64,000 bases of DNA from an uncultured SAR86 cluster bacterium. GTDB taxonomy: Bacteria > Pseudomonadota > Gammaproteobacteria > Magnimaribacterales > D2472. Positions within the stretch are counted from its first letter, which is position 1, and each line of letters opens with the position of its first letter. The position numbers and the translations under genes are program-made. The DNA lies in contig CACNUQ010000004.1 in the NCBI GenBank assembly GCA_902623685.1, positions 25,590-89,589 on the forward strand, in the 5' to 3' direction. The notes below the pieces were generated by a model that was not told where the DNA came from, did no database searches, and saw nothing but the letters and a program-made list of their open reading frames with translations. Shown piece by piece: positions 1-64,000 of this stretch.

Positions 1-390
1 GAAAAAAGCAAACCCTATCCTGAGGCGCCTGCTGGTTTGCCTTTAGTTCAACATGGACTTCAAATTCTGATGGATTTTTACCATCAGGATATTCTTTCGC
101 TTGAAACCATTGTAGAAAAGACAAGTCATAACGTAGCAAAGAGATTTCAGATCAAAGACAGAGGCTTTATTCGGGAGGGATATTTTGCCGATTTGGCTGT
201 TTTGGATCATGACAAGCCTTACGAAGTATCTAAAGATAACATTTTGTATAAGTGTGGATGGTCTCCATTTGAAGGACACAATTTTAAATCTTCAATACAT
301 ATGACAATTGTTAATGGCAATATTGCTTTTAAAGATGGAATGGTAAGTGAGGATTTGCCTTTTGGGATGCAAATAGAATTTGACAGATAG
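1..390 (+). CDS. Dihydroorotase-like cyclic amidohydrolase, C-terminal fragment (5' end lies outside the window)
   Basis: Frame 1 is open from base 1 (EKSKPYPEAPAGLPLVQHG...) into the listed ORF. C-terminal motifs GFIREGYFADL and ILYKCGWSPFEG are typical of dihydroorotase/allantoinase-type amidohydrolases. Confidence 0.6.
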   Translation, partial: EKSKPYPEAPAGLPLVQHGLQILMDFYHQDILSLETIVEKTSHNVAKRFQIKDRGFIREGYFADLAVLDHDKPYEVSKDNILYKCGWSPFEGHNFKSSIHMTIVNGNIAFKDGMVSEDLPFGMQIEFDR

Positions 391-436
391 TGTTATTTTA
401 ATATTTTAAAGCGTTATAATTCTTGTCCGAAAAATC

Positions 437-526
437 GGAGAGTTGGCTGAGTGGTCGAAAGCGCCTCCCTGCTAAGGAGGTATACGGGCAACTGTATCGA
501 GGGTTCGAATCCCTCACTCTCCGCCA
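437..526 (+). tRNA. tRNA-Ser (anticodon GCT), class II with long variable arm, CCA encoded
   Basis: Hand fold: acceptor GGAGAGT/ACTCTCC; anticodon arm CCTCC-CTGCTAA-GGAGG; T arm GAGGG-TTCGAAT-CCCTC; long variable arm; 3' GCCA. Confidence 0.9.
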
Positions 527-529
527 GCT

Positions 530-1063
530 TCATATATCTTTTTCCATTCGTACCATTGGCACTGTTTTGCCAGAACTGGCCGTATAAAGAACATTCTCGA
601 TTGGTTTATATCCATTATCTTCATACAGAGGTATTCCAGATTGAGTAGCCATAAGCTCACACCTTTTAAAACCAAGATTTTTTGCAGCCTCCTCGCCCAA
701 ATTCATAACCAATGAACCAACGCCTTTTCTTATCCATTCAGGATGAGTGTACATTGCCCTTATGCGAGCAGAATCTTCTTTAGGGTCTAGAAATTGATCA
801 TCTCTGTTTGGTGTATGATTGCCACCAAATAAAGTTTCTCTATTACTCCATCCCCCACACCCAACAAATATATCTTTGCTGAAGATCATGAAATAGGTCT
901 TATCTTTTATCAGCTGATCATCCAAACCCATGCTGTCAAAAGATGCTTCTAATTGATCTTTCGTAAGCAGGGGTCCAAGAAGTTGATTGATAGATTGTTT
1001 CATTAATTTTTCAATGGCAGGAATATCATCAAAAGTTGCGATTCTGTGAGTAAACTCATTCAT
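530..1063 (-). CDS. GNAT family N-acetyltransferase
   Basis: 177-aa ORF. Acetyl-CoA binding-type segment RIRAMYTHPEWIRKGVGSLVMNLGEEAAKNLGF has the GNAT motif A pattern (R/Q-x-x-G-x-G/A). Confidence 0.7.
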   Translation of the reverse strand: MNEFTHRIATFDDIPAIEKLMKQSINQLLGPLLTKDQLEASFDSMGLDDQLIKDKTYFMIFSKDIFVGCGGWSNRETLFGGNHTPNRDDQFLDPKEDSARIRAMYTHPEWIRKGVGSLVMNLGEEAAKNLGFKRCELMATQSGIPLYEDNGYKPIENVLYTASSGKTVPMVRMEKDI

Positions 1064-1141
1064 TTTTCTGTATTTTAATTCTCATGATTATTATAGTAAC
1101 TGTTAGAATCTTTTATTAAATTTCTCCTATTTTTAAATTAT

Positions 1142-2449
1142 ATGAGCCGATCAATTTCTGAGAATCCTGCATCTGCATTTGACGATACGCTTGAAGATAT
1201 TTTGGAGTTACTTGAAGAAGATTCTCAGCATTTTATCTATCTTACTGGCGCAGCTGGTACAGGTAAAACAACACTAATTGAGCGTGTAAAGGATGAGTGC
1301 TTGTTAAAAAAAATGGTTGTCGCTCCCACTGGAGTTGCTGCATTAAATATTGGTGGCAGCACGATCAATTCAGCGTTCAGGATTGGTTTTGATACTTTTC
1401 CACTTATTCAAGAATCAAAAGATCCACGCTTTAAAAAGTTATTAAAAAATCTAGAACTACTAATTATTGATGAAATTTCTATGGTTCGAGCGCCTATGCT
1501 TGATGCTATCTCTGAAACTCTACAAATACATCGTAATTCATCCAAACCATTTGGGGGCATTCATGTGCTTGCATGTGGTGATTTATTTCAGCTGCCGCCA
1601 GTAGTAAAAGAGAATGAGGAAAGTTCAATTTTTGAAAGATACGGATCCGTTTATTTCTTTAGTGCTGATAATTTTCAAGCTATTGAGAAACCCTTATTTT
1701 TTGAACTTGTAAGCTCTTTTAGACAACAGGATGATAAAGAGTTTTACAACCTGCTGAATAATGTTCGACTTGGAAAAAATCTTGAAAGTTCAATCAGTAT
1801 GATTAACAAGACTTGTCATAATCCAGAATTTGATACTGAGTCATCACTAATTATTACTTCAAGAAAATATCGAGCTGAACAAATTAATGACGAGATGTTA
1901 AACAGAATCGATGGACCTACGACTGTTGTCAAATCAAAAGAGCAGGGCGAATTAAATGAAAATGATTTACCTGCTCCCAGAGAACTCCGCGTAAAAGCGG
2001 ATGCCAAAGTAATGTTTATTAAAAATGATCCAGAGGGTAGATGGGTCAATGGAACTATTGGAGTTGTAATTGATTGCTCAGATAAAAATAAAAAAGTGAT
2101 TAAGGTCAAAGTTGGTAAAGAGGTATTTAAAGTTAAACGAGAAGAATGGAACAAAGTACGTTATGTCTACGATGAATATAATGATGAAATGGAAGAGGAG
2201 ATGGTTTCTTCTTTTAAGCAGTTCCCTCTTAAATTGGGTTGGGCAGTAACCATACACAAGGCTCAAGGTCTCACTTTAGATAGTTGTTCAGTGGATTTGG
2301 GGGAGGGAGCTTTTGCCACTGGGCAGGCCTATGTTGCACTGAGTCGTTGCAAAACATTAGATTCTTTAAATTTATATCGTGAGTTAAAGGTCCAAGATGC
2401 TCTTGTTGATCCAGATATTCAAGATTTTCATGCAGAATACTTTGGATAG
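1142..2449 (+). CDS. Pif1/RecD-like SF1B DNA helicase
   Basis: Walker A GAAGTGKTT, Walker B IIDEISMV, GDLFQLPPV and C-terminal VTIHKAQGLTLD/AYVALSRC motifs characteristic of Pif1/RecD-family helicases. Confidence 0.8.
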   Translation: MSRSISENPASAFDDTLEDILELLEEDSQHFIYLTGAAGTGKTTLIERVKDECLLKKMVVAPTGVAALNIGGSTINSAFRIGFDTFPLIQESKDPRFKKLLKNLELLIIDEISMVRAPMLDAISETLQIHRNSSKPFGGIHVLACGDLFQLPPVVKENEESSIFERYGSVYFFSADNFQAIEKPLFFELVSSFRQQDDKEFYNLLNNVRLGKNLESSISMINKTCHNPEFDTESSLIITSRKYRAEQINDEMLNRIDGPTTVVKSKEQGELNENDLPAPRELRVKADAKVMFIKNDPEGRWVNGTIGVVIDCSDKNKKVIKVKVGKEVFKVKREEWNKVRYVYDEYNDEMEEEMVSSFKQFPLKLGWAVTIHKAQGLTLDSCSVDLGEGAFATGQAYVALSRCKTLDSLNLYRELKVQDALVDPDIQDFHAEYFG

Positions 2450-2484
2450 CTCTACAATAGTAATTAAATCTTAAAATCATCCTC

Positions 2485-3828
2485 ATGGAAAACTTTATAA
2501 ATGATCTTGCTGGGTTTGTATGGACATGGAACGTTCCAATACTCGTTGGTTCTGGAATCTTCTTCTTAATTTATTCCAAGTTAACCCCCTTTCAATATTT
2601 AAAACATGCTTTTGAGTTGATTTTAGGAAAGCACTCAAAAAAAGATGATGTTGGCGAAGTCACTCATTTTCAAGCTTTAACTACTGCTTTATCAGGAACC
2701 ATTGGACTGGGCAATATTGCGGGCGTGGCTATTGCAATTCAACTTGCTGGACCAGGCGCAATTTTTTGGATGTGGCTTACAGCAGTTGTTGGCATTGCAA
2801 CAAAATTTTTTACTTGCACATTATCAGTAATGTATCGCGATGTTGGAGAGGATGGGACAGTTCGAGGCGGACCCATGTATGTTATTAAAAATGCACTTCC
2901 TTCCTCTATGATGCCTCTAGCTTATTTTTTTGCAGCTGCAGGTTTAATCGGCGCTTTACCAGGTTTCCAGAGTAATCAGCTGGTACAAATAATGGGCGAT
3001 TTGCCAATATTTCAGTTTGAAAACTTTAATCTAATAGCAGGAATAATTTTAGCTGGAGTAACAGGAGTAATTATTCTTGGAGGGCTCATAAGGATTGCAA
3101 AAGTTTCAGAGTGGCTTGTTCCGTTAATGAGTATTTTATATTTTGGTTCAGTATTAGTTGCCTTGATGCTTAATTTAGATTCTATTTTTCCAGCATTTAA
3201 AATAATAATTGAAGATGCTTTTACTGGATCTGCAGTGGCTGGAGGCAGTGTCATCGCCGTAATTATCATGGGAGTAAGAAGAGGCGCCCATTCGAATGAA
3301 GCAGGAATAGGCACCGAAACACTAGTTCATGGTTCAGCGAAAACATCTGATCCAGTGAAACAAGGCTTGGTTGCTATGCTTGGACCTATTTTTGATACAT
3401 TAATAATGTGCACATCTACAGCATTATTAATTATTATCTCAGGCGTTTGGCTTGAATCAGATTCAACTGGTGTCACTCTAACTGCAGAAGCATTTAGTGT
3501 TCTTCTTGGACCCTTTGGTTATGCAGTTTTATTTATATGTGTGGTGAGTTTTGGAGCTAGTACCATCTTTACATATTCATTTTATGGTTCAGCGTGCTCG
3601 CAATTTTTGTTTGGCAAAAAAGGAGTAAAAATCTATCAATGGGTGATTATATTATTTGTAGTTGTCTTTGCCGTTATTCCCATTGAGGCGGCTATCAACA
3701 TCATTGATATATCCTTTGCGTTAATGGCTATACCTACGCTCATTTCATCAGTTTGGCTTGCGCCAAAAGTTATTGAGAAGGCAAGAGAGTATTTTGCAAA
3801 ATTAGAAAAGATGCCAATAAATAATTAA
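2485..3828 (+). CDS. Alanine/glycine:cation symporter (AGCS family)
   Basis: 447-aa polytopic membrane ORF with FQALTTALSGTIGLGNIAGVAIAI and GPGAIFWMW motifs typical of sodium:alanine symporters. Confidence 0.85.
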   Translation: MENFINDLAGFVWTWNVPILVGSGIFFLIYSKLTPFQYLKHAFELILGKHSKKDDVGEVTHFQALTTALSGTIGLGNIAGVAIAIQLAGPGAIFWMWLTAVVGIATKFFTCTLSVMYRDVGEDGTVRGGPMYVIKNALPSSMMPLAYFFAAAGLIGALPGFQSNQLVQIMGDLPIFQFENFNLIAGIILAGVTGVIILGGLIRIAKVSEWLVPLMSILYFGSVLVALMLNLDSIFPAFKIIIEDAFTGSAVAGGSVIAVIIMGVRRGAHSNEAGIGTETLVHGSAKTSDPVKQGLVAMLGPIFDTLIMCTSTALLIIISGVWLESDSTGVTLTAEAFSVLLGPFGYAVLFICVVSFGASTIFTYSFYGSACSQFLFGKKGVKIYQWVIILFVVVFAVIPIEAAINIIDISFALMAIPTLISSVWLAPKVIEKAREYFAKLEKMPINN

Positions 3829-3829
3829 T

Positions 3830-5428
3830 TCATACATCTTTCAGGATCTCTCTAGCAGCATTTTTCCCTGGAAGACCTGTTACTCCTCCACCTGGATGTG
3901 TTCCAGAACCACACATATACAATGATTTTAGCGGCCCTCTATAGTTGCCGTAATTCATTAATGGTCTTGCAGCCCACATTTGATCGAGAGACATTTGTCC
4001 ATGCATAATATCTCCACCAATGAGCCCAAATTTTTCTTCTAAATCTAGTGGAGACAAAATCATCATTCCTAAAATTGATTCTCTAAAATTAGGGGCATGT
4101 TTAGTTACAGTTTCAATAATAGTATCTGCCGCAGTCAATCTATGATCATGCCAAGAACTTCCATCTGGCATAGTGGGAGAAAATTGCTGACAAAATAAAG
4201 ATGCTACATGCTTTCCATCTGGCGCAAGAGTATTGTCCATAGTTGATGGTATTAACATCTCTACAATTGGTGCTGAAGACCAGCCTTGCGACTTAGCATC
4301 AATGAAAGCCTTGTCCATATAATCTAATGTTGGGGCTATTACGATGCCGCTTTGATGATGTTCGGCTACTTCTTTACCAGGCAGTGCAGAAAAATCTGGC
4401 AATTCAGTGAGGGCAACATTCATTCTTAAAGTTCCAGATCCACACTTGTATCCATCCATGCCTCGATTAAATTCTGGCTCTAATTCATCTTCAGAAATTA
4501 ATTTTTTGTAAAGTAATTTTGGGTTCAGATTAGAAATTATTTTTTTAGCTACGATCGGGCTTCCGTCCTCAAGCTCAATACCGACGGCTGCATTATCTTT
4601 AACTATTACTTTTTTTACAGGGGCATCTGTAAAAATCTTTACTCCCATATTTTTGCAGGCTTTTTCCATGGCTTGAGTAATCGCACCCATGCCACCAATA
4701 GCATGACCCCAAGCTCCTTTTTCTCCATCAATTTCACCAAACACATGATGCAGCAAAACATAAGCAGAACCTGGAGTATCTGGACTTGCAAAATTTCCAA
4801 CTATTGAATCAAAGCCAAATGCAGCTTTTATATGCTCATTTTCAAACCATGAATCAAGAAATGATCGAGCGCTTTTTGTAAAGAGATCATATACATCTCT
4901 GTGTACTTGATTTCCCTTAGTTGCAATTGGCCAAAGCTGCAATGCTGCACTTAGTGCAGCCTTTATTCCTTGTTTTGGATTGGGAGGCGTCTTAACCGAG
5001 AGATCTCTAAGAACGTCAGCAACGGCTTCAATACGAGTATAATATTCAGGCAATCTAGCCGCATCTTTTTTAGAAAATTTTCTAAACTCTTCCTGCGTTT
5101 TTTCTAATCCTCCGCCTAGTTTTAAATATGTTGTATTGTCGATAGGAAGAAAATTCGAAATTGGACGCTTTACAATTTTTAAACCATATTCTTTGAGTTT
5201 CATTTCTTTGATAATTTCTGGATTTAATAAACTGACCGTATAACTTGCAACAGAATTTTTAAACCCAGGATGAAATTCTTCAGTAACCGCAGCACCTCCT
5301 ACAATCGATCTTCTTTCAAAGATATTTACTTTCAAGCCTTTTGATGCCAGATAATATGCGCAGACTAGACCGTTGTGTCCACCTCCAATAATAATTGCAT
5401 CCGTTGAGTTTTTAGTATTTGGCATCAC
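3830..5428 (-). CDS. Phytoene-desaturase-family (CrtI/PYROXD2-like) FAD-dependent oxidoreductase
   Basis: N-terminal dinucleotide fold DAIIIGGGHNGLVCAYYLASKGLKVNIFERRSIVGGAA; C-terminal GSGTHPGGGVTGLPG, typical of the family. Confidence 0.75.
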   Translation of the reverse strand: MMPNTKNSTDAIIIGGGHNGLVCAYYLASKGLKVNIFERRSIVGGAAVTEEFHPGFKNSVASYTVSLLNPEIIKEMKLKEYGLKIVKRPISNFLPIDNTTYLKLGGGLEKTQEEFRKFSKKDAARLPEYYTRIEAVADVLRDLSVKTPPNPKQGIKAALSAALQLWPIATKGNQVHRDVYDLFTKSARSFLDSWFENEHIKAAFGFDSIVGNFASPDTPGSAYVLLHHVFGEIDGEKGAWGHAIGGMGAITQAMEKACKNMGVKIFTDAPVKKVIVKDNAAVGIELEDGSPIVAKKIISNLNPKLLYKKLISEDELEPEFNRGMDGYKCGSGTLRMNVALTELPDFSALPGKEVAEHHQSGIVIAPTLDYMDKAFIDAKSQGWSSAPIVEMLIPSTMDNTLAPDGKHVASLFCQQFSPTMPDGSSWHDHRLTAADTIIETVTKHAPNFRESILGMMILSPLDLEEKFGLIGGDIMHGQMSLDQMWAARPLMNYGNYRGPLKSLYMCGSGTHPGGGVTGLPGKNAAREILKDV

Positions 5429-5512
5429 CTGATTATACCTTTCAATGAATAATAGATATAAATAATGTATATTAAGTGAATAGAAAATTTTTTTGCTTGA
5501 GACAAAAATATT

Positions 5513-6346
5513 ATGAAAAAAAAATTTAAACTAGTAGCCTTTGCTATACCTTTCTTCTTTTTAATTTCATGTTCCGATTCAAATGATGTTCAGGAATCCA
5601 ATGATGTTCAGGAAAATCAAATTACTTGGGATGCAACAAATTACACCATGTATAACGAATTCATGCAATGTACAGCAGGTGAAGACTATAGCCAAGAAGC
5701 TCTTGATGACATGATTGACTCATGGAGAGGGCTTGGATTATCAGAATCTTTACTAGGAGGATGGGGATATGTTTCAGTATCTCCAAATGAAAGCTCCTTC
5801 AATAATTATTGGGAACTGAGTTGGTCTTCAAAAGAAGAGGCTGATGCAGCATGGCAGGAATGGGCAGCCAGTGAAGATGCTATGGCTTGGATTGAGCAGA
5901 CTGCTTCAGTACTTCAATGTGATGGCGATAATAGGGATGGATACGATTTTATTTTCCCATACGATCCATATGCTTTTGGCGAATCTCCTGAGGATGGATC
6001 TTTTGGTGCAGCATTTTCACCATGCACACTAAATGAGGGCATGGGTCAAGAAGATCTTAATAAAGCAATCATTAGCTACAATGTATGGTTGGACGGGATC
6101 GATCAATCTGAAGTAAGAGGTTTTTATGCATACGGAATATATATTCCTGAGGATAAAACTGCTGATGAAGATTTTTGGTTTGGAAACTTTCATGAAAATC
6201 TTGAAACTATGAGCGAAGGCAATAAATTATGGGAAGCTACAGGTGGCGATGCAAAGGCTGAATTAGAATCAGTTAGTACATGTGGAGAGCCTGAGATTTC
6301 CAATGGTCAGGTATTTCTAGATCCAACTAAACCAGAATTTTCTTAA
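5513..6346 (+). CDS. Acidic Trp-rich lipoprotein of unknown function with an internal two-domain duplication
   Basis: Signal peptide plus lipobox (FFFLISC). Two similar halves share a C...W...W..S.EEA/E...W...C pattern. No family recognised. Confidence 0.6.
   Translation: MKKKFKLVAFAIPFFFLISCSDSNDVQESNDVQENQITWDATNYTMYNEFMQCTAGEDYSQEALDDMIDSWRGLGLSESLLGGWGYVSVSPNESSFNNYWELSWSSKEEADAAWQEWAASEDAMAWIEQTASVLQCDGDNRDGYDFIFPYDPYAFGESPEDGSFGAAFSPCTLNEGMGQEDLNKAIISYNVWLDGIDQSEVRGFYAYGIYIPEDKTADEDFWFGNFHENLETMSEGNKLWEATGGDAKAELESVSTCGEPEISNGQVFLDPTKPEFS
5579..5614 (+). repeat. 18-bp tandem repeat x2 (tcAaatgatgttcaggaa / tcCaatgatgttcaggaa) encoding SNDVQE-SNDVQE
   Basis: Read directly in the sequence just after the lipobox of the 5513-6346 ORF. 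Confidence 0.9.
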
Positions 6347-6354
6347 TTCAAACT

Positions 6355-6392
6355 TTAAAAAATAAGGGTTGTTATCGCAGCCCTTATTTTTT
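6355..6392. terminator. Bidirectional Rho-independent terminator between convergent genes
   Basis: A-run, then 9-bp stem taagggttg/cagccctta (one G-U) with loop ttatcg, then T-run. It sits between the lipoprotein gene (+) and hflX (-). Confidence 0.7.
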
Positions 6393-7689
6393 ATGGGGCA
6401 ACTGGTCTTAAGTCATTAAAAATTTCCAATCCTTCAAATTCATTTATCATGCTTTGTGAAATAGAAACTAATGATTGATGTTTTCCGTTAGCACCTATTT
6501 TTTCTTCTAAGATACAGCCAGAATCAAATAATTTAGACCTAACTGAAGCTTGAATTGGAGAGAATTCAACCCATCCACTTAATAAATTTCCAAAAAGCCT
6601 TTCAGATATTAATTCTTTTAGCTCTTCAAGACCTTCACCAGTTTCACTAGAAATTTTATGTTCAGGATGAAGATTATTTGCTGGCCATATATCTTCATTT
6701 TCAATCAAGTCAACCTTGTTTAAAGCTCTAATTTGAGGAATCGAAGTTACGCCTAAATCTTTCAAAATCATATCGACTTCTTTAATTTTATAATCCCTAT
6801 TTGAATCTGAGGCATCAATAACGTGGATTAAAAGATCTGCAGAAGCTAAGTCATCCAGTGTTGCTTTGAAGGATTCAACTAACTTGGTTGGGAGATTGGA
6901 TATAAATCCGACAGTATCTGAAAATAGAACTGTATCACTAGTTTTTAATTTAAAGTTTGCTCGCCGAGTTGTTGTATCCAATGTTGCAAATAATTTATCT
7001 TCAGCTTCAAGTCCCCCCTTTGTTAATAAATTAAAAAGTGATGTTTTACCGGCATTTGTATAACCCACCAAAGCTACCAGCCTATTGTTATTTTTTTTTC
7101 TTGAGTATCTGTTTAAATTTTTTTGATTATGTTGTTTATCTAATCTTTTTTTAAGTTGTTTAATTCTATTGCCGATTAACCTTCTATCGGTTTCAAGCTG
7201 TGTCTCTCCTGGGCCTCTTAAACCAATTCCACCTTTTTGCCTCTCAAGATGGCTCCAACCTCTAACCAATCTAGTTGAGAGAAAGCTAAGCTGAGCAAGC
7301 TCCACTTGCAATTTTCCAATATCACTTTGAGCTCTAGCTGCAAAAATATCTAAGATAAGTCCAGTTCTATCTAGCACTCGTGCGGAAAGAAGTTTTTCTA
7401 AATTCCTTTCTTGCGAAGGGGAAAGTTCACAGTCCAAAACAACCAACTTAATGTTTTCAGACTCTACGAGATTTTTTAGCTCGTCAGTTTTTCCTTTAGT
7501 TAGAAAATGATTAGCAGATACGAATTTTTGTTTTGAAAAAATATGATATTCAACTTTTAATCCAGATGAAGCAGCAAGTTGAATAAATTCATCAGAATTG
7601 AATTGCTCTAGATTATTCTGATTTGACCGGAGAAGATCTATTGAGACAATTATTGCTCTTAAATCTTCAGGGGTTAAAGTTTTTTCCAA
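6391..7689 (-). CDS. hflX: GTPase HflX
   Basis: 432 aa. N-terminal HflX domain (ELAQLSFL..RLVRGWSHLERQKGGIGLRGPGETQLETDRR), G1 GYTNAGKTSLFN, G3 DTVGF, G4 NKVD. Confidence 0.9.
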   Translation of the reverse strand: MEKTLTPEDLRAIIVSIDLLRSNQNNLEQFNSDEFIQLAASSGLKVEYHIFSKQKFVSANHFLTKGKTDELKNLVESENIKLVVLDCELSPSQERNLEKLLSARVLDRTGLILDIFAARAQSDIGKLQVELAQLSFLSTRLVRGWSHLERQKGGIGLRGPGETQLETDRRLIGNRIKQLKKRLDKQHNQKNLNRYSRKKNNNRLVALVGYTNAGKTSLFNLLTKGGLEAEDKLFATLDTTTRRANFKLKTSDTVLFSDTVGFISNLPTKLVESFKATLDDLASADLLIHVIDASDSNRDYKIKEVDMILKDLGVTSIPQIRALNKVDLIENEDIWPANNLHPEHKISSETGEGLEELKELISERLFGNLLSGWVEFSPIQASVRSKLFDSGCILEEKIGANGKHQSLVSISQSMINEFEGLEIFNDLRPVAP

Positions 7690-7816
7690 ATTTCGAGATA
7701 ATATTAATTTATAAAAAATTGTATTGTACGAAATATCTTCTTAAAAACATAACCTTAAGTTTGCATATTTAAACGTATTTATACACAATTCTTTTTTTCA
7801 AATATCATAAAAAATT

Positions 7817-8290
7817 ATGAAAGATTTATTTCCATATATCGGCGAGACAATAATAGTTACACAAGAGATGTGTGATTTTAATGGGCATATGAATGTTAAT
7901 TTTATAAAGAAAGTTTTTGAGCAGGGATGGGACTTCGTAAATAAAGACTTTGGTTTTAATGAAGATTATTTAAACCAGGGCTTTTCAAGTTTTACTCTTG
8001 AAGATAACTATAGATTTAAAAAAGAATTCCTTCTAGGCGATAAGATTTTTCCAGTGTTTAGATTATTAAATGTTAATGAAAAACTTTATCATTTAATTGG
8101 AGCGTTGTTTGATAGTGAGGGAGTTATTTCAGCGATGTACGAAACCGTTGAAGGTCACGTTGATATGAAATTACGAAAAATTGCTCCAATGTCTCAAGAA
8201 AAACTTTCAATGGTGGTAGCTATAAAGAGAGAACATGATCTTGCTGGGCCAATTCCCTATGAAATAAGATTAAATATTAGAGATTTATAA
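7817..8290 (+). CDS. Hotdog-fold acyl-CoA thioesterase-like protein
   Basis: 157 aa. CDFNGHMNVNF near the N-terminus matches the D-x-N-x-H-x-N pattern of 4HBT/YbgC-type thioesterases. Confidence 0.5.
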   Translation: MKDLFPYIGETIIVTQEMCDFNGHMNVNFIKKVFEQGWDFVNKDFGFNEDYLNQGFSSFTLEDNYRFKKEFLLGDKIFPVFRLLNVNEKLYHLIGALFDSEGVISAMYETVEGHVDMKLRKIAPMSQEKLSMVVAIKREHDLAGPIPYEIRLNIRDL

Positions 8291-8308
8291 TAAAAACATG
8301 GAGAAAAA

Positions 8309-9106
8309 ATGAATAAAAGTTATGCATTAGTAACTGGAGCAACTGCTGGGATAGGATTAGACATAGCCAAAGAGTTGGCTAAGAAAGGGCATAATATTAT
8401 CTTAACTGCAAGAAGAGAGGATAGGCTTAAAGATATCTCAGCTCAACTAATTGAAGATTTTGATATTCATTGTGACTATGTAGCTGCTGACTTATCTGAC
8501 ATAAATGCACCAGAGACTATTTATAGGTTTTGCTCAGATCGACAATATTCAGTTGAAATATTGGTAAATAATGCTGGGTACAGTATAAATAAAAAATTTC
8601 ATGAAACCCCTGAGGATGAAGAAGAAAAATTTCTTCGTGTGCTAGGCATATCAGTTATTTCGCTCACTAAAAAATTTATTCCATCAATGCTAGAAAAACA
8701 ATCTGGCAAGATTATGATTGTCTCGTCTTTGGCTTCATTTGCTCCTCCATCTTCTGGTTGGGGTGCTCTATATGGACCAGTCAAGACATTTGTAAATCGA
8801 TTTGGAGACGCTATTAATATTAATTATCGATCTAAAGGCATAACCTCAACAAATGTTTGCCCTGGTTTCACAGTAACTGAATTTCATACTGCTAGCGGGA
8901 TGCAAGATGCAATGGATAAAGTACCAGCTTTTATGAAAAAAGATTCGCAAAGTGTTGCTGTTGGTGCAGTCAATGCGCTGATGCAAGGCAAGAGTGTTTG
9001 GGTTCCAGGATTATTAAACAAACTTTTAGCCTTTATTTGTAATGTTTTGCCAGCTAGTTTAGTTATAAGGATGAGTTCCAATTTAGCTGGGGGAAGATAT
9101 GAGTGA
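8309..9106 (+). CDS. Short-chain dehydrogenase/reductase (SDR)
   Basis: TGATAGIG cofactor motif, NNAG, and an S...Y-x-x-x-K-type region (YGPVK). Confidence 0.8.
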   Translation: MNKSYALVTGATAGIGLDIAKELAKKGHNIILTARREDRLKDISAQLIEDFDIHCDYVAADLSDINAPETIYRFCSDRQYSVEILVNNAGYSINKKFHETPEDEEEKFLRVLGISVISLTKKFIPSMLEKQSGKIMIVSSLASFAPPSSGWGALYGPVKTFVNRFGDAININYRSKGITSTNVCPGFTVTEFHTASGMQDAMDKVPAFMKKDSQSVAVGAVNALMQGKSVWVPGLLNKLLAFICNVLPASLVIRMSSNLAGGRYE

Positions 9107-9335
9107 GCCATTAAATATTTCTGAAAAGAAAATTTTGCCAACATTTCTACTTTTTATTGTTCTATCCTGGCCACTAGCAGCACATAGATTTTTTTTAAGA
9201 CGTTATGCATCAGCAATTTTATTTATTCTCACAATCGGAGGAGTTGGTATTTGGTGGATAATAGATTTTATTCTGATAGTCACCGGATCTATGAAAGATG
9301 ATGAGGGAAAGCTAGTTAAAGTGTGGGTTGATTAG
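9099..9335 (+). CDS. TM2 domain-containing small membrane protein
   Basis: 78 aa, two TM helices, with AAHRFFLRR...GGVGIWWIIDFILIV typical of TM2 domains. Overlaps the SDR stop by 8 nt. Confidence 0.6.
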   Translation: MSEPLNISEKKILPTFLLFIVLSWPLAAHRFFLRRYASAILFILTIGGVGIWWIIDFILIVTGSMKDDEGKLVKVWVD

Positions 9336-9988
9336 ACCTGACCAATGATTTTATCTGCAACAAACGCGTTATCTTTTCTTTCTTGACCAAATGTAGAGGT
9401 CGGACCATGACCTGGAATAAATAAAATTTCGTCCCCTAATGGCCAAAGCTTTTCAGTGATTGAATTAATTAACGTTTGATGATCGCCTCGTGGCAGGTCT
9501 GTTCTTCCAACTGACCCTCTAAATAATACATCGCCTATAATTACCATTTTGGATTCAGGATGATAAAACACTACGTGTCCTGGTGAATGACCTGGACAAA
9601 ATAATACTTTTAGATTTTCGTTTGCGAGTTTAATTTCGTCTCCCTCATTAAGCCACCTATCAGGAACACAGTTTTCGCATTCCATTCCAAGCATTTTTCC
9701 TTGCTCTTCAAGAGATTCCAATAAAAATTGATCCTCTTTGTGTGGCCCTTCAATTTCTAAAGATAATATTCTTGCAAGTTCTGTAGCAGCACCAGCATGA
9801 TCAATATGACCATGAGTAAGAAAAATTTTTTCTGGAATCAGATTATTATCTTTTGCTATACCTAAAAGAATATCTATATCGCCGCCAGGATCTACAAAAG
9901 CACATTTTTTAGATTCTTCACAATATAAAATAGGAGCATTTTGCTGAAAAGGAGTTACAGGGTGAATTAAAACTTTAAGTTGTGACAT
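9332..9988 (-). CDS. MBL-fold metallo-hydrolase (glyoxalase II-like)
   Basis: THGHIDHAG (H-x-H-x-D-H) motif, downstream GHSPGH and GHG. Confidence 0.8.
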   Translation of the reverse strand: MSQLKVLIHPVTPFQQNAPILYCEESKKCAFVDPGGDIDILLGIAKDNNLIPEKIFLTHGHIDHAGAATELARILSLEIEGPHKEDQFLLESLEEQGKMLGMECENCVPDRWLNEGDEIKLANENLKVLFCPGHSPGHVVFYHPESKMVIIGDVLFRGSVGRTDLPRGDHQTLINSITEKLWPLGDEILFIPGHGPTSTFGQERKDNAFVADKIIGQV

Positions 9989-10173
9989 TAAATTATTTTA
10001 TCTAATTTAAGCATAATCATGTATATGTAATTCAATATAGTTTGTAAATCATCAGCTAATAATTATGTATAAATAAATTGAATGATAGAATTATCAATGA
10101 AACCAAAAAGAGTTAAATATATTTTTATATAGTAATTTGTTAATCGTAAGAATTTTTAAATAAGAGGCATGCA

Positions 10174-11076
10174 ATGAAAATTAAATCTCTAAGTTATATT
10201 TTAATTGAATCAACCAATCTAGAAAGCTGGGAGGCATATGCTCGAGATGTAGTTGGACTAATGAAGAATGATGATTTGAGTGACGAGAATAACTTATTCT
10301 TTCGAATGGATGAGAGTCCATTCAGGTTTCAGGTACAAAAAGGAGATAGTGATAGGTATGCGAGGGGTGGATTCGAACTTGAAAATAAAGAAGCTTTCGA
10401 AGAAGCAAAAAAAGAACTTAGTAATCTAGGAATTGAAGTTGCAATCGAAAGTGAAGAGCTAGCAAAGGTTAGATGTGTAGAGGAGCTTTTAAGTTTCGAT
10501 GATCCAGCAGGAAACACACTTGAACTTTTTTATGGAAGAGGCATCGACACAAATGAGTTCAAGTCTTCTCAAGATATTTCTAAATTTGTCACTCATGGAC
10601 TGGGCTTGGGCCATTTAGTTTTTGGAACACTAGAGGTTGAAGCTGCTCATGATTTTTATAAGGAGGTAATGAATTTTGGAGATTCAGATATAATGCGAAT
10701 GAGATTTTCTCCAAACCCCGATGATCCAGAGTCAGTTTTGTATTTCATGCATTGTGATAATCCTCGCCATCATACTGTTGCAATGATGCAAGCTCCCACA
10801 CCGCCATCTGGACTTGTGCATGCAATGGTCGAAGTGGAGACTGCTGAGCAAGTGGTTGATGCCATGGACAGAGCAATTGAAAATAATATCCATATCTCTT
10901 CAACTCTTGGAAGACATATGAATGATAATATGGTTTCTTTCTATATGATGACACCTGCAGGGTTTATGCTTGAATTTGGATATGATGGCATTCAGCCTGA
11001 TTGGGATAATCACGAAACAACTTATTCGCCAGCACCAAGTCATTGGGGTCATGAGTTCAAAATGCCAGAGGCATAA
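10174..11076 (+). CDS. Type I extradiol ring-cleavage dioxygenase (HsaC/TesB/BphC-like)
   Basis: 300 aa, two VOC modules. GLGHLVF, CDNPRHHT, VHAMVEV, LGRHMNDNMVSFYMMTPAGFMLEFG match the extradiol dioxygenase metal and catalytic pattern. AAGAGG SD upstream. Confidence 0.8.
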   Translation: MKIKSLSYILIESTNLESWEAYARDVVGLMKNDDLSDENNLFFRMDESPFRFQVQKGDSDRYARGGFELENKEAFEEAKKELSNLGIEVAIESEELAKVRCVEELLSFDDPAGNTLELFYGRGIDTNEFKSSQDISKFVTHGLGLGHLVFGTLEVEAAHDFYKEVMNFGDSDIMRMRFSPNPDDPESVLYFMHCDNPRHHTVAMMQAPTPPSGLVHAMVEVETAEQVVDAMDRAIENNIHISSTLGRHMNDNMVSFYMMTPAGFMLEFGYDGIQPDWDNHETTYSPAPSHWGHEFKMPEA

Positions 11077-11081
11077 AATTA

Positions 11082-11951
11082 ATGAACAAGGTATTAACTC
11101 ATAAAGATGTCTTAGATCATCTTCATAGCAATGCCACAATTGGTATTGGAGGATGGGGTGCAAGAAGAAAACCCATGTCCTTAGTTAGAGAGATATGCCA
11201 ATCTGATATAAAAGATTTAACAGTTGTAAGTTACGGTGGTCCGGACGTAGGTTTGCTATGCGCCCATAAAAAAGTAAAAAAACTTATTTTTGGATTTGTC
11301 TCTTTGGATGTCATTCCTCTTGAGGCTCATTTTCGACAAGCACGTCAAAATAAAGAAATTGAGGTGATGGAGTTAGATGAGGGAATGCTTCAATGGGGCC
11401 TGCGCTCAGCTGCAATGAATCTTCCATTTCTACCTACGAGAGTTGGATTTGGTACTGATGTTTTAACTCATAATCCAGAATTAAAATTTGTAACATCACC
11501 ATATAAGGATAAAGAGAGTTTCATTGCCATGCCAGCAATCAAATTAGACGTAGCATTGCTCCACGTTAATAAATCTGATGAAAAAGGAAACACGCATATT
11601 ATCGGTCCAGATCCTTTTTTTGACGATCTTTTTGCGAGAGCGGCTGAGAAGACTTTTGTATCATCAGAAGAGTTATTATCTACCGAAGAGCTTGGTGGCA
11701 AGGATGGAGCTATATTCAATAGATTTGAAAGAAGTCTTGTAACTGGAGTGGTTCATTCACCCTGTGGTGCGCATCCAACATCCTGCTCTCCTAGCTATGG
11801 ATTTGATATCCAGCATTTAAAAGAATATTCAGATTCAGCAAAATCTTTCAATGATTATGCTGATAAATACATGAATAAAAGTCATCAAGATTACATAGAA
11901 TCTGTTGGTGGCACTGAAGTAATAATGAAAATACCTTTACCACAATTTTAA
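11082..11951 (+). CDS. ipdA: CoA-transferase-fold subunit A, IpdA-like (steroid ring-D hydrolase component)
   Basis: TIGIGGWGARRKPMSLVREI, DLTVVSYGGPDVGLLC, FGFVSLD, ELDEGML and LPFLPTR closely follow my recollection of mycobacterial IpdA (Rv3551). Confidence 0.75.
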   Translation: MNKVLTHKDVLDHLHSNATIGIGGWGARRKPMSLVREICQSDIKDLTVVSYGGPDVGLLCAHKKVKKLIFGFVSLDVIPLEAHFRQARQNKEIEVMELDEGMLQWGLRSAAMNLPFLPTRVGFGTDVLTHNPELKFVTSPYKDKESFIAMPAIKLDVALLHVNKSDEKGNTHIIGPDPFFDDLFARAAEKTFVSSEELLSTEELGGKDGAIFNRFERSLVTGVVHSPCGAHPTSCSPSYGFDIQHLKEYSDSAKSFNDYADKYMNKSHQDYIESVGGTEVIMKIPLPQF

Positions 11952-11952
11952 A

Positions 11953-12708
11953 ATGTCAGACTCTATTTCATTAGCAGAGATATGTATAAGCCAAGCCTCA
12001 AAAGCTTGGCAGGATGATGGGGAAATTCTTGCAACTGGTATTGGTCTGATTCCAAGAATAGCTGCAGGGTTAGCAAAACTTACACATAACCCTGATTTAA
12101 TGATGACCGATGGAGAAACATATTTGATCTCAGAACCTGCTCCAATGGGCAAAAGAGATCCATCAGTAGATCAAGTTGAAGGATATATGAGTTATAGCCG
12201 TGTATTTGAGAATCTTTGGGGAGGAAAAAGACATGCAATGGTTACCCCAACCCAAATAGATTCTTTTGGGCAAACAAACATAAGCGTAATTGGCAACTAT
12301 GATTCACCAAAAATTCAGCTGCTGGGTGTTAGAGGATTTCCTGGAAATTCTATAAACCATAAAAACTCAATTTTTATACCAAATCATTCTAAAAAAACTT
12401 TTGTAGATGGTGAAGTTGATATGGTATCTGGAATGGGCTACAAAAATAAGGAATTATCCAATGGAATATTCGAAATAAAAAGGGTTATAACAAATCTCGG
12501 CGTTTTTGATTTTAATGGAAAAAATAACTGCATGCAGTTACTATCTTTACATCCAAATGTTAGCGTAGATGATGTTATAACAAACACTGGATTTGAGGTT
12601 GCAATCCAATCTGACAGTATTACATCTATGCCATCAAAAGAGGAGCTTGTTTTAATAAGAGAGGTTCTTGATCCTCAAGGTATTCGCAATACAATTTTTG
12701 GAGAATAA
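11953..12708 (+). CDS. ipdB: CoA-transferase-fold subunit B, IpdB-like
   Basis: Starts 1 nt after the ipdA-like stop. 251 aa with a CoA-transferase beta-subunit-like pattern (QIDSFGQTNISVIG, LLGVRGFPGN). Confidence 0.65.
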   Translation: MSDSISLAEICISQASKAWQDDGEILATGIGLIPRIAAGLAKLTHNPDLMMTDGETYLISEPAPMGKRDPSVDQVEGYMSYSRVFENLWGGKRHAMVTPTQIDSFGQTNISVIGNYDSPKIQLLGVRGFPGNSINHKNSIFIPNHSKKTFVDGEVDMVSGMGYKNKELSNGIFEIKRVITNLGVFDFNGKNNCMQLLSLHPNVSVDDVITNTGFEVAIQSDSITSMPSKEELVLIREVLDPQGIRNTIFGE

Positions 12709-12710
12709 AA

Positions 12711-13619
12711 ATGCCTAGAACGAAATCAACAGTCACATATAAAAAGAAAGATGGAATTGCAATTATTTCTATGAATAGGCCGGAATATAACAATGCTCAA
12801 AATGGAAAGATGACTTATGACCTTGATAAATTCTTTAAAAAGGCTGTAGACGATGATGATATAAAGGTAATAGTTTTAAAAGGTAACGGAAAACATTTTT
12901 CAGCCGGCCATGATATTGGGACACCTGGAAGAGATGTTGATGTTGAGTATGACAGAAAATCTATTTGGTATGATCATACTAATAAGCCAGGAGGCGAATT
13001 TTTATATGTAAGAGAACAAGAGGTATATTTAAATATGTGCAGACGTTGGAGAGATATGCCTAAACCGACGATTGCAATGGTGCATGGAGCATGCGTAGCT
13101 GGTGGATGCATGTTGGCTTGGATTTGCGATCTTATTGTGGCCTCCGAGGATGCATTTTTTGCTGATCCAGTAGTACGCATGGGCATTCCAGGTGTTGAGT
13201 ATTTTGCGCATCCTTATGAATTAAATCCTAGAATTGCGAAGGAATTTTTATTTTTAGGAGAAAGGATGTCTGCTAAAAGAGCCTATGAGATGGGAATGGT
13301 AAATAGGGTAGTTCCTTTATCCGAGTTGGAGTCTTCAGTAATGGAGATGGCATCAAAGATTTCAGCAATGCCAAGGCTGGGCTTAACTTTAACAAAACAA
13401 GCAATTAATCATGTCGAGGATCTACAAGGAAAAAGAAACGGCATGGAGGCTGCCTTTGCATGGCATCATTTTTCTCATGCACACAATGATCTTACTACTG
13501 GCAATGTTCTTGCTGGTTTTGATGCCAAAAAAATGGCTAAATCTCAAAGAAAGAATACGAAAAAAACTGCAGCAAAAAAAAATTCATCAAAAAAAGCTGC
13601 CCCAAAGAAAAAAAAATAA
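12711..13619 (+). CDS. Enoyl-CoA hydratase/isomerase (EchA20/ScdY-like) with a polylysine C-terminal tail
   Basis: Crotonase motifs KHFSAGHDIG and VHGACVAGGCMLAWICDLIVAS. The last 30 residues are KKMAKSQRKNTKKTAAKKNSSKKAAPKKKK. Confidence 0.75.
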   Translation: MPRTKSTVTYKKKDGIAIISMNRPEYNNAQNGKMTYDLDKFFKKAVDDDDIKVIVLKGNGKHFSAGHDIGTPGRDVDVEYDRKSIWYDHTNKPGGEFLYVREQEVYLNMCRRWRDMPKPTIAMVHGACVAGGCMLAWICDLIVASEDAFFADPVVRMGIPGVEYFAHPYELNPRIAKEFLFLGERMSAKRAYEMGMVNRVVPLSELESSVMEMASKISAMPRLGLTLTKQAINHVEDLQGKRNGMEAAFAWHHFSHAHNDLTTGNVLAGFDAKKMAKSQRKNTKKTAAKKNSSKKAAPKKKK

Positions 13620-13649
13620 AAGGACGCAAATATTAACAAATTAACTAAT

Positions 13650-14690
13650 ATGCTGGGTTGTAAATACCCAATTATTCAAACGGCGATGGGTTGGGTGGCT
13701 TTACCAGAACTTGTTGCAGCTTCATCAAATGCAGGAGCCTTTGGATTCCTTGCCTTAGCCACAGCAGGTCCGAAAGAGGCAATTGAGATGATGGATGAAA
13801 CACAAGCTCTAACAAATAAGCCCTTTGGCATTAATTTTCATATGTTTCAACCTGGAGCCGAGGAAATTGTGCAAGCTGTTATTGATAAAAAAATTAAAGC
13901 AGTCAGTTATTCAAGATCTCCTACACCTGAGTATATTCAAGCATTCAAAGCAGCAGGAGTTGTTTGTATCCCAACTGTCGGAGCTCTAAAACATGCAGTG
14001 AAAGCTGAGCAACTTGGTGCAGATGCAATAGTTATTCAAGGTTCAGAGGGAGGCGGCCACACTGGCTCAACACCTACCACACTTCTTTTAAGCTCAGTAC
14101 TTGAAAGTGTCAATGTGCCAATAGTTGCTGCCGGAGGATTTCGAGACGGCTCTGGTTTAGCAGCATCCCTTGCATGGGGAGCTTGCGGCATTGCAATGGG
14201 AACTCGATTTATGATGACAAAAGAGAGTCCTGTACCGCATGACACTAAAGAAGCATACTTATCTGCAAATGTTGAGGATATAAAAATTACTAAAAAATTT
14301 GATGGGATGTCTCATAGATTAATTTTCAATAATTACATTAAAAAAATTGATCGTTCTAATCCAATTAGCCTATTTATAATATCCATAATTTCAGCATGGA
14401 AATACAAACAATTAACAAATGCATCATATGCGGATTTAATAAAATCTTTTATTGCAATGTTAAAGGGTGATGATTTAACAATATCTCAGTCGATAATGTC
14501 AGCAAATAGCCCAGCAATTATTCAAAAAGCTATGGTTGAAGGATCACCAAACGAGGGGGCTATGCCATCTGGGCAAGTAGCTGGCCTTATCTCTAATTTG
14601 CCTTCTTGTAAGCAGCTTGTGGATCAGATTATGGATGAGTTTTCTTTTGCAGCAGAAAATTTTAATAAGCTTGAGGGAGATAAACAATGA
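13650..14690 (+). CDS. Nitronate monooxygenase-family FMN oxidoreductase (IpdC/ScdG-like enoyl reductase)
   Basis: IIQTAMGWVA, IVIQGSEGGGHTG, PIVAAGGFRDG and GTRFMMTKES are NMO/2-nitropropane dioxygenase family motifs. Sits next to the ipdAB-like genes. Confidence 0.75.
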   Translation: MLGCKYPIIQTAMGWVALPELVAASSNAGAFGFLALATAGPKEAIEMMDETQALTNKPFGINFHMFQPGAEEIVQAVIDKKIKAVSYSRSPTPEYIQAFKAAGVVCIPTVGALKHAVKAEQLGADAIVIQGSEGGGHTGSTPTTLLLSSVLESVNVPIVAAGGFRDGSGLAASLAWGACGIAMGTRFMMTKESPVPHDTKEAYLSANVEDIKITKKFDGMSHRLIFNNYIKKIDRSNPISLFIISIISAWKYKQLTNASYADLIKSFIAMLKGDDLTISQSIMSANSPAIIQKAMVEGSPNEGAMPSGQVAGLISNLPSCKQLVDQIMDEFSFAAENFNKLEGDKQ

Positions 14691-15448
14691 GTGTTGATAC
14701 AACAATTAAGAATGGAGTTGCAGAAATAATTTTGGATTGTCCCCCAGTCAATGCTTTGACCTCAACTGAATGGTTAGATCTTGCTATAAATATTGATAAT
14801 TTATCCCATAATGATGAAGTAAAAGCGATAGTTTTATCTGGTAAAGGTAAGGGTTTTTGCGCAGGAGCTAATATTAAGGAATTACAAGAAGATTCCTCAA
14901 AAATTTCTGATGTGAATGACGGTTGCTGGAAAACAGCCAGAGCAATTCACGTATGCAATGTACCAGTAATTTCTGCATGTCATGGTTTTGTCTTAGGGGG
15001 CGGAATACTCCTCGCTGGTGCTGCTGATATTGTATTAGCCACTGATGATTCATACTTTGGTTTGCCTGAAATAGACAGAGGTGCGCTTGGAGGAGGCGCA
15101 CATCTAAGTAGATTATTTCCTTTGCAGGCAGTTCGCAAAATGATGTTTACCGGCAAGCCTATTTCAGCACAAAGGGCTTATGAATATGGATCTATTGAAT
15201 CACTTCACCCTAACTTTGATTCTTTGCATGAAGCTGCTATGAATATTGCTGATGATATTGCTTCAAAAAGTCCAATTGCTATGAATCTTGCAAAAAAAGC
15301 TTTAAATGAAATTGAGTATGGAAATGTTGACGAGCATTATAAGTCTGAGCAAAATTTCACTCTAGAACTATACAAATCGAAAGACTCACAAGAAGCCCGA
15401 GATGCATTTGTTGAAAAAAGAGATGCTGATTTTAAAGATGAAAATTAA
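14687..15448 (+). CDS. Enoyl-CoA hydratase/isomerase
   Basis: Crotonase pattern FCAGANIKEL and CHGFVLGGGILLAGAADIVLA. ATGA overlap with the upstream gene. Confidence 0.8.
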   Translation: MSVDTTIKNGVAEIILDCPPVNALTSTEWLDLAINIDNLSHNDEVKAIVLSGKGKGFCAGANIKELQEDSSKISDVNDGCWKTARAIHVCNVPVISACHGFVLGGGILLAGAADIVLATDDSYFGLPEIDRGALGGGAHLSRLFPLQAVRKMMFTGKPISAQRAYEYGSIESLHPNFDSLHEAAMNIADDIASKSPIAMNLAKKALNEIEYGNVDEHYKSEQNFTLELYKSKDSQEARDAFVEKRDADFKDEN

Positions 15449-16589
15449 TTTTACAGAAGAACAAAATTTATTCAGAGAAGAAGTTAGATCCTGGCTAGAG
15501 GTTAATGTGCCAAAAAAACCTCTTTTATCTTTGGATACAAAAGAAGGATTTGAGCAACATAGAGAGTGGGAAAAAACATTAAATTCTGGGAACTGGTCTA
15601 TGGTTACTTGGCCAAAAGAATATGGCGGGAGAGGACTAGACTTAATTCGTTGGTTAATTTTTGAAGAGGAGTACTATCGCGCTGAAGCGCCAACAAGAGT
15701 TAATCAAAATGGAGTATTTCTGCTCGGCCCAACCTTGATGGAGTTTGGTACCCATGAGCAAAAGTCAAAATTTTTAAATGCGATGGCAACTGGAGATCAT
15801 ATTTGGTCTCAAGGTTGGTCTGAGCCTGGAGCTGGAAGCGATATGGCAGCTATAAGAACTACAGCAGTTTTGGAGGGCGATCATTACAAGATCAATGGTC
15901 AAAAAACATGGTCATCTAGAGCAGCTTACGCTGATTGGACTTTTGGTTTGTTTAGGACTGATCTGCAGTCCGAGAGACATAGAGGCCTTTCTTTTATTTT
16001 AGTTTCACTGGATACACCAGGAGTGACTGTAAGACCCATACCTCAATTAGATGGTGAACCAGGCTTTGCTGAAATATATTTTGATGATGTGATTGTTTCG
16101 AGAGAAAACCTATTGGGTGAAGATGGTGAAGGGTGGAAAATTGCTATGGCAACAGCTGGTTTTGAGAGAGGATTAATGTTGAGGAGTCCTGCACGTTTTC
16201 AACAGACTGCTGCAAAGTTACTTAAGCTGTATTATAAAAATAAAGATCATTGCTCACCAATGTTGCAATCAAAAGTGGTAGAAGCATGGGCTGAATCTGA
16301 ATCCTATGCATTGAGCATTTATCACACTGCATCAAAAATACTTGCCGGAGGATCAATCGGATCCGAATCTAGCTTAGGTAAGATATTTTGGTCTGAATTA
16401 GATCACATGATGCATCAAACTGCTCTAAAAATTTTAGGAGCTAGTGCTGAGTTAGTTGATTCTTCAGAGCATGATGCGGCTCAATGGATCAAAGGGTTTA
16501 TGTTTTCATATGGTGGCCCAATTTATGCTGGCACTAATGAAATTCAAAAGAATATTATTGCAGAAAGATTATTGGGACTTCCTAAATAA
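15438..16589 (+). CDS. Acyl-CoA dehydrogenase, larger member of an adjacent pair
   Basis: Start moved to the ATG giving MKINFTEEQ (the track start at 15402 lies inside the upstream gene). WSQGWSEPGAGSD and C-terminal YAGTNEIQKNIIAERLLGLP are ACAD family motifs. Confidence 0.8.
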   Translation: MKINFTEEQNLFREEVRSWLEVNVPKKPLLSLDTKEGFEQHREWEKTLNSGNWSMVTWPKEYGGRGLDLIRWLIFEEEYYRAEAPTRVNQNGVFLLGPTLMEFGTHEQKSKFLNAMATGDHIWSQGWSEPGAGSDMAAIRTTAVLEGDHYKINGQKTWSSRAAYADWTFGLFRTDLQSERHRGLSFILVSLDTPGVTVRPIPQLDGEPGFAEIYFDDVIVSRENLLGEDGEGWKIAMATAGFERGLMLRSPARFQQTAAKLLKLYYKNKDHCSPMLQSKVVEAWAESESYALSIYHTASKILAGGSIGSESSLGKIFWSELDHMMHQTALKILGASAELVDSSEHDAAQWIKGFMFSYGGPIYAGTNEIQKNIIAERLLGLPK

Positions 16590-16591
16590 TT

Positions 16592-17629
16592 ATGAATTTT
16601 AATTTTACAGAAGAACAACTTCAATTTAAAAATACAGTTAAGTCTTTTTTATCAGATGAATGCTCTCCTGATTCAATCCGAGACGGCTGGGAAGCTAAAA
16701 AACCTTTTAATCATGACAGATGGAATAAAATAGCTAATCTTGGAGTTTTAAGTTCCAACTTACCTGAAAAAGATGGTGGTTTTGGGATTGATCAAGTAGC
16801 ACTTTCCTTGATGATAGAAGAGATGGGCTATGCAGCATTGCCGGAGCCTGTAGCAGAACAGATATTTTTAATTAATGACTTGATGCCTCTTCTCCCAGAC
16901 TCAATTAAAGAAGAAATCAAAAATACTTATCAAACTGGAAGTAACTTCATTTCAGTAGCACATCCATTGTCTCCTAATCCTCTATTTTTAAATGATGCTG
17001 CAGGCCTACTTTTATTTAATGAAGACACTTATCAATTTGCTTTAACAGAAGATATAGATTTTATATCCTTGGTTTCAAATGATCCTTCGAGAGAGCTTTC
17101 TAAGATTAACTCAATTCAAAAATCCGTTTCATCGAGCGAAGAATTTGAGAAAATCAATTCTGCTGTTGCGGCTCGTGGCGCTTTAATGACTGGTTGTTTG
17201 TTAATCGGATTAGCTCAAAAAATGTTAGACCTGAGTTCTTTGTATGCGCTTGACAGAACTCAGTTTGGAAAACCAATTGGATCATTTCAAGCAATAAAAC
17301 ATATGTTAGCTGATGTGGCTGTCAAGATTGAGTTTGCAAGACCAACAATTTTTAGAGCAGCACATTCATTATTAGAAAACAATCCAAAGTCTGCATTGCA
17401 TTGTGCGCATGCAAAATATATGAGTGCAAAAGCAGCTGAGCTGGCATGCAAAAATAGCATTCAAGCGCATGGTGCTATGGGATATACATGGGAAATGGAT
17501 CTTCATATATTTATGAGGAAAGCATGGTCTCTCATGGCGTGCTGGGGAAACGAAGATAAACAACAAGATATAATTTATAAAACGCTTACTTCTTCAGAAG
17601 AAGAGCTAGGTGTTTTGTATACTTTTTAG
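16592..17629 (+). CDS. Acyl-CoA dehydrogenase-family protein, smaller member of the pair
   Basis: 345 aa, starts 2 nt after the upstream stop. DRTQFGKPIGSFQAIKH and HGAMGYTWEMDLH are ACAD C-terminal domain motifs. Confidence 0.75.
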   Translation: MNFNFTEEQLQFKNTVKSFLSDECSPDSIRDGWEAKKPFNHDRWNKIANLGVLSSNLPEKDGGFGIDQVALSLMIEEMGYAALPEPVAEQIFLINDLMPLLPDSIKEEIKNTYQTGSNFISVAHPLSPNPLFLNDAAGLLLFNEDTYQFALTEDIDFISLVSNDPSRELSKINSIQKSVSSSEEFEKINSAVAARGALMTGCLLIGLAQKMLDLSSLYALDRTQFGKPIGSFQAIKHMLADVAVKIEFARPTIFRAAHSLLENNPKSALHCAHAKYMSAKAAELACKNSIQAHGAMGYTWEMDLHIFMRKAWSLMACWGNEDKQQDIIYKTLTSSEEELGVLYTF

Positions 17630-17639
17630 AGGATAAGCC

Positions 17640-18794
17640 ATGCAAGATGCATTTATAGTTAGCGCTTTAAGGACTCCAATTGGAAAAAAGAAAGGTTCCT
17701 TATCTGAACTGCATCCAGCAGACTTAGGAGCCATAGTTCTTTCAGAAACTTTTAAAAAGATAGATCTTGATCCTAATCTAGTCGAAGATGTAATTTATGG
17801 ATGTGTAGATACTGTAGGGCCCCAAGCAGGGGATATTGCGAGAACTTGCTGGCTGGCAGCTGGATTGCCAGAGCATGTCCCAGGAACAACTGTTGATCGG
17901 CAATGTGGATCCTCTCAGCAAGCAGTTCATTTTGCCGCTCAAGCAATAATGTCTGGTACAGCTGACGTTGTGATTGCTGGAGGCGTTCAAAACATGAACA
18001 TGATTCCTATTTCTTACGCAATGCTAGCTGGCCAATCGCTAGGATTTAATGATCCATTTTCAGGTTCATCAGGCTGGGTAAAGCGATACGGAACACAGGA
18101 TGTTAGCCAATTTAATTCTGCTCAAATGATTGCTGAAAAGTGGAAATTATCTAGATCAGAGATGGAAAATTATGCTTATCATAGTCATCAAAAAGCAATC
18201 AATGCAATTGATAACGGTCATTTTAAAGATGAAATAGTAACCATTGGAAAATTTACTCAAGATGAGACTCCACGAGCAGAGACATCACTAGAAAAGATGG
18301 CTTCTTTAAATCCTTTGATTGAGGGTCATGATATAACAGCAGCAGTCTCGTCTCAAAATGCCGATGCTTCATCTGCACTATTAATTGTTTCAGAAAAAAT
18401 TCTTAAGGAACATAACCTTAATCCTTTGGTGAGGATTGCTCATATTAGCGTAAGAGCAGATGATCCTATATGGATGCTTACAGCTCCGATGCCTGCCACG
18501 AAGCATGCAATCAAAAAATCAGGAATAACCTTAAATGATATTGATGTAGTTGAAATAAATGAGGCCTTTGCATCAGTTGCTATGGCTTGGCAAAAAGAAA
18601 TGGATTATCCAATGGAAAAAATTAACCCTAATGGAGGCGCAATTGCACTTGGTCATCCTTTAGGGGCAACTGGAGCAAGATTAATGACGACAATGATACA
18701 CACAATGAAAAGAAGCAATCTTAAATATGGCTTACAAACAATGTGTGAAGGGGGTGGACAAGCAAACGTAACAATTTTAGAGAATTGCTCATGA
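17640..18794 (+). CDS. Thiolase (acetyl-CoA C-acyltransferase, FadA6/ScdF-like)
   Basis: Active-site Cys context VDRQCGSSQQA, NPNGGAIALGHPLGATG, C-terminal MCEGGGQANV. Confidence 0.85.
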   Translation: MQDAFIVSALRTPIGKKKGSLSELHPADLGAIVLSETFKKIDLDPNLVEDVIYGCVDTVGPQAGDIARTCWLAAGLPEHVPGTTVDRQCGSSQQAVHFAAQAIMSGTADVVIAGGVQNMNMIPISYAMLAGQSLGFNDPFSGSSGWVKRYGTQDVSQFNSAQMIAEKWKLSRSEMENYAYHSHQKAINAIDNGHFKDEIVTIGKFTQDETPRAETSLEKMASLNPLIEGHDITAAVSSQNADASSALLIVSEKILKEHNLNPLVRIAHISVRADDPIWMLTAPMPATKHAIKKSGITLNDIDVVEINEAFASVAMAWQKEMDYPMEKINPNGGAIALGHPLGATGARLMTTMIHTMKRSNLKYGLQTMCEGGGQANVTILENCS

Positions 18795-19573
18795 ATAATT
18801 TATTTTCTCCAAATTATCCAGAAGGAAGAAACCTCTTTAAAGGAAAAAATATACTTTTAACTGCAGCAGCAGGATCTGGAATTGGCTTTTCTACAGCTAA
18901 ACGATTTCTTGAGGAGGGCGCTAATGTTTTTATCTCTGATGTTCACGAGGCTCGTTTAGATGAAGCTATAAAAAATTTAAAAGACATTAATCTTGGTGCA
19001 GTCGAGGGTTGTCTTTGCAATGTGACAAGTGATGAGGATATTGAAATTATGTTTAATAAAGCCATTTCTTGTTTTTCTCATTTAGATGGCGTCATCAATA
19101 ATGCTGGATTAGGTGGTGAGTCTAGCCTAGTGAACATGACTAATGAGGCATGGAATTTAGTTATGGATGTAACTTTAAATGGTGCAATGAAAATTATGAG
19201 AGCAGCAATTCCCATTCTCAAAGATACCCAAGGAGTGATTGTAAATAATGCTTCTGTTTTGGGTTGGAGAGCGCAAGCTGGTCAATCTCATTATGCAGCT
19301 GCTAAAGCAGGAGTAATGGCATTAACAAGGTGTGTAGCAATGGAAACAGTAGATTATGGTATAAGAATTAACGCTGTGGCTCCTAGCCTTGCAATCAACC
19401 CTCATCTTTCTAAAACTAGTTCAGATGAATTAATTGCAGACCTCGAATCCAAGGAAGCATATGGAAGAGGTGCAGAGCCTTGGGAAATTGCAAATATAAT
19501 TTTATTTCTAGCATCAGACCTATCTTCTTATATGACTGGCGAAATAGTATCCGCCTCATCTCAAAAAGCCTGA
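18791..19573 (+). CDS. Short-chain dehydrogenase/reductase (SDR)
   Basis: ATG at 18791 forms an ATGA overlap with the thiolase stop (the track start at 18785 is a TTG). TAAAGSGIG, NNAG, YAAAKAG. Confidence 0.8.
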   Translation: MNNLFSPNYPEGRNLFKGKNILLTAAAGSGIGFSTAKRFLEEGANVFISDVHEARLDEAIKNLKDINLGAVEGCLCNVTSDEDIEIMFNKAISCFSHLDGVINNAGLGGESSLVNMTNEAWNLVMDVTLNGAMKIMRAAIPILKDTQGVIVNNASVLGWRAQAGQSHYAAAKAGVMALTRCVAMETVDYGIRINAVAPSLAINPHLSKTSSDELIADLESKEAYGRGAEPWEIANIILFLASDLSSYMTGEIVSASSQKA

Positions 19574-20265
19574 TGGAAAAAGTTGCCATTCAGCTATGGA
19601 AAAATTCAAATCTAGATGCAATTGATTTCAAAAACTTTCTCATTAATGAAGTACCTCGCTCTTTAAAGGATCACATCTCAGGCTATCAAGTAAACTTGGC
19701 AGATGAAGACGTCAAAGAGGCTGCTGGCTTAATTCAATCGTGTTATCCACCAAGCCCAAATGCTATTATCTTCTTAAAAGTAAAAAACTTTTTTCATTTT
19801 GAGCAAAAGCTTTCAATATTTGAATCGCATGCTAAAAATTTTTTTAGTTATATTGTTAGCGAATCTAAAATTATTGAAGTTGATGATTCTAAGAACCTAA
19901 ATAGGCGAACTGATGGATTTTCTCAAATTGTTTTCCTTGAAAAGCCAAAAAATATTGATAGTTTTGATTGGTTTGATCATTGGACACATCATCACACTGA
20001 AATCGCAATAAAAACTCAATCAAATTTTATTTATACACAAAATACGGTTGTAAGAAAAATTAACAAAGAATCTCCAAATTTTATTGCCATCATTGAAGAA
20101 TGCTTTCCAAGTGGAGCAATGTCAGATCAAGAAGAATTCTATGCTGCTAAGGGAAACCCAACATTGCTGAAAAAAAATGCAGAAATCATGATGGAAAGTT
20201 GCAATAAATTCATTGATTTTTCAAAAATTGAAGTTATCCCAACAAGTAGATATTTAGTGATATAG
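19573..20265 (+). CDS. Hypothetical protein embedded in the catabolic operon (possibly a tandem EthD/dimeric alpha-beta-barrel-like fold; unverified)
   Basis: ATG at 19573 overlaps the SDR TGA (TGATG). The track start at 19480 lies inside the SDR gene. No motif recognised with confidence. Confidence 0.5.
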   Translation: MEKVAIQLWKNSNLDAIDFKNFLINEVPRSLKDHISGYQVNLADEDVKEAAGLIQSCYPPSPNAIIFLKVKNFFHFEQKLSIFESHAKNFFSYIVSESKIIEVDDSKNLNRRTDGFSQIVFLEKPKNIDSFDWFDHWTHHHTEIAIKTQSNFIYTQNTVVRKINKESPNFIAIIEECFPSGAMSDQEEFYAAKGNPTLLKKNAEIMMESCNKFIDFSKIEVIPTSRYLVI

Positions 20266-20290
20266 TAAATTTCAGAGGAAGGAAATAATT

Positions 20291-21061
20291 ATGGAAATTA
20301 AAAATGCCTTAATAACTGGTGCAGCCAGTGGAATGGGGAAGATTTCTGCAAAACGACTTGCAGCAGATGGAATTCATGTAGCAGCAGTTGATGTAAATGA
20401 AGAAAATCTTAATCAACTAAAACAAGAGTCTAATAATATCTCAACTTTTCATTGTGATTTGGCGGATGCAAATGCTGTCAAAGAAATGGTTAATGAGGTA
20501 CACACTCAAATAGGACCAATTGACAGAGTTACTCATGCTGGAGCAGTAATGCCAATGGGAAGAATTCAGGACTTAGATTCAACCTCTATAAACAATTTAA
20601 TGAGAATTAATTATGAGGGCACTGTAAATATTGTGAGTAATATTTTGCCAACAATGCTTGAGAATAATAGCGGGCAAATAATACTTTTTGGATCAATAGC
20701 AGGAATGTGTCCTCTTGAAAATATGTCAGCTTATTGTGCTTCTAAAGCAGCGGTAAATATTTTTGGCGAAATTTTGGCAAAGGAGGTAAAGGACACAAAC
20801 ATCAGAGTAATGGTAGTTTGTCCCGCTCAAACAAATACGCCTTTAATGAGATTTGTTGATGAGACTGATGCTCCAAATGTTATCAATGCTGCTGTGGAAA
20901 AAGGTATGCTCTGTGATCCAGAAGAGGTAGTTGATCAAATAGAAAAAGATTTACTGACTGATAAAATAATTTGTTATCCTACAAAAGAAGCAGTATATGC
21001 AACTAGAATCAGGAGGTTTTTTCCTAACTATTGGTGGAAATTAGTAGCAAAAAATTCATAA
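20291..21061 (+). CDS. Short-chain dehydrogenase/reductase (SDR)
   Basis: TGAASGMG cofactor motif and YCASKAA catalytic Y-x-x-x-K. Confidence 0.8.
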   Translation: MEIKNALITGAASGMGKISAKRLAADGIHVAAVDVNEENLNQLKQESNNISTFHCDLADANAVKEMVNEVHTQIGPIDRVTHAGAVMPMGRIQDLDSTSINNLMRINYEGTVNIVSNILPTMLENNSGQIILFGSIAGMCPLENMSAYCASKAAVNIFGEILAKEVKDTNIRVMVVCPAQTNTPLMRFVDETDAPNVINAAVEKGMLCDPEEVVDQIEKDLLTDKIICYPTKEAVYATRIRRFFPNYWWKLVAKNS

Positions 21062-21071
21062 TGAAATAACT

Positions 21072-22421
21072 ATGACAAATCCAAATACATTAGCTCCAGA
21101 TAATAGAGATCTTTCAATGTTCCCCGGAGAGTATGGCCTTCCATTTCTCGGGAAAACTATCGAATTTGTCAAAGACACGCTTGCAATGTGTAACAAGCAT
21201 TACGAGAAATATGGACCTATATCTAGGCTAGACATGGTTAAGAATCAAAGAGTCTTGATGTGTTTAGGGCCTGAGTTCAATGAGGCAGCTCTTTTTGATC
21301 CAAAAGGAAATTTCAGTGTTGCTGGAGGTTATGCAAGCTCTCTAGGAAATCTTTATCCAGATGGAATGTTAACAAGAGACGATGCAAAGCATAAGAGAAC
21401 GAGAAGAGCCTCTCAGCCAGCATTCAAAAATGATGCATTGAAAACATATGTAGATATGTTAATTCCAATCCAAGAAAGACGTATACAAGACCTTCCAGTA
21501 GATGAAGAATTTATCTTTTATGACAATATTGGACAGACCCTAATGGATGTTGCTGCGAGAGTTTTTATTGGTTTAGACGAAAAAAGCCCAGAAGCTCAAA
21601 GACTGAGCCATATATTTGCTGAAATTAATGAGGGTTTAATTACCCCATTGCCATATGATTTGCCATTCTTGCAATTTAGAAAGTCCCTCAAAGCAAGGGA
21701 AGAGTTAAGACAATTCTTTATAGAAAATATTCCTAAAAGAAGAGGAACTGACGGCCAAGATATGTTTACTAGATATTGCAATGCTACTGATGAAGATGGC
21801 GAATATCTGGATGATGTTGACATAGACGGCCATATAGCATTTTTGTTATTCGCTGCATTTGATACAACAACAAGTGCTTTGACAAATATCCTATATTACC
21901 TTGGAAAAAATCCAGAATGGCAGGACAAAGTTAGAAATGAAATTTTCAGTGTAAGAAATGAAATGCCAACTTTTGATGATTTGTCTGAAATGATTTTAAC
22001 TGAGTATGTTTTTCAAGAAACTTTAAGGTTTTATCCATCTGTAATGGTTTTGAATAGACGCACAACTAGAGATGTTCATGTAGCAGGCTACGATATACCA
22101 GCAAATACCGTTGTGATGATCAGCCCACCCTTTACTCACAGAATGGAACAATGGTGGGATGACCCATATACATTTGATCCAATGAGATTTTCTCCTGAGC
22201 GAGCAGAGCATAAGAGACATGGTTTTAGTTATATACCCTTTGGTGGTGGTGCGCATAAATGTATAGGAATGCACTTTGCAATGATGAATGCCAAACTATA
22301 TTTATTTAGACTTCTTAAAAACTATCAAATCAATTTAAGACCTGATTATGATCCTGCTTTTCAGCATGTTCACTTACCTCGACCTATCGATGGTCTTCCA
22401 CTAACACTTACTAGGATTTAG
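21072..22421 (+). CDS. Cytochrome P450
   Basis: Heme loop FGGGAHKCIGMHFA, ETLR (E-x-x-R), I-helix AAFDTTTS, N-terminal PGEYGLPFLGKT. Confidence 0.9.
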   Translation: MTNPNTLAPDNRDLSMFPGEYGLPFLGKTIEFVKDTLAMCNKHYEKYGPISRLDMVKNQRVLMCLGPEFNEAALFDPKGNFSVAGGYASSLGNLYPDGMLTRDDAKHKRTRRASQPAFKNDALKTYVDMLIPIQERRIQDLPVDEEFIFYDNIGQTLMDVAARVFIGLDEKSPEAQRLSHIFAEINEGLITPLPYDLPFLQFRKSLKAREELRQFFIENIPKRRGTDGQDMFTRYCNATDEDGEYLDDVDIDGHIAFLLFAAFDTTTSALTNILYYLGKNPEWQDKVRNEIFSVRNEMPTFDDLSEMILTEYVFQETLRFYPSVMVLNRRTTRDVHVAGYDIPANTVVMISPPFTHRMEQWWDDPYTFDPMRFSPERAEHKRHGFSYIPFGGGAHKCIGMHFAMMNAKLYLFRLLKNYQINLRPDYDPAFQHVHLPRPIDGLPLTLTRI

Positions 22422-22424
22422 TCT

Positions 22425-23234
22425 ATGATTCCAAAAGGATCGTTTATTGAGGTCAATGACGATTTTAAATTCCATTATTATGATGAGGGTGATGGCGAAG
22501 TTGTAGTTTTGCTTCATGGAAGTGGAACAGGCGCATCTGGACACACAAATTTTAAAAATAATTTTTCTGCTCTTAGAGATGCAGGTTTTAGAGTAATTTT
22601 GCCTGATCTTCCTGGGTATGGATTTTCCAGTAAGCCAGATAATGAAATATATTCATTACAATATTTCAACAAAAAAATAATTGAGTTTGTTGATGCCCTA
22701 AAAATTGAAGAATTTTCATTATTGGGAAATAGTTTAGGCGGTGCATTGTCTATTGGTCTTGGTCTAGATCATCCTACAAGAGTAAAAAAGCTAATTTTAA
22801 TGGCTCCTGGAGGTATAGAAGATTTTGAAGTTTACAATTCAATGCCGGGAATTAAAAAATTACTTTCTGATTTTTTAGGCGGTGATATGGATCAAGAAAA
22901 AATAGAGGGATTGCTTGAGCTGTTTCCATATGATAAATCGATAGTAACTAAAGAGATGATTGAAGAGAGAATGGAAATTTTACCCCTCATGAATGCTCAA
23001 GTAATGGCTACAATGGATATACCCAATATGGAATTAGATCTTCCATCAATTACTCAGCCTGTGCTTGCTTTTTGGGGAATGAATGATCAATTCATTCCAG
23101 TTTCAGGTGCAATGAAAATAGGTAATGGCTGCCCAAATTCCCAGATAATGCTTTTTAGTCAATGTGGACACTGGGTCATGATTGAGCAGGAAGCAGTTTT
23201 TAATAACGCTTGTATAAACTTTTTAAATTCTTAG
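22425..23234 (+). CDS. Alpha/beta-hydrolase, meta-cleavage product (C-C bond) hydrolase (HsaD/TesD/BphD-like)
   Basis: HGSGTGAS, nucleophile elbow GNSLGG, C-terminal CGHWVMIE (catalytic His context). Located with extradiol and lower-pathway genes. Confidence 0.8.
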   Translation: MIPKGSFIEVNDDFKFHYYDEGDGEVVVLLHGSGTGASGHTNFKNNFSALRDAGFRVILPDLPGYGFSSKPDNEIYSLQYFNKKIIEFVDALKIEEFSLLGNSLGGALSIGLGLDHPTRVKKLILMAPGGIEDFEVYNSMPGIKKLLSDFLGGDMDQEKIEGLLELFPYDKSIVTKEMIEERMEILPLMNAQVMATMDIPNMELDLPSITQPVLAFWGMNDQFIPVSGAMKIGNGCPNSQIMLFSQCGHWVMIEQEAVFNNACINFLNS

Positions 23235-23237
23235 AGC

Positions 23238-24023
23238 ATGAACCCTGATACTATTGCTGATATTGCGTTCGAGTTATTTTCAGCATTAAAAAAGCAAAAA
23301 ATGATTCAGCCTTTGACAGATAGGTATCTAGATATAGATATCAATGATGCATATCAGATTTCTAAAAAATTCCTTTCTCATCGGGAGATTGAGGGAGAAA
23401 AAGTTATTGGTAAGAAAATTGGTGTAACAAGCAAGGTTGTGCAGGATATGCTTGGTGTAAATCAACCAGACTTTGGCTTTTTAACTAATACAATGCATGT
23501 TAAAAATAAATCAGATTTTTTAATTTCAGAGCATTTAATACAACCAAGAGCTGAAGCTGAAATTGCCTTCATTTTAAAAGAAGACCTCTATGGACCAGGT
23601 GTTACCAAGGAGGATGTGATTGCGGCAACAGAAAAAATTATACCCTGCTTCGAGATAGTTGATTCAAGAATAGATGATTGGAATATCAAGATTCAAGATA
23701 CTATTGCGGACAATGCGTCTTGTGGAATTTTCGTATTAGGTGAGGGCACAGTTTCTCCAAATAAGTTTGCAATGGATGAACTAGAGGTTGAAGTTTTTAA
23801 AAATAATGAATTTCTTTCTTCAGGTAAAGGTTCTGCAGTTCAAGGGCACCCTGCTGAAGCTGTTGCATGGCTAGCTAATACTTTAGGTGAATATGATATA
23901 CCATTGCTAAAAGGTGAATTTATTTTATCTGGCTCATTGGTGCCATTAGAACCTGCCGTAGCTGGAGATAAATTTAGAATGAACCTTAAAGGCGTTGGAA
24001 CCTGCGAAATCAATTTTACTTAA
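23238..24023 (+). CDS. 2-keto-4-pentenoate (2-hydroxypentadienoate) hydratase (HsaE/TesE/MhpD-like)
   Basis: 261 aa with a fumarylacetoacetate-hydrolase-like hydratase pattern (KIGVTSK..Q...[15 protein letters not shown]). Immediately upstream of the dehydrogenase/aldolase pair. Confidence 0.8.
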
Positions 24024-24025
24024 TT

Positions 24026-24949
24026 ATGAATAAAACAAAATGCGCAATTATAGGATCTGGAAACATTGGAACAGATTTAATGCTTAAAATTATTAATACC
24101 TCTGATTATTTAGCATTGAATGGTGTGATTGGGATTGATCCCGAGTCAGAGGGTCTTGCTATGGCAAAGTCTTTAAATATTCCAACTTCCTCAGATGGAC
24201 TAGAGGGATTTATGGAAATGCAGGAGTATCAAGATACTTTTATATTTTTTGATGCCACTTCAGCAGGCGCACATAAAACTCATCATGATTTAATTGTAAA
24301 AGATAAAAAGCAGATGATTGATTTGACTCCAGCTGCAATTGGGCCATATTGCGTTCCAGTTGTAAATTTGTCTGAGCACTTAAAAGAACAAAATGTAAAT
24401 ATGGTTACATGTGGAGGTCAAGCAACTATTCCAATGGTTGCCGCAGTTAATCAAGTATCTAGTGTGAAATATGCTGAAATAGTTGCATCAGTCTCTTCTA
24501 AGTCTGCAGGGCCGGGAACGAGAGCAAATATTGATGAGTTTACTCAGACTACAGCCCTTGGTCTCGAAAAGGTTGGTGGTGCAGATAAAGCAAAAGCAAT
24601 AATTGTATTAAATCCAGCAGAGCCACCTTTGTTGATGAGAAACACTGTTTTTACTTTGTGTGATCCGGCTGATCAGGAATTAGTTAAAGAAAGCATTGAG
24701 TCAATGGTTAAAAGAGTTCAATCCTATGTACCGGGATATCGATTGAAACAAGAGGTTCAATTTGAAAGATTTGGCTCTAATAACCCTTGTTCCATTCCTG
24801 GATATGGTGAATTTGAAGGTTTAAAAGCCTCAATTTTTCTTGAAGTCGAAGGAGCTGGCCACTATCTTCCTACATATGCTGGAAATTTAGATATCATGAC
24901 TTCAGCCGCAATGGGAACAGCGCATGAGCTTATAAATTTAAATTCATGA
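24026..24949 (+). CDS. Acetaldehyde dehydrogenase (acylating) (HsaG/TesF/MhpF-like)
   Basis: [24 protein letters not shown] (catalytic Cys), [13 protein letters not shown]. Confidence 0.9.
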
Positions 24950-25962
24950 AAAAGTTATATATTCAAGATGTGACATTAAGAGATGGTATGCATGCTATTC
25001 GGCATCAATATGGACTTGATCATGTAATTGAAATTGCAAAAGCCTTGGATGATGCAAAAGTTGATGCTATTGAGGTTGCTCATGGGGATGGTTTAGCAGG
25101 ATCATCATTTAATTATGGGTTTGGTGCGCATACAGATAAAGAATGGATAGGCGCTGTTGCTGAAAATTTGAATCATTCAAAGTTAACAACTTTAATCTTG
25201 CCAGGTATTGCTATAAAAGAAGACCTTAAGTGGGCTTGGGATCTAGGAGTCAGATCTGTAAGAGTTGCAACGCATTGCACAGAAGCAGATGTTTCAAAAC
25301 AACATATAGAATTTGCAAGAGAGTTGGGAATGGATACTATTGGTTTCTTGATGATGTCTCATATGACCTCACCATCTAATTTAGCTAATCAAGCTAAGCT
25401 TATGGAGTCATATGGAGCTGAATGTGTTTATGTTGTAGATTCAGGAGGTGCATTAAGCATGAAAGATGTCGCTGATAGGTTTAAAGCTTTTAAAGATACA
25501 CTAGATCCAAAAACTCAAACAGGTATGCATGCTCATCATAATCTATCATTGGGCGTATCTAACTCCATTGTTGCAGTTGAAAATGGAGCAAATCGTGTTG
25601 ATGCAAGTTTGGCTGGAATGGGAGCTGGTGCAGGCAATGCTCCTCTTGAAGTTTTTATTGCAGCTATTGATAGGCTTGGATGGTCTCATGGGACAGATTT
25701 ATTTAAATTAATGGATGCGGCAGAGGAGTTGGTTAGGCCTTTGCAAGACAGACCTGTAAGAGTAGATAGGGAAACTTTAACCTTAGGGTATGCAGGAGTT
25801 TATTCATCATTTTTAAGGCACGCCGAGTCAGCGGCTGAGACCTATAACTTAGATACCAGAGAAATTTTGGTTGAGTTAGGTAAAAGAAAAATGGTTGGAG
25901 GTCAGGAGGACATGATTGTCGATGTTGCACTTGATTTAATAAAACAAAAATCTAAGTCATGA
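24946..25962 (+). CDS. 4-hydroxy-2-oxovalerate aldolase (HsaF/TesG/MhpE-like)
   Basis: [49 protein letters not shown] overlap with the dehydrogenase gene. Confidence 0.9.
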
Positions 25963-26846
25963 AAATTGGCATGACCCTCCCGGTCATGGAGCCTGATCTT
26001 ACAAGAAAAGATCTAGAACAATGGACTAAAAAAATTGATACGGGTCCTTGGTCTCATATTGCTCTTGGAGAGAGAATTTTATTTCCAAATCCCGAATTTA
26101 TTTCTACTTTAAGTGCTGTATCCGCTTGGACTAACCGAGTAGAGATTATTGCAACGGTGTCTATTCTAACAATGCATAATCCTATTCTTAGCGCTAAACA
26201 ATTTGCAACAATTGATCTGCTTGCAGAGGGCAGATTCACTCTAGGTGTTGGTGTTGGAGGAAGAGAAGAAGACTATACTGCCATTAATTCCAATTGGTCA
26301 GCTAGAAGATGGGCAACTCTTGCAAAGAATGTTAAAACCATGCAGTCAGTTTGGTCGAAAGATTATCATAAAGAAATGGGCCCAAACACCTTTTCAAAGG
26401 CTGGACCTCAAATTCTAGCAGGCGCGGTTGGACCAAAGGCAATGTCCATGTCAGCTGATTTTGCAGAGGGATTAGCAGGTTTTTCATTTAATGCAGATCT
26501 AAAAGAAATTAATGATTCGTTTAACAGAGTAAAAGAGGCGTTTAGTCAGAAAAAAATTTCTCCAAGGCTAATAACAAGTTTCTGGTTTGGGTTAGGAGAT
26601 ACGGGTCGGGATGATATTAAGACACACTTAACAAGATATTTAGGATGGATGGGCGAAGATCTTGCAAAAAATTTATCGGAAATAGCAGGATTTTCTGGAA
26701 ATCAAAACGAGCTATACAATTTTTTAGTTGAAATTAAAGAGTTGGGCGCAACAGATGTTCTGTTAGTTCCTACTTCAAAGGATATTAGTCAGCTTTCAAT
26801 GGCAGAAGAAGTAGTATCTATATTCAATCAAGAATCAAGCGATTGA
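25959..26846 (+). CDS. Luciferase-like (LLM class) flavin/F420-type oxidoreductase
   Basis: 295 aa. LLM-like pattern ([30 protein letters not shown]). ATGA overlap with the aldolase gene. Confidence 0.65.
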
Positions 26847-26932
26847 CTAATTTGATTGCTTTGATACTCGTTGATTAATTTCAATATATATATAATAGTA
26901 ATTATTGGATTAGATAATATAGGGAGAAAATT

Positions 26933-27382
26933 TTGACTGATCAAGAGCTCATAGCACCTGATTTACCAGAACAGAGAGACCCAAAGAAAGCTCAACTGAA
27001 GCCTGGATGGTATAAAGTTGCTGATAGCAATGACATAGGTTCAATGGAGGCCATACAAGTGGATGATTTTCCTACGCAAATCGTAGTATGGAGAGGCAAA
27101 GATGATCAATTATCAGCGCTCGACTTATATTGTAGACACATGGGTGCATCATTGGCTTGCGGGGAGGTTGAAGAAGATGGAATTAGGTGTCCTTTCCATG
27201 CGTGGCGATGGTCTGGAGAGGGTCCATGCAATGAAGTACCTTATGCAAAGAGGATACCTCCAAAAGCTATTACTCGTTCATGGGAAGTGGATGAGCTTGA
27301 CGGCTCAATTTATGTTTGGTTTGATAGAGATGGTAATTCTGCAGATTTAAATGGAGAAAGAATAGATGAGCTCAGTTTTTAA
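26933..27382 (+). CDS. Stand-alone Rieske [2Fe-2S] domain protein (KshA N-terminal-domain-like)
   Basis: TTG start 5 nt after AGGGAGA. Rieske ligands CRHMG...CPFHAWRW. Ends after the YVWFDRDGN segment that in KshA links to the catalytic domain. Confidence 0.8.
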   Translation: MTDQELIAPDLPEQRDPKKAQLKPGWYKVADSNDIGSMEAIQVDDFPTQIVVWRGKDDQLSALDLYCRHMGASLACGEVEEDGIRCPFHAWRWSGEGPCNEVPYAKRIPPKAITRSWEVDELDGSIYVWFDRDGNSADLNGERIDELSF

Positions 27383-28238
27383 AGAAGATATTTTAACCAG
27401 CGACCTTCCTGATAGATTCCCTAGGGGTTGGTTTGCGCTTGGTCATCAGAGAGATTTTCCTGTTGGAGAGACTAAAAATATATTTGGATTTAACAGAAAA
27501 ATTAAAGTTCTCAGAACAGATGATGGAATTAGTATTGATGTTGGTGACGGCGAACCATGGCCAGTTTTGGAAAGGAATCAAATGGTTTTAGTTTGGCATG
27601 ATGTTGAAAAGGGAGATCCTGATTATCTGCCCAAAAAAATAGAAGAGTGTTACTCCGATGAGTGGTCAGATTATGGAATGGCTAGTTTTCTTGTAAAAAA
27701 TAATTGCCGTGAACTTATAGACAATATGGCAGATAAAGGTCATTTTGGTCCTGTGCACCAGGCTCCATTCGAAGGTTTTTGGAATGAAGCTAAGGACCAT
27801 ACTTACACCCAAGAAATGACAGCAGACAGTCCTATTCTCGGACGCGATCTTTTTTCACAAGCAACTTATGAGGGTCCAGCCTATATGACAACATACATGA
27901 GTGCAGTGCATGACGGCATGAAGGTTGAGAGCAGGCTTGCAGTAACTCACATTCCATTAACATTGACATCATTTCAAATTAACTTTGGGGTTATGGTAAA
28001 AAAAGTTCCAGGTATGTCAGCTGAAGATGAGGCAGCTTTTATTCAGGGATATGTCGATGCAAATAATTATGCTTTTGGGCAAGATGTTGCGATTTGGGAA
28101 AATAAAATATATATACCCGATCCAGTAGTATGTGATGGCGATGGCCCACTTAGAAAGTTAAGAAAATGGTATGGACAGTTTCTAGTCAATAGAGCAGATA
28201 TTCCCTCTGGATTGGATCTTAAAAAAAGAGAATTCTAA
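27366..28238 (+). CDS. KshA-like oxygenase catalytic subunit with a ligand-less vestigial Rieske fold
   Basis: Own SD (GGAG) and ATG, overlapping the upstream ORF by 17 nt. Mononuclear-iron motif DNMADKGHFGPVH (D-x2-H-x4-H) and QDVAIWENK...DGPLRKLRKWYGQF. The N-terminus RGWFALGHQRDF...LVWHD has no Cys/His cluster ligands. Confidence 0.8.
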   Translation: MSSVFKEDILTSDLPDRFPRGWFALGHQRDFPVGETKNIFGFNRKIKVLRTDDGISIDVGDGEPWPVLERNQMVLVWHDVEKGDPDYLPKKIEECYSDEWSDYGMASFLVKNNCRELIDNMADKGHFGPVHQAPFEGFWNEAKDHTYTQEMTADSPILGRDLFSQATYEGPAYMTTYMSAVHDGMKVESRLAVTHIPLTLTSFQINFGVMVKKVPGMSAEDEAAFIQGYVDANNYAFGQDVAIWENKIYIPDPVVCDGDGPLRKLRKWYGQFLVNRADIPSGLDLKKREF

Positions 28239-28264
28239 TTCTTAACTAAAAAGCATTTTACAAA

Positions 28265-28732
28265 GTGAAAGTTTCGCTAGATGATCTTGACCATAAAATC
28301 CTAGAAATCTTAGAGCTTGACGGTCGTGCACCAGCAAAATCAATTGCTGAAAAATTGTCTATCAACGAAGTAACTGTTAGTAAAAGATTATCAAAAATCA
28401 TCGATGGAGGTTTTTGTAAAATTATAGCCATAGCTGATTTTGAAAAGTGTGGCTATGATTATTTACTTCCTGTAGGAATTAGAGTTCAGGGCGATAAATT
28501 AGAGGAGGTAGCCGAGATACTTTCAAATCAAAAAGAAATTTTTAGCGTTAATGTTGTCAGTGGAATACAAGATATTGAAATTCTATGCGCAACTAAAAGC
28601 TTACATGAAACAAAAATATTTTTAGATGAAACATTGCCATCAATTGTTGGAATAAAAAGTATTGCTCCTGCAATAGCATCTAGTGTGTATAAATTTGAAA
28701 CTGACTGGACTCCCTTTGCAAATGAAGCTTGA
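28265..28732 (+). CDS. Lrp/AsnC family transcriptional regulator
   Basis: GTG start. N-terminal HTH LDHKILEILELDGRAPAKSIAEKLSINEVTVSKRL followed by a RAM-like domain. Confidence 0.75.
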   Translation: MKVSLDDLDHKILEILELDGRAPAKSIAEKLSINEVTVSKRLSKIIDGGFCKIIAIADFEKCGYDYLLPVGIRVQGDKLEEVAEILSNQKEIFSVNVVSGIQDIEILCATKSLHETKIFLDETLPSIVGIKSIAPAIASSVYKFETDWTPFANEA

Positions 28733-29177
28733 CCAAACTGATAAAAAAATCATTCAATTGCTAGGTGCAGATGCAAGAATGTCAAATAATCAAATGGCGA
28801 AAGTAATTGGAGTTACAGAGGGCACTGTTAGAAATAGAATTCAAAAACTTATTCAAAATAAGGTAATAAAAATTTCTGTAATCAATAACATTAACCGTTT
28901 AGAAAATCCTTCTTTAGCTTTTGTTGGTTTGGATGTTGAAACGCGCTCCAAAGATTCAGTTGCAAAAGCTCTTTCAAAAATGAAAGAAGTAAGGTTTGTT
29001 TCAACTTTATTGGGCCGTCATGACCTAATGGTTTTTATTCTTGCAGAGGATGTCACCAAGCTTTCAAAAGTACTATATGAAGAAATTTCTTCTTTGCCCG
29101 GTGTAAGATTTTCAGAATCCTCTATTGGATTAAAATATTACAAATATGATTATCGATGGGCGAGGATACTAGATTGA
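28722..29177 (+). CDS. Lrp/AsnC family transcriptional regulator (second copy)
   Basis: ATG giving MKLDQTDKKIIQLLGADARMSNNQMAKVIGVTEGTVRNRIQKL. Overlaps the upstream regulator by 11 nt. Confidence 0.75.
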   Translation: MKLDQTDKKIIQLLGADARMSNNQMAKVIGVTEGTVRNRIQKLIQNKVIKISVINNINRLENPSLAFVGLDVETRSKDSVAKALSKMKEVRFVSTLLGRHDLMVFILAEDVTKLSKVLYEEISSLPGVRFSESSIGLKYYKYDYRWARILD

Positions 29178-30721
29178 AATCATTAACAAAACTTACTATT
29201 CCTGATCTTATTAAGCATCAAGCCAAGAACTTTTCTTCAAAGCCTGCATTGATTTCTGATGATGAAACATTAACTTTTTCAGATTTAGATAAATTATCAA
29301 CCAACATTGCATCCCACATTATCAATCTAGGTATTCTGCCTGGAGATCGTGTAGCTATTTGGGCCCCAAATATGAATGAATGGGTTCTTGCAGGCATTGC
29401 AATTCACAAGGCAGGAGGAGTTTTAGTACCTATAAACACAAGAATGAAAGGTAAAGAGGCGGCGTACATATTAAATAATGCAGAAGCCAAAATTTTGTTT
29501 AGTGTTAAAACTTTTCTTGGAACCAATTACTTTAAATTATTGGAAAACGAAGAACTGCCTCATCTTCAACATCAAATTTCACTTGATGAAAATCATCTTA
29601 GTGACCAAATTAAATCTATCGGGAGCATAAAAGAGCATGCGTCAGAGGCTAAATTTCCTGAAATCAACGAATCAGATATGGCCGATATAATCTTTACCTC
29701 CGGTACGACTGGTAAACCCAAAGGGGTAATGTCGACTCATGTACAAAATATTAAAGTTTTTGATTATTGGTCATCTTATATTGGCTTGAATGAAAAAGAT
29801 CAGTATTTAATTGTTAATCCTTTTTTTCATACTTTTGGCTACAAGGCTGGATGGCTTGCGTCTATTATGAGAGGTGCCACTGCATATCCATGTCCTGTTT
29901 TTGATGCAGATAAGATCATTGAGATAATTAATAAAGAAAAAATCTCGATGCTTCCTGGTCCACCAACTCTCTATCAATCTATTCTTACAAGCAATTTAAT
30001 AGAAACAATGGATATATCTTCATTGAGATTAGGAGTCACTGGGGCAGCATCTATCCCCGTTCAGCTAATTAAAGATATGAAAGAAAAGTTAGGTTTTGAC
30101 ACTGTTATAACAGCCTATGGGCTTACAGAAAGTACTGGCGTGGTGACTATGTGCACGCCTGATGATGATTATAAGACTATTGCAACAACTTCAGGCTGTG
30201 CCATTGCAGATGTAGAGGTTAAATGTGTGAATCAAGATGGTCAAGATATTCCAGCTGGCGAACCTGGAGAGATTTTAGTAAGAGGTTACAACATCACTAA
30301 AGGATATTTTAATAATCCTGAGGCCACTCAAGAAGCAATAGATGATGACGGTTGGCTGCATACAGGGGATATAGGAATACTTGACGAAAATGGCTATATA
30401 AAAATTACCGACAGAAGTAAGGATATGTTTATCGTTGGTGGTTTCAATGCTTATCCGGCTGAAATTGAAAATATTCTATGTGATCATCCTTCAATTTCGC
30501 AAGCGGCTGTTATTGGGATTGAGGATGAAAGAATGGGAGAAGTTGCTAAGGCATTTGTTGTCTTAAAACCTGATCAAGATTTAAATTCTGATAGCCTTAT
30601 TGAGTGGTCTAAAGAAAATATGGCAAATTATAAGGTCCCAAGGATCGTAGAGTTCGTGCAGGAGTTACCAACAAATGCTGCAGGAAAAATTATGAAATAT
30701 CTTTTAAAGGATAGTTCATGA
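29156..30721 (+). CDS. Acyl-CoA synthetase (AMP-forming; FadD3/ScdA-like candidate)
   Basis: AMP-binding motif FTSGTTGKPKGV, YGLTE, GWLHTGDIG and a C-terminal Lys region (GKIMK). Confidence 0.8.
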   Translation: MGEDTRLKSLTKLTIPDLIKHQAKNFSSKPALISDDETLTFSDLDKLSTNIASHIINLGILPGDRVAIWAPNMNEWVLAGIAIHKAGGVLVPINTRMKGKEAAYILNNAEAKILFSVKTFLGTNYFKLLENEELPHLQHQISLDENHLSDQIKSIGSIKEHASEAKFPEINESDMADIIFTSGTTGKPKGVMSTHVQNIKVFDYWSSYIGLNEKDQYLIVNPFFHTFGYKAGWLASIMRGATAYPCPVFDADKIIEIINKEKISMLPGPPTLYQSILTSNLIETMDISSLRLGVTGAASIPVQLIKDMKEKLGFDTVITAYGLTESTGVVTMCTPDDDYKTIATTSGCAIADVEVKCVNQDGQDIPAGEPGEILVRGYNITKGYFNNPEATQEAIDDDGWLHTGDIGILDENGYIKITDRSKDMFIVGGFNAYPAEIENILCDHPSISQAAVIGIEDERMGEVAKAFVVLKPDQDLNSDSLIEWSKENMANYKVPRIVEFVQELPTNAAGKIMKYLLKDSS

Positions 30722-31692
30722 GAATTGTTATTTCTCAAGATAATAATAAATTATATAAGTCTGCGTTGCTTGCGTTTGATCCCTCAATGGAAATAATCGC
30801 ACTGAATCCCCTAGACTGCACTAATCCAGATTGGGAAACTATCCCAGAATCAGATGCTTTATTCATGTGTTATCAATTTTTGTTTGCTGCTAGAGATAAC
30901 CTTGATATTCATGATGCCTTATTGAGTTTGGCCAAAAGAATGAAATTTCTTCAAAGTGGCTTTGCTGGCATGGACGCACCAATACTACAAGACATTTTAA
31001 AAATTGAAAATGTTCACATTGCTAATGCGAGCAGTGTTTATGCCATTCCAATTGCCCATTATGTTTTTTCACAAATTCTTAGATGGAACAAAAGAATCGA
31101 TCATCACATCGAATATCAGCAATCAAAAAACTGGGCTCCTATAGCAGGAGATGGCGAACTTACTAACAAAACCCTTGTGATTCTTGGCTATGGGGGCATT
31201 GGTAGTCAGGTTGCAAAGTTAGGCAAAGCTTTTGGAATGAGGGTAACTGGAATCAGACGTAATCCGCAAGATGATGAGCATGCTGATGAAGTATTGGGGT
31301 TGGATCGGTTTGAGGAGTTACTGCCTTTAACTGATTACTTGGTACTTGCATTACCAGATAGCCCCCAAACAAGAGACATTATTAATGCAGATATTTTAGA
31401 AAAACTTAATACCTCTGCCATGATAATTAATGTGGGTCGCGGGACTGCAATTAATGAGGTTGATTTAGCGGATGCATTGAATAACGGAAAAATTGCCGCT
31501 GCAGCTCTAGACACCACCAAGATTGAACCTCTAGATACTAATTCTTCTCTTTGGATGGCCAAGAATTGTTTTATTTCAGCTCACGACTCAGCTCATTCAT
31601 TATTATCTTTAGGTCGTGCATTTGAGTTATTTTTTCAGAATATTAAAAATATTAAGAACAGCGATAGAGTAATAAATCTTTATTCAGAATAA
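30718..31692 (+). CDS. D-isomer-specific 2-hydroxyacid dehydrogenase family, NAD-binding
   Basis: VILGYGGIGSQVAKLGKAFGMRVTGIRR (G-x-G-x-x-G), INVGRGTAINEVDL, and a His near the C-terminus (SAHDSAH). Confidence 0.75.
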   Translation: MRIVISQDNNKLYKSALLAFDPSMEIIALNPLDCTNPDWETIPESDALFMCYQFLFAARDNLDIHDALLSLAKRMKFLQSGFAGMDAPILQDILKIENVHIANASSVYAIPIAHYVFSQILRWNKRIDHHIEYQQSKNWAPIAGDGELTNKTLVILGYGGIGSQVAKLGKAFGMRVTGIRRNPQDDEHADEVLGLDRFEELLPLTDYLVLALPDSPQTRDIINADILEKLNTSAMIINVGRGTAINEVDLADALNNGKIAAAALDTTKIEPLDTNSSLWMAKNCFISAHDSAHSLLSLGRAFELFFQNIKNIKNSDRVINLYSE

Positions 31693-31751
31693 ACTGAAAT
31701 GCTTGTTATCACTTATGATATTTCTATCAGGCCTAAATAAGATTAAATTAC

Positions 31752-32327
31752 TTATAAACTTAAATATCTTCGCTCTGGAGGAAGAGGGGTATTTAGAAAA
31801 GTGAAAAAGTAATGTACCAAAATAAGAATAGTTATATCTCCATTGCTTTCTAGTAACTTGCTTAGTCCTAGTCCACCGACAAAAGCAAAAAAACAATTTA
31901 TAAATTTCCAGCGCAGTGTCACATAATGAATGCTTGCAAAAAGAAAATTACTAAACAGAACCGCAGCCATCATCCCAAATGCGCCACTTAACAAAAATGG
32001 TAATAGCATCCTAAAAGCAAATTCCTCAACTATAGAAATTAATAGCAGGTAAGTTAACCAAGCTAAATGAATTCGTTCAATTTTATGCCCTTTGATTAAG
32101 TAGAAGAAAATAAAAAAAAATAACAGAGCAGATAGAACAAAAAAATAAAAAATAGGAGAAGATTTAAGTGGTTCTAAATAGATGCTACTTGCTATCAAAT
32201 CAATAGATAACAAAATGCAAACTCCTGCTATGAGTGACATGGTTAACAAATGACGAGTTATTACTTGATGAAATGAAACTATGAGAGAGTTTTGGTCTCT
32301 AGCCGGACGTTGCAGTTTTCTTTTCAA
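31752..32327 (-). CDS. CPBP family intramembrane glutamic endopeptidase (CAAX protease-like)
   Basis: Polytopic membrane ORF with EEFAFRMLL (E-E-x-x-x-R) and FSNFLFASIHY (F-x-x-x-H) motifs. Confidence 0.75.
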   Translation of the reverse strand: MKRKLQRPARDQNSLIVSFHQVITRHLLTMSLIAGVCILLSIDLIASSIYLEPLKSSPIFYFFVLSALLFFFIFFYLIKGHKIERIHLAWLTYLLLISIVEEFAFRMLLPFLLSGAFGMMAAVLFSNFLFASIHYVTLRWKFINCFFAFVGGLGLSKLLESNGDITILILVHYFFTFLNTPLPPERRYLSL

Positions 32328-32332
32328 ATTTA

Positions 32333-32407
32333 TGGTGCCCTCTCCAGGAATCGAACCTAGAACTACTCCTTAGGAGGGAGTTGTTATATCCGTTTAACTA
32401 AGAAGGC
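32333..32407 (-). tRNA. tRNA-Arg (anticodon CCT), CCA encoded
   Basis: Reverse complement folds: acceptor GCCTTCT/AGAGGGC (one G-U), anticodon arm ACTCC-CTCCTAA-GGAGT, T arm with GGTTCGATTCC, 3' ACCA. Confidence 0.85.
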
Positions 32408-32413
32408 AGTTTT

Positions 32414-32707
32414 TTAAGCGTTGGTTATATCAAATATTCTTATTGTTGGACCTTCTGAGCACATCTCAGTAACAGCAGTAATAGTTCCGTCTTCAGTCCT
32501 AAAAGCAAGATATTTTTCATAATGCTCTTTTGAATCCCAAACTTCTGTAAGAACATAATTATGCTTATTTTCAACATTGAAAGTTAAATTAATATTTTGA
32601 CAGCCATCAAAAGCACGAGTTACCTTGAATGCATCAGTACAAATTTCTTCAAATTGATCAGCTAGACCTTCTTTTAAAGTTCCTTCTAATAAAACACTTA
32701 CTGTCAT
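32414..32707 (-). CDS. Antibiotic-biosynthesis-monooxygenase (ABM) domain protein
   Basis: Start placed at MTVSVLLEG, preceded by AGGAG (track start at 32740 is also possible). About 98 aa with a ferredoxin-like ABM pattern (LTEVWDSKEHYEKY). Confidence 0.6.
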   Translation of the reverse strand: MTVSVLLEGTLKEGLADQFEEICTDAFKVTRAFDGCQNINLTFNVENKHNYVLTEVWDSKEHYEKYLAFRTEDGTITAVTEMCSEGPTIRIFDITNA

Positions 32708-32829
32708 GACATTTTCTCCTAAATTTTTTAATTTCAACATATTAAATTAAAGCCACAGTAATGAAAAGTTATAGTTAAAATATACCTTTAAGCTTAAAAA
32801 TATTAGAATAGTGCGCAAGGGCTATTAGC

Positions 32830-34773
32830 ATGAGCAAAGAAATAACAATCACACTTCCTGATGGATCTCAGAAACAAGCTCCTATTGGTGTAAGCGGTCA
32901 TGAGATTGCTAGCATGATTGGGGTAGGACTTGCAAAAGCAGCTATTGCATTTAGTGTTGATGGCAATCAAAGGGATTTGAGTGATACTGTTAGTAAGGAC
33001 GCAGATATTTCTATATACACACTTGATTCAGATGAAGGCCTTGAAATTATGCGTCATACAGTTGCAGCGCAAGTGTTAGCACGCGCAATTAAAAACTTAT
33101 ATCCAAAAGCCAAGTTAGCTATCGGTCCAACCATTGAAAATGGCTTTTATTATGATTTTCTATCTGATGAAAGAGTCTCTATAGACGATTTACCAAAAAT
33201 TGAGAAAGAGATGAAGAAGATTGTTGCGGAAAAGTCTAATATTTCTAAAACGATTCATTCGAAGAAAGAAGCAATAAAGAATTTTGCTGACATCAACGAA
33301 GATTACAAAGTTAAGATCATCGAAGAGTCTGAGCAAGAAGATAACTTTCAACTTTATAGTCAGGGCGATACTGGTTTTATTGATTTGTGTAGAGGCCCTC
33401 ATCTACCAAGCCTAGATAAAGTTGGAGCTTTTAAACTTACCAAAATTGCTGGTGCCTATTGGAAGGGGGATTCAAAAAATGAAATGCTTTCACGCATTTA
33501 TGGAACCGCATGGAAAAATGAAAAAGATCTTAAAAAGCATTTAACTCTTATCGAAGAGGCAGAAAAGCGCGATCATCGAAAACTTGCCAAAGAAATGGAT
33601 TTGTTTCATTTGCAAGAAGAGGCGCCTGGAATGGTTTTTTGGCATGCAAAAGGATGGTCTATGTATGTAGCTTTGCAAGATTATGTCCGCAGAAAACAAA
33701 TTGCTAATGGTTATGAAGAGATTAATACTCCCATGGTTGTTGATCGAAAGCTTTGGGAGGCCTCTGGCCATTGGGATAAGTATCGCGAAAATATGTTCAT
33801 TACTGAAATTGATGAAGAGCATGCGAATGAAAAGAGAGTGAATGCACTTAAGCCGATGAATTGTCCATGTCATGTGCAGGTTTACAATCAGGGCCTTAAA
33901 TCTTACAGAGATCTTCCAGTCAGGCTTGCTGAGTTCGGATCATGTCATAGATACGAAGCTTCCGGCACTATGCATGGTTTAATGAGAGTGCGTGGTTTTA
34001 CGCAAGATGATGGACATATCTTTTGTACTGAGGATCAAATAGAAAGTGAAACTGCTGAATTTATAACGTTGCTGTCTGAAATATACACTGAGCTTGGGTT
34101 CGATTCTTTTGATATTAAATTATCAACAAGACCCGAAACAAGAGTTGGCTCTGATGAAGTTTGGGATAAGGCAGAAGCAGCTTTAGAATCTGCAATCAAA
34201 AAACTTGATATTCCTTATACAATTGAAGCCGGAGAGGGAGCCTTTTATGGTCCAAAACTCGATTTTGTTTTAACTGATGCAATTGGTCGCGAATGGCAAT
34301 GTGGAACTTTTCAAGCAGATTTTAATCTTCCAGACAGACTTGATGCAGAATATATCGGTGAAGATGGTTCAAAACATAAACCGGTAATGATGCATAGAGC
34401 AATCCTAGGTTCTTTTGAAAGGTTCATTGGAATTTTAATTGAAAACTATTCTGGTAAATTGCCCCTCTGGTTGGCTCCTACACAGTTAGCCATATTGACT
34501 GTGACTGAAGAAGTAAATTGGTATGCGGAAACTCTAAAGGAAAAATTTGATGAGTTTAATCTTAGAGTTGATTTAGATTTAAGAAATGAAAAAATAGGTT
34601 ATAAAATCAGAGAGCACAGTAATGCCAAAGTACCTTTTATGGCCGTTATTGGAAAAGAAGAGATGTCTGCTCAGACAGTTTCGATTCGTAATTTAAGTGA
34701 AAATAAAACAGATACTTACGCTATTGACGAGGCTGTTTCGAAATTATCAGAGGAATCTAAAAGTCCTAACTAG
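32830..34773 (+). CDS. thrS: Threonine--tRNA ligase
   Basis: 647 aa. TGS-like N-terminus, class II motifs (RDHRKL, FRYEASGTMHGLMRVRGFTQDDGHIF, GAFYGPK), anticodon-binding C-terminus. Confidence 0.95.
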   Translation: MSKEITITLPDGSQKQAPIGVSGHEIASMIGVGLAKAAIAFSVDGNQRDLSDTVSKDADISIYTLDSDEGLEIMRHTVAAQVLARAIKNLYPKAKLAIGPTIENGFYYDFLSDERVSIDDLPKIEKEMKKIVAEKSNISKTIHSKKEAIKNFADINEDYKVKIIEESEQEDNFQLYSQGDTGFIDLCRGPHLPSLDKVGAFKLTKIAGAYWKGDSKNEMLSRIYGTAWKNEKDLKKHLTLIEEAEKRDHRKLAKEMDLFHLQEEAPGMVFWHAKGWSMYVALQDYVRRKQIANGYEEINTPMVVDRKLWEASGHWDKYRENMFITEIDEEHANEKRVNALKPMNCPCHVQVYNQGLKSYRDLPVRLAEFGSCHRYEASGTMHGLMRVRGFTQDDGHIFCTEDQIESETAEFITLLSEIYTELGFDSFDIKLSTRPETRVGSDEVWDKAEAALESAIKKLDIPYTIEAGEGAFYGPKLDFVLTDAIGREWQCGTFQADFNLPDRLDAEYIGEDGSKHKPVMMHRAILGSFERFIGILIENYSGKLPLWLAPTQLAILTVTEEVNWYAETLKEKFDEFNLRVDLDLRNEKIGYKIREHSNAKVPFMAVIGKEEMSAQTVSIRNLSENKTDTYAIDEAVSKLSEESKSPN

Positions 34774-35173
34774 GCTCAACTCTCCAACCCTCTCTGTCAA
34801 ATACCCTTAGGTAAGTAAGTTGATCATGTTCAGATTCATTCACAACTTTTACAAAGTCACCTGATTGGACAAGAATTACATCTCCGGCAGTTAATTCAAA
34901 TGAGTCTTGATGTTCGATCCCCTGGCTTGGATCTGTACCATGACCTTCTTCTGAATTCATATATTCAATGACTTCCATTAAGCCTCTTCCATTAACAATT
35001 ATATAAACAACGTCAGAGTCACTGAGCCTGTGCCCAATAGTTGATTTGCCTGGCTGAATTACTGTTTTACTTGCAATTATTTTACCCAGCAAATCGTTGG
35101 TCCAAACTGAATAATCATCAGTAACCTTGTAAGGAGATCCTCCTACTCTAAAATTTACGTATTTTTTAGCCAT
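34766..35173 (-). CDS. Cupin domain protein
   Basis: 135 aa with a beta-barrel-like pattern (VIQPGKSTIGHRL...GDVILVQSGDFVKVVNES). Its 3' end overlaps thrS convergently by 8 nt. Confidence 0.5.
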   Translation of the reverse strand: MAKKYVNFRVGGSPYKVTDDYSVWTNDLLGKIIASKTVIQPGKSTIGHRLSDSDVVYIIVNGRGLMEVIEYMNSEEGHGTDPSQGIEHQDSFELTAGDVILVQSGDFVKVVNESEHDQLTYLRVFDREGWRVEPS

Positions 35174-35394
35174 AATTAACCTTTAAATTAAATGTGTAGT
35201 GCATTGAAAAATATTTCTATTAGATTGTCAATAAAATAGAAATTAGCTGTATATTCAATCTTTTTAGCAATTTTATTTTGTAGTTGAATTACGAAATTAA
35301 ATTCATTAGATTAATTATTAAATTCAAATATAATAGTGAATTATTAAGATAACACAATCTAATTTCATTTTAATTAGATCTACTGGAGAAATTG

Positions 35395-36693
35395 ATGAGT
35401 GATAAAAAGTATACAAATCCTGCAACTATCGCATTGCACACTGGTTGGAGAAAAGATGAAACTACTAATTCAGTAACAGTTCCAATTCATATGACATCTA
35501 GCTATCAATTTGATAGCACTGATCATGCGGCAAATTTATTTGCATTGGGTGAGCTGGGCAATATTTACTCAAGAATCATGAATCCAACAAATGCAGTATT
35601 TGAAGATAGAATCGCTGCACTAGAGGGAGGAGTTGCTGCTTTAGGACTGGCTTCAGGGCAGGGTGCATCAGCTTATGCAATCCAAAATTTATGTAGTCAC
35701 GGTGATAATTTTGTTGCCTCCTCGCAACTTTATGGCGGTACATACAACCAATTTAAAAATCCTTTTTCTGATATGGGTATAGAAGTTAGATTCGTTGATC
35801 CATCTGATCCTCAGAATTTTGCAGATGCTACAGATGATAGAACCAGAGCATATTATGGAGAAGTCCTTCCTAATCCAAGTTTTCAAGTATTTCCTTTGCA
35901 AGAGGTTGCAGATATTGGTAGACCACTTGGAATTCCATTGATTGTCGATAATACTGCAGCACCTTTAATCTGTAGGCCATTTGATCATGGCGCATCAATA
36001 ATTGTTCATTCTGCAACAAAATATATAGGTGGTCATGGAACTTCCATTGGTGGAGTGATTGTTGATGGAGGTAATTTTGATTGGGAGGCGCATCCAAAAA
36101 GACAACCAAAGCTTAATGAGCCTGATCCCAATTATGATGGGGTAGTTTGGACAGAAGCTGTAAAACCCTTAGGTCCAATAGCATATATTCTAAAAGCCAG
36201 AACAACTCTTCTCAGAGACATGGGCGCTGCAATGAGTCCATTTAATGCTTTTATGTTTATTCAAGGGTTAGAAACATTAAGTATAAGAATGAGAGAGCAT
36301 TCTGCAAATGGTCAAAAAGTTGCTGAATACCTTGATAAGCATCCTATGGTTGAAAGAGTTGCTTATCCAGGAACTTCTACTGGCTTAGCAAAAGAAAGAT
36401 CTGATAAATACTTATCAGAAGGTTGTGGTGGACTTCTAGGTTTTGAAATTAAAGGCGGTTTAGAGGCTGGTAAAAAATTTATTAACTCGCTTGAGATGCT
36501 CTATCATGTTGCAAATATTGGAGATGCTAGGAGTTTAGCAATTCATCCTGCAAGCACCACTCACTCTCAACTTAATGAAGAGGAACTCACATCAGCTGGT
36601 GTAAGCCCTGGTTATGTTAGGCTATCAATTGGTCTTGAGCACGTTGACGATATAATTGCAGATATTGAGCAGGCATTCTCAAAAGCTGAATAA
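35395..36693 (+). CDS. metY: O-acetylhomoserine sulfhydrylase (PLP-dependent, Cys/Met metabolism family)
   Basis: ATG at 35395 after GGAGAA (track start at 35392 is a TTG). YSRIMNPT and SATKYIGGHG (PLP lysine) follow the MetY/MetZ pattern. Confidence 0.85.
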   Translation: MSDKKYTNPATIALHTGWRKDETTNSVTVPIHMTSSYQFDSTDHAANLFALGELGNIYSRIMNPTNAVFEDRIAALEGGVAALGLASGQGASAYAIQNLCSHGDNFVASSQLYGGTYNQFKNPFSDMGIEVRFVDPSDPQNFADATDDRTRAYYGEVLPNPSFQVFPLQEVADIGRPLGIPLIVDNTAAPLICRPFDHGASIIVHSATKYIGGHGTSIGGVIVDGGNFDWEAHPKRQPKLNEPDPNYDGVVWTEAVKPLGPIAYILKARTTLLRDMGAAMSPFNAFMFIQGLETLSIRMREHSANGQKVAEYLDKHPMVERVAYPGTSTGLAKERSDKYLSEGCGGLLGFEIKGGLEAGKKFINSLEMLYHVANIGDARSLAIHPASTTHSQLNEEELTSAGVSPGYVRLSIGLEHVDDIIADIEQAFSKAE

Positions 36694-36699
36694 TTCAGT

Positions 36700-37215
36700 G
36701 TGATAAGAGATTTTCCCTATGTCACATACATAATTATTGGCTCAAAAGAAAGGCTCTCAAAAGTTAAATCTTATCAAATCGAGGAAGGGGTTGAGTGTTT
36801 GCTTTGCCCTTTCTCTTCTATAGAAGAGCTTCCATCTTTACTAGATTCTAAAATTGCAGAACTACAATCTGAGGTAATCTCAATAATTCCCGCTGGAGCT
36901 TTTCCAAAAAAGCTTGCTAGAAAACAGCTATTACATTTTTCAAAAAGTAAATATCAATTTTGGGGCTGGTATCATTTTGGAAATAAATTTAAAGGCGCAC
37001 TTCAGAGCATTGGAAAGTTAAATACATTTTTTAATAAAGTGCCTCAAGTTGAACAGGGAATTTTTTTTACCAAATCATTGTATTTCTCTGTAGGTGGCTT
37101 AGGAGAAACTGGCACTAATCCATTTTCAGAGCTAGCAAGAAGATTTTATCTTCGATTAGATCCACAAAATCCACTTCCATCCCTTACAATAAGAGCAAAA
37201 TCTATTCTAAATTAA
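36700..37215 (+). CDS. Hypothetical protein (weak resemblance to the C-terminal part of GT-A-type glycosyltransferase-like proteins)
   Basis: GTG-initiated 171-aa ORF. Only the EQGIFFTKSLYFSVGGLGE...FSELARRF segment looks family-like. Assignment is weak. Confidence 0.35.
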   Translation: MIRDFPYVTYIIIGSKERLSKVKSYQIEEGVECLLCPFSSIEELPSLLDSKIAELQSEVISIIPAGAFPKKLARKQLLHFSKSKYQFWGWYHFGNKFKGALQSIGKLNTFFNKVPQVEQGIFFTKSLYFSVGGLGETGTNPFSELARRFYLRLDPQNPLPSLTIRAKSILN

Positions 37216-37221
37216 TAACCT

Positions 37222-37806
37222 ATGAAGCTTATTTCAGCTCAAAATATCTCATACAGAATAAATGAAAAAATGCTTTTTCATAATCTTTCATTAGAAGTGT
37301 GTTCAGGTGAAGGCCTTCATATCAAAGGACGCAATGGTTCTGGCAAAAGCACTTTGCTAAAGATTCTTTTAGGAATAACTTCTGTATCAAAGGGACTAAT
37401 TGAATATAAAAATCAAGATTTAAAGATTTCCTATCTTGGTCATAAAAATGCAATCAAGAATTACTTAACACCAGCTCAAAATCTGCAGTTGTTTTTCGAT
37501 GACCTTTCTTTGACTAATGCATTTAAATGGTTAGAAAAGCTAGATTTATATCAAGTTCAAGATGAGCTTACGGCTAACTTGTCTTTTGGTCAGCAAAAAA
37601 AATTGGCATTAATAAGAGTTTTAGCTCAATCTTCAGAATTAATTGTTCTTGATGAGCCTTTTGTCGGCTTAGACAAGGCTGCAAGCGAACTATTGAACAG
37701 TTTTTTTCATCAAAAATTATCTGAGGGAACTGGACTAATTCTCACCTCACACATACAACCAAGCGTTGAATGCCAAGTTATTGAATTAGACAAAACAAAT
37801 GTTTAG
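37222..37806 (+). CDS. ccmA: Heme exporter ATP-binding protein CcmA
   Basis: Walker A GRNGSGKST, signature LSFGQQKK, Walker B LIVLDEP. First gene of the ccm operon. Confidence 0.85.
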   Translation: MKLISAQNISYRINEKMLFHNLSLEVCSGEGLHIKGRNGSGKSTLLKILLGITSVSKGLIEYKNQDLKISYLGHKNAIKNYLTPAQNLQLFFDDLSLTNAFKWLEKLDLYQVQDELTANLSFGQQKKLALIRVLAQSSELIVLDEPFVGLDKAASELLNSFFHQKLSEGTGLILTSHIQPSVECQVIELDKTNV

Positions 37807-38449
37807 GTTAATTAAGATAGAATCTTCAAAATTATTTTACAAACTGAAGTCATGGTTAGGACCTATGTTAATAATGATTCTTGTTTTGACGGCATTTCCT
37901 TTGAGTATAGATATTTCTCAATTTGATCTAGAAAAGTTTTATTTTTCAATTATCGTTGTTTCTTTATTAATGACATCATTTTTAGCAACTGAGGGGATGT
38001 TTGAAGAAGATTATGAAGATGGATCACTTGAGCAAGAATATCTTGTAGAAAAAGATTTTTATAAAGTTGTGTTGTCTAAAATATTTGTATATGTTTGTTT
38101 CATTGGTGTTCCAATTGCCTTTATTGGCGCAATATTTTCCTTTGCTAATGGAGTAGCAATTGGAAATTTTATTAATGTATTTATATCGCTAAGCCTTTCA
38201 AATCTTTTATTATTTAATTTGTTTGCATTCGGCAATGCATTGTCAATTAATAAAGGAGCTATGTTGGGAATTCTAACTACTTTGCCACTTGCCTTGCCAG
38301 TGATTATTTTATTAGGAACGGCAATAAGAAGTATTCAATACGGAAACAGTTTTTTAGAAATAATTTCTTTGATGATAGGAATGGGCTTTTTGATTTCCGC
38401 TATCATGCCATTAATTATCTCAACCACACTAAAAACACATATAGATTAA
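37799..38449 (+). CDS. ccmB: Heme exporter membrane protein CcmB
   Basis: 216-aa polytopic membrane ORF between ccmA and ccmC, with the FEEDYEDGSLEQ motif region typical of CcmB. Confidence 0.8.
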   Translation: MFRLIKIESSKLFYKLKSWLGPMLIMILVLTAFPLSIDISQFDLEKFYFSIIVVSLLMTSFLATEGMFEEDYEDGSLEQEYLVEKDFYKVVLSKIFVYVCFIGVPIAFIGAIFSFANGVAIGNFINVFISLSLSNLLLFNLFAFGNALSINKGAMLGILTTLPLALPVIILLGTAIRSIQYGNSFLEIISLMIGMGFLISAIMPLIISTTLKTHID

Positions 38450-38473
38450 CCAAGTTGGGTTTATAATACCGTT

Positions 38474-39205
38474 GTGATTTCAGCATTTATTCATAAATTT
38501 TCTTCTCCAAAGAGTTTTGTTCAAATAACTAAGACACTTTATCCCTTATTTATTTTTACTGGTTTGTCCATGTTGATAATTGGATGGACATGGGGTTTGT
38601 TATTTGCTCCCCCAGATGCAGTTCAGGGGAATTCATATAGAATTATTTTTCTTCATGTGCCTGCAGTTATTTTTGCTGAGCTTATTTATTTCTTTATGGC
38701 ACTTTGTGCATTGATGCATATTGTTTGGAGGGTGAAGCTAGCTGCATATTTAATCAAATCAGCAGCTCCAATAGGAGCAATGATTACATTTATAGGTTTA
38801 TTCTCGGGATCAATTTGGGGTATTCCTACATGGGGAACATGGTGGCAGTGGGATGCAAGGATTACCTCAACTTTAATATTATTTATTATGTATCTTGGTA
38901 TTTTAACTTTGCACGGATCTTTTTCTAACCTGGAAAAGTCAGATCGTTTGATGTCCATACTCGTAGTTATAGGTGTTGTAAATATTCCAATAATCAAAAA
39001 ATCTGTTGATTGGTGGTCAACACTCCATCAGCCTGCCTCAATTTCAGTATCAGGTGGAAGCTCAATTGACCCGTCAATGTTATATCCACTAATAATTTCA
39101 ATAATTGGTCTAGGTTTTACGCTAATTTCCCTTGGTATTTTGAGCAGCCGTTCATATATATTGAGTAGAGAAAAGAATAAAAAATGGGTTTTAAAACATG
39201 TTTGA
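38474..39205 (+). CDS. ccmC: Heme exporter protein CcmC
   Basis: GNSYRIIFLHVPA and the tryptophan-rich WWD motif WGTWWQWDARIT. Confidence 0.9.
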   Translation: MISAFIHKFSSPKSFVQITKTLYPLFIFTGLSMLIIGWTWGLLFAPPDAVQGNSYRIIFLHVPAVIFAELIYFFMALCALMHIVWRVKLAAYLIKSAAPIGAMITFIGLFSGSIWGIPTWGTWWQWDARITSTLILFIMYLGILTLHGSFSNLEKSDRLMSILVVIGVVNIPIIKKSVDWWSTLHQPASISVSGGSSIDPSMLYPLIISIIGLGFTLISLGILSSRSYILSREKNKKWVLKHV

Positions 39206-39374
39206 TATAGCTTTTGATAATGTCAACGAAATAATAGACATGAATGGTCATGGCATTTATGTATGGTCGGTATATTCAATTGCTATTTCAATTATTATTG
39301 TAAGCTTTATAGTTGCTAAAAATAGAATTAAAGGGGTAAAAAGAAAAATTAAGATTAAAAATGCTCCAAGCTAG
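39198..39374 (+). CDS. ccmD: Heme exporter protein CcmD (small ORF missing from the supplied track)
   Basis: Hand translation gives MFDIAFDNVNEIIDMNGHGIYVWSVYSIAISIIIVSFIVAKNRIKGVKRKIKIKNAPS, 58 aa: one TM helix, GHGxYVW, basic tail. Overlaps the ccmC stop and the ccmE start. Confidence 0.7.
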   Translation: MFDIAFDNVNEIIDMNGHGIYVWSVYSIAISIIIVSFIVAKNRIKGVKRKIKIKNAPS

Positions 39375-39774
39375 AAAAAACCGTCTTTGGAAATTTTTTA
39401 TTATTCTTATTTTGTCTGCAGGTGGAATTTCATTAATTCTTTTTTCTCTAAATTCAAAATTAGATCTTTTCTATACTCCATCTGAAATGTTTGAGGCAGA
39501 CATCAAACCAGGCTATCGAATAAAATTAGGTGGAATGGTAAAGACAGGCTCAATAATAAGAAATGGAACAAAGATCAAATTTATTGCTACAGATTTTGTT
39601 AAAGAAGTGCCAGTCATTTTTGATGGCGTTCCTCCAGACTTATTTAAAGAAGATAGTGGGGTAGTAGTTTTAGGATATTTTCTTGATGGAATGTTTGAAG
39701 CAGAAGAAATTTTTGCTAAACATGATGAAAATTATATGCCCCCAGCGCTATCAATTGAGGAGAAAGAAACATGA
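39361..39774 (+). CDS. ccmE: Cytochrome c-type biogenesis heme chaperone CcmE
   Basis: N-terminal membrane anchor, OB-fold-like region, and the heme-binding H-x-x-x-Y motif (AKHDENYMPP). Confidence 0.9.
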   Translation: MLQARKNRLWKFFIILILSAGGISLILFSLNSKLDLFYTPSEMFEADIKPGYRIKLGGMVKTGSIIRNGTKIKFIATDFVKEVPVIFDGVPPDLFKEDSGVVVLGYFLDGMFEAEEIFAKHDENYMPPALSIEEKET

Positions 39775-41669
39775 TAGGTGAGTTATCACATTTTTTGTCT
39801 TTGTCAGCTGTTGTTATATTTTGTTTAATCTTAATTTTTAATTCCATTTTCTTTTTTGGCAAGATTCATCCTAATCAACTAAGTCTTTCATTGAGAATGT
39901 TCAATCAAGCGTGCTCGCTGATTTTTATTTCCTTTGGAATATTTGTATATCTCTCAATAAATGATGATTTTTCTATTGCATATATAGCAAGTCACTCTAA
40001 CTCTCAATTACCAATTTTTTATAAAATTAGCTCAATTTGGAGTGCCCATGAGGGATCAATGTTCCTATGGATAGTTTTTTTAACTGCTTGGAGCTTACTC
40101 TTTATAAATTCTCTTCATCATGATCATCCCTTAAAAAGAAAAACTTTACTTATGTTAAGTTTGATAATTCTGGGCTTTTTATTATTTTTGCTATTAACAT
40201 CAAATCCATTTGAAAGGATACTGCCCTTTGGCGCGATTGAGGGTGCAGACATAAATCCAGTTTTGCAGGATCCAGCCCTAGCAATACATCCGCCAATGTT
40301 GTATTTAGGATATGTAGGATTTGTAATTTCCTTTAGTTTTATTAGCGCATATCTTTTTCATGGAAATTTCGAATTAGAATGGGAGAAAGATATTAAGGAC
40401 TGGTCTTTGGTTGCATGGATTTTTTTAACCATTGGAATAACTTTAGGAAGTTGGTGGGCATACTATGAGCTTGGATGGGGAGGGTATTGGTTTTGGGATC
40501 CTGTTGAAAATGTTGCATTGATGCCGTGGCTTGCTGCTACAGCCTTTATGCACTCATTGTATGCTTCTTCAAAATCAAGCGTTTTAAAAACTTGGACTAT
40601 GTTTTTAGGAATCTTAATTTTTGCTTTAAGCCTTTTCGGAGCTTTTATTGTTAGATCAGGAATAATTGACAGTGTACATTCATTTGCAAATGATCCTCAA
40701 AGAGGCTTATACCTCTTAATTTTCTCCGGCTTGATTACATTATTAGCATTGGGGATTTTCTCATACAGACTTCCATCTTTGAATGTATCAAGATATATAG
40801 TATCGGGCTCAAAAGAATCATATCTTTCTATGAACAACATTCTCATGATTACGAGCATTTTTTCTATTTTTCTTGGGGTAACATATCCGCTGATTATCGA
40901 AGCGCTAAATGGAGAAAAAGTAAGTATCGGACCTCCTTATTACAATACAATTTTTGCTCCATTAATTCTTATTGCCTCAATATTTATTATGGCTTCTGTA
41001 GATTCTTTATGGCAACGCTCTAAACCAATAAAAAGCGTTGCCTTAACAATATTTATTCCTTTAATGCTATCAATTATATTTATTTATATTGTCTGGCATG
41101 TAACAGCAATTTTTTCAATTCTCCCATACATTGGAATTTTTTCTGGATTACTGATTCTTTTTAGTTATTTGTATAGAATATTTAGCAATTTCCTCTCTAA
41201 AAAGTTCATTAATACAGGAAGCGCTATAGCACATATAGGTTTGGGGCTATTATTTTTAGCAGTTTCTTTGAATAGTATCTTAAGTTATGAAAAAAACTTG
41301 AATCTAGCACCTGGCGAGTCTATACAAATAAACCAATCTATTAAAGAATTCTCATTTGACGACATAAAAGTCTTGAAAGCCTCAAATCACGATGTGATTT
41401 CTGTTGAAGTATCTTTAGTTCAAGATGGAAAAAATATTTCTCTCAATCCTCAAAAAAGAAAATATTCTACGAGGGGTCAAATCACTACAGAATCATCTAT
41501 CCATGCCTCTGTTCTAAAAGATACATATCTAACAATTGGTGATCAACTAGAAAATGGGAGCTGGACTTTCGCCTTAAAAATTAATTATTTTATAAAATGG
41601 ATTTGGTTTTCTGCTTCTTTAATGGTTTTGGGCATGCTTATTACAATTTTTAAAAAGAAAGTAACATGA
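39771..41669 (+). CDS. ccmF: Cytochrome c heme lyase subunit CcmF
   Basis: 632-aa polytopic ORF with WWD-type motif WGGYWFWDPVEN and conserved His-containing loops. Confidence 0.9.
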   Translation: MIGELSHFLSLSAVVIFCLILIFNSIFFFGKIHPNQLSLSLRMFNQACSLIFISFGIFVYLSINDDFSIAYIASHSNSQLPIFYKISSIWSAHEGSMFLWIVFLTAWSLLFINSLHHDHPLKRKTLLMLSLIILGFLLFLLLTSNPFERILPFGAIEGADINPVLQDPALAIHPPMLYLGYVGFVISFSFISAYLFHGNFELEWEKDIKDWSLVAWIFLTIGITLGSWWAYYELGWGGYWFWDPVENVALMPWLAATAFMHSLYASSKSSVLKTWTMFLGILIFALSLFGAFIVRSGIIDSVHSFANDPQRGLYLLIFSGLITLLALGIFSYRLPSLNVSRYIVSGSKESYLSMNNILMITSIFSIFLGVTYPLIIEALNGEKVSIGPPYYNTIFAPLILIASIFIMASVDSLWQRSKPIKSVALTIFIPLMLSIIFIYIVWHVTAIFSILPYIGIFSGLLILFSYLYRIFSNFLSKKFINTGSAIAHIGLGLLFLAVSLNSILSYEKNLNLAPGESIQINQSIKEFSFDDIKVLKASNHDVISVEVSLVQDGKNISLNPQKRKYSTRGQITTESSIHASVLKDTYLTIGDQLENGSWTFALKINYFIKWIWFSASLMVLGMLITIFKKKVT

Positions 41670-42184
41670 ATAAGTCTTTAAGGTTTTTAATAGTTCTAGT
41701 GCCCATTATGATTTTTGCTTTTTTTGCTAAAGTACTTATACAGGATGATGATAAAGTTCTAAGATTTGATGCCAAAATTTTTCCCTCATTTCAATTAAAT
41801 GACCTTGATGGAAATCCAGTTAATTATGAATCTTTAAATGGAATCAAGTTAGTAAATGTTTGGGCAAGTTGGTGCATTACATGTCTTGTTGAACACCCAT
41901 ATTTAACCAAGCTATCGGATGAAAATGTTCAAATAGTTGGCTTGAATTATAAAGACTCAGACAACAAAGCGAGTGAATGGCTGCAAAAGCATGGAAATCC
42001 ATATGTTTTTTCGATATATGATCCAAGAGGAGATTTAGCCTTTGATCTAGGGGTAACTGGAGCTCCTGAATCTTATTTATTAATCGATAATCAGGTGGTA
42101 GCAAGCATTCAGGGTGAAATGACTCCAAAAAAATGGGAAACAATTTTTTATCCTCTAATTAATCAAGCTCGTAATAACAAATGA
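41666..42184 (+). CDS. ccmG: Thiol:disulfide interchange protein CcmG/DsbE
   Basis: Membrane anchor plus thioredoxin fold with WASWCITC (C-x-x-C) and GVTGAPE. Confidence 0.9.
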   Translation: MNKSLRFLIVLVPIMIFAFFAKVLIQDDDKVLRFDAKIFPSFQLNDLDGNPVNYESLNGIKLVNVWASWCITCLVEHPYLTKLSDENVQIVGLNYKDSDNKASEWLQKHGNPYVFSIYDPRGDLAFDLGVTGAPESYLLIDNQVVASIQGEMTPKKWETIFYPLINQARNNK

Positions 42185-42564
42185 TAAAGATAAATTTTTT
42201 CTTGTTAGCTTCTTTTTTTGTTTTCTCTTCATTCTGTTTTGCAGAAATAGTTTATCAATTTAATGACCCTGTTCAGGAAAAAAGATTTTATTCATTAATC
42301 TCAGAAATTAGATGCCCAAAATGTACTAGTGGCAGTATCGCTAGCTCTGATGCCCCAGTATCAAGAGATTTAAAAAATAAGGTATATGAGCTTGTGATTG
42401 AAGGCTCATCAGATGTTGAAATAAAAAATTATGTATCAGATAGGTTTGGTAATTTTTCAGATTATAGGCCCCCGTTAGAAGGTGCAAATTATATCCTTTG
42501 GTTATCACCCTTTATTTTTTTCTTTCTAATCGCAGCAATCTTTTTTTTCAAACGAAGAGTTTAA
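42181..42564 (+). CDS. ccmH: Cytochrome c-type biogenesis protein CcmH
   Basis: Signal sequence, LISEIRCPKC (R-C-x-x-C) motif, C-terminal TM helix. Confidence 0.85.
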   Translation: MIKINFFLLASFFVFSSFCFAEIVYQFNDPVQEKRFYSLISEIRCPKCTSGSIASSDAPVSRDLKNKVYELVIEGSSDVEIKNYVSDRFGNFSDYRPPLEGANYILWLSPFIFFFLIAAIFFFKRRV

Positions 42565-43352
42565 TGCTATTTATTATTGCTTCTACAATAATTATATCAT
42601 TGCCTGTAATTGCCTATTTACTTAACCCTTTATCCAATCAAAAATCACTTATTTTTTTGGTTACCATTTTAGTGTTTGGGGGATTTGTTTTAAATTTTAT
42701 TTCTAAAAACCCATTCATAGGTTCTTGGGCTCAAGCTACTCAATCTGAATTAATGCTGAGAACTATTTCTCGCGATGAAGAGGTTGATAAGCTTCTTTTA
42801 AATCAATATATTTTTAGTAATACGTCAGAAGAGCAATCTTTTTTAATTGGCACTCAATTTTTTTATAAAGCCCTGGAGGCACAATCATTTATTTCGGCAG
42901 AAAGTATATTAAAATATTTAAATGTAGAGTTTGTATCCGAGAATTTTCAGATTCCTATTTTTAATCTTTTGGCAGATTTAAGAGATGAAAAATATCCTGA
43001 AATTGCAAATTCAAATTTGCTTATCAACATTGAAAATCCCACTAATTGCAATATGCAGTTATTACAGTTGGGCGTGTCAATACCAAATGGACCAGGAGTC
43101 AACATTGCCTCAAAAGAGCTTTTGTCTCCAAATATTGATGTGCCTATAAAGCTGGATAAATCTAATTCGATGGTAAGAGGCTTTGATATTGCTTCTGCCT
43201 TTATTCAGCAAGAAGTCATCAAGGTTAAGGCTTTAGCTGAATGTAATAAATTTACTTATGAAGCATTTAAGTCGATAGATTTAAAGTATTCGCAAGATAA
43301 CCAAGAGGAGCTATTTTTTTATACTGATGAATGGTTAAAAAAGGAACAATAG
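42564..43352 (+). CDS. ccmI: CcmI-like cytochrome c biogenesis accessory protein (assigned mainly by position)
   Basis: ATG overlapping the ccmH stop (TAATG). Two N-terminal TM helices then a helical soluble domain. Last gene of the ccm operon. No strong motif seen. Confidence 0.45.
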   Translation: MLFIIASTIIISLPVIAYLLNPLSNQKSLIFLVTILVFGGFVLNFISKNPFIGSWAQATQSELMLRTISRDEEVDKLLLNQYIFSNTSEEQSFLIGTQFFYKALEAQSFISAESILKYLNVEFVSENFQIPIFNLLADLRDEKYPEIANSNLLINIENPTNCNMQLLQLGVSIPNGPGVNIASKELLSPNIDVPIKLDKSNSMVRGFDIASAFIQQEVIKVKALAECNKFTYEAFKSIDLKYSQDNQEELFFYTDEWLKKEQ

Positions 43353-43378
43353 TTTAAAATAAGACAAGGAATTATTTA

Positions 43379-45577
43379 ATGCAGCTTAAACACATTAAAC
43401 TGGCTGGATTCAAAAGTTTCGTGGATCCCACGAGGATATCCTTCCCTACAAATATGGTTGCTGTTGTCGGTCCTAATGGCTGTGGGAAATCTAACGTTAT
43501 TGATGCTGTTCGCTGGGTTTTAGGAGAGCTATCTGCTAAGAACTTGCGTGGTGATTCTATGTCAGATGTTATTTTTAATGGCTCAGACTTAAGAAAGCCC
43601 TCTGGCCAATGTAGCATTGAACTTCTTTTTGATAACTCAATGGGTAAATTGGGTGGTGAATACGCAAAATATAACGAAATATCTATTAAGAGATTGATGA
43701 CAAGGGACGGACAGTCAAATTATTCAATCAATAATACTTTATGCAGAAGAAAAGATGTTCAAGACATTTTTCTTGGAACTGGCCTTGGTCCCAGAAGTTA
43801 TGCAATTATCGAGCAGGGGATGGTTTCTAAAATTGTAAGTGCTAAACCTGAAGAAATGAGAGTGTTTATTGAGGAGGCAGCTGGAATCTCAAAATACAAA
43901 GAAAGAAGAAAAGAAACAGAACAAAGAATTAAAAAAACTAAAGAAAACCTTTCAAGGGTAAAAGATATTAGAGATGAAATTAAGAGATTAATTAATAGAT
44001 TGCAAAACCAAGCTAAGGCTGCCGAAAAATATAAAAAACTACAAATCGAGGAGAAGGAATTAAAGTTAAATATTTCAATTTTAAACACGTTAAGCGCTAA
44101 AGCTAAAAAAGATTCATTAAGTTCAAAGATTTCCAAACTTGATAATCAGATTACTGTGAAGTCTGCTGAGGTCGATACTCACGAGACTTCCATTGACCAA
44201 ATTAAAACAGAGCATTCTTCTGTTTTATCTGCTTTCGAAGACGCACAGAAAAACTTTTATACCATTGGTTCAGAAATTGCTCGTCACGAAACGAATCTTC
44301 AAAATATTAATAAGGCAATTACAGGGTATGAAGAGGATCTTTCAAAAGTAAAAGATAGATATGCCGAGGCACGGCATAATGAATCTAGCTTGGAGAACAT
44401 CAGCCCTAAAGAAAAAGCAATGAAATTGCTTGAAAATATTTTAGAGAGCCTAAAAGGTTTTGGATCGGCGGCTGACTCTATTAGTAATAAAGCCCATGAG
44501 TTAAAAGATTTATTAACAAGCATTTTAAAAATTACTTCAGCACAATCTAAAAATATAACCAATGAATATTTACATAGGCAGAATGAAATTTCTGAGCAAT
44601 TAAGCCAAGCAAGAGAAAACAAGCTCAAAGCAGAAAACGACCTAACAGATTTGGTAGAAAAGAGTTCTAAAGCAGAAGCTGAGCTAAATTCAATTCGTCA
44701 AAAACAATCGCTTGTTGATGCTTCTATTCAAGATGTTGAAAATAAAAAATCTATTGCTGCTTTAGACCTAAGATCTCTCGAAGAAAAATTAAATAATCTA
44801 AAACTGGATTTGAGAACATTTGAGGTCAACTTGGAAAATGCATCACAAACCTTGAAGAAGGCCGGAGTCAGTGTTTCTGAGCTTAATGCTGAAGATTATG
44901 AAGAAATGAATCTTTTAGATTTAGAATCATCTTTGGCATCAACTCAATCCTCTATAATATCTTTGGGAGCTATTAACTTAGCGGCACCGGATGAAATTGA
45001 AGAAGAGTCAAAACGAATAGATGAGCTTGATTCTCAATTAGAAGATTTGAATCAAGCTTTAGATAAACTGCAAAGCGCAATTAAAAAAATAGATGTTGAG
45101 TCCAAGATGAAATTTGATGAGAGCTTTAATTCAGTGAATGAAAAAATACAAGAAATATTTCCTAAACTTTTTGGTGGCGGTAAAGCTGCATTGCAATTAA
45201 TAGATGGTGATTCATTTAATTCAGGCATAACGCTTGCTGCGCAACCTCCTGGTAAAAAAAATGCAACTATCTCTCAACTATCAGGTGGAGAGAAAGCTAT
45301 GACGGCGCTTTCTTTAGTATTTGCGTTATTTGAGTTAAATCCAGCCCCCTTTTGTATGTTGGATGAGGTGGACGCACCTTTAGATGACATAAATGCTTCA
45401 AGGTTTGTAGCCATGGTTGAAGAGATGTCTGATAGGGTTCAATTTATATTTATTACCCACAATAAAATTTCTATGGAAAAGAGTGATCATTTGATGGGTA
45501 TCACAATGCAGGAGGCTGGAGTTTCTAGGGTTGTGTCAGTGGATGTAAAAGAGGCGCTGAAGTTAGCTGCTTCATAG
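43379..45577 (+). CDS. smc: SMC chromosome-condensation ATPase, unusually short (732 aa), no recognisable hinge
   Basis: N-terminal head MQLKHIKLAGFKSF...GPNGCGKSNVIDAVRWVLGE. C-terminal head with LSGGEKAMTALSLVFALF and Walker B CMLDEVDAPLD. The middle is heptad-like and K/E/L/S-rich. Confidence 0.85.
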   Translation: MQLKHIKLAGFKSFVDPTRISFPTNMVAVVGPNGCGKSNVIDAVRWVLGELSAKNLRGDSMSDVIFNGSDLRKPSGQCSIELLFDNSMGKLGGEYAKYNEISIKRLMTRDGQSNYSINNTLCRRKDVQDIFLGTGLGPRSYAIIEQGMVSKIVSAKPEEMRVFIEEAAGISKYKERRKETEQRIKKTKENLSRVKDIRDEIKRLINRLQNQAKAAEKYKKLQIEEKELKLNISILNTLSAKAKKDSLSSKISKLDNQITVKSAEVDTHETSIDQIKTEHSSVLSAFEDAQKNFYTIGSEIARHETNLQNINKAITGYEEDLSKVKDRYAEARHNESSLENISPKEKAMKLLENILESLKGFGSAADSISNKAHELKDLLTSILKITSAQSKNITNEYLHRQNEISEQLSQARENKLKAENDLTDLVEKSSKAEAELNSIRQKQSLVDASIQDVENKKSIAALDLRSLEEKLNNLKLDLRTFEVNLENASQTLKKAGVSVSELNAEDYEEMNLLDLESSLASTQSSIISLGAINLAAPDEIEEESKRIDELDSQLEDLNQALDKLQSAIKKIDVESKMKFDESFNSVNEKIQEIFPKLFGGGKAALQLIDGDSFNSGITLAAQPPGKKNATISQLSGGEKAMTALSLVFALFELNPAPFCMLDEVDAPLDDINASRFVAMVEEMSDRVQFIFITHNKISMEKSDHLMGITMQEAGVSRVVSVDVKEALKLAAS

Positions 45578-45582
45578 CATGC

Positions 45583-48933
<3,351 letters not shown>

Positions 48934-48934
48934 T

Positions 48935-51775
48935 CTAAACTTCTCTTAAATTCAAACCTAGTGACGAAGCCTCTTTTGAATATGCCTTGCCAGCAAGAAT
49001 AGATTTTTTAGAAGGTTTTGTCAGATATTTTTCACTTACTCTGATCAAATCATCAATCGAACAATTAATTACTCTTTGCCTCATTTCAAGTCTCTCTTTG
49101 GTTGAGATATCCTCTAGATTCAAATTAAAATCATTTTTTGCTTCGCCGACAGGCGAGAGGGGTTTATCAATTGATGACACAACTCCAAGAATTGCCTCTT
49201 CAAGATGCTGATCAGTAATGGATGTTTTGGACCACTCGATTGCTTCTTTAAAAGCAGAAAAAGTTTCCGAACATTTAGGATCTCTGTATGAGAAAAATTT
49301 AAAAGTGTTGGTAGCAGTATCATTTATTGCACCTGCTCCATATGCTCCTCCCTTTTCACGAATTGCTGTATGTAAAAAACCATTTCTTAATACAGTTGCC
49401 AACACAGAAAGAGCAGCTGCGTCTGGATGCTGCCTTGAAACTCCTTTAAATGCTTCTGCGCAATAACAAACTTGAGATCCAGTAATCCATGCTATTTGAT
49501 CGTTAATTGGCTCTAATAAATCTTGCATAGCAACATCTTGTGTATTTTTAAATTCTTTTGATAGATTTTTCAGAGCTTTTGGCGAGCACGCTGTAAAAAT
49601 TTTGAATGGCTTATCTAAAACTTTTGAATGAATACCCTTGAGTATATTTATGACATTATTTGCATCGCTAACGTTTTTTATTTTAGAAATAGATTCTTTA
49701 GATTTATTCAACATCTGCATTCCAGACATTTGATATGTTGTTGCCGAAAATGCATTTAAACTGCTGGCAGCAGAATTCATGGCTAAAATATGACCATTTT
49801 GATTTAACGACTCTTCATTTCTAGCAACAAATATATTAAATAAATCCAATAGTCTGTTTTCTTCATCGAAGCGAGCACTTTCCAGTGTATTCATTATTAG
49901 ATTTTCCATTGAATCAAAGTTGTCTTCTAAGGCTTTAGAAGAAATGCTTAAGAAAAGTTTTCCGGGTTCTTTTTGATAGTTCATATGCATTCTGAAAGAA
50001 GCATTTATGCCGCCTGTAATACTTGACTGTAGAGTTTGAATCTCTTCGTAAGAAGATTTCATGTGACCCACTTCAGTAAGAATAAATGTATACAAAGACG
50101 AATATAGCAATTCTTGCGAAGTAAGGTTTGCACACGGAAATAGAAATTCAGAGTAGATGAGACCATTTGTTCCAACTTCGTAAACAGATCTATTATTCAT
50201 TGCATAAGATTCATTAGTATATTCACGCGAAAGAGGTATATCCTCTTTTGTAACCTTGGGTAAAATTTCAACATCATCTTCTGCATCCTGACGAGCTTTT
50301 AATGCATTTGCGAGATCATTTATCTCTACTTTTTCATCATCAGTTAATGAATTTTCTTTCAGCTTAAGATTGTTAGAAAAGAAATCTTCCAACTTTTCAT
50401 TAAATCTTGAGTCAGGCTTTAATTCATAATTTAGTCTGTGTTGATTTTTTATTAAGCAGGTAGAAATTAGTTTCTCTAAATATCCTTTTTTTGAAATAAG
50501 AGACTTAAGTTTTTTAAAGTTTGTATCAAGATCCAGCATAGAAATAGGATCGTCATGATGTATGCAAGCGTTCATACATCCAAGCATTAATTGCAATCCA
50601 TAGGGCATTCCGCCACTGGATACTTCTCTTTGACTTATTTCTAATTGATGCAAAGAGGAATTGATTAGATCTTCAGGAACTCCATCATTGACAAGTTTTT
50701 CTAGAGTGGAAAGGATTAATTTTTCAACTTGTTTGGAGTTATTTTCTTCTACTCCTTCTAAACCGGCCATAAAAACGATTTCTTTATTACTTGGCTCAAT
50801 CCCAAGAAATGGAGAGGGCGCTTTACCAAGCTTTGAACGCTCTAATGCTTTTCTAAGAGGTGAAGCAGAATTATCTAATAGAATATTTGATAAAAAATAT
50901 TTTTCCAACAAGTTCAATGGGTTATGACTATTACCAAGCAACCAACTAATCACAACATGATGATTTTTTTCATCACCTGGAAGTGGTTGGTATGTACCAC
51001 TTGCATGGATAGGATTTGTGAAGGCTTTAGCTGGCTTTATTGTTAATTGTTCTGTTGCAGGCGTAAACTTTTGAAAAACATTTTCTTCGAGATGGGCGTG
51101 AACATCTTCAATGGAAACATTGCCAAAAGTAAAAAAAGTCGCATTACTTGGATGATAATGCCTTTGATGAAAGGCAACTAAATCAGCGTGCGTAAGATCG
51201 ATAATTTTTTCAGGATCACCACCGCTGTTATGATGATAGGTCGTTTCTTCAAAAAGATGTTTGGACATTCCGTGCCATAATTGATCAGTAGGGGAGCTCA
51301 TCGCCCCTTTCATCTCGTTGAACACAACTCCCTTTATCTCTAATTTATTTTCACTATCAATTTCTAGTCGATGACCTTCTTGATAAAAATCTAAAGGATC
51401 TAATCTAGGAAAGAAAGCAGAATCAACATACACATCCAGCAAATTTTTGAAATCTTTATTATTTTGAGTTGCAAATGGATAAGCAGTCCAATCACTGGAA
51501 GTAAAGGCATTCATGAATGAGTTCAGTGATCTTCTTATCATCATAAAAAAAGGATCTCGAACTGGATATTTTTCTGAACCACATAAAGAGGTATGTTCTA
51601 GGATATGTGCGACACCTGTTGAATCCTCTGGAATTGTTCGAAAAGCAACCATAAAAACTTTCTCATCATTATCTGCATCAAGATGAATGTGTTGTGTATT
51701 AAATTTTGAATGCTTATATACTTGAGCATTTACGTCTAATAATTCTATTTTTTTCGATTCTTTTAGTTCAAACAT
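48935..51775 (-). CDS. M16-family zinc metallopeptidase (PreP/pitrilysin-like, M16C)
   Basis: 946 aa. Inverted zinc motif HILEHTSLCGS (H-x-x-E-H) near the N-terminus. Four-domain length typical of PreP-like peptidases. Confidence 0.85.
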   Translation of the reverse strand: MFELKESKKIELLDVNAQVYKHSKFNTQHIHLDADNDEKVFMVAFRTIPEDSTGVAHILEHTSLCGSEKYPVRDPFFMMIRRSLNSFMNAFTSSDWTAYPFATQNNKDFKNLLDVYVDSAFFPRLDPLDFYQEGHRLEIDSENKLEIKGVVFNEMKGAMSSPTDQLWHGMSKHLFEETTYHHNSGGDPEKIIDLTHADLVAFHQRHYHPSNATFFTFGNVSIEDVHAHLEENVFQKFTPATEQLTIKPAKAFTNPIHASGTYQPLPGDEKNHHVVISWLLGNSHNPLNLLEKYFLSNILLDNSASPLRKALERSKLGKAPSPFLGIEPSNKEIVFMAGLEGVEENNSKQVEKLILSTLEKLVNDGVPEDLINSSLHQLEISQREVSSGGMPYGLQLMLGCMNACIHHDDPISMLDLDTNFKKLKSLISKKGYLEKLISTCLIKNQHRLNYELKPDSRFNEKLEDFFSNNLKLKENSLTDDEKVEINDLANALKARQDAEDDVEILPKVTKEDIPLSREYTNESYAMNNRSVYEVGTNGLIYSEFLFPCANLTSQELLYSSLYTFILTEVGHMKSSYEEIQTLQSSITGGINASFRMHMNYQKEPGKLFLSISSKALEDNFDSMENLIMNTLESARFDEENRLLDLFNIFVARNEESLNQNGHILAMNSAASSLNAFSATTYQMSGMQMLNKSKESISKIKNVSDANNVINILKGIHSKVLDKPFKIFTACSPKALKNLSKEFKNTQDVAMQDLLEPINDQIAWITGSQVCYCAEAFKGVSRQHPDAAALSVLATVLRNGFLHTAIREKGGAYGAGAINDTATNTFKFFSYRDPKCSETFSAFKEAIEWSKTSITDQHLEEAILGVVSSIDKPLSPVGEAKNDFNLNLEDISTKERLEMRQRVINCSIDDLIRVSEKYLTKPSKKSILAGKAYSKEASSLGLNLREV

Positions 51776-51835
51776 GGTTTAAATATTAAATAAATGCCTT
51801 ATATTAGTAGTATTATTTACAGATTACTATTACAT

Positions 51836-52351
51836 ATGACACTAAAAAGAAATTTTTCAATACTTACAGCATTATTATTTTTTGCTGCTTGCACATCCTC
51901 GCCATTTACTGAGTTAAATAGCAGGGATAATTTCCAGTTAGAGGAAGGAACATCTTTTAAAATTCAATTAAATAAGGACTCTTTGCCAGTGGAGATGGAT
52001 CCAATTTTAATTGAAAACTTGGGAGATGCTGCTAAAAATTACTTGGAAGGAGTAGGGTATGAATTTTCAAATGATTCTTCAATTTCTATTGATGTAAGTG
52101 TCACAACAAAAGATAAAATTAGGTATGATGATTTTCGGTTTTATGGCTATCCAATGTATAGAAGCTATTTGTATGAGCCGGACAGAATAAATACTATTCC
52201 GGAATTTTTTCTCCGAATATCTGTTATGGATGATGAGGTTGAAAAGACACTTTGGACTGGGCTAACTAAATGGCGGAAAGGATCAAGCTATGCTCCTACT
52301 GATATGCAATCTGCCGAGATGTTGGTAGAGAATTTATTAGTTAATCTTTAA
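51836..52351 (+). CDS. Small lipoprotein of unknown function
   Basis: Start placed at MTLKRNFSILTALLFFAAC (signal peptide plus lipobox); the track start at 51794 is also possible. Its 3' end overlaps mnmC convergently by 11 nt. Confidence 0.5.
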   Translation: MTLKRNFSILTALLFFAACTSSPFTELNSRDNFQLEEGTSFKIQLNKDSLPVEMDPILIENLGDAAKNYLEGVGYEFSNDSSISIDVSVTTKDKIRYDDFRFYGYPMYRSYLYEPDRINTIPEFFLRISVMDDEVEKTLWTGLTKWRKGSSYAPTDMQSAEMLVENLLVNL

Positions 52352-54170
52352 ATCTTAATGGTTCGATAGCTAGAGCAATCCCTGCAGATATAGGGCTGGG
52401 GGTGTTATTTATTAGCGATGAAATATATTCTCCTAGTATCGGACCTAAACTAAATCCTCTCGATCCAAGCGCACCTATAACATAAACATTTTCTTCAATT
52501 TTTCCTGCCAATGGCAACCTATCTTTACTGCCAGTTCTTAGACGGGCCTCCATTAGCATGTTCGATGCGCCAGCAAGTTTGATTTTAAAGTTTTTATCTA
52601 TCCTTTTAACAAGGTCCTTTCCAACCTCGTAGCAGATATTAAGATCTTCATAATCTTTTTCATGTGATGAACCAATCCAAGTTATATTGTTAACCTTAGG
52701 TAAGATATAGCCAGCCGAGTTTAGGGGCAAATCTAAATTAATTGATTGTTCTCCCTTCAAGCCAACTAGTTGACCTTTTGAGATCTTAAGTCCAGATAAA
52801 ATTTCTTCTAGGCTTGGGCCATTTGCGATAATCAAATCATCGAAATTACTTTTTCTTTTTTGATTTAAAAATTCAATATTTAATTTACCATCCTTCCTGG
52901 ACCAATTATGAAAATAATGATTAAAGATTATTTTTATATTGGGATGAGTTGTCATTTCCTGACAAATTAGTTTTGGAAATAGATATCCGCCTTTTTTAAC
53001 TAATAAACCATCAGATGCAAATCCATATAACTTTTTCATATCTTTCTTCTCTAAAATCTGAAATAAGTCATCTCTATTCAAGTTTTTGATGTCTTGAATC
53101 CATTCTTCTTGATAATCATTTGAGTGTGCAAACAAAAGCCCAGTTTTTTTGTATGCATTTGGTATTTGTGAATATAATCTTTCTGCAAAAAAATAACTTT
53201 GTGCGGTCAAAAATGAATATGGAGAGTTATTTACTGAAAATCTTGGATACATTGCAGCGACTGGGTTGCCTGAAGCTCCAGCAGCAATACAATCTGCAGA
53301 CTCAAACATTTCTACATCCACGCCATTTTGAGCAGCCGCGTAAGCTACAGAACTAGCTGCTATACCGGTTCCAATAATGCCTATTTTCTTTTTTTTATTC
53401 CCTTGAGTAAGAATAGGGAGTGCAGCTAAGGGCTTTCTTCCAATCAGCTTGTGGCGCTTTTTTCCAAAGCCTTTCACTTTGTCTACTTGAAATCCAAATT
53501 TTTTTAATCCCCTTTTAACGAAACCTGCCGAAGTAAAGGTTCCAAAAGTTGCATTTTCTGCAGACAAAAATCTCATGTACTGAAAAACTGAATTGCTCCA
53601 CATTGATTTATTCTTACTAGGATCAAAACCATCAAGATACCAGGCATCAATTTGATTATTATTAAGTCCAAGGAGGTTCTTTAATCCTGATTCAACATCA
53701 TTTTGAATCAGCGTTAATCGTATTTTTAGAGAGGGAAAATAAATTCTTTGCATATCATTATGTGCAAGATCATAATTTTCTAAAAAAATACGACAAATCT
53801 CATCAAGTTCAGGGAAATTCTCAATAATTTTAAGAATTTGTGCTTTGGTTGGTAACGCCTCATCAATAGCAAGATACTCTAGGTTATGAGAGTTAAAATT
53901 TTTATTATTTTCATGCCAAAATTTAGCAGTGACTAAAAAATTTAGTCCAAATCCAAATCCTAGTTCGCCAATGCGGATTTGAGAATTATTTTTAATTCTT
54001 TCAAGCAGTTGATTAGGATCAATGAAAATATTTGTAATTTCTGAGATTGCATCATCTTGAAAGAATCTATCTTGATATAAATTTGAAAAGGGGAGGCCAT
54101 CCTTCCAAGTAATATCTTGAGACTTTTCTTCAAATGGATTTTTAAAACAGCTATGGTGAACTGGCATCAA
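52341..54170 (-). CDS. mnmC: Bifunctional tRNA (mnm5s2U34) methyltransferase / FAD-dependent cmnm5s2U34 oxidoreductase MnmC
   Basis: N-terminal methyltransferase part (ELGFGFGLNFL, IDAWYLDGFDPSKNKSMW, FGTFTSAGFVKRGL) and C-terminal FAD domain (IGIIGTGIAASS). Confidence 0.9.
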   Translation of the reverse strand: MMPVHHSCFKNPFEEKSQDITWKDGLPFSNLYQDRFFQDDAISEITNIFIDPNQLLERIKNNSQIRIGELGFGFGLNFLVTAKFWHENNKNFNSHNLEYLAIDEALPTKAQILKIIENFPELDEICRIFLENYDLAHNDMQRIYFPSLKIRLTLIQNDVESGLKNLLGLNNNQIDAWYLDGFDPSKNKSMWSNSVFQYMRFLSAENATFGTFTSAGFVKRGLKKFGFQVDKVKGFGKKRHKLIGRKPLAALPILTQGNKKKKIGIIGTGIAASSVAYAAAQNGVDVEMFESADCIAAGASGNPVAAMYPRFSVNNSPYSFLTAQSYFFAERLYSQIPNAYKKTGLLFAHSNDYQEEWIQDIKNLNRDDLFQILEKKDMKKLYGFASDGLLVKKGGYLFPKLICQEMTTHPNIKIIFNHYFHNWSRKDGKLNIEFLNQKRKSNFDDLIIANGPSLEEILSGLKISKGQLVGLKGEQSINLDLPLNSAGYILPKVNNITWIGSSHEKDYEDLNICYEVGKDLVKRIDKNFKIKLAGASNMLMEARLRTGSKDRLPLAGKIEENVYVIGALGSRGFSLGPILGEYISSLINNTPSPISAGIALAIEPLRFKD

Positions 54171-54269
54171 AACAAACTTTTAAGGAACTAAAAGTACAAT
54201 TCTTAAACTAACTAATCGCAATCTAAATATGGATAGGGATGTGTAGCTCTTTTAAGTTATATACAGCAT

Positions 54270-55502
54270 TTACGCCTTTGTAGGAATATCTTTGAAGGCT
54301 ATGCCTTTATCTGCTCTTGGATCTTGAGGCAAACCTAGAACTCTCTCAGCTATTACATTCCTAAGAATTTCATCTGTCCCACCAGCAATTCTTAGCCCAG
54401 GGGCTCCTAACCATGCCCCTTGGAAAGAGCTTACTCCGTCATTCTCATCTATGAGCATGCCTGCCATATCTCCTGAATCAATTCCAAAGTTACCAATTTC
54501 TTGCAATTTATTTGCACTAACAATTTTTGTAATTGAGGCTTCTGGTCCAGGAGCCTCTCCTTTTGAGAGAGCAGAAATGGTTCTGAATTTTGTATATTTA
54601 AGTCCATTAGCTTCACAAAACCAATCAGCAAGTCTTTCTCTAACTGAATCATTTTTTATCATTGCTTCACCAGCATCATCTTTGGTTTTAGAGAGGATTA
54701 ATGCTTCTTCAATATCGGATCCCTTAGCATCCCCAACGGCCAATCTCTCGTTCATGAGAGTAGTTATGGCTACTTTCCACCCATCTCCAATCTCACCGAG
54801 ACGTTGAGAATCTGGAATACGAACGTCGTCAAAATAAACCTCATTAAACCCAGCGCCAGTTCCAGCTTGACCTGTGATTTGCTTAATTGGCTTAACAGTT
54901 ATTCCTGGAGATTTCATGTCCACAAAAAAGAATGTAAGCCCTTTATGTTTGGCCACATCGGGGTCATGACGAACAACTAAGATACCAAAATCAGAATAAT
55001 GTGCTCCAGAGGTCCAAACCTTTTGACCATTTATGATCCAATCATCACCATCTCTTTCAGCCTTGCTTCTAAGACCAGCTACATCTGAACCTGCTGCAGG
55101 CTCAGAAAACAATTGACACCAAATTTCTTTTCCTTCAGCCATGGGAGCTAAATATCTATCTTTTTGCTCCTCAGTTGCATATTGCATCATTACTGGACCA
55201 CACATACCAAGACCAATTTCAAATATGCCTCCTGGCACATTAAATTTAGCCTCTTCTTGTCCCCAAATTATTCTTTCAATTGGTGAAGCTTCAATACCAC
55301 CATATTCCTTTGGCCAATGAAGCATAGCCCAGCCAGCTTCATATTTTTTTTGTTGCCAAGCTTTTGCAACTTTTAGATGATCCTCTAGAGTTGAATCGCT
55401 ATGCCCACCGCTTTTATTTTCTTTGAGCTCAGCATTGGCTTCAAGCCATTCTCTGCATTTTGCTCTAAATTTAGCTTGTTCTGGTGTATCGTTAAAATCC
55501 AT
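54270..55502 (-). CDS. Acyl-CoA dehydrogenase (larger member of a second adjacent pair)
   Basis: WCQLFSEPAAGSD, INGQKVWTSGA, C-terminal GGTDEILRNVIAERVLGLP. Confidence 0.8.
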   Translation of the reverse strand: MDFNDTPEQAKFRAKCREWLEANAELKENKSGGHSDSTLEDHLKVAKAWQQKKYEAGWAMLHWPKEYGGIEASPIERIIWGQEEAKFNVPGGIFEIGLGMCGPVMMQYATEEQKDRYLAPMAEGKEIWCQLFSEPAAGSDVAGLRSKAERDGDDWIINGQKVWTSGAHYSDFGILVVRHDPDVAKHKGLTFFFVDMKSPGITVKPIKQITGQAGTGAGFNEVYFDDVRIPDSQRLGEIGDGWKVAITTLMNERLAVGDAKGSDIEEALILSKTKDDAGEAMIKNDSVRERLADWFCEANGLKYTKFRTISALSKGEAPGPEASITKIVSANKLQEIGNFGIDSGDMAGMLIDENDGVSSFQGAWLGAPGLRIAGGTDEILRNVIAERVLGLPQDPRADKGIAFKDIPTKA

Positions 55503-55505
55503 AAT

Positions 55506-56627
55506 TTATCCTTTTGCTAATGTATTTGTTTTTTCTAAATTAGAAACTAATTTTTCTTTCCAGGATGCTTCAGATCCAAGTAAAACAGAAAGAACTTTTG
55601 ATCTTTTATAAAATAAATGGCAATCATATTCCCAAGTGAAGCCGTTTCCACCATGAGTTTGAATATTTTCTTTTGAACATAATTGGAAAGCTTTTGTTGC
55701 ACTCACCCTCGCAGTTGCAGCAGCAAGAGGGAGTTCAGCAGATCCTGAAGATAGCGCCCATGCGCCGTAATAACAATTAGATTTAGCAAGTGTTAGAGCA
55801 ATATACATATCAGCAAGTTTATGTTTTATGGCTTGATAAGATCCAATTTGTCTTCCAAATGCAAACCTTTCCATTGAATATGCTTTTGCCATATCAAGCG
55901 CTGCTTGAGACCCTCCAACTTGTTCAAATGCGAATAAAACAGCTGCTTGATCAAGCAAATGCTGGATATAAGACCAACCCTCTCCTGATTCTCCAAGTAA
56001 TTTTGATGGAGTATCTTTAAATTCGACTTTAAAAAAAGCCCTTGAAGTGTCAAGATTTTTTTGCGGTGTAATAGTTACCGAGGCATCACCTAGGTTCACT
56101 AATCTCAGATCAGTACCAGATTGCGATTTAACAACAAGAATCATATGAGATGCAATTCCAGCATCAGGAACAGCAATTTTTACTCCATTGATGTTTTCAG
56201 AATTTACAGCGACGCTTAAATTCGACTCTGTTGCTTGGTGAGTGTCCTCGGCTATACCGTAAGTGCCAACAACCTCTCCTGAAACCAGTTTTGGCAATAA
56301 GTCTGATTTAATTTCTTCATTGCCAAATTTTATGAGCGCTTCAGTAAAAAAATATACAGAGGAAGAGAAGGGAACTGGTGCAAGTGATCTTCCAAGCTCT
56401 TCTGCAACTACACAAAGTTCTAAATGTCCCAAGCCAAGCCCTTCATATGCCTCAGGGATTCTGATGCCTGTCCAGCCTAGCTCAATAATTTTTTGCCAAA
56501 GCTTCTCATCACCTTCCAATGAGTTGTCCATTACTGCCCGAGCATTTGCAAGGCCACCTTCTTTGTCAAAGAATTTTTTGGCTTCATCCTGCAAAAATTT
56601 TTGATCGTCTGAGAAATCTAAATTCAT
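55506..56627 (-). CDS. Acyl-CoA dehydrogenase-family protein (smaller member of the second pair)
   Basis: ERFAFGRQIGSYQAIKH and HGGNGFTWEYDCH. Its stop lies 3 nt upstream of the partner gene's start on the minus strand. Confidence 0.75.
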   Translation of the reverse strand: MNLDFSDDQKFLQDEAKKFFDKEGGLANARAVMDNSLEGDEKLWQKIIELGWTGIRIPEAYEGLGLGHLELCVVAEELGRSLAPVPFSSSVYFFTEALIKFGNEEIKSDLLPKLVSGEVVGTYGIAEDTHQATESNLSVAVNSENINGVKIAVPDAGIASHMILVVKSQSGTDLRLVNLGDASVTITPQKNLDTSRAFFKVEFKDTPSKLLGESGEGWSYIQHLLDQAAVLFAFEQVGGSQAALDMAKAYSMERFAFGRQIGSYQAIKHKLADMYIALTLAKSNCYYGAWALSSGSAELPLAAATARVSATKAFQLCSKENIQTHGGNGFTWEYDCHLFYKRSKVLSVLLGSEASWKEKLVSNLEKTNTLAKG

Positions 56628-56731
56628 TATATTGTTATATAGTTTTAATGTATGAGCTTATAATTAAAAGAGTAATATTAGAACATATTATCTAATACAA
56701 TTTAAGATGCTTATACTCATAACTTATTTTA

Positions 56732-57358
56732 ATGAAAATCTCAGCAGATAAAGAAGAGCACTCATACTTTAATTCAAACTCAAGTGGTTTATTTCTTGGA
56801 ATTGTTTTTTGTTTAATTCTTTTTGGAATTCTTGGATTATCTATTTGGGCCACTGAGATTTCTAAATCATCAGAAAAGGTTAATTTAAAGTTTGAATCAA
56901 GGCTGAGTATTTTAGAGGAACAACTTCAGTTAGCCGATTCAACCTCTACAGAATTTTTAACAGATATTAATACACAACTTCAATTTCTTGATAAAGAAAT
57001 AAGGAAATTGTGGGATTTAAGTAATAAACGAAATAAAGCAAATATTTCTAAATTGACAAAAGAAATAGACAAACACTCTTCTGCTTTAAAAGATATTGCA
57101 TTAACACAAACAAATGATCAAAAAAATATTCAAAATATTAAAAATCAATCGCAAAAGTTGCTTGATTCAGTAGGGGAATTAACTCAGCTATCTCAAGACA
57201 ACCAAAAAGCTCAAAATAAAATAGATGAATTAAGCAAAAGTTTTTTAATGCTTGAGGAAACTGTTCAAGCATTTGATGCTTACAGAAGGCAGAATAATGA
57301 AATGCTACAGGAAATTCAATTAGAAATCTCTAGCATAAATACACAAAACACACCTTAA
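56732..57358 (+). CDS. Membrane-anchored coiled-coil protein, unknown function
   Basis: One TM helix (GLFLGIVFCLILFGILGLSIW) followed by Q/K/L/E-rich heptad-like sequence. Confidence 0.5.
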   Translation: MKISADKEEHSYFNSNSSGLFLGIVFCLILFGILGLSIWATEISKSSEKVNLKFESRLSILEEQLQLADSTSTEFLTDINTQLQFLDKEIRKLWDLSNKRNKANISKLTKEIDKHSSALKDIALTQTNDQKNIQNIKNQSQKLLDSVGELTQLSQDNQKAQNKIDELSKSFLMLEETVQAFDAYRRQNNEMLQEIQLEISSINTQNTP

Positions 57359-57450
57359 AATTTAGTTTTCTTTTTGGTAAAAAGTTTGGGATTTCATGAA
57401 AAAACAGGTATATTTTTAGATATAAATCTTCAATTTGGAGGGGGAAAACC

Positions 57451-59940
57451 ATGAAGAGACTATTAAGTGTATTAACTATTATTGCTTTTACTGCAATACC
57501 AACCTCAACATTTGCACAAGATAGTGCATTAGTTCTGGAAGAAGTTGTTGTTACTGCAACCAAGAAAGAAGAAAACGTTCAGGATATTGCTCAAACTGTA
57601 AATGCAGTTACTGGATCAACACTAGATGACTATCAAATAAGGGACTTAAGTGAGCTTGCACAGATTGTTTCAGGTGTTGAATTTACTCAAATAGATCCAA
57701 GAAGGGCAAAGATTATGATTCGTGGTCAAACCCTTGATCCCGATGGCGGTAATGATCAACCTATTCAAGGTTATCTTGATGAGGTTCCTCTTAGAACTGG
57801 TGAGATTTTTCTTCAAATGTATGACACAGAAAGGGTTGAAATTCTCAAAGGTGCACAAGGTACATTGCAAGGTGTTGTTAGTTCAGCTGGAGCATTGCAT
57901 ATTTACTCTAGATCAGCTGAAGTGGGGAGTGGTGAAAGAAATGGTTATGTAAAAACAACTTGGGCCGATAATATGACCTCCATCGTTGAGGCTGCAAGTG
58001 ATTTTCATTTATCAGACACCCTTTCAATGAGGATTGCTGCTGTTACCAATAGTCATGATGGCACTGAAGTTACAAACATAAGAACTGGAGTTAATGAAAA
58101 TCATCAGTATGACTCAGGTCGTATCAGCGTTTCATGGGAACCATCTGATAACCTCTCAGTCAAATATAAATATCAGAACATGGAAGTAGACTCCATCTAT
58201 CCTCAACCAGTTGCTGGCTCTAATGGCACTCCATCATTTGCTCAAATGGTTGATGCATATGTTGCTAATGTTGCTTTAGCAGAACAATTTGGTCTTGCTC
58301 CTGCTGGTTCAGCGGCACAGTTAACATTTTTAGATAGACCTAATTATTCTGACATACCAGCTAATGGCTTGAAAGGAGAGGATCGAGTAGCATTACATTT
58401 TCAAAATCCAAGACAAAATACAAGTGCATTTATTCATAATTTAATGGTCGACTATGATGCTGGCTCTCATGCTGTAGCGTTTAGATATTCTAAGGCTGAA
58501 AGTGATGCTATGGGAATGATCGACAGAGATTTTGCTGGCGCATTTACCTATGGATATCCTCAAGAAGTTAGAACCAATACAGGTATTGAAACCATGGAAA
58601 TGAGGTTATCTAATCAGGATAACGATACTCTTGAATACACTATTGGATTTTTCTCTAGGGACTCTCAAACTTATACAGATGCTGATTTAGATAGAACTTT
58701 TTCAGCCTATCAAGCTGCGCCACAAATGCTAAAACCACTTGTTGGTCCGGGTATGACTTACAAGACTCCAAATCAAGCTTGTGAGGCCGCTAGAAAAGAT
58801 CCAGCTATCTTTGCTAGCCAGATGGCTATCATTACTTGTATGGGAATTCCCGTTGATGCAAAAGTTGAAGCGGTGTTTGCAAACTTTAAATATAACCTAA
58901 GTGAGCGAACATTTGTCCAAATTGGTGTCCGTGATCAAGAAGTGGAAACTTATTCTGCTCAAAATTTATACTTACCACTATCCGCAGCAGTAGGTCCTGC
59001 ATCAGGTGGCGGATTGACAATACCTAGGACACCGGTTGAATTACAAAGAACAAGTCCTGAGTCAACTACTGGAAGCTTTAAATTAGGACATTACATGAAT
59101 GATGATGTATTAATTTATGCAAGTAGCGAAACAGGTTATAGACGACCCTCATCTACTATTGCACCTACACCAATTCTTCCGTCACTAACTATTTTTGATG
59201 AAGAAGAAAGTACCATGTTTGAGATAGGTATGAAGGGAACTTTCATGGATGGAAGATTAAGACTTAATGCTGCATATTTTGATTTCGACATAGAAGGTTT
59301 TCAATCGAAGTGGGACAACGTAACAGCAAGAACTTACACTGCTAATGGGCCCGGACCTACATCTCAAGTCATGGGCGGAATCTTTACTAATAATGATGCT
59401 ACTATCACCGGATTAGATATTGAGTACGCATATGTTGTTAATGAAAATTTAACACTCGGTGGTGGTTACACTGCTAATGATTCTGAATATGCTGCAGGTT
59501 CTATGGGGTATGCAAATGATCCATCCTATACAGGTATGGCAGCTGCAATGAGAGATGTAAGTGGAACCCCTGTTAACGATGCTGCAGAGTCATCTCTTAC
59601 ATTCTATCTTGACCATGTTGTTCCTGCCTCATGGGGTGGCGAGAGATACACAAGATATAATTTGAGCTGGCGAGATGAGCGTACCAACGCTATTAATCCT
59701 GATCTAAAAATTAAAGCTTTATATCTTGCAAACATCATCGTTGGATGGAGATCTGCAGATGAAGTTTGGGATGCAAGCTTTTTTGTAAAAAACATCACTG
59801 ATGATGTTGATATTACAAATATTCAGGGTTACTACTCTGATTATTCTATTCTTGGTGGAGATGGATTACCGTCTAAGTTTTATGCTGGTAATACCAACAT
59901 GGGTAGACAGATTGGAGCTCAGATCGTATATAACTTCTAA
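57451..59940 (+). CDS. TonB-dependent outer-membrane receptor
   Basis: Strong SD GGAGGGGG, signal peptide ending AQD, TonB-box-like LEEVVVTA, plug motifs, C-terminal beta-barrel ending in ...QIVYNF. Confidence 0.9.
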   Translation: MKRLLSVLTIIAFTAIPTSTFAQDSALVLEEVVVTATKKEENVQDIAQTVNAVTGSTLDDYQIRDLSELAQIVSGVEFTQIDPRRAKIMIRGQTLDPDGGNDQPIQGYLDEVPLRTGEIFLQMYDTERVEILKGAQGTLQGVVSSAGALHIYSRSAEVGSGERNGYVKTTWADNMTSIVEAASDFHLSDTLSMRIAAVTNSHDGTEVTNIRTGVNENHQYDSGRISVSWEPSDNLSVKYKYQNMEVDSIYPQPVAGSNGTPSFAQMVDAYVANVALAEQFGLAPAGSAAQLTFLDRPNYSDIPANGLKGEDRVALHFQNPRQNTSAFIHNLMVDYDAGSHAVAFRYSKAESDAMGMIDRDFAGAFTYGYPQEVRTNTGIETMEMRLSNQDNDTLEYTIGFFSRDSQTYTDADLDRTFSAYQAAPQMLKPLVGPGMTYKTPNQACEAARKDPAIFASQMAIITCMGIPVDAKVEAVFANFKYNLSERTFVQIGVRDQEVETYSAQNLYLPLSAAVGPASGGGLTIPRTPVELQRTSPESTTGSFKLGHYMNDDVLIYASSETGYRRPSSTIAPTPILPSLTIFDEEESTMFEIGMKGTFMDGRLRLNAAYFDFDIEGFQSKWDNVTARTYTANGPGPTSQVMGGIFTNNDATITGLDIEYAYVVNENLTLGGGYTANDSEYAAGSMGYANDPSYTGMAAAMRDVSGTPVNDAAESSLTFYLDHVVPASWGGERYTRYNLSWRDERTNAINPDLKIKALYLANIIVGWRSADEVWDASFFVKNITDDVDITNIQGYYSDYSILGGDGLPSKFYAGNTNMGRQIGAQIVYNF

Positions 59941-59961
59941 TAATTTATTAGTAAGAAATTT

Positions 59962-59992
59962 AAAACGGCAGCCTAGGTTGCCGTTTTTTTTA
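59962..59992 (+). terminator. Rho-independent terminator downstream of the TonB-dependent receptor
   Basis: Perfect 7-bp stem aacggca/tgccgtt around gcctaggt, followed by a T-run. Confidence 0.8.
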
Positions 59993-60004
59993 AGACCAAG
60001 TTAA

Positions 60005-61813
60005 ATGAAAATTTTTTTTATTTTGTTCCTATTTGCTTTCTCGATTCTGATGCCTGCAAATGAGAAACAAATATACTATGACGAAGATCGTGAACCATGC
60101 AAAATATTCGTAGAAAATAAAATTCCGTTATTTGGCGATTTACATGTTCACACTGCTTTGTCGCTCGATGCTAATACTCAAGGAACTATATTGACGCCTG
60201 AGGATGCTTATTTATATGCAAAAGGAAAGCCTTTATACCTTCAGCCATACAATCTCGATGGAACTAGCTCGAGAGTATCCAAGCTTTCTAAGCCACTAGA
60301 CTTTGCTGCAGTTACTGATCATGCAGAACTTTTAGGTGAGGTTAGGATGTGTACAGATTCAGACAGTCAATATTTTAATAATCTTACTTGTAGGTTATAT
60401 AGAGAATTTCCTAGGCTTTCATATTTCTACATAAATGCAAAAGCAAGTTTAGGTAAGTCTCTTGGAATGTGTGGTGATAACAGAGAATTATGCCTCGCAG
60501 AGGCCCAAGTTCCATGGCTTCAGACAATTGAAGCAGCTGAAAAGCATTACGATAGGTCAGAAGATTGTAAGTTTACCTCTTTCATTGGGTATGAGTGGAC
60601 AGGGGCAGTTTATTCAGGGAGTAATCTTCATAGAAATATTATATTTAATAATTCAAATGTTCCTTTTTCTCCAGTAAGTTTCTTGGATGCACCCTCACGG
60701 CAAGAACTTTGGAGTGCGCTTGATCAGGAATGTTCAGGAGATTGTGATTATGTAGTCATTCCACATAATTCTAATTTGAGTAATGGATTTATGTTTGAAG
60801 AGCCGAATCAAGATGAGTTGTTTATCCAAAACATAAAAGAACCTCTTATTGAAATATTTCAACATAAAGGAAGTTCAGAATGTGCGATAGATTCAGATGA
60901 ACCTTTATGTTCTTTTGAGCAATTGCCGTATAAAGATTTCAGAGCCAAATTTAGCAATGATTTATCTCCGGCTCCAAGGTCTAGTTATGTCAGAGATGCT
61001 TTAAATAAAGGCTTAAAAATTAAAGAAAATAAAAACATAAATCCTTTCAAGTATGGCTTTATTGGAAGCACAGACACTCATTTAGCTATTCCAGGGGCAA
61101 CTGATGAGGAATTTTTTGAGGGTCATGGAGGTGCTGGAAAGTCATTTAGAAATACTATCCCTCAGGGCCTGCCAGATGATATTGAATTTAATCCTGGTGG
61201 GCTAGCGGTGGTATGGGCTGAGGAAAATAGCAGAAGTTCAATTTTTCAAGCATTGCAAAGAAAAGAGGTTTATGGAACTTCAGGGCCCCGCTTTCTAGTA
61301 AGGTTTTTTGCTGGGGGCAACCTTAACAAAAGTTTATGTGATTCTCCGAGTGCTATTTCGCAAGCTTATCAAGAAGGCGTTCCAATGGGTGCAACGCTTG
61401 ATGCAACTAACATGTCTAATTTAAGTATTTTTATTAGCGCAAAAGCAGATGCTAGTCTTGAAAATCAATATATTGAGAAGATACAAATAATCAAAGGAGT
61501 CTTAAAGGGCGATGAGGTGCATACAACGATTGTTGATGTTATTGATTATCAACAAACAACATTAGATGAATCTTCATGTGAGGTAATAGGAAAGGGAGAA
61601 AAATCAATGTGTGTTGTTTGGGATGACCCCAATTTTGATAATAAGGAAAATGCTTACTATTACGCAAGAGTTGTAGCTAATAAGTCATGTAGGTGGTCTC
61701 ATCAATTGTGTATGAGTAATCCTAGTTATTGCATAGATGATCCAGATTTTGAAACTCCAAAATTTATTCAGGAAAGAGCATGGACTTCTCCAATTTGGCT
61801 CGAAAATTCATAA
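60005..61813 (+). CDS. DUF3604-like secreted metal-dependent (PHP-like) protein, function unknown
   Basis: Signal peptide. FGDLHVHTALSLDA near the N-terminus and later TDH, YEWT, IPHNSN, GSTDTH histidine clusters, as I recall for DUF3604. Many Cys residues. Confidence 0.6.
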   Translation: MKIFFILFLFAFSILMPANEKQIYYDEDREPCKIFVENKIPLFGDLHVHTALSLDANTQGTILTPEDAYLYAKGKPLYLQPYNLDGTSSRVSKLSKPLDFAAVTDHAELLGEVRMCTDSDSQYFNNLTCRLYREFPRLSYFYINAKASLGKSLGMCGDNRELCLAEAQVPWLQTIEAAEKHYDRSEDCKFTSFIGYEWTGAVYSGSNLHRNIIFNNSNVPFSPVSFLDAPSRQELWSALDQECSGDCDYVVIPHNSNLSNGFMFEEPNQDELFIQNIKEPLIEIFQHKGSSECAIDSDEPLCSFEQLPYKDFRAKFSNDLSPAPRSSYVRDALNKGLKIKENKNINPFKYGFIGSTDTHLAIPGATDEEFFEGHGGAGKSFRNTIPQGLPDDIEFNPGGLAVVWAEENSRSSIFQALQRKEVYGTSGPRFLVRFFAGGNLNKSLCDSPSAISQAYQEGVPMGATLDATNMSNLSIFISAKADASLENQYIEKIQIIKGVLKGDEVHTTIVDVIDYQQTTLDESSCEVIGKGEKSMCVVWDDPNFDNKENAYYYARVVANKSCRWSHQLCMSNPSYCIDDPDFETPKFIQERAWTSPIWLENS

Positions 61814-61852
61814 GAATTTGACACTTGCTTCATAATTATGTTCCATTAGGTT

Positions 61853-62065
61853 ATGAATAAATTGGTACTTCAATTATTTTTAGTATTGGCATTTATACCG
61901 ATTGCTATACTAATTAGCTCTATCATCATCACTTTAGCCCCATTATATTGCTGGGGCTTGGCTATAAATGCTTATCGTTTTGGTAATACAAAAGAATTAT
62001 ATTTTTGGTTAGCCATGGGCGTGGTTGCATTTTTCTTAGCATTATTTGTTCTTGGGGTTTTGTAG
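61853..62065 (+). CDS. Small two-TM membrane protein, unknown function
   Basis: 70-aa hydrophobic ORF. Its stop abuts the next ATG (TAGATG). Confidence 0.4.
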   Translation: MNKLVLQLFLVLAFIPIAILISSIIITLAPLYCWGLAINAYRFGNTKELYFWLAMGVVAFFLALFVLGVL

Positions 62066-62452
62066 ATGTTAAGACTCTCCATCATTTTTTCAGCCCTATG
62101 TTTATTCATTATTGGATGCTACGTTATGTTTAAACCTGATTTAACTGATCTTGGTTTTATCCCTGTAGTCGCAACTAATCCAGAAACTGCATCAGAGTTT
62201 CGATCATTATTTGCTGGATCATTTCTTGCATATGCTTATTTTTTAATACGATATGCATTTTCTTACCGTCTTGTTTCAATCGCAATCTTTATTGCTTATA
62301 TTATGATTTTTATTGCCTTTGGACGGTTAGTAAGTTTTTATTATGAAGGGTTTAATTTCTTTGGCCTTTTTGTTTTTCTTGGAGAAGTATTTTTAGCTTT
62401 AATTCTTATTTTAGCTCATCGAAAAAGAAAAAATGAAATACCTTATTCCTAG
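62066..62452 (+). CDS. Four-TM membrane protein, unknown function
   Basis: 128-aa hydrophobic ORF with a basic C-terminus (HRKRKNE). Confidence 0.45.
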   Translation: MLRLSIIFSALCLFIIGCYVMFKPDLTDLGFIPVVATNPETASEFRSLFAGSFLAYAYFLIRYAFSYRLVSIAIFIAYIMIFIAFGRLVSFYYEGFNFFGLFVFLGEVFLALILILAHRKRKNEIPYS

Positions 62453-62517
62453 TTTGTTAGGATTGGATAAAAATTCTTAATATTTCATGATTCTGTAATA
62501 TAATTCTTTCTCTTTCT

Positions 62518-62602
62518 GGGGATGTGGTGGAACTGGTAGACACGCTTGGCTTAGAACCAAGTGCCGAAAGGTGTGGGGGTTCGACTCCCTCCATCCCTAC
62601 CA
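62518..62602 (+). tRNA. tRNA-Leu (anticodon TAG), class II, CCA encoded
   Basis: Hand fold: acceptor GGGGATG/CATCCCT (G1-U72), anticodon arm CTTGG-CTTAGAA-CCAAG, variable arm, T arm GGGGG-TTCGACT-CCCTC, 3' ACCA. Confidence 0.85.
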
Positions 62603-62612
62603 ATATAATAAA

Positions 62613-63923
62613 ATGATGAAAAAGTTTGTTTTTGGATTTTTTATTTTTATCAGCTTATCCTCTTTTATTTTTATAATCTCATATTTAAATCCCGGAGTTA
62701 GCTTACCAATATTACCTTCCGCTAATGCTGAAATTAAAGAGCAAGAGAACCTTTCGTGGTTTTCTCGTGCAGCTCTTGATTTTTATTTTGATATAAACAT
62801 TCTTCGAAAGGCAGATGCAGGCTACGTGGCTATTTTTGCAAAGAATGGGCGAATAATTCATGCAACAGCTAAAGGTATGGCTGATATTGATAATCGTATT
62901 CCCATGCAAACTAATACAAGATTTAGGATTGCCTCTATGACTAAGCCTATAACTGCAGTCGCAACACTAATTTTAATTGAGGAGGGTAAACTAAAACTTG
63001 ATGATCCTATAGAGCAATACTTACCCCTAGCAAATAAAATTAGAGTAGCCCTTCCTGATAATCAGATGCTGGATAATGAATTTGTTACAGAACCTCTAAA
63101 AAGATCAATAACCATTTTAGATTTACTTACCTTTAGTTCTGGAGCTGGCTATAACGACTCTGTAGATAACAAAGATCAATCGGAGCTTGCAAAACTGTGG
63201 GCACAAAATGATATTTATAAGGGGCTAGGTAGTCTTGAAGATAGGGTTAACAAAATATTACAACTACCTTTTTTTGAGCAACCTGGAGAGATTTGGCGCT
63301 ATGGATGGTCAACAGATATTTTAGCCAGAATAATTGAAATAGCATCTCAAAAATCATTTGATCAATTTCTTGAAGAAAGAATCTTTAAGCCCTTAGACAT
63401 GACTCAAACTAATTTCTTAAGCCAAGAAAATAAAGACAATAAAATAGCTGAAGTTTATTCTCGAAATGGCACCTTCAATTTAACACTTATTGAAACTCCA
63501 AGGAGCAATCCATTAGATTGGACACCAGGAAGTAGTGGCCTTGTTTCAAATGCAGAAGATTATATTAAATTTGCTTTAATGCTTTGGAATGGTGGCATTT
63601 ACGATGGAAAAAGAATTTTGTCATCCGAATCAATTTCTTTAATGTCATATCCCCATATACAGTCAGGAGTTCTATCAAGTCAAGTTGATGGCATGGGTTT
63701 TGGTTTAGGTGTGGGCGTTGTGATAAATGCTAAAAAAACTATCCTTTTTGACAGAGATAATGATTTTTTCTGGAGTGGTTTTTATGGCACTAACTTTTTT
63801 GTAAGCCCTAAAACAGGTCTAGTCGGTGTAATCATGTCACAAAATCAACCGCTTCCAGCATCACCATGGCCTGGTTCCTTTGGGGTATTTTTGGCTCCAG
63901 GATTTGCTTTTTCAGGAATATAA
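62613..63923 (+). CDS. Beta-lactamase-family serine hydrolase (class C/esterase-like)
   Basis: Start moved to MMKKFVFGFF because the track start at 62571 lies inside tRNA-Leu. S-x-x-K motif RIASMTKPIT and a secretion-type N-terminus. Confidence 0.75.
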   Translation: MMKKFVFGFFIFISLSSFIFIISYLNPGVSLPILPSANAEIKEQENLSWFSRAALDFYFDINILRKADAGYVAIFAKNGRIIHATAKGMADIDNRIPMQTNTRFRIASMTKPITAVATLILIEEGKLKLDDPIEQYLPLANKIRVALPDNQMLDNEFVTEPLKRSITILDLLTFSSGAGYNDSVDNKDQSELAKLWAQNDIYKGLGSLEDRVNKILQLPFFEQPGEIWRYGWSTDILARIIEIASQKSFDQFLEERIFKPLDMTQTNFLSQENKDNKIAEVYSRNGTFNLTLIETPRSNPLDWTPGSSGLVSNAEDYIKFALMLWNGGIYDGKRILSSESISLMSYPHIQSGVLSSQVDGMGFGLGVGVVINAKKTILFDRDNDFFWSGFYGTNFFVSPKTGLVGVIMSQNQPLPASPWPGSFGVFLAPGFAFSGI

Positions 63924-64000
63924 GTTCTTTATATTTTGATTCAAAATAAGGCTACTAATTTTTTTTAATTCAAATATCATTAGATTATGAAAAATTTTGA

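Follow-up and report, generated by a model that had tools for sequence, protein, structure and literature searches.

How does an oxygenase of the KshA type work when its Rieske cluster and its catalytic iron appear to be encoded by two adjacent genes? Rieske oxygenases are regarded as carrying both metal centers on the α subunit, with NdmCDE cited as the single exception. The question is raised by two overlapping genes, ORF1 and ORF2, from a member of SAR86, which is among the most abundant bacterial groups of the surface ocean. The stretch of DNA that was analyzed, hereafter the window, is 64 kb long. An initial sequence-only reading had described the layout of the two ORFs and interpreted them as a divided KshA, and all of the elements that it described were found in the sequence at their expected positions. 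We consider it likely that ORF1 and ORF2 together constitute a two-subunit KshA-type Rieske oxygenase, conserved in the steroid-ring catabolic clusters of SAR86, in which the Rieske cluster is provided in trans.

The features of the locus are collected in Table 1. ORF1 and ORF2 overlap by 17 nt (27366-27382), and ORF2 was confirmed to have its own Shine-Dalgarno motif and ATG. The two genes are adjacent and probably co-transcribed, with separate, closely placed translation starts. A promoter and terminator scan of the pair gave no excess relative to shuffled sequence. The start codon of ORF1 is corrected here from ATG to TTG, and in each of the 22 loci whose ORF1 begins with TTG, a GGGAGA-type motif lies ahead of that codon.

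Table 1. Features of the ORF1-ORF2 locus, numbered by position in the window
Feature	Position	Strand	Basis or remark
Shine-Dalgarno GGGAG of ORF1	26922..26926	+	6 nt before TTG start; read from sequence
ORF1, free-standing KshA-type Rieske [2Fe-2S] protein, 149 aa, TTG start	26933..27382	+	Pfam Rieske, KshA matches
ORF1 cluster-binding segment, CRHMG...CPFH, ligands C67, H69, C86, H89	27131..27199	+	motif search
Shine-Dalgarno GGAG of ORF2	27353..27356	+	within ORF1 3' end; read from sequence
ORF2, catalytic subunit, 290 aa, ATG start: ligand-less Rieske-fold stub and KshA_C non-heme-iron domain	27366..28238	+	Pfam, KshA alignment
Rieske-fold stub, ORF2 residues 12-80, six β-strands, no cysteine, no cluster ligands	27399..27605	+	AF2 model, alignment
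Deletion scar, about ORF2 residues 58-63, D-VGDGE	27537..27554	+	alignments; YCPHMG...KAVIKS of fused relatives missing
D123-x2-H126-x4-H131, bridging Asp and two His ligands of the mononuclear iron (predicted)	27732..27758	+	KshA alignment
D240 in QDVAIWENK, predicted carboxylate ligand of the iron	28083..28085	+	aligns to QDVEIWKHK of KshA

ORF1 comprises a complete Rieske domain (Pfam Rieske, PF00355, 6.5e-21) followed by the inter-domain linker, and neither Pfam nor the AF2 model revealed a flavin or NAD domain. The complete set of Rieske ligands expected from the sequence-only reading was located; the four residues are invariant across all relatives and, in the alignment, have the same residue numbers as in Mycobacterium tuberculosis KshA. 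The closest solved structures are those of KshA, with ORF1 residues 22-136 aligning to KshA residues 28-142 at 1e-32, as against 4e-4 for the CarAc ferredoxin in the same PDB search. The AF2 model of ORF1 (pLDDT 87) shows a full Rieske fold. Its best fold matches in Foldseek were KshA Rieske domains (40-42% identity), and the best 50 matches were Rieske oxygenases throughout, with no ferredoxin. Scores against the NCBIfam models HcaC and MocE were 31.8 bits each, relative to cut-offs of 150 and 136, respectively, and ORF1 falls outside the ferredoxin families HcaC, AndAb, MocE, and CarAc. In a tree built on 115 positions, in which deeper placement is poorly resolved, ORF1 is nested among KshA-type Rieske domains. 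By sequence, models, tree, and fold ORF1 thus groups with the KshA-type oxygenase domains. The identification of ORF1 as a generic Rieske ferredoxin is ruled out by the sequence, curated-model, and fold comparisons, which favor the oxygenase-type KshA.

ORF2 matches the Pfam KshA_C domain (PF19298) at 3.4e-57 (194.3 bits relative to a gathering cut-off of 23.3), and KshA_C is likewise the only domain in over 100 clusters of homologs that are 277-290 aa long. The match to KshA itself is in two pieces, with ORF2 residues 8-53 corresponding to KshA 18-63 and residues 63-283 to KshA 121-354. The AF2 model of ORF2 superposes on the KshA crystal structures 4QCK, 4QDF, and 2ZYL with TM scores of 0.83-0.85 (Foldseek). 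In M. tuberculosis KshA the 2-His-1-carboxylate iron site and the bridging Asp comprise D178, H181, H186, and D304. The first three correspond in the alignment to D123, H126, and H131 of ORF2, which are invariant in 35 sequences, and the D-x2-H-x4-H positions are invariant in distant stub families too. D240 is likewise invariant in the 35 sequences, together with V241, I243, W244, and K247. The proposal that ORF2 keeps the ligands of the mononuclear iron is therefore borne out.

The remainder of ORF2 is a Rieske domain from which the cluster-binding part is missing. The AF2 model (pLDDT about 90-95) places the strands of this stub at residues 21-27, 36-41, 44-51, 54-58, 67-70, and 73-78. The stub motif LPDRFPRGWF(V/A)LGHQRDF is almost invariant, nearly all relatives have no cysteine, and none has a Cys/His ligand pair. 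A profile of stub residues 12-62 scored a maximum of 51 bits (median 24) against the pre-ligand N-termini of 105 fused relatives, compared with 7.5 bits for the best shuffled decoy (n = 5250). The homology of the stub to the N-terminus of a Rieske domain is far above chance, and the recurrence of the KshA N-terminal pattern in ORF2, originally proposed by inspection, is upheld. Landmark motifs that are 69 residues apart in the nearest fused relatives (about 345 aa) are 20 residues apart in ORF2. The figure of some 20 remaining residues in the sequence-only reading was thus correct, whereas the size of the loss was not; about 49 residues rather than 40 have gone, including all four cluster ligands. 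The same in-frame gap is common to all members of the SAR86-type clade. The stub fills part of the space usually taken by a Rieske domain, which counts against the two-subunit reading as regards the geometry in which ORF1 would dock.

In all 38 related loci that extend far enough upstream, the gene immediately preceding ORF2 is ORF1. These loci take in 33 of the 34 species-level SAR86 loci, the remaining one being cut by a contig end, together with a 52%-identical relative (L001) and a 60%-identical relative at 43% GC with another gene context (L002). A stop codon stands between ORF1 and ORF2 in every locus, and a fused ORF was found in none of the 38. The frame relation of the two genes differs by locus (0, +1, or +2), the spacing ranges from -17 to +76 nt, and in several relatives the ORFs are in the same frame with one stop and a few codons between them. 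ORF2 begins with ATG in every locus, with an AGGAG-type motif 6-10 nt upstream in nearly all (unclear in L030). The two-gene architecture was seen in independent single-cell genomes, MAGs, the complete chromosome CP097973.1, and many metagenomes, and in none of the related SAR86 genomes is this position occupied by an intact single kshA. ORF1 diverges much faster than ORF2 (53-70% versus 74-89% identity) and is shortened to 132 aa in some SAR86 lineages, points that weigh against the two-subunit reading. Median dN/dS is 0.12 in ORF1, about 0.2 in the stub, and 0.02 in the catalytic domain, values that indicate purifying selection on both genes.

The two genes belong to a cluster for steroid-ring catabolism, in which other genes resemble HsaC, IpdAB, enoyl-CoA hydratases, FadE, FadA, HsaD/E/G/F, FadD, and a P450 encoded 5 kb upstream of the pair. 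A motif scan of the 64-kb window and Pfam scans of nearly all of its ORFs detected no KshB-type reductase (FNR-like, with a plant-type [2Fe-2S]), FNR, or plant-type ferredoxin, a result that weighs against the two-subunit reading. The window also contains no fused KshA paralog or other KshA candidate, and no GST-like domain was found among the operon genes. From the cluster context (HsaC, IpdAB, HsaD/E/F/G, and FadD), the substrate is most likely a 3-ketosteroid attacked at the 9α position.

The proposed division of labor is as follows. ORF1 would be a free-standing Rieske [2Fe-2S] protein derived from the Rieske domain of an oxygenase, and ORF2 would be the catalytic subunit, with a 2-His-1-carboxylate iron, a bridging Asp, and a folded stub lacking the cluster-binding subdomain. 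The two proteins would associate physically. Electrons would travel from NAD(P)H through a reductase encoded elsewhere to the ORF1 cluster, and from there across the protein-protein interface, via D123 of ORF2, to the iron, for which H126, H131, and D240 would be the ligands. Activation of O2 at this iron would lead to hydroxylation of the 3-ketosteroid, most likely at C9α, and hence to opening of ring B in the 9,10-seco pathway. In α3 Rieske oxygenases about 44 Å separate the cluster from the iron of the same subunit and about 12 Å from the iron on the other side of the subunit interface, and the enzymes cannot do without the bridging carboxylate (PMC7948474). Because the final electron transfer passes between subunits even in the fused α3 enzymes, splitting the chain would leave the logic of the pathway unchanged.

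The pair may have arisen by duplication of a fused ancestor and reciprocal degeneration, in which one copy, cut short behind the linker, became ORF1 and the other, through loss of about 49 internal residues, became ORF2. The unrelated locus L092 contains three stub paralogs and one paralog with its Rieske ligands intact and its iron site dead; a gap of 12 nt separates the latter from the stub-type catalytic gene directly downstream of it. We regard L092 as a mirror-image intermediate that supports duplication with reciprocal loss. That part of the origin suggested by the sequence-only reading has thus gained comparative support; a partial tandem duplication, as it had been phrased, and a whole-gene duplication followed by truncation are indistinguishable.

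Rieske-less KshA_C proteins of the stub type occur widely, at scattered places in the family tree, and the ligand-less stub is a recurrent architecture that is not unique to the SAR86 locus. No Rieske-only gene was present within 4-5 kb of the stub-type proteins P0218, P0227, and P0272, or on the short contig encoding P0236, showing that stub proteins can exist without an adjacent dedicated partner. P0218 represents the nearest other stub family; 40 of 200 bootstraps placed it in joint monophyly with the SAR86 clade, and the deletions of the two have different boundaries.

A frameshift error typically shows itself as two split ORFs that overlap slightly, but it is scarcely credible that this locus is an artefact of assembly or sequencing, or a normal kshA decaying into a pseudogene. 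Artefact and frameshift are ruled out by the recurrence of the architecture in 38 loci that differ in frame and spacing and by its occurrence in independent single-cell genomes, MAGs, a complete chromosome, and many metagenomes, and a pseudogene is ruled out by the strong purifying selection on all parts (dN/dS 0.02-0.2). Moreover, the 49-residue loss is in-frame and common to the clade. Both ORFs carry copies of the N-terminal strands and of the VW(F/H)D strand, a duplication that a frameshift could not produce, as the sequence-only reading had argued. It is also very improbable that recoding yields one fused polypeptide, whether ribosomes shift frame (+1 or -1) within the 17-nt overlap or read through the stop codon. 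The overlap itself and the same-frame arrangement of several relatives would suit such an event, but no single mechanism fits all three frame relations and the full range of spacings, and an architecture with a full and a second partial Rieske domain is absent among the database proteins listed. Recoding was rejected on the lack of a consistent frame relation and on the Shine-Dalgarno motif and ATG that ORF2 has of its own, the ATG being present in every locus and the Shine-Dalgarno motif in nearly all.

ORF2 might obtain its electrons from a source other than ORF1, either a fused KshA paralog encoded elsewhere, in a mixed trimer, or a different ferredoxin, and ORF1 might serve another client such as the P450 of the cluster. 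In keeping with this, distant stub-type proteins have no adjacent Rieske-only gene, one stub-type protein is encoded beside a fused paralog (L086), another shares its operon with genes for a P450 and a small Fer4 ferredoxin (L091), and a P450 gene is found upstream of the pair in the window. We nevertheless judge it unlikely, given that ORF1 and ORF2 are adjacent in 38 of 38 loci, including L002 with its different neighborhood and no P450 called, that the Rieske domain of ORF1 is of the KshA oxygenase type and not the ferredoxin type, and that the window is without a fused paralog. To our knowledge, Rieske proteins are not usual redox partners of P450s. Alternatively, ORF2 and the other stub proteins may have changed their chemistry, requiring no external electrons or having a non-redox role, so that the cluster is not needed and ORF1 is kept for an unrelated reason. 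The many stub-type proteins without any nearby Rieske gene indicate that loss of the cluster has been repeatedly tolerated, and they favor this view. At the SAR86 locus it is quite improbable. The bridging Asp, which serves Rieske-to-iron electron transfer, is invariant in the relatives of ORF2 and in the distant stub families; the SAR86 clade always keeps the neighboring Rieske gene, which is under purifying selection; and the catabolic cluster needs a 9α-hydroxylase step, for which the window offers no other KshA candidate. A two-subunit oxygenase with its Rieske cluster in trans is the reading that we prefer.

It is possible, although we suggest it only tentatively, that KshA-like oxygenases have repeatedly become modular, with a large unrecognized class of stub subunits served in trans by a Rieske-only subunit in SAR86, by the dead-iron paralog at L092, or by the full-length paralog at L086. 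If so, heteromeric Rieske oxygenases with divided labor would be a general evolutionary outcome, of which the SAR86 pair would be the most reduced and most abundant example. A two-gene enzyme would offer a natural system in which Rieske-to-iron electron transfer could be dissected, titrated, and re-engineered; Rieske donors might be mixed and matched, and the bridging Asp probed across a true protein-protein interface. There are also consequences for annotation. Homology or HMM screens for "kshA" can match either half of the pair, and domain filters that demand a Rieske and a catalytic domain on one protein would miss the SAR86 enzyme, which affects estimates of marine steroid degradation. The Rieske-less KshA_C stub proteins, some of them in natural-product-like contexts, point to uncharacterized enzymology.

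Of the known systems, KshA, the oxygenase of the 3-ketosteroid 9α-hydroxylase KshAB from Mycobacterium and Rhodococcus (PDB 2ZYL, 4QCK, and 4QDC), is nearest in sequence and fold to both halves of the pair. The Rieske ligand positions are identical, the iron ligands and the bridging Asp are conserved, and the genomic setting is a steroid 9,10-seco cluster. However, KshA is a single polypeptide of about 386-394 aa, whereas here there are two genes with a stop codon and a separate Shine-Dalgarno motif and ATG between them, the catalytic product retains a cluster-less Rieske-fold stub, and no KshB is encoded nearby in the 64-kb window. The nearest full-length relatives of both halves are fused KshA-like proteins of about 345 aa from marine Gammaproteobacteria (P0109, P0119, and P0392). 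They are about equally distant from the two, with 52% identity to the catalytic domain of ORF2 and 57% to the cluster segment of ORF1, and they share the motifs GVMVKK.PGMS and NPVLCDGDGP with the pair, although they are single polypeptides with an intact cluster-binding subdomain. The gene for P0109 adjoins HsaC-like and FadD-like genes and is not syntenic in detail with the window.

The Rieske-type ferredoxins of three-component Rieske oxygenases (BphF/BphA3, CarAc, HcaC, and TmoC) are, like ORF1, small soluble proteins containing only a Rieske [2Fe-2S] center. They pass electrons to an oxygenase with a Rieske cluster of its own, whereas ORF1 would be the only Rieske center of its system. 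A search of open-access papers for a KshA that is split or encoded by two genes, or for a Rieske oxygenase that is itself Rieske-less, returned NdmCDE only; no description of a split KshA was found in this literature, and NdmCDE is the nearest precedent. This N7-demethylase of Pseudomonas putida CBB5 functions with its Rieske domain on another polypeptide (Summers et al. 2013, reviewed in PMC4408171). Its catalytic subunit NdmC has no Rieske cluster, as is true of ORF2, and its electrons come from a cluster that another protein carries, so that, by analogy, the supply of a Rieske cluster in trans is not wholly without precedent. The two systems differ in how this is arranged. Specifically, the Rieske domain in NdmCDE is fused to the N-terminus of the reductase NdmD and the GST-like NdmE is required, whereas ORF1 is a stand-alone protein of 149 aa in an operon with no reductase or GST-like gene; and NdmCDE belongs to the Ndm family, whereas the SAR86 pair belongs to the KshA family, with a catalytic subunit that retains its Rieske-fold stub.

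The sequence-only reading had placed here a kshA-like oxygenase gene split into a Rieske-only gene (ORF1) and a catalytic gene (ORF2), with the cluster supplied in trans. The split KshA pair is real and conserved. As that reading described, the two ORFs overlap by 17 nt, ORF1 has a complete ligand set, and ORF2 has its own Shine-Dalgarno sequence and ATG. This ATG lies 9 bases 3' of GGAG. In the window ORF1 starts at a TTG 6 bases 3' of a GGGAG Shine-Dalgarno sequence.

Features of the window and of related loci
Feature	Coordinates	Strand	Description
ORF1	26933-27382	+	149 aa; Pfam Rieske domain, 6.5e-21
ORF2	27366-28238	+	290 aa; Pfam KshA_C, 3.4e-57
Upstream genes			HsaC-like extradiol dioxygenase, IpdAB-like CoA transferase, HsaD/E/G/F-like genes
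Upstream genes			Enoyl-CoA hydratases, nitronate-monooxygenase-like gene, FadE pair, thiolase
Upstream genes			Short-chain dehydrogenases, P450, luciferase-like monooxygenase
Downstream genes			FadD-like ligase, 2-hydroxyacid dehydrogenase
FAD oxidoreductase	3830-5428	-	532 aa; only flavoenzyme candidate nearby
Two tandem overlapping AsnC/Lrp-type regulator genes	28265-28732, 28683-29177	+	Between ORF2 and FadD-like ligase
ORFs without Pfam match (E <=1e-5)	5513-6346, 36700-37215, 42498-43352, 51794-52351, 56732-57358	+	170-285 aa
ORF without Pfam match (E <=1e-5)	19480-20265	+	Size within 170-285 aa; inside steroid cluster
P0310	L086 277-3699		Two genes from fused paralog
P0276	L091 468-2850		Followed by P450, 64-aa Fer4-type ferredoxin, TetR and SnoaL-like genes
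P0297	L092 621-4846 (also L093)		57% GC; three Rieske-less stub paralogs and a 233-aa protein

The window derives from SAR86 (Magnimaribacterales; 35.5% GC). When one genome per species was scanned, 34 SAR86 genomes contained ORF2 at 74-99% identity, among them single-cell genomes, MAGs and a complete chromosome (CP097973.1). Metagenomic relatives were found at 81%, 60% and 52% identity. Wherever the locus extended far enough upstream (38 loci), an ORF1 homolog lay directly upstream of ORF2, at a spacing of -17 to +76 nt (mode 15). ORF2 began with ATG in all loci, with an AGGAG-type Shine-Dalgarno sequence ahead of it in nearly all. Median pairwise dN/dS was 0.12 for ORF1, 0.2 for the stub (the ligand-less N-terminal part of ORF2) and 0.02 for the catalytic domain. 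KshA_C-only proteins of 277-290 aa formed >100 clusters, some with hundreds to >1000 member sequences.

The top solved-structure relatives of ORF1 were KshA proteins (1e-32), colinear across residues 22-136. The Rieske ligands C67, H69, C86 and H89 are all present and are invariant in ORF1 relatives. The AF2 model of ORF1 (pLDDT 87) has a full Rieske fold; its best fold matches were KshA Rieske domains at 40-42% identity, and its top 50/50 matches were alpha3-type Rieske oxygenases. Assignment as a Rieske ferredoxin was rejected, the NCBIfam ferredoxin models scoring far under their cut-offs. ORF1 classifies as an oxygenase-type Rieske domain. In a Rieske-domain tree the ORF1 family was monophyletic in 37/50 bootstraps, nested among KshA-type domains and closest by distance to fused (single-chain) marine gammaproteobacterial proteins. 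Its C-terminus includes the inter-domain linker and ends at the would-be start of the catalytic domain (RIDE versus RIDDAYSDEW). In one SAR86 sub-lineage (L027-L029, L034, L038, L039) ORF1 has just 132 aa: IMVMLQKA stands in place of the last strand motif YVWFD and there is no linker tail, showing the Rieske protein to be evolutionarily plastic at its C-terminus. TTG is used by ORF1 in 22/39 loci (window 26933; L006-L024, L031, L037), behind a strong GGGAGA Shine-Dalgarno sequence, and may lower or regulate the translation of ORF1 relative to ORF2.

The match of ORF2 to KshA falls into two colinear segments (residues 8-53 to KshA 18-63; 63-283 to KshA 121-354), with no counterpart for the part of KshA bearing both Cys/His pairs. 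Relative to the nearest fused proteins (~345 aa), which belong to the same marine gammaproteobacterial group for the catalytic domain as for ORF1, 49 residues are missing, from YCPHMG to KAVIKS. Retention of the mononuclear-iron ligands, also proposed from sequence alone, was confirmed: D123, H126 and H131 align with the bridging Asp178 and the iron ligands His181 and His186 of M. tuberculosis KshA, and D240 lies within the conserved QDV.IW..K motif. The proposal that ORF2 begins with the KshA N-terminal pattern likewise held. Run against the N-termini of 105 fused proteins ahead of their ligands, a profile of stub residues 12-62 reached 51 bits at most (median 24), compared with a best of 7.5 bits on 5250 shuffled decoys; the homology of this remnant to the Rieske fold exceeds chance. 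The stub is conserved in ORF2 relatives, where LPDRFPRGWF(V/A)LGHQRDF hardly varies and cysteine is absent from almost all sequences. The AF2 model of ORF2 superposed on KshA structures with TM 0.83-0.85, and the stub was modeled as six beta-strands at pLDDT ~90-95, which makes it a folded subdomain rather than a disordered remnant.

Identity to the fused proteins was 57% for the cluster segment of ORF1 and 52% for the catalytic domain of ORF2. The segments common to both ORFs have strongly diverged. Specifically, the N-terminal strands of ORF1 and ORF2 share 23% identity with each other and ~27% with the fused proteins, which share ~65% among themselves. The ancestral (R)(Y/F)(A/P)RGW motif is kept in the stub and lost from SAR86 ORF1.

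When 1.84 billion representatives were searched exhaustively, many more proteins of 250-316 aa proved colinear with ORF2 from the RGW motif on, at 25-45% identity. These stub-type proteins lack the Cys/His pairs and have invariant D-x2-H-x4-H positions; all ten that were scanned contained KshA_C alone, with no Rieske match even at E 0.1. Their several separate positions among fused forms in the catalytic-domain tree suggest recurrent loss of the cluster-binding subdomain. The SAR86-type clade and the nearest other stub family, P0218, were each recovered in 200/200 bootstraps and were jointly monophyletic in 40/200; their deletion boundaries differ.

The gene neighbourhoods of these proteins are unlike that of the SAR86 pair. 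In L086 an NRPS condensation-domain gene comes after the stub-type gene P0310, and then a complete fused paralog with both Rieske ligands and iron motif; this suggests a natural-product setting, and a mixed trimer is possible. In L092, from an unrelated organism, the 233-aa protein ends 12 nt upstream of one stub gene and has full Rieske ligands but lacks the iron motif, and its catalytic domain is truncated. This is mirror-image paralog degeneration, an independent and less reduced version of the division of labour in the SAR86 pair. Neighbours in L092 include a PhyH-like dioxygenase and an FGE-sulfatase-like gene. A Polyketide_cyc2 (SRPBCC) gene adjoins the KshA_C gene in L002 (6951-7424), a divergent paired locus, and in L085 (6012-6482), an unpaired P0218 locus; this adjacency may reflect a functional link that is conserved outside SAR86.

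The genes around the ORF1-ORF2 pair form a steroid-ring (9,10-seco) catabolic cluster of the standard kind. The 64-kb window contains no gene for a KshB-type reductase, FNR or plant-type ferredoxin, and neither an HsaAB-type flavin monooxygenase pair nor a clear KstD was recognisable in the steroid cluster (window 1-64000). The missing KshB, HsaAB and KstD components must sit elsewhere in the genome or be replaced. In L003-L005, the 81%-identical relatives, the ligase directly follows ORF2, marking the regulators as an insertion specific to the sub-clade of the window; they are also present in L090. The Pfam-less ORF inside the cluster shares ~94 nt with the short-chain dehydrogenase gene before it. 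Steroid catabolism by SAR86, with "kshA" among the genes called, is already described in passages of PMC4810484 and PMC11582366; those passages make no mention of the gene being split.

In alpha3 Rieske oxygenases the ~44 Å between cluster and iron in one chain is too far, and electrons cross a ~12 Å subunit interface via an essential bridging carboxylate (PMC7948474). Because this step is already inter-subunit, the split leaves the electron path conceptually intact. From anatomy, conservation and knowledge of the family, the pair is likely a KshA-like steroid hydroxylase encoded by two genes, in which ORF1 provides the only Rieske centre and ORF2 is the catalytic subunit. A reductase would feed electrons to ORF1, which would hand them on to the iron via D123 of ORF2. 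The stub probably still serves structurally by packing against its own catalytic domain, and may also aid assembly or ORF1 docking. ORF1 could be a stable subunit or a dissociable shuttle; the tight gene spacing hints at stoichiometric assembly.

That another donor serves ORF2, with ORF1 having a different client, is unlikely beside the invariable pairing in SAR86. Stub-type proteins do occur apart from Rieske genes: none was found within 4-5 kb of P0218, P0227 or P0272, or on the short contig of P0236. In L091 the P0276, P450 and ferredoxin genes have overlapping stops and starts and could form a small operon for oxidative tailoring, with the stub protein served by a non-Rieske ferredoxin. 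A change of chemistry that frees ORF2 from any donor is less probable again; the bridging aspartate and iron-ligand positions are kept. Recoding into a fusion protein has only a slim chance: a stop codon separates ORF1 and ORF2 in every locus, and their relative frame is 0, +1 or +2. In many SAR86 loci, L013, L016-L023 and L035 among them, the frame is shared, with one stop codon and 3-6 codons between the ORFs, and occasional readthrough there would, hypothetically, yield a Rieske-stub-catalytic fusion. An artefact or pseudogene, the least probable reading, is ruled out by recurrence at 38 loci, varying frame and spacing, and low dN/dS.

No account of a split KshA turned up in the open-access literature searched. 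The pair matters for Rieske-oxygenase enzymology and for the annotation of marine steroid catabolism. The SAR86 pair is predicted to work as KshA does, but consists of two polypeptides rather than one. It differs from Rieske-ferredoxin systems in that the SAR86 oxygenase has no cluster of its own. A cluster-less catalytic subunit is common to the pair and NdmCDE; however, in NdmCDE the Rieske domain is fused to the reductase and there is a GST-like partner, whereas the SAR86 Rieske protein is free-standing, no such partner is present, and the catalytic subunit, unlike that of NdmCDE, retains a Rieske-fold stub (PMC4408171).

Follow-up and report, generated by a model that had tools for sequence, protein, structure and literature searches.

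A short-armed Smc orthologue without a detectable hinge in SAR86 marine bacteria and a proposed modular history of its arm

Introduction

Can a chromosomal Smc protein work without its hinge and on much shortened arms? The hinge and an arm of ~50 nm are regarded as defining, near-universal parts of SMC proteins, and both are given specific roles in models of how DNA enters, rods form and loops are extruded. The question is raised by a gene found in a 64-kb stretch of DNA (hereafter, the window) from SAR86, a group that is among the most abundant surface-ocean bacteria and whose order is now represented in culture. The product is only 732 amino acids (aa) long, and a sequence-only reading of the window had proposed that it is a natural hinge-less, short-armed SMC.

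Arms and hinge have been varied in the laboratory in Bacillus subtilis Smc, where another module could stand in for the hinge and function was retained at discrete arm lengths only (Burmann et al. 2017, PMC5344682). The Mini-Smc and Smc(Zh) constructs used there retained a dimerisation module, which was either the hinge or a Rad50 zinc hook (PMC5344682). An oceanic “hinge-less SMC” group, cluster 9 of the Tara OM-RGC catalogue, was published in 2025; its members have a head and a coiled coil but neither a hinge nor CxxC (PMC12153180, Environ Microbiome 2025). According to the paper, the cluster is monophyletic, very common in ocean metagenomes and also found among GORG-Tropics single-cell genomes, without a regular SMC beside it, and its taxonomic assignment is to Actinomycetes (as a class) or to an unknown lineage close to Actinobacteria; SAR86 is never mentioned, and genomic context, orthology, arm-module analysis and length classes are not given (PMC12153180). 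The general concept of a hinge-less oceanic SMC is thus already known. What appears to be new, and is described below, is that the host is SAR86, that the gene is the smc orthologue and that the arm has a modular history.

Results

The gene is intact and occupies the smc locus

The gene is located at positions 43379–45577 of the window (plus strand). Its open reading frame starts with ATG, is unbroken up to the stop codon at 45575–45577 and encodes 732 aa, as had been stated from the sequence alone. Directly upstream lie ccmF, ccmG, ccmH and a ccmI-like gene (39771–43352, plus strand), recognised by NCBIfam and Pfam matches. Downstream, zipA (45583–46191, plus strand) and ligA (46188–48344, plus strand) follow. 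The zipA gene is a short form of 202 aa, in which TIGR02205 matches the C-terminal domain only (PF04354, ZipA_C, was recorded in syntenic loci that contain a hingeless smc), while ligA encodes an NAD-dependent DNA ligase that matches NF005932 with 812 bits.

The ccm-smc-zipA-ligA gene order is present in every hingeless-SMC locus examined, including those that encode proteins of 995, 736 and 810 aa. The ccm genes are likewise found upstream of smc in Zooshikella, whose Smc is full-length, and among 31 other gammaproteobacterial loci, 28 have ligA 4.2–4.8 kb downstream of the start of a full-length smc. The conserved smc-zipA-ligA position claimed for the gene is therefore real. Genome titles and synteny identify the host as SAR86 (Gammaproteobacteria). 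Since the gene occupies the canonical smc-zipA-ligA locus, the 732-aa protein is the positional SMC orthologue in SAR86 (order Magnimaribacterales). No mre11 or sbcD neighbour was present at the examined smc loci. Public annotation of hingeless smc genes is wrong or vague, with names such as “AAA family ATPase” or “recombination protein RecF”.

The head is that of an Smc protein

The N-terminal half of the ATPase head (43379–43888, plus strand; residues 1–170) contains FKSF (residues 11–14), GPNGCGKSN (31–39), WVLGE (46–50) and the Q-loop residue Q146. The C-terminal neck helix and the C-terminal half of the head (44999–45574, plus strand; residues 541–732) contain the signature motif LSGGEKA (634–640), MLDEVDAPLD (660–669; Walker B MLDEVD and D-loop APLD) and the H-loop residue H694. 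Every head motif quoted in the sequence-only reading was located in the protein, and Walker A (GPNGCGKS, 31–38), Q146, LSGGEK (634–639), LDEVD (661–665), APLD (666–669) and H694 are invariant in 47 compared SMCs.

The Pfam SMC_N domain spans residues 3–716, and the NCBIfam model TIGR02168 (SMC_prok_B, 1181 positions) gives a score of 824.3 bits at a cutoff of 567.35. The latter match consists of two separate stretches, the first of which aligns residues 2–367 with model positions 1–365, and the middle of the model is skipped. By sequence, the closest PDB entry is 5xg3, the Smc head of B. subtilis (E 1.6e-106), and the head is ~52% identical to that of full-length gammaproteobacterial Smc. Models of other proteins with related heads scored below their cutoffs: Rad50 (NF003034, 75.8 bits, cutoff 700), RecN (TIGR00634, 41.4 bits, cutoff 407.85), archaeal ASRP (NF045487, 73.6 bits, cutoff 300) and Rkd4/arcadin-4 (NF053563, 65 bits, cutoff 860). 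No MukB family was among the Pfam and NCBIfam matches.

About 480 central residues, including the hinge, are missing

Almost all of the top 150 representatives are 1140–1220 aa long, in good agreement with the 1150–1200 aa that had been given as typical of bacterial SMCs. BLASTP comparison with full-length relatives aligned residues 1–340 of the 732-aa protein with SMC residues 1–340 and residues ~383/400–731 with SMC residues ~819/835–1172. Because both ends are collinear with full-length SMC, ~480 central residues must be absent. The segment between the aligned ends, which we call the apex (44399–44563, plus strand; residues 341–395), has no BLAST match to canonical SMC.

The claim that no hinge is recognisable was upheld by each of the approaches used. 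Pfam returned no match to SMC_hinge (PF06470) in the 732-aa protein even at E ≤ 1. When a hinge profile built from full-length relatives was compared by hhalign, the probability was 0.4% for the 732-aa class and 0.1–1.2% for the hingeless proteins as a whole, while held-out real hinges gave 99.5–100% and a negative-control arm segment gave 3%. The predicted structure, described below, is also devoid of a globular domain in this place. As to a Rad50-like zinc hook, the CxxC motif is absent from all 27 hingeless proteins examined, and the cysteines of the 732-aa protein are found only at positions 35, 78, 122 and 659. Since there is no cysteine in the arm (or in the apex), the zinc-hook reading was rejected.

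The short form is widespread and under purifying selection

A short smc could arise if an assembler collapsed an internal segment, or could be the pseudogene remnant of a full-length gene. Judged from the window alone, a collapsed repeat would be compatible with what is seen; relatives of 995 aa carry internal repeats that are in principle mis-assemblable, and the copy in one long-read metagenome-assembled genome (L025) has a premature stop. However, four contigs, assembled from different NCBI and JGI samples, encode an identical 732-aa protein, and the exact protein is also present in a GORG-Tropics-type single-cell genome assembly. Orthologues of 732 aa form dozens of clusters at 90–94% identity in data from ENA, NCBI, JGI and Logan (one cluster has 269 members), and some 20 GTDB species representatives, including SAR86A at 63% identity, encode exactly 732 aa. 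In marine metagenomes, homologues number in the thousands, with clusters of 132–331 members. Within each length class, the length is held exactly down to 63–69% identity. As for the internal repeats of the 995-aa relatives, the copies are merely 41–53% identical at the protein level and so too diverged to be collapsed by an assembler.

The overall dN/dS ratio among SAR86 orthologues is ~0.05. By segment, it is 0.01 in the N-terminal head, 0.01–0.07 in the C-terminal neck and head, 0.04–0.10 in the arms and 0.14–0.19 in the apex, which is the least constrained part. Given the same protein in dozens of independent assemblies, the ~20 species genomes and the dN/dS of ~0.05, the smc gene at 43379–45577 is neither an assembly artefact nor a pseudogene, and we give collapse or decay of a full-length gene hardly any credence. 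Nor is this copy an outlier, since the sister genomes are hingeless too. The undetected hinge, the many assemblies and the purifying selection thus all support the natural hinge-less, short-armed SMC that had been proposed.

The predicted arm is a short antiparallel coiled coil with a hairpin tip

The AF2 model of the 732-aa protein has a pLDDT of 81, and the N-terminal half of the head is modelled as a beta/alpha domain with pLDDT 80–90. A continuous helix (170–339) is followed by a kink, a second helix (344–358), a turn (359–361, GFG) and a return helix (362–494). On the C-terminal side, a joint-like break at 495–535 with short helices 504–507 and 512–528 leads to a helix (536–598) and the second beta/alpha part of the head. 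Searched with Foldseek, the complete model came closest to 5xei, which comprises an Smc head, coiled coil and joint (E 1.5e-33).

As can be seen in the model, the protein is predicted to double back into an antiparallel coiled coil with ~190 residues per strand and a length of ~28 nm, a little over half of the canonical length (~344 residues per strand). Its N-terminal strand is encoded at 43889–44398 (plus strand; residues 171–340, with the neck at 171–220) and its C-terminal strand at 44564–44962 (plus strand; residues 396–528). The latter is followed by the joint loop LGAINLAAPDEI (44963–44998, plus strand; residues 529–540), which includes the LGAINLAAPDE segment (529–539), matches the canonical joint consensus RLGAINLAAIDE and shows no variation among the SAR86 orthologues compared. 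In canonical Smc, the neck and the joint are the regions that contact kleisin and ParB.

The tip of the modelled arm consists of helix-kink-helix-turn-helix only. The kink is located at the sequence NISP, where the model has a low-confidence break (339–343), and the central stretch quoted in the sequence-only reading was found just beyond it, at residues 352–379. The ~480 central residues of canonical SMC are thus replaced by what is predicted to be a proline-kinked helical hairpin of ~55 residues. We considered whether the apex could be a conserved dimerisation domain. Conserved patterns, [ST]P.E.A and L..IL.IA..QS, are present in it; the turn is variable, hydrophobicity is not in excess and the segment is the least constrained of the protein, and these last three features speak against a module dedicated to dimerisation in this place and weaken that idea.

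A matched arm module was duplicated and lost

In the head tree, the hingeless proteins, whose loci are syntenic, make up one clade (100 of 100 bootstraps), and they fall into fixed length classes of 732/736, 810 and 995 aa. In the 995-aa form, one arm module is present twice on each strand as a matched duplication; the added copy measures 120 aa on the N-terminal strand and 143 aa on the C-terminal strand, where it brings a second joint-like loop. Segment-versus-segment BLAST revealed the copies within 995-aa proteins with E values of 1e-30 to 6e-45, while whole-protein self-BLAST returned the identity match alone. In the AF2 model of the 995-aa form, a continuous N-terminal helix of 286 residues runs along a C-terminal strand with two identical joint-like breaks, and the arm reaches ~46 nm, which is near the canonical length. 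The repeatable module can be described as a joint plus a coiled-coil rod of ~120 residues.

In the window, the module is present in a single copy, at 44039–44398 on the N-terminal strand (plus strand; residues 221–340) and at 44564–44992 on the C-terminal strand (plus strand; residues 396–538, i.e., the C-terminal arm strand together with the joint loop). Residues 221–340 are orthologous to the proximal N-terminal copy (N1) of the 995-aa forms, and the C module is orthologous to their proximal C-terminal copy (C2). Purifying selection acts on the distal copies (N2 and C1) too, although their rate of evolution is about double.

The 995-aa form could be taken for a canonical Smc from which the hinge alone was removed, since 1165 − 170 is close to 995. 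Against this reading, which we reject, N2 and C1 are matched by N1 and C2 but have no match in the canonical outer arm.

Which of the two lengths came first was addressed with trees. In neighbour-joining trees of individual units, which are based on short and partly saturated segments, the distal copies of both 995-aa lineages group together (200 of 200 replicates for N2 and 198 of 200 for C1; 275 of 300 for C1 in the rooted tree). When rooted, all crown units form one clade relative to P0186, P0132 and canonical SMC (288 of 300 and 283 of 300). Since distal copies of separate lineages group with each other, the trees show the duplication to be ancestral and the 732-aa form to be derived by loss.

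The opposite polarity, in which the 732-aa form is ancestral and the 995-aa form was duplicated from it independently in two SAR86 lineages, draws on the early-branching P0186 (736 aa), which is single-copy, on the scatter of 732-aa forms across several head-tree branches, and on the rooted C-unit tree, which nests the distal clade inside the proximal group and gives a proximal-plus-single clade a low support of 41 of 300. It is, however, at odds with the trees, in which N2 joins N2 and C1 joins C1 across the separate lineages instead of the proximal copies from the same protein, and the two 995-aa lineages share both the exact length and the unit boundaries. Losing one repeat period repeatedly is far more parsimonious than arriving at an identical architecture through two independent pairs of duplications, and we consider this polarity improbable.

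The history that we favour, with 732-aa forms derived by loss, runs as follows. In the SAR86 stem, one central block of ~480 residues, comprising the outer arm on both strands and the hinge, was lost, which produced forms of 736–810 aa; the two ends of this block face one another approximately across the coiled coil. In the crown ancestor, the arm module was duplicated on both strands, giving the 995-aa protein. The 732-aa form then arose from the latter at least twice by precise loss of the outer module from both strands. The number of independent losses is two or three, depending on the placement of L019; monophyly of the 995-aa group L026–L031 has a support of 69% only in the head tree. Taking identity, architecture and history of SAR86 Smc jointly, we hold this account with high confidence.

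Discussion

Compared with canonical bacterial Smc (of Smc-ScpAB), the SAR86 protein is alike in head motifs, neck, joint loop (LGAINLAAxDE), antiparallel arm and locus; it differs in having no hinge, ~480 residues fewer, ~190 instead of ~344 residues per strand and a helical-hairpin tip. The engineered Mini-Smc and Smc(Zh) of B. subtilis share with it shortened arms, removal of the native hinge and discrete lengths, but SAR86 Smc has neither a hinge nor a zinc hook. In addition, the natural step is a 120/143-aa module that includes the joint and not the superhelical period of ~91–99 aa. The estimated arm of the 732-aa form (~204 aa) is outside the windows functional in B. subtilis: it is longer than the natural length mode of 163 aa, shorter than that of 238 aa and short of the engineered window of 253–267 aa.

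Rad50/SbcC and RecN share with the SAR86 protein an ABC-type head, a fold-back coiled coil and the lack of an SMC hinge, and in size it is close to Rad50 and larger than RecN; unlike them, it is closest to Smc by both head sequence and structure, scores under the cutoffs of their models and has no CxxC hook. The archaeal ASRP and arcadin-4/Rkd4 proteins likewise have an SMC-derived head, a shorter coiled coil and no hinge, and whole-length similarity to them is weak. These are archaeal paralogues that occur beside or instead of Smc, whereas the SAR86 protein is a bacterial positional Smc orthologue.

Compared by description and not by sequence, SAR86 Smc resembles the published cluster 9 in being head plus coiled coil with neither hinge nor CxxC, and in its abundance in the ocean. 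Ca. Actinomarinales are placed in the class Actinomycetes by NCBI taxonomy, and cluster 9 may therefore be a case independent from the SAR86 clade.

How could such a protein work? We propose that the hingeless Smc would still be an ATP-driven SMC dimer acting on the chromosome. Its two heads would sandwich ATP and clamp DNA, and the arms would co-align into a rod. The protomers might be joined by the arms and/or the apex hairpins, with a ScpA kleisin bridge in addition if the genome encodes one. The sole indispensable job of the hinge, i.e., joining the arms at their far end, would be taken over by something simpler or would be unneeded. This mechanism is offered tentatively, at a little under even odds.

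With regard to the kleisin, B. subtilis ScpA and ScpB probes gave no match in the 64-kb window and the ~14-kb SAR86 loci, which make up a small fraction of the genome; the same probes recovered scpAB in five non-SAR86 gammaproteobacterial loci. HMMs built from gammaproteobacterial scpAB copies, with overlapping-frame ORFs mixed in, found no match in the window or SAR86 loci either. In the SAR86 literature and supplements searched, no mention of ScpA, ScpB or SMC or of their Pfam or TIGRFAM identifiers was found, and the SAR86 genome paper is silent on them.

Alternatively, SAR86 Smc would make no closed SMC-kleisin ring and extrude no loops but would act as an ATP-dependent head-dimer clamp or bridge with free arm tips, in the manner of RecN, a hook-less Rad50-like protein or the archaeal SMC-related proteins, with a changed or diminished role, e.g., in repair or local bridging, in a very small streamlined cell. 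The lack of a hinge, zinc hook or conserved hydrophobic apex surface fits such a protein, as do the low constraint on the apex, the evolutionary flexibility of the arm (732, 810 or 995 aa) and the weakly constrained, repeatedly lost distal module. SAR86 genomes are 1.05–1.66 Mb in size and lack 29–52 gammaproteobacterial marker genes (PMC11582366), and similarity to the archaeal hinge-less proteins, though weak, is detected by the NCBIfam models of ASRP and Rkd4. However, the gene occupies the orthologous smc locus, the neck and joint are conserved as strongly as the head, and the RecN, Rad50 and ASRP models all score far under their cutoffs. Exact length within each class indicates a strict geometric constraint on paired arms, which is expected for a rod-forming SMC, and the 995-aa form regains a near-canonical arm. 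We consider a ring-less clamp the less likely reading, though it deserves to be kept in mind.

Our best overall explanation is that the 732-aa protein is a functional Smc orthologue of SAR86 that operates without a hinge; with the proposed mechanism included, we put its probability at roughly 60%. The module step of 120/143 aa, which differs from the ~99-aa period of the B. subtilis work, counts against it, as do the arm estimate for the 732-aa form, which misses the functional windows, and the weakly constrained apex with its variable turn. The broader statement, that an abundant free-living order runs its chromosome with a hingeless Smc whose repeatable arm module was added and removed in register, so that the arm was halved, restored and halved again at least twice, is put forward as a possibility that we rate just short of an even chance.

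The SAR86 gene would supply a host and a genomic context for a class of ocean “hinge-less” SMCs that was published without one. If the published cluster is truly actinobacterial, the hinge was lost independently in two streamlined marine lineages. A strongly selected orthologue with no hinge and three fixed arm lengths would be the natural counterpart of the laboratory experiment in B. subtilis, and in the series from 995 to 732 aa the proteins differ by one matched module. What is minimally needed at the far end of the arms, and what sets arm length, thus become testable questions. If our reading is true, core SMC function in nature can do without the hinge, arm length is tunable, perhaps with cell or nucleoid size, and dimerisation would proceed by an undescribed mechanism.

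An intact hingeless smc gene at the conserved locus

The smc gene of the window, whose product is 732 aa long, forms an intact ORF at 43379-45577 (+), and every motif quoted in a sequence-only reading of this DNA was found at its expected position. SMC_N covered residues 3-716 in the Pfam search, and TIGR02168, the NCBIfam Smc model with 1181 positions, gave 824 bits (cutoff 567), with the match split in two stretches, the first of which spans model positions 1-365. As that reading had it, zipA and ligA lie downstream; ccmF/G/H are located upstream. Of 31 other gammaproteobacterial loci, 28 have ligA starting 4.2-4.8 kb downstream from where a full-length smc begins, and Zooshikella has ccmF/H upstream of its full-length smc as well. 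Since the locus is shared with full-length smc of other gammaproteobacteria, the hingeless gene of the window is the positional orthologue of smc.

The product of the adjoining zipA (45583-46191 (+)) is only 202 aa long; its match to the ZipA model is confined to the C-terminal domain (positions 147-282 of 284) and, at 37.8 bits, falls short of the 119.65 cutoff. It is a second shortened cell-cycle protein in this gene string. The ORF between ccmH and smc (window 42498-43352 (+); 9186-9974 of locus L001) has no Pfam or NCBIfam match in the window. Its 284-aa TTG start is probably too early, since the public record gives 262 aa, and a faint TPR_CcmH_CycH match of its counterpart in locus L087 makes a divergent ccmI its probable identity. 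In Wenzhouxiangellaceae, Lysobacterales and related genomes (loci L045, L051, L055, L058 and L078), scpA and scpB, matched by B. subtilis probes with E 1e-24 to 1e-41, are located directly upstream of full-length smc (~2.0-4.2 kb of each locus, minus strand). G+C of the window is ~35%. GC skew is positive over positions 1-52000, with nearly all predicted genes on the plus strand over ~50 kb, and becomes negative at ~52-56 kb, where several genes are on the minus strand.

An identical 732-aa protein is present on four contigs, from the NCBI single-cell assembly GCA_902621425.1 and JGI metagenomes, and a search of 5.8 billion proteins retrieved dozens of 732-aa clusters (90-94% identity; one has 269 members) from ENA, NCBI, JGI, MGnify and Logan; these separate sources rule out an assembly artefact. 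A scan of GTDB species genomes placed the host in the SAR86 cluster and revealed ~20 species representatives with exactly 732 aa, the orthologue of the original SAR86A scaffold being only 63% identical. This constancy, together with an overall dN/dS of 0.05 (Nei-Gojobori, versus the closest unsaturated orthologue), rules out a pseudogene. In the same comparison, dN/dS was 0.01 for the heads, 0.04-0.10 for the arm strands and 0.14-0.19 for the apex, and the joint loop showed zero change. An orthologue in the long-read MAG LRMED-352 (L025 6001-8199; JBJLIA010000039.1) carries a stop after codon 393; tblastn spans residues 1-732 at 85% identity, and the stop is probably a frameshift error rather than a true pseudogene.

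Absence of the hinge

SMC_hinge was not detected in the 732-aa protein even at E<=1. PF06470 was not found in the hingeless proteins, though it was detected in full-length relatives (1162-1173 aa; E 1e-8 to 1e-11) and likewise in P0148 (990 aa) and P0199 (1003 aa), short-armed yet hinge-bearing gammaproteobacterial-type SMCs. A hinge profile built from the full-length relatives was compared with central regions by hhalign. Held-out hinges and P0148 and P0199 served as positive controls and gave probabilities of 99.5-100% (E 1e-22 to 1e-47), P0148 and P0199 themselves reaching 99.9-100%, versus 0.4% for the 732-aa class, 1.2% for the 995-aa, 0.1% for the 810-aa and 0.1% for the 736-aa class, none of which exceeds the 3.0% of the negative control, a canonical arm segment. 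P0148 and P0199 are natural cases of a shorter arm-length mode, separate from the hingeless clade.

A search of PDB sequences matched the heads only (best, B. subtilis Smc 5xg3, 1.6e-106). By BLASTP, residues 1-340 align to canonical SMC 1-340 and residues ~383/400-731 to ~819/835-1172; the two parts are therefore collinear with full-length SMCs, and ~480 central residues are gone. The deletion endpoints appear similarly distant from the head on both strands, as one in-register deletion would leave. The observation is real, and its reading from the sequence as a naturally hinge-less, short-armed SMC is supported.

Predicted structure

The AlphaFold2 model of the 732-aa protein (47-sequence alignment, mean pLDDT 81) has a canonical head, an N-strand helix (170-339), a low-confidence kink, NISP (339-343), an apex helix (344-358) followed by the three-residue turn GFG, a return helix (362-494), a joint-like broken region (495-535) with LGAINLAAPDE at its end, and a helix leading into the C-terminal head half (536-598). 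The top Foldseek match in the PDB was 5xei (E 1.5e-33, TM 0.70 on target), a Pyrococcus Smc structure comprising head, coiled coil and joint. The ~189 helical residues per strand predict an arm of ~28 nm. Across the hingeless clade, the apex patterns [ST]P.E.A and L..IL.IA..QS are kept, the turn is variable, its glycines included, no rise in apex hydrophobicity was found, no member has CxxC, and the arm is without cysteine.

Length classes and the modular arm

Among the 150 best representatives from 1.84 billion proteins, nearly all other SMCs were 1140-1220 aa long, close to the 1150-1200 aa given as typical in the sequence-only reading. In a head-only tree, the hingeless proteins formed one clade (100/100 bootstraps), within which the 810-aa (P0132) and 736-aa (P0186) forms branched first; their loci are likewise syntenic. 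The 810-aa class is abundant and exactly 810 aa long from 100% to 68% identity. P0381 (990 aa, single 6.3-kb contig) is an 810-class protein fused to a ZipA_C domain, either a real fusion or a read-through or frameshift across the smc-zipA junction. NCBI names the 810-aa proteins (P0281, P0282) "chromosome segregation SMC family protein" and 732- and 995-aa proteins (P0021, P0050, P0080 and others) "AAA family ATPase" or "recombination protein RecF", so that public databases annotate the crown SAR86 Smc wrongly or too vaguely.

The 995-aa relatives, whose locus is fully syntenic, are 81-84% identical to the 732-aa protein in shared parts and carry two insertions, each a tandem copy of the adjoining segment. 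On the N strand, ~225-340 recurs at ~345-460 (41-53% identity, E 2e-30 to 4e-34); on the C strand, ~517-659 recurs at ~661-802 (46-51% identity, E 1e-37 to 6e-45), both C copies terminating in xINLAAP[DE]E. The AlphaFold2 model of a 995-aa protein (pLDDT 75) has one unbroken 286-residue N helix, the same apex as the 732-aa form and two identical joint-like interruptions in the return strand, predicting an arm of ~309 residues, ~46 nm, near canonical.

In trees of the repeat units, two separate 995-aa lineages had their distal copies (N2 and C1 of the N and C strands) grouped together (200/200 and 198/200), and the proximal copies tracked the species tree, with the single copies of every 732-aa protein falling among them. 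All crown units formed one clade (288/300 and 283/300) when matching segments of P0186, P0132 and canonical Smc served as the root. The duplication therefore followed hinge loss and preceded the split of the crown lineages. The 732-aa proteins, including that of the window, arose afterwards, when precisely the distal module was dropped from both strands while the apex was retained, and this happened at least twice; the count (two or three) is not firm because these are neighbour-joining trees on short segments. Distal modules evolve ~2x faster than proximal ones, still under purifying selection (omega ~0.07, with dS near saturation), which fits their dispensability.

Implications for mechanism

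All catalytic residues, the neck and the joint of the hingeless proteins are as conserved as in canonical Smc; ATP-driven engagement of the heads and clamping of DNA at the heads would therefore be expected. That length is exact within each class speaks for a need to keep the two strands in register, and probably also the two arms of a dimer, as in SMCs that form rods. Arm-arm co-alignment, apex-hairpin association and a kleisin bridge at the heads are candidate substitutes for hinge dimerisation; the main rival to such a dimer is an open, non-ring ATP-dependent clamp. In B. subtilis, a Rad50 zinc hook can stand in for the hinge, and arms function only at discrete lengths (Burmann et al. 2017, PMC5344682). 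In the survey of that paper, natural prokaryotic arm lengths have modes of 163, 238 and 341 aa. Its estimator, (protein length - ~323 head residues)/2, gives arms of ~204, ~243 and ~336 aa for the 732-, 810- and 995-aa classes. Since the survey located arms by detecting head and hinge together, it did not extend to hingeless proteins.

Hinge-less SMCs from the ocean are not new as a general idea: PMC12153180 (2025) describes, from the Tara OM-RGC catalogue, a cluster of "hinge-less" variants, small but very abundant, that lacks CxxC and occurs in GORG-Tropics genomes that have no regular SMC. That cluster was assigned to class Actinomycetes or unknown lineage, whereas the proteins described here are from SAR86. 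Since Ca. Actinomarinales sit in class Actinomycetes (NCBI taxonomy), it may be separate from the SAR86 proteins. The other possibility is that the 995-aa SAR86 form passed the 80%-coverage filter used for the cluster and that the taxonomy is wrong. SAR86 does not appear in PMC12153180, which contains no locus, orthology or arm analysis, and SMC goes unmentioned in PMC11582366, the SAR86 isolate paper. What appears to be new is the SAR86 host, the orthology to smc, the discrete length classes, and the matched duplication and repeated loss of arm modules.
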